DNA from: a virus
Length of the DNA: 5,604 nucleotides
IMG/VR virus record: IMGVR_UViG_3300045988_002413
Span: 1 to 5,604 of that record
Reading direction: 5' to 3' (one strand)
Positions 1 through 5,604 of this stretch are shown piece after piece. The translations under genes were made by a program, and so were the position numbers. The first letter of the stretch is position 1. Every line of letters starts with the position of its first letter. Under the pieces are notes generated by a model, which searched no databases, was not told where the DNA came from, and worked only from the letters and a program-made list of their open reading frames with translations.

Positions 1-55
1 AGGCGAAAAAAAGTTAATCGAAACGGAACCGATTGACATTCAGGCCGAAATTGAA
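1..55. repeat. Terminal direct repeat, identical to 5550-5604. This is the assembly overlap of a circular genome with a unit length of 5,549 nt.
   Basis: Base-by-base comparison: aggcgaaaaaaagttaatcgaaacggaaccgattgacattcaggccgaaattgaa occurs at both ends. The reading frame of the wrapping ORF is continuous across the junction. Confidence 0.95.
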
Positions 56-304
56 AGCTATGCAGACGAATGTGACATCAAAAACATTGTCCGCAAAGCC
101 AGCTTTGACCCTGAGTTTGCCAAAAGTCTGGTAGACAGCGCAAAAACAGACGAAATCGTAGACATTACCGAATGGCCTACAAACATTCACGAGTATCACG
201 CTATGATGGCAACAGCACAAGCCAAGGCGCTGGAACTGCAGAAGATTCAGGAAAAGGCCGCAAACGAAACGAAGAAACAGGAGGGAAACAATGAACCGGA
301 ATAA
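1..304 (+). CDS. VP3: Internal scaffolding protein VP3, C-terminal portion. The gene starts at 5458 and wraps the circular junction. The full product is 131 aa from 5458-5549 joined to 1-304.
   Basis: Open frame with codons starting at position 2 (GEKKLIETEPIDIQAEIESYADECDIKNIVRKASFDPEF...[10 protein letters not shown]), stop TAA at 302-304. It is in frame with the ORF open at the window end. It is acidic and helical, sits immediately upstream of VP1 and overlaps it by 14 nt, as gokushovirus VP3 (Chlamy_scaf-like) does. It is absent from the ORF track because it is split by linearisation. Confidence 0.7.
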   Translation, partial: GEKKLIETEPIDIQAEIESYADECDIKNIVRKASFDPEFAKSLVDSAKTDEIVDITEWPTNIHEYHAMMATAQAKALELQKIQEKAANETKKQEGNNEPE

Positions 305-1970
305 CGAGAGACACTTTAACAGTGTACCGCAGACACATGTAAGCCGGACACGTTTCAAACGAGATCAGAACATTCTCACGACCTTCGATGCAGGAAAACT
401 TATCCCATTTTACGTAGATGAAGTTCTTCCGGGTGATACTTTCGGCGTGGACACGGCAGCAATTATCCGAATGACTACGCCGAAATATCCAGTAATGGAC
501 GATGCATACATCGACTTCTATTACTTCTACTGTCCGAACAGAATCTTGTGGGACAACTTCAAGCGATTCATGGGTGAAGCAGACGAAACACCGTGGATGC
601 CGACAAAAACATATAAAGTACCCAAAATTAAAATCAGAGGAGACGAAACAGAAAAAGCATATCCAGCAGAAAAAACAATCCTAGACTATATGGGCGTACC
701 GACAAAAGTAGTAAAAGGATTTGACGAAGAAATCCAAGTTAACGCATTACCTATCAGAGCGTACATTAAAATCTGGAACGAGTTTTTCAGAGACCAAAAC
801 GTTGGAAATCCGGCAGTAAACACCACAAACGACGACGACAGAGACTACGGAACAGGCACAACGACAGGAGATGAAAAAGACGCAACAGAAGAAAATATCC
901 TAAACAACGCAGTAAACGGCGGATTCTGCCTTCCTGTCAGCCGATTCCACGACTACTTCAGTTCCTGTCTGCCGTATCCGCAGAGAGGACCGGAAGTGAC
1001 AATCGCACTGACCGGAAATGCACCTATAAAAATGTACGATGACAACGGAATCAACGGGCAGACGAACCCAACAACAATCTGGATGAGCGGAAACGCATCT
1101 TATCTGTCACAAAACAACAATGATGAAACAATGATCGCACTAGGGGCAACAGAGCAGGCAGGCGGAGTATCTGTATCAAGATACATTGCAACAGACCTAA
1201 GTAACATCGAAGCAACATCCATCAACCAGCTCCGTAAAGCCTTCGCGGTTCAGCACTATTACGAAGCACTGGCACGCGGGGGCAGCCGATACCGTGAGCA
1301 GGTACGAGCGCTTTTTGGAGTAACAATCAGCGACAAAACCGTTCAGGTGCCTGAGTATCTGGGTGGCGGACGCTATCACGTAAATATTAACCAGATCGTG
1401 CAGACTTCTGGACAGCAGACCGCAAATGATACGCCTATCGGTGAAACGGGTGCAATGTCCATCACGCCTATCAACGAAAGCTCCTTTACAAAGAGCTTCG
1501 AGGAACACGGCTTTGTAATCGGTGTCATGTGTGTTCGCCATAATCGAAGCTATCAGCAGGGTTTGGAAAGGTTCTGGAGCCGTACCGACAGACTAGACTA
1601 CTATTTCCCGCAGTTCGCAAATCTGGGCGAACAGCCTGTAAAGAAGAAAGAGATCATGTTGACTGGCACGAGCACAGATAATGAGACTTTTGGATACCAG
1701 GAAGCCTGGGCAGAATATCGCATGAAGCCGGACAGAGTAAGCGGAAAAATGCGCAGTAACGCAGAAGGAACGCTGGACTTCTGGCACTATGCGGACAACT
1801 ACGACACCGTGCCGACACTGAGCCAAGAGTGGATGAACGAGGGTAAAAACGAAATTGCAAGAACACTCATCGTACAGAATGAACCCCAATTTTTCGGTGC
1901 AATCCGAGTAATGAACGAGACCACTCGTTGTATGCCGCTGTACAGCGTGCCGGGTCTGGAAAAACTGTAA
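291..1970 (+). CDS. VP1: Major capsid protein VP1 (Microviridae F-protein family), 559 aa
   Basis: Typical microvirus capsid blocks are present: N-terminal [95 protein letters not shown], and [17 protein letters not shown] at 279-285 lies 5 nt upstream of the ATG. Confidence 0.95.
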
Positions 1971-1981
1971 AGAAAGGAGGA

Positions 1982-2007
1982 AGCCGGGCCAAAAACCCGG
2001 CTATTTT
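1982..2007 (+). terminator. GC-rich hairpin plus T-tract between VP1 and VP2. It may be an intrinsic terminator or attenuator, and it also sits between the VP2 SD and the VP2 ATG.
   Basis: Stem 1982-1988 agccggg pairs perfectly with 1996-2002 cccggct (7 bp). The loop is ccaaaaa, followed by aTTTTc. Confidence 0.5.
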
Positions 2008-2010
2008 CAA

Positions 2011-2895
2011 ATGGCAATTCCATGGGGAGCAATTATAAAAGGAGCAAGCGTACTTGGAAATGTAGCAACAAGCATAGGAAGCATAACAAACGCCGTAAAA
2101 AATGTTACAGGCAGTTTTGGCGGATGGGGAAGTGAAGGAACAGGCCAAAGTAGTGGAGGAAGTGTAAGCCAAGGAGGCGGAGCATCCGTAAGCGGAAGTC
2201 AATCCGGAACGAATGATGAACAGATCGCGAAATATTTACAGCAAGCATACGGATATCAAAGCGCAGAAGGCATAGCACAACAAAAATATAACCAAAAAAG
2301 CATGCTTCAACAGATGGGATATAACACAATGCAAGCGATCATGCAAGGCGTATATAACCACATCGAGAACACAACCGCAATGAATTACAACAGCGCCGAA
2401 GCGCTGGCAAACAGACAGTTTCAAGAGCGTATGAGCAACACATCATATCAAAGAGCGGTTGAAGACATGAAAAAGGCAGGTCTAAATCCGATTCTAGCAT
2501 TTGCAAACGGTGGAGCAAGCACACCGGGAGGCTCAGCGGGAACTATCAGCGGGGCAAGCATGGGACTAGCAAGCAGTAGCGCACTAGGAGTCAGCAGAAG
2601 CAGCGGATTTGTTCCGAACTCATACAGCAGCTCAAGCTGGAGTAAATCAGACTGGTATAACGCATCGCAAAGCTGGAATCAAATGCTAAGTGAAACACAT
2701 CTAAGTCCTTACGGCTTAATGAAAGCACTAACGAATATCGATAACAAAACAAACGAAACAATTGAAGACATCACGGATAAAATGGGGAAGAAAGCAAACG
2801 GCAATACCAAAGTAGGACACAAAACGAACAACCCAATGCAGAATAAAACCGGAGACTATGGAGAAAAAAGAAAGCCAGGTGATTATCTGAAATGA
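2011..2895 (+). CDS. VP2: Minor capsid / DNA pilot protein VP2, 294 aa
   Basis: It lies directly after VP1. It has a hydrophobic N-terminus ([25 protein letters not shown]) and a Gly/Ser-rich low-complexity tract. It carries the block I recognise from gokushovirus VP2 proteins, [25 protein letters not shown]. Its stop overlaps the VP4 start (ATGA). Confidence 0.85.
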
Positions 2896-3911
2896 GTTGT
2901 TACAAGCCACTAATAAGGCTGTACAACCCGGATGATAAAGAACAGAGCGGGCGGGTATATTCACTCGCCCGCTTTTCTCAGTTAAGCGGGAAACAGCTAA
3001 AATATGAAGATTTGATGTATAATCCAAAAGTCATGCTGATTCCATGCGGGCAATGCATCGGATGCAGAATCAGACAAAGAGAAGACTGGACAACGAGAAT
3101 AGAGCTGGAAGCGAGAGACTATCCGAAAGAAGAAGTTTGGTTTATCACGCTAACCTATGACGATGAACATGTGCCGGGCATGATAGTAAAAACAGGTGAA
3201 ATCATGCGAAAGGTACAATACACGTGGAAGCCGGGAGAGAAGCGCCCAGAGAGCGTGCAAATTCTACTGTATGAAGACATTCAGAAGTTCTTAAAACGTC
3301 TCAGAAAGGCTTACAGGGGCAAACTACGCTATTTCGTAGCAGGAGAGTACGGAGAACAAACAGCAAGACCACACTACCATATGATTCTATACGGCTGGAG
3401 ACCAACAGATCTAGAAAATCTGTACAAAATTCACCACAACGGATACTATACAAGTAAATGGCTAGAAAGCCTGTGGGGAATGGGTCAAATACAGATAGCA
3501 CAAGCAGTTCCAGAGACCTACAGATATGTTGCAGGATATGTAACAAAAAAAATGTACGAAATAGACGGCAAGAAAGCAAATGAGTACTATGAACTAGGGC
3601 AAACAAAACCATTTGCTTGCATGAGCTTAAAGCCAGGCCTCGGAGACCATTACTATCAAGAACACAAGGCAGAAATCTGGCGGCAAGGGTACATTCAGTG
3701 TACCAACGGGAAAAAAGCACAAATTCCAAGGTACTATGAAAAACAAATGGAAGCAGAAAACCCACAAAGATTATGGAGAATTAAACAGAACCGACAAAAA
3801 AACGCAATGCAGCAGAAGAAACTACAGCTAGAAGACCAAGATTATAAAACTGTCTTAGAGACCAAAGAGCGTGTTACCAAAAAACAAACGAAAAAACGTG
3901 GTGTTTTATAA
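2892..3911 (+). CDS. VP4: Rolling-circle replication initiation protein VP4 (HUH endonuclease, phiX174 gene A family), 339 aa
   Basis: Motif I is FITLTYD (aa 84-90). Motif II (HUH) is [10 protein letters not shown] (aa 159-168). Motif III is [11 protein letters not shown] (aa 210-220), with two Tyr spaced as in phiX174 A (YVAKYVNKK). N-terminal Cys cluster: C3 plus PCGQCIGCR (aa 51-59). SD AGGTGA is at 2877-2882. There is a 4-nt ATGA overlap with VP2. Confidence 0.93.
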
Positions 3912-3923
3912 TTGGTGTCACCT

Positions 3924-3960
3924 AGCCCAGTACCTATCAAGTAGAGTACTGGGCTTTATT
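3924..3960 (+). terminator. Rho-independent-type terminator downstream of VP4
   Basis: Perfect 10-bp stem: 3924-3933 agcccagtac pairs with 3946-3955 gtactgggct. The loop is 12 nt and the tail is T-rich (ttattatt). It begins 13 nt after the VP4 stop. Confidence 0.6.
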
Positions 3961-3968
3961 ATTCTAAT

Positions 3969-4018
3969 CGCGCACACACGTACGCGCGAAAACTACACGC
4001 GCACGCGTGCGCGCGTAT
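3969..4018. repeat. Two GC-rich, perfectly alternating pyrimidine-purine tracts with embedded palindromes. These have hairpin, cruciform and Z-DNA potential.
   Basis: 3969-3988 cgcgcacacacgtacgcgcg is 20 nt of strict Y-R alternation. 3994-4018 tacacgcgcacgcgtgcgcgcgtat is 25 nt of the same. A perfect 14-bp palindrome gcgcacgcgtgcgc lies at 3999-4012. The 8-bp inverted pair tacgcgcg (3981-3988) / cgcgcgta (4010-4017) is also present. The tracts are followed by the AT palindrome attataat (4017-4024). Confidence 0.8.
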
Positions 4019-4034
4019 TATAATATAACTTGTT

Positions 4035-4050
4035 GTAGTAGTAGTAGTAG
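4035..4050. repeat. Trinucleotide microsatellite (GTA)5 / (TAG)5
   Basis: gtagtagtagtagtag is read directly from the sequence. Confidence 0.9.
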
Positions 4051-4055
4051 AGTAT

Positions 4056-4220
4056 GTGGAAAAGTTGAAAAGTATAATTTTAAAACGTTAGAGCGTTAAA
4101 AATAAACAAAAAACAATGTTGAAAACTTTGTTGAAAACTTGTTGAATTGTTGAAACACTCTATTGTGCTAAAGTTTAACAATGTTGAAAAGTTGAAAACT
4201 ATGTTGAAAGTGTTGAAAAC
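4056..4220 (+). repeat. Array of about 10 same-orientation GTTGAAAA-type repeats (iteron-like) in non-coding DNA
   Basis: Copies start at 4056 (GTGGAAAA), 4064, 4118, 4130, 4141 (GTTGAATT), 4149 (GTTGAAAC), 4183, 4191, 4203 (GTTGAAAG) and 4212. The 10-mer GTTGAAAACT occurs 3 times (4118, 4130, 4191). The 14-mer AACAATGTTGAAAA opens two sub-clusters (4112-4125 and 4177-4190). No ORF of 60 aa or more is present in any frame. Confidence 0.9.
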
Positions 4221-4234
4221 GCCTGCCGCGGGCA

Positions 4235-4285
4235 CCTGTGCAAAAAGTCAAAATCGCCTACAGCGACCTTGACAGTTTGCACAGG
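4235..4285. promoter_or_regulatory. Imperfect 17-bp inverted repeat (stem-loop or operator-like element) immediately upstream of the cassette promoter
   Basis: The left arm 4235-4251 is cctgtgcaaaaagtcaa. The reverse complement of the right arm 4269-4285 is cctgtgcaaactgtcaa, giving 15/17 matches with the outer 10 bp perfect. The 17-nt loop contains a nested 4-bp stem, tcgc (4254-4257) / gcga (4263-4266). The right arm contains TTGACA (4269-4274). Confidence 0.6.
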
Positions 4286-4310
4286 AAATATTAAAAAAAA
4301 ATTACAAATA

Positions 4311-4339
4311 TTGAAAAAGGACTTGACAAAAGCTATAAT
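4311..4339 (+). promoter_or_regulatory. Sigma70-type promoter candidate for the hydrolase cassette
   Basis: -35 TTGAAA (4311-4316), a 17-nt spacer, then consensus -10 TATAAT (4334-4339). It lies about 45 nt upstream of the ATG at 4385 and downstream of the VP4 terminator. Confidence 0.55.
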
Positions 4340-4384
4340 AAAGACAAAGCATAAAGAGCGCAGAACAAGAGAAAGAAGACCGCC

Positions 4385-4768
4385 ATGAAAAATATCGTAT
4401 ACATCAAAGAAGACTATGGAAAACTAAGCGAGCACTTCAAAGCAAGTGAATTTCAGTGCAAAGACAAAACGGAAGGACTGCTAGTAGCAACTGAACTAAT
4501 CGAAACACTGGAAAAAATCAGAAACCACTTTGACGCACCGGTCATCATCAATTCGGGATACAGAACACCGAACTGGAACAGCAAAGTAAACGGAGCACCA
4601 AATTCGTACCACTGCAAAGGAATGGCAGCAGACATCATAGTAAAAGGACACTCAAACAAAGAAGTTGCAAAGTACGCAGATAGCATCATGGAACAGGGCG
4701 GTGTGATCAGATACACAAACTTTACGCACATTGATGTGCGTGAAGAGAAATACAGAAAGGGGGTATAG
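4385..4768 (+). CDS. Peptidase M15 (Peptidase_M15_3 / M15A-like) zinc peptidoglycan peptidase, 127 aa. Candidate endolysin.
   Basis: Family signature by eye: HFKASEF (aa 17-23), SGYRTPNWN (aa 57-65), SYHCKGMAAD with H76-x6-D83, and FTHIDV with H115 and D117. This is the H/D/H zinc triad plus an acidic residue typical of VanX/M15 cell-wall peptidases. There is no N-terminal hydrophobic signal or TM segment. Confidence 0.85.
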   Translation: MKNIVYIKEDYGKLSEHFKASEFQCKDKTEGLLVATELIETLEKIRNHFDAPVIINSGYRTPNWNSKVNGAPNSYHCKGMAADIIVKGHSNKEVAKYADSIMEQGGVIRYTNFTHIDVREEKYRKGV

Positions 4769-4771
4769 CTA

Positions 4772-4876
4772 ATGGCGTTGATTAAGGTGAAGGACTTGAA
4801 GGAAGCAATCCAGCTGATCAAAAAAGTGTTGGAAAAACTGGACGAAATTTACCACATCTTGAAGAAAGAGGAGTAA
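4772..4876 (+). CDS. Small hypothetical protein, 34 aa (MALIKVKDLKEAIQLIKKVLEKLDEIYHILKKEE). Predicted single amphipathic or coiled-coil helix.
   Basis: It is below the ORF-track cut-off. The ATG at 4772 lies 8 nt after the G-rich SD AAAGGGGG (4756-4763). It fills exactly the gap between the hydrolase stop (4768) and the next gene. Its own last codons (GAGGAG, 4868-4873) supply the SD for the ATG at 4881. Hydrophobic residues V6, L9, I13, I16, L20, L23, Y27 and L30 follow a 3-4-3-4 heptad spacing. Confidence 0.5.
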   Translation: MALIKVKDLKEAIQLIKKVLEKLDEIYHILKKEE

Positions 4877-4880
4877 AATA

Positions 4881-5102
4881 ATGCTACACAAGACATGGAA
4901 CGTCAGAGACCAGACCGAAAAAGATTTAAGGCTAGAAGCGGATAAGCTATACCGTGAAATCGAAGCCGGATACAAAATGATCAAAAAAATCTCAGACAAA
5001 GAGGAAGCTCATAAAATCATCGAAAGAATCTGGATAATGAAATCATGGGCTAACGACATTCAACTTGAACTGATCCGAAGGGAGTACAACAATGAAGCAT
5101 AG
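4881..5102 (+). CDS. Hypothetical protein, 73 aa, highly charged and helical. No family recognised.
   Basis: ORF on the gene strand. SD GAGGAG at 4868-4873 lies 7 nt upstream of the ATG. Its end overlaps the next gene start by 11 nt, typical of a coupled phage operon. No TM segment is present. Confidence 0.6.
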   Translation: MLHKTWNVRDQTEKDLRLEADKLYREIEAGYKMIKKISDKEEAHKIIERIWIMKSWANDIQLELIRREYNNEA

Positions 5103-5211
5103 GCAGAGAATGCCAGCGAAAACGGACAAGCGCATGTTCAACGTAACAGCACGAAAAACGAAGAGTATCAACTTAAGCCAAAAGCCCATGCGAGGCGGCA
5201 TCAGACTGTAA
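5092..5211 (+). CDS. Small basic DNA-binding / packaging protein, 39 aa (gokushovirus ORF8-like, functional analogue of phiX174 J)
   Basis: It is below the ORF-track cut-off. The sequence is MKHRQRMPAKTDKRMFNVTARKTKSINLSQKPMRGGIRL, with 11 K/R residues. The C-terminal MRGGIRL and the F..TA.. block match my memory of the Chlamydia-phage ORF8 peptide (ending ...MRGGIRF). SD AAGGGAG at 5078-5084 lies 7 nt upstream of the ATG. Confidence 0.7.
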   Translation: MKHRQRMPAKTDKRMFNVTARKTKSINLSQKPMRGGIRL

Positions 5212-5222
5212 AGGAGAAAAAA

Positions 5223-5465
5223 ATGATTCACAATTACTATGGCATCTACGACAGCGTAGCAAAGACATACTGCTACATCGGTGAAAGCAAGAGCAACGAA
5301 ACCTTTGCACGAATGTGCAATATCATGGCAAAGGACGAAAAAACGTTCCTTGGACAGTCGCCTGAAGACTACAAGGGCTACCACATCGCAAACTTCAACG
5401 ATGAAACCGGCCAGTTCGAAAGCATCGAGCCGGATAAAGTCTGGGAGGGCAAGCCGCATGAATAA
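5223..5465 (+). CDS. VP5: VP5-like non-structural protein of gokushoviruses, 80 aa
   Basis: The pattern YGIYDSVAKTY...ETFARMC...SPEDYKGYHIANFNDETGQF matches the conserved VP5 pattern as I recall it (hydrophobic-x-D-x-K/V-A ... A-x-R-x-F ... PEDY/F ... G-x-F/Y-D-D-x-T/N-G). SD AAGGAG at 5211-5216 lies 6 nt upstream of the ATG. Its position immediately upstream of VP3 fits. Confidence 0.7.
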   Translation: MIHNYYGIYDSVAKTYCYIGESKSNETFARMCNIMAKDEKTFLGQSPEDYKGYHIANFNDETGQFESIEPDKVWEGKPHE

Positions 5466-5604
5466 ACGATACGAGGAAGGGCGCGAGCCCTTCTTTTCAA
5501 ATCCAGGCGAAAAACTGCGCAAGCAGTACGTATGGGGCAAGGACGAAAAAGGCGAAAAAAAGTTAATCGAAACGGAACCGATTGACATTCAGGCCGAAAT
5601 TGAA
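5458..5604 (+). CDS. VP3: Internal scaffolding protein VP3, N-terminal portion. It runs off the window end and continues at position 56 of the window through the circular junction.
   Basis: The ATG at 5458 overlaps the VP5 stop (gcATGAATAA). The frame stays open to the last base of the window (MNKRYEEGREPFFSNPGEKLRKQYVWGKDEKGEKKLIETEPIDIQAEIE). It is in phase with the frame that ends at 304. Confidence 0.7.
   Translation, partial: MNKRYEEGREPFFSNPGEKLRKQYVWGKDEKGEKKLIETEPIDIQAEIE
5476..5497 (+). terminator. Terminator-like hairpin with a GCGA tetraloop and T-tract, located inside the first 14 codons of VP3
   Basis: Stem 5476-5482 gaagggc pairs perfectly with 5487-5493 gcccttc (7 bp). The loop is gcga, followed by TTTTcaaat. 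Confidence 0.4.
5550..5604. repeat. Terminal direct repeat, second copy of 1-55
   Basis: Identical 55-mer to positions 1-55. Confidence 0.95.

What the first reader, a model, noticed from the sequence alone, without database searches (positions are those of the whole stretch)
4385..4768. M15-family peptidoglycan peptidase in an ssDNA microvirus, with no visible export or holin partner
The 127-aa protein shows the Peptidase_M15_3 signature (SGYR, SxH-x6-D, H-x-D). This is the zinc D,D- or L-Ala-D-Glu-type peptidase fold used as an endolysin by some dsDNA phages. Classical microviruses lyse without a muralytic enzyme: phiX174 protein E blocks MraY. The lysis mechanism of gokushoviruses is not established. 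I recall sporadic metagenomic reports of such peptidases in microviruses but cannot verify them here. The protein has no signal peptide or SAR-like N-terminus. No + strand ORF in the genome has a holin-like transmembrane hairpin. The only hydrophobic stretch I see is the VP2 N-terminus. How the enzyme reaches the wall is therefore open. Options are an unconventional partner among the downstream small proteins, release by membrane damage from another phage product, or a role at entry rather than exit.
Basis: partly seen in the sequence, partly recalled or inferred. Interest (0 to 1): 0.7.

Follow-up and report, generated by a model that had tools for sequence, protein, structure and literature searches.

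The report
Known microvirus cell-wall peptidase, no holin
This small single-stranded DNA gut phage carries a real zinc cell-wall-cutting enzyme of a kind already reported in such phages since 2012; how the enzyme crosses the membrane without any helper protein is still unexplained.

Summary
ORF 4385-4768 (+) encodes a 127-aa single-domain Peptidase_M15_3 (MEROPS M15A) enzyme: Pfam E=1.5e-25 and PHROG "endolysin" E=6.6e-37. The AlphaFold model has pLDDT 93.8, and its best PDB match is 1LBU. Every active-site residue of the characterised phage endolysin LysPM1 is present and invariant in relatives (dN/dS 0.14-0.27).

The window is a complete circular gokushovirus of 5,549 nt with a 55-nt assembly overlap. 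The protein has no signal or SAR segment. No + strand frame encodes a membrane helix, here or in 98 peptidase-bearing relatives. Minus-strand ORFs are no longer than chance predicts.

It is not new. Roux et al. 2012 described M15_3 peptidases in gokushoviruses as probable endolysins. GenBank microviruses carry annotated homologues, the closest at 72% identity, and hundreds of 80-88% identical proteins exist.

New context:
- The downstream small ORFs are core genes of the clade, not peptidase-specific partners.
- 23 of 51 peptidase-less sister genomes carry a 32-42 aa single-TM ORF that no peptidase-bearing genome has.
- dsDNA-phage homologues sit beside holins.

Most likely this is an acquired endolysin-type lysis enzyme whose route to the wall is unresolved.

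The parts
4385..4768 (+). Peptidase gene: 127-aa single-domain M15A / Peptidase_M15_3 zinc peptidoglycan peptidase (14.5 kDa, pI 8.5)
   Evidence: Pfam E=1.5e-25. PHROG endolysin E=6.6e-37. AF2 pLDDT 93.8. Foldseek best match 1LBU. dN/dS 0.14-0.27 against relatives.
4553..4564 (+). S57-G-Y-R60 motif. R60 corresponds to the substrate-carboxylate-binding Arg (R47 of LysPM1, R138 of 1LBU).
   Evidence: Invariant in 40 microviral homologues. Residue mapping taken from PMC13461873.
4604..4633 (+). SxHxxGxAxD motif (S74 to D83). H76 and D83 are zinc ligands.
   Evidence: H76 and D83 are invariant in the 66-sequence alignment A2 and in 40 microviral copies.
4721..4735 (+). F113-x-H115-x-D117. H115 is the third zinc ligand and D117 the probable acid/base residue.
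   Evidence: H115 and D117 are invariant; F113 is F or W. They correspond to F102, H104 and D106 of LysPM1.
4311..4339 (+). Best sigma-70-type promoter match in the window (TTGAAA-17-TATAAT, 11 of 12), 46 nt upstream of the peptidase ATG. The peptidase is the first gene after it.
   Evidence: A TTGACA-type promoter is conserved at this position in relatives. It is a consensus match only; function is inferred.
4772..4876 (+). o34: 34-aa amphipathic-helix ORF immediately downstream. A core gene of the clade, not specific to the peptidase.
   Evidence: Conserved in 40 of 42 relatives next to the peptidase and also present in peptidase-less genomes. Hydrophobic moment 0.69. No family match.
4881..5102 (+). 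o73: 73-aa charged helical ORF. A core gene of the clade, not specific to the peptidase.
   Evidence: It was found in all 51 peptidase-less genomes sampled, though these were retrieved or retained through this same protein.
2011..2124 (+). VP2 (pilot protein) N-terminal Gly/Ala-rich hydrophobic segment. It is the only hydrophobic stretch in a real + strand gene and a speculative candidate for causing a membrane lesion.
   Evidence: KD19 of 1.26. VP2 matches PHROG 8742 'pilot protein for DNA ejection' at 2.6e-114. Any role in lysis is pure inference.

Best explanation
The gene encodes an active, horizontally acquired, catalytic-domain-only zinc peptidase of MEROPS subfamily M15A (Pfam Peptidase_M15_3). 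The gokushovirus uses it as an endolysin-type accessory lysis enzyme.

Proposed sequence of events:
1. The gene is transcribed as the first gene behind a strong sigma-70-like promoter.
2. The protein is made as a soluble cytoplasmic protein with no export signal.
3. At the end of infection it cuts peptide stems or cross-links of the host peptidoglycan.
4. Because the genome encodes no holin, pinholin, SAR anchor or signal peptide, access to the wall must depend on something else.

The most likely source of access is membrane damage by a factor shared with the whole clade, since related genomes lacking the peptidase must also lyse their hosts. Candidates are the pilot protein VP2 and the small amphipathic core proteins o34 and o73.

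Shown here: family, fold, intact active site, purifying selection, absence of export signals and of TM partners, and holin linkage of the dsDNA-phage homologues.
Inferred: muralytic activity in vivo, a role in lysis, and the route to the wall.
For: Family and fold:
- Pfam, PHROG and PDB matches.
- A high-confidence model whose best solved match is the M15A type enzyme 1LBU.

Active site: R60, H76, D83, Y110, F113, H115 and D117 correspond one-to-one to R47, H63, D70, Y98, F102, H104 and D106 of LysPM1. LysPM1 is a 116-aa single-domain Peptidase_M15_3 endolysin shown to be Zn-dependent and lytic on permeabilised Proteus (PMC13461873). Proteus-phage homologues are 46-47% identical to the window protein. 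These residues are invariant in 40 microviral copies, apart from F113, which is W in two; dN/dS is 0.14-0.27.

Homologues in dsDNA phages are annotated as endolysins and sit in lysis cassettes:
- L044: peptidase, then a TM holin-like ORF, then i-spanin-like and lipobox o-spanin-like ORFs.
- L172: a TM holin-like ORF immediately upstream of a 218-aa protein with an M15 domain and a C-terminal part that I read by eye as a peptidoglycan-binding domain (not run against Pfam).

Absence of partners:
- No TM ORF on the + strand in the window or in 98 peptidase-bearing relatives.
- Minus-strand ORF lengths match chance (observed 181 aa; codon-shuffle null 186 +/- 37).

Literature: Roux 2012 proposed the same role. 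Cultured lytic microviruses of Ruegeria and Roseobacter also carry M15 peptidases.
Against: - No microviral M15 peptidase has been tested biochemically or genetically in any paper I found.
- A cytoplasmic endolysin without a holin, SAR domain or signal peptide has no established way to reach the wall.
- 28 of 51 peptidase-less sister genomes have neither a peptidase nor a TM mini-ORF. Lysis in this lineage therefore does not strictly need either, and the peptidase could be dispensable or serve another purpose.
- Being the first gene behind a strong promoter is unusual for a lysis enzyme that must act late.
- The host is unknown. Only distant VP1 relatives (37-43% identity) are integrated in Clostridia and Phascolarctobacterium MAG contigs.
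Confidence: 0.7

Rival explanations
1. Enzymatic 'amurin'. The peptidase never leaves the cytoplasm. It trims peptidoglycan precursors, for example by removing D-Ala from UDP-MurNAc-pentapeptide or lipid II, or by cutting the stem peptide. This starves cross-linking, and growing cells lyse. The logic is the same as for phiX174 E, Qbeta A2 or M Lys, but achieved by catalysis rather than by inhibitor binding. No holin would be needed.
For: - The holin-less state is stable across 98 relatives.
- The closest solved structure is a D-Ala-D-Ala carboxypeptidase, followed by VanY, VanXY and VanX, which act on precursors.
- NCBI names relatives 'D-Ala-D-Ala carboxypeptidase family metallohydrolase'.
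- Single-gene lysis through the wall-precursor pathway is the established pattern for small phages, from knowledge of phiX174 E/MraY and from Roux 2012.
Against: - The characterised family member LysPM1 lyses cells from outside, so it acts on mature peptidoglycan.
- dsDNA-phage homologues are paired with holins, which would be unnecessary for an enzyme acting in the cytoplasm.
- No evidence on specificity exists for the microviral enzyme.
Confidence: 0.1
2. A dedicated non-canonical partner is encoded downstream. In this reading o34 and/or o73, both amphipathic helices, permeabilise the membrane specifically for the peptidase and so function as a holin without a TM segment.
For: - They lie immediately downstream and are co-oriented, and the order is conserved in 40 of 42 relatives.
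- Both have high helical hydrophobic moments, 0.69 and 0.68.
- Roux 2012 noted unknown ORFs adjacent to 5 of 11 microviral peptidases.
Against: - o73 and o39 are present in all 51 peptidase-less sister genomes sampled (ascertained through o73), and o34 homologues in many of them. These genes therefore predate the peptidase or are independent of it.
- Neither has a hydrophobic segment.
- Neither matches any family.
Confidence: 0.1
3. Entry enzyme. The peptidase is packaged in or on the virion and opens the wall locally during DNA delivery, like virion-associated peptidoglycan hydrolases of tailed and membrane-containing phages.
For: M15A domains also occur fused to tail or hub proteins: Gp5 OB-fold proteins of 510-646 aa and a 1,191-aa 'cell wall hydrolase' appear among the BFVD matches.
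Against: - The protein is free-standing, with no capsid- or pilot-binding extension.
- A T=1 capsid packed with DNA, VP2 and the basic o39 protein leaves little room.
- Most gokushoviruses, including close sister genomes, enter without such an enzyme.
- The nearest homologues outside microviruses are endolysins placed beside holins.
Confidence: 0.05
4. No lysis role. The peptidase is a neutral hitch-hiker or decaying acquisition, or it modulates the host wall for another purpose such as superinfection exclusion.
For: - The slot between VP4 and o34 is a variable accessory position. In relatives it holds unrelated 58-124 aa ORFs.
- Many relatives do without a peptidase.
Against: - Purifying selection is strong, with dN/dS of 0.14-0.27, and the catalytic residues are invariant across copies down to 46% identity.
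- The gene is retained in essentially the whole clade: 98 of 99 genomes that share at least 49% o73 identity.
- A 5.5-kb genome has little tolerance for useless DNA.
Confidence: 0.05

Closest known systems
M15_3 peptidases of human-gut Gokushovirinae and Alpavirinae (Roux et al. 2012, PMC3394797); GenBank examples KT264792 (72% identical, unannotated there), MG945781 (61%, 'similar to peptidase') and KX513864/68/77 ('peptidase M15')
   Same: Same Pfam family, same virus subfamily and same gut habitat. The gene sits in the same place, between VP4 and the small ORFs, VP5 and VP3. These were also proposed to be endolysins acquired by horizontal transfer.
   Different: Only sequence divergence. 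This genome is one more member. 472 homologous protein clusters were found (E<=1e-5); the 120 listed are 80-100% identical and come from contigs no longer than about 12 kb, many of them 5-6 kb.
LysPM1, endolysin of Proteus phage Homer (M15A, single Peptidase_M15_3 domain, 116 aa; PMC13461873). Other characterised M15A endolysins named in that paper are from Burkholderia phage ST79 and Shewanella phage Spp001 (Spp64).
   Same: Small single-domain architecture. Same SxHxxGxAxD and (F/W)xH motifs with the downstream Asp. 1LBU is the best structural match for both. Related Proteus-phage proteins are about 46% identical to the window protein.
   Different: LysPM1 belongs to a tailed dsDNA phage with a conventional lysis cassette. 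The microviral enzyme has a 12-residue N-terminal extension, lacks the CxCxC cluster seen in the dsDNA-phage copies, and has no holin or spanin nearby.
Streptomyces albus G zinc D-Ala-D-Ala carboxypeptidase (PDB 1LBU), the type enzyme of MEROPS M15A
   Same: Best sequence match (E=1.8e-4) and best structural match (Foldseek E=1.3e-4, rmsd 2.8 A over 88 columns). Same zinc-ligand motifs.
   Different: 1LBU is a secreted 213-aa bacterial enzyme with an extra N-terminal peptidoglycan-binding domain. Identity is only 27%. Substrate specificity cannot be transferred.
phiX174 protein E and other single-gene lysis proteins ('amurins') of small phages
   Same: Both provide lysis for a tiny ssDNA phage without a holin-endolysin pair.
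   Different: E is a TM protein overprinted in another gene that inhibits MraY and has no enzymatic activity on the wall. Here the product is a soluble hydrolase encoded by its own non-overlapping, horizontally acquired gene.
E. coli MepK (YcbK, DUF882 / Peptidase_M15_2), a peptidoglycan L,D-endopeptidase
   Same: Same clan. There is a weak overlapping match to PF05951 (E=6.4e-7), and JGI auto-names the protein 'YcbK'.
   Different: The NCBIfam MepK equivalog model scores 43.6 bits against a cut-off of 185. MepK is exported and this protein is not. It is not a MepK orthologue.

Membership tests
Peptidase_M15_3 (Pfam PF08291) / MEROPS M15A | Profile HMM score above the curated gathering threshold over the full domain | tested here: met
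   89.8 bits against a cut-off of 23.2, E=1.5e-25, profile positions 2-108 of 108.
Peptidase_M15_3 (Pfam PF08291) / MEROPS M15A | SxHxxGxAxD motif supplying the His and Asp zinc ligands | tested here: met
   The S74-Y-H76-C-K-G79-M-A81-A-D83 motif is present. H76 and D83 are invariant in alignments A1 and A2 and in 40 microviral copies.
Peptidase_M15_3 (Pfam PF08291) / MEROPS M15A | Third zinc ligand His in a (W/F)xH motif, followed by an acidic residue (HxD) | tested here: met
   The F113-T-H115-I-D117 motif is present. H115 and D117 are invariant. It maps to F102, H104 and D106 of LysPM1.
Peptidase_M15_3 (Pfam PF08291) / MEROPS M15A | Conserved Arg that binds the substrate carboxylate (R138 of 1LBU, R47 of LysPM1) | tested here: met
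   R60 in the SGYR motif is invariant in 40 of 40 copies. The correspondence rests on alignment position and the paper's description.
Peptidase_M15_3 (Pfam PF08291) / MEROPS M15A | LAS / Hedgehog-DD-peptidase fold | tested here: met
   AF2 pLDDT 93.8. Foldseek best match 1LBU, followed by VanY, VanXY, VanX, Hedgehog-N and Ply500.
Peptidase_M15_3 (Pfam PF08291) / MEROPS M15A | Zinc binding and peptidoglycan peptidase activity | not testable with these tools
   This needs purified protein, metal analysis and muropeptide analysis.
Canonical holin-endolysin lysis cassette | A small membrane protein (holin or pinholin) encoded with the endolysin | tested here: not met
   There is no + strand window with KD19 of at least 1.5 inside a real ORF. 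None occurs in 98 peptidase-bearing relatives. Minus-strand ORFs match chance. dsDNA-phage homologues do have a holin-like ORF.
Canonical holin-endolysin lysis cassette | Alternatively, a signal peptide or SAR anchor on the endolysin | tested here: not met
   The N-terminus is MKNIVYIKEDYGKLSEHFK. The maximum KD19 of the whole protein is 0.29, and at most 1.22 in any of 40 homologues. N-terminally extended gene calls of 136-179 aa are basic and not hydrophobic.
Canonical holin-endolysin lysis cassette | Spanin or other outer-membrane disruptor (for diderm hosts) | tested here: not met
   No lipobox ORF and no ORF with an N-terminal TM segment is present. Whether one is needed depends on the host, which is unknown.
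MepK / YcbK equivalog (NCBIfam NF053624) | Score above the equivalog cut-off | tested here: not met
   43.6 bits against a cut-off of 185.
Gokushovirinae (genome context) | VP1 F-type capsid, VP2 pilot, VP3 Chlamydia-phage-type scaffold, VP4 Rep and VP5, all on one strand of a circular genome of about 4.5-6 kb | tested here: met
   The closest GenBank records are gokushoviruses.

The most novel reading that the evidence does not exclude
The peptidase is a holin-independent lysis enzyme. It acts from inside the cytoplasm on wall precursors, or reaches the wall by a route that needs no membrane protein. Under this reading it is functionally interchangeable with the 32-42 aa single-TM mini-protein found at the o39/VP5 junction of the sister lineage. 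Gokushoviruses would then swap between an 'enzymatic' and a 'membrane-protein' single-gene lysis module.
Probability: 0.1. Interest if true: 0.8.

Novelty: already known. Interest (0 to 1): 0.3.

Why it matters
How gokushoviruses, the most abundant ssDNA phages of the gut and oceans, lyse their hosts is still unknown. The acquired M15 peptidase is the only recognisable lysis-type gene they carry.

This genome adds nothing new by itself. However, its lineage offers a clean natural experiment:
- About 100 genomes carry a peptidase and no membrane protein.
- Sister genomes carry a tiny TM protein and no peptidase.
- Other sister genomes carry neither.

Showing how a signal-less, holin-less endolysin reaches the wall would extend the catalogue of phage lysis strategies. 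So would showing that it works on precursors from inside the cell. It could also yield a very small (14.5 kDa) lytic enzyme.

Tried and rejected
1. Minus-strand holin. The minus strand has many long, hydrophobic ORFs (up to 181 aa). Shuffling codons within the + strand genes gives a longest minus-strand ORF of 186 +/- 37 aa, and 52% of shuffles reach the observed value. These ORFs are a by-product of the T-poor (18%) coding strand.

2. Overprinted TM ORF inside VP1 ('ALLSVLCVYAIITAISRVW'). It is open, with a start codon, in only about 6 of 42 relatives. In the window it is cut by a stop (ORF 1426-1518 ends ...NTAL*). It is a shifted reading of a hydrophobic VP1 strand, not a conserved gene.

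3. ORF 3871-4023 ('...VLGFIILIAHT...'). Its hydrophobic core is only 9 residues. It overlies a hairpin (3924-3955) that shows compensatory base changes in L028, L035 and L040. The conservation is therefore at the nucleic-acid level.

4. 'LVVVVVVEYVEK' at 4029. This is a (GTA)n run plus iterons in non-coding DNA.

5. N-terminally extended peptidase calls (136-179 aa) in databases. These are basic upstream read-through, not signal peptides.

6. Rfam. Only sub-threshold hits were found: Termite-leu at 26.5 bits against 51, and mir-466. They are treated as chance.

7. MepK orthology is rejected.

8. Host identification through prophages. Only distant VP1 relatives (36-43% identity) turned up, in Clostridia, Bacilli, Phascolarctobacterium and Gammaproteobacteria MAG contigs, and none carried the peptidase. 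This is not informative for this clade, beyond weak support for Bacillota hosts.

9. Family searches for the sister-clade TM mini-ORFs and the accessory-slot ORFs found no PHROG or NCBIfam match.

10. Ruegeria phage DSS3-P22, a cultured microvirus with an M15 peptidase. A hydrophobic alternative-frame stretch exists at about 2642-2700 inside ORF 2432-2764. The genome is GC-rich and the frame overlaps two other ORFs, so the result is inconclusive.
Full report
WHAT THE WINDOW IS. The 5,604-nt window begins and ends with the same 55 nt. It is therefore a circular genome of 5,549 nt carrying an assembly overlap. All recognisable genes lie on the + strand:
- VP1 at 291-1970 (Phage_F, E=5e-136).
- VP2 pilot protein at 2011-2895 (PHROG 8742, 2.6e-114).
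- VP4 Rep at 2892-3911.
- A 473-nt non-coding region.
- The peptidase at 4385-4768.
- Three small ORFs: o34 at 4772-4876, o73 at 4881-5102, and the Arg/Lys-rich o39 at 5092-5211.
- VP5 at 5223-5465 (PF20577).
- VP3 starting at 5458 and running across the junction of the circle (Chlamy_scaf).

The closest GenBank records are human, pig and monkey gut gokushoviruses, at 76-81% nucleotide identity over parts of the genome. The same genome occurs in several ENA and Logan assemblies, including an 8.4-kb 1.5-mer concatemer.

THE OBSERVATION.
- It matches Pfam Peptidase_M15_3 end to end (E=1.5e-25, 89.8 bits against a cut-off of 23.2).
- It matches PHROG 894 'endolysin' (E=6.6e-37).
- Its only significant sequence match in the PDB is 1LBU, the Streptomyces albus G zinc D-Ala-D-Ala carboxypeptidase and type enzyme of MEROPS M15A.
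- An AlphaFold2 model built on a 66-sequence alignment is confident (pLDDT 93.8, pTM 0.88).
- Foldseek places the model with 1LBU first, then VanY, VanXY, VanX, the Hedgehog N-terminal domain and the Listeria phage endolysin Ply500. Together these are the LAS zinc-peptidase fold.
- Against predicted viral structures, the best non-microviral matches are 341-349-aa 'peptidase' proteins of gut Caudoviricetes at 48-49% identity. M15A domains also appear fused to tail-hub proteins.

ACTIVE SITE AND SELECTION. A 2026 paper characterised LysPM1, a 116-aa single-domain Peptidase_M15_3 endolysin of a Proteus phage (PMC13461873).
- It is Zn-dependent and lytic on permeabilised cells.
- Its zinc triad is H63, D70 and H104. 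It also has R47, Y98, F102 and the probable acid/base residue D106.
- By alignment position these correspond to H76, D83, H115, R60, Y110, F113 and D117 in the window protein.
- Related Proteus-phage proteins are 46-47% identical to the window protein.
- In 40 full-length microviral copies spanning 46-100% identity, all of these residues are invariant, except that F113 is W in two copies. Pairwise dN/dS is 0.14-0.27.

The gene is therefore under purifying selection with an intact catalytic apparatus. D117 is better described as a catalytic residue than as a zinc ligand.

EXPORT SIGNALS AND PARTNERS. The protein's most hydrophobic 19-residue window has a Kyte-Doolittle mean of 0.29, so there is no signal peptide, lipobox or SAR helix. 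Some database gene calls are N-terminally extended to 136-179 aa, but the extensions are basic upstream read-through.

I scanned all three + strand frames of the circular genome, stop to stop. The + strand is only 18% T, which in itself disfavours hydrophobic codons. The only windows of at least 1.2 were:
- a (GTA)n run in non-coding DNA;
- a 9-residue patch overlying a conserved DNA hairpin;
- the VP2 N-terminus (1.26).

The minus strand has many long hydrophobic ORFs. Shuffling codons within the + strand genes produces equally long ones (186 +/- 37 aa against 181 observed), so they carry no evidence of coding.

COMPARATIVE GENOMICS. I collected 42 peptidase-bearing relatives by the peptidase, and about 110 more genomes of the wider clade by the o73 protein.
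- The order peptidase-o34-o73-o39-VP5-VP3-VP1-VP2-VP4 is conserved.
- o73 and o39 are also present in all 51 genomes that lack the peptidase, and o34 homologues in many of them. These genomes were found or retained through o73, so its presence is partly by construction. These small ORFs are core genes of the clade, not peptidase-specific partners.
- The segment between VP4 and o34 behaves as an accessory slot. In peptidase-less genomes it holds unrelated 58-65 aa ORFs with no family match.
- 23 of 51 peptidase-less genomes carry a 32-42 aa single-TM ORF at the o39/VP5 junction. Examples are MSAVFASMTMAFLAAGFYLVINAINIIKDWFK and MNIMIWVGVIASIIAMCSASFALIAMGTDIIKNWGKNK.
- That ORF starts at a GTG overlapping the o39 stop (GTGA) and is preceded by a Shine-Dalgarno-like GAGGGGG.
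- None of the 98 peptidase-bearing genomes has such an ORF. In the window, o39 ends at 5211 and VP5 starts at 5223.
- The uncorrected Fisher p is 3e-13. The two states are phylogenetically clustered, so the real support is much weaker.
- 28 of 51 peptidase-less genomes have neither module. Lysis in this lineage must therefore also rest on something not yet recognised.

HOMOLOGUES IN dsDNA PHAGES SIT IN ORDINARY LYSIS CASSETTES.
- In a 44-kb podophage-like contig (L044), the 114-132 aa peptidase is followed by a TM holin-like ORF, an ORF with an N-terminal TM segment (i-spanin-like), and an embedded lipobox ORF (o-spanin-like).
- In a human-gut phage scaffold (L172), a 106-aa TM ORF immediately precedes a 218-aa protein with an M15_3 domain and a C-terminal part that I read by eye as a peptidoglycan-binding domain (not run against Pfam).

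The microvirus has kept only the catalytic domain and none of the accessory machinery.

EXPRESSION AND HOST HINTS.
- The best sigma-70-type promoter match in the whole window (TTGAAA-17-TATAAT, 11 of 12) lies at 4311-4339, 46 nt upstream of the peptidase ATG.
- A TTGACA-type promoter is conserved there in relatives.
- A stem-loop directly after VP4 (3924-3955) may terminate the genome-length transcript, or may belong to the origin of replication.
- Most genes have clear Shine-Dalgarno sequences.
- These features argue against a Bacteroidota host. They fit Bacillota or Pseudomonadota.
- The only integrated VP1 relatives found are distant (37-43% identity). They lie on Clostridia and Phascolarctobacterium MAG contigs and lack the peptidase.
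- Roux 2012 found gokushovirus peptidases clustering with Faecalibacterium homologues.

MECHANISM. Best supported (confidence 0.7): this is an acquired endolysin-type M15A peptidoglycan peptidase that contributes to host lysis.
- Shown: family, fold, intact active site, purifying selection, and the endolysin context of homologues.
- Inferred: in-vivo muralytic activity, and above all the route to the wall.

Relatives without the peptidase must also lyse, and the peptidase has no partner of its own. The most economical idea is therefore that a clade-wide factor damages the membrane and the peptidase then completes wall breakdown. Candidates are VP2, whose N-terminus is the only hydrophobic segment, and the amphipathic o34 and o73.

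Rivals:
- Cytoplasmic action on precursors, an 'enzymatic amurin' (0.1).
- A dedicated partner among o34 and o73 (0.1), weakened by their presence in peptidase-less genomes.
- A virion-associated entry enzyme (0.05).
- No lysis role (0.05), which runs against the purifying selection and clade-wide retention.

NOVELTY. The phenomenon is published. Roux et al. 2012 reported Peptidase_M15_3 genes in 5 gokushoviruses and 6 alpaviruses. They showed horizontal acquisition, noted the association of homologues with holin-endolysin cassettes, and proposed an endolysin role. Later work repeats this:
- Kirchberger et al. [quoted passage not shown]
- Kirchberger et al. 2022: peptidases are recurrent lysis-associated accessory genes.
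- Zucker et al. 2022.
- A 2024 study of cultured roseophage microviruses.

GenBank holds microviruses with annotated homologues (the closest, at 72%, is itself unannotated). The protein database holds 472 homologous clusters, including 'MAG TPA: peptidase [Microviridae sp.]' at about 85% identity. I found no paper that tests a microviral peptidase experimentally or addresses the missing holin. That sub-question remains open, and it is the only part of the finding with real interest.

VERDICT. Novelty is 'already known' and interest is 0.3. The residual value lies in the holin-less state being stable across about 100 genomes, and in the apparently exclusive TM mini-ORF of the sister lineage. 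Together these make the lysis question experimentally approachable.

Noticed in passing
window 4056-4219 (plus 4310-4317): Array of about 10 direct GTTGAAAA iterons within 164 nt of non-coding DNA upstream of the peptidase promoter. With at most 1 mismatch there are 19 matches in the window against 8.2 +/- 2.7 expected, and 0 of 200 shuffles reach that number. The array keeps its orientation and is conserved in both the peptidase-bearing and the peptidase-less clades. Its function is unknown: possibly a protein-binding array, an origin of replication, or a transcriptional control element.
   Followed up: partly
window 3924-3955: Perfect 10-bp stem (AGCCCAGTAC / GTACTGGGCT) with a conserved 12-nt loop CTATCAAGTAGA, directly after the VP4 stop and followed by TTTATTATT. 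Relatives show compensatory stem changes: L028 and L035 have CCA/TGG in place of CCC/GGG, and L040 has GTCC/GGAC. It is a selected structure, either a terminator or a hairpin of the replication origin. The promoter/terminator scan missed it because the loop is longer than 8 nt.
   Followed up: partly
window 3970-4050: Alternating purine-pyrimidine, GC-rich near-palindromes (CGCGCACACACGTACGCGCG ... ACGCGCACGCGTGCGCGCGT), followed by the conserved TAACTTGTTGTAG(TAG)n. The AACTTG resembles the core of the phiX174 origin nick site (from memory, not tested). The element is conserved across relatives.
   Followed up: no
L100 1366-1464; L105 2837-2953; L047 2290-2391; L048 4756-4872 (and 19 more loci): The sister gokushovirus lineage without the peptidase carries a 32-42 aa single-TM ORF between o39 and VP5. 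It has a GTG start overlapping the o39 stop (GTGA) and an upstream Shine-Dalgarno-like sequence. It is present in 23 of 51 peptidase-less genomes and 0 of 98 peptidase-bearing genomes. It matches no PHROG or NCBIfam family. It is a candidate undescribed single-gene lysis or holin-like protein.
   Followed up: partly
L100 288-371 and the equivalent position in about 30 peptidase-less loci: Nearly invariant 27-codon ORF MLNTMNFYPWNDIFW(L/I)ILMLILLWITC embedded in the iteron region of the peptidase-less clade. Either it is a real hydrophobic micro-protein, or the conservation is at the nucleotide level in a regulatory or origin element. This is unresolved.
   Followed up: no
window 1426-1518 (+), alternative frame inside VP1: In several relatives the shifted frame over a hydrophobic VP1 strand gives a 42-78 aa ORF with a TM-like stretch (ALLSVLCVYAIITAISRVW). 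In the window it is cut by a stop just before the hydrophobic part. It is probably a by-product of VP1 coding, not an overprinted lysis gene.
   Followed up: yes
window 1-55 and 5550-5604: A 55-nt exact terminal direct repeat shows that the window is a circular genome of 5,549 nt with an assembler overlap. VP3 (131 aa) starts at 5458 and runs across the junction of the circle. The ORF lister does not report it because it runs off the end of the window.
   Followed up: yes
L001 4672-4863 and homologues in 15 peptidase-bearing and 2 peptidase-less loci; L009 3405-3779: Many relatives have an extra accessory ORF of 63 aa (MPKMKHTYELRKLEADD...) or 124 aa between the iteron/promoter region and the peptidase. 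A second TTGACA...TATAAT promoter then precedes the peptidase. The window lacks this ORF. The VP4-to-o34 interval is a hot spot for gene gain and loss.
   Followed up: partly
MG945388.1 1270-1468 (hit H58): The conserved non-coding segment corresponding to window 4019-4218 matches this pig-faeces microvirus on the opposite strand relative to its peptidase gene. This suggests a local inversion of the iteron region in that genome.
   Followed up: no
L171 (Ruegeria phage DSS3-P22, MF101922) 2432-2844: This cultured 4.2-kb microvirus with an M15 peptidase has an unannotated 70-aa highly basic ORF (2632-2844, J/VP8-like) in its 'empty' gap. An overlapping 110-aa frame contains a strongly hydrophobic stretch (KD 2.29). 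Whether the latter is a membrane protein is unclear, because the genome is GC-rich.
   Followed up: partly
L165 (ENA ERZ1304597 NODE_1210, 8406 nt): The same genome is assembled as a 1.5-unit concatemer, with VP2 and VP4 each present twice. This is an assembly artefact of a circular genome, not a larger element.
   Followed up: yes
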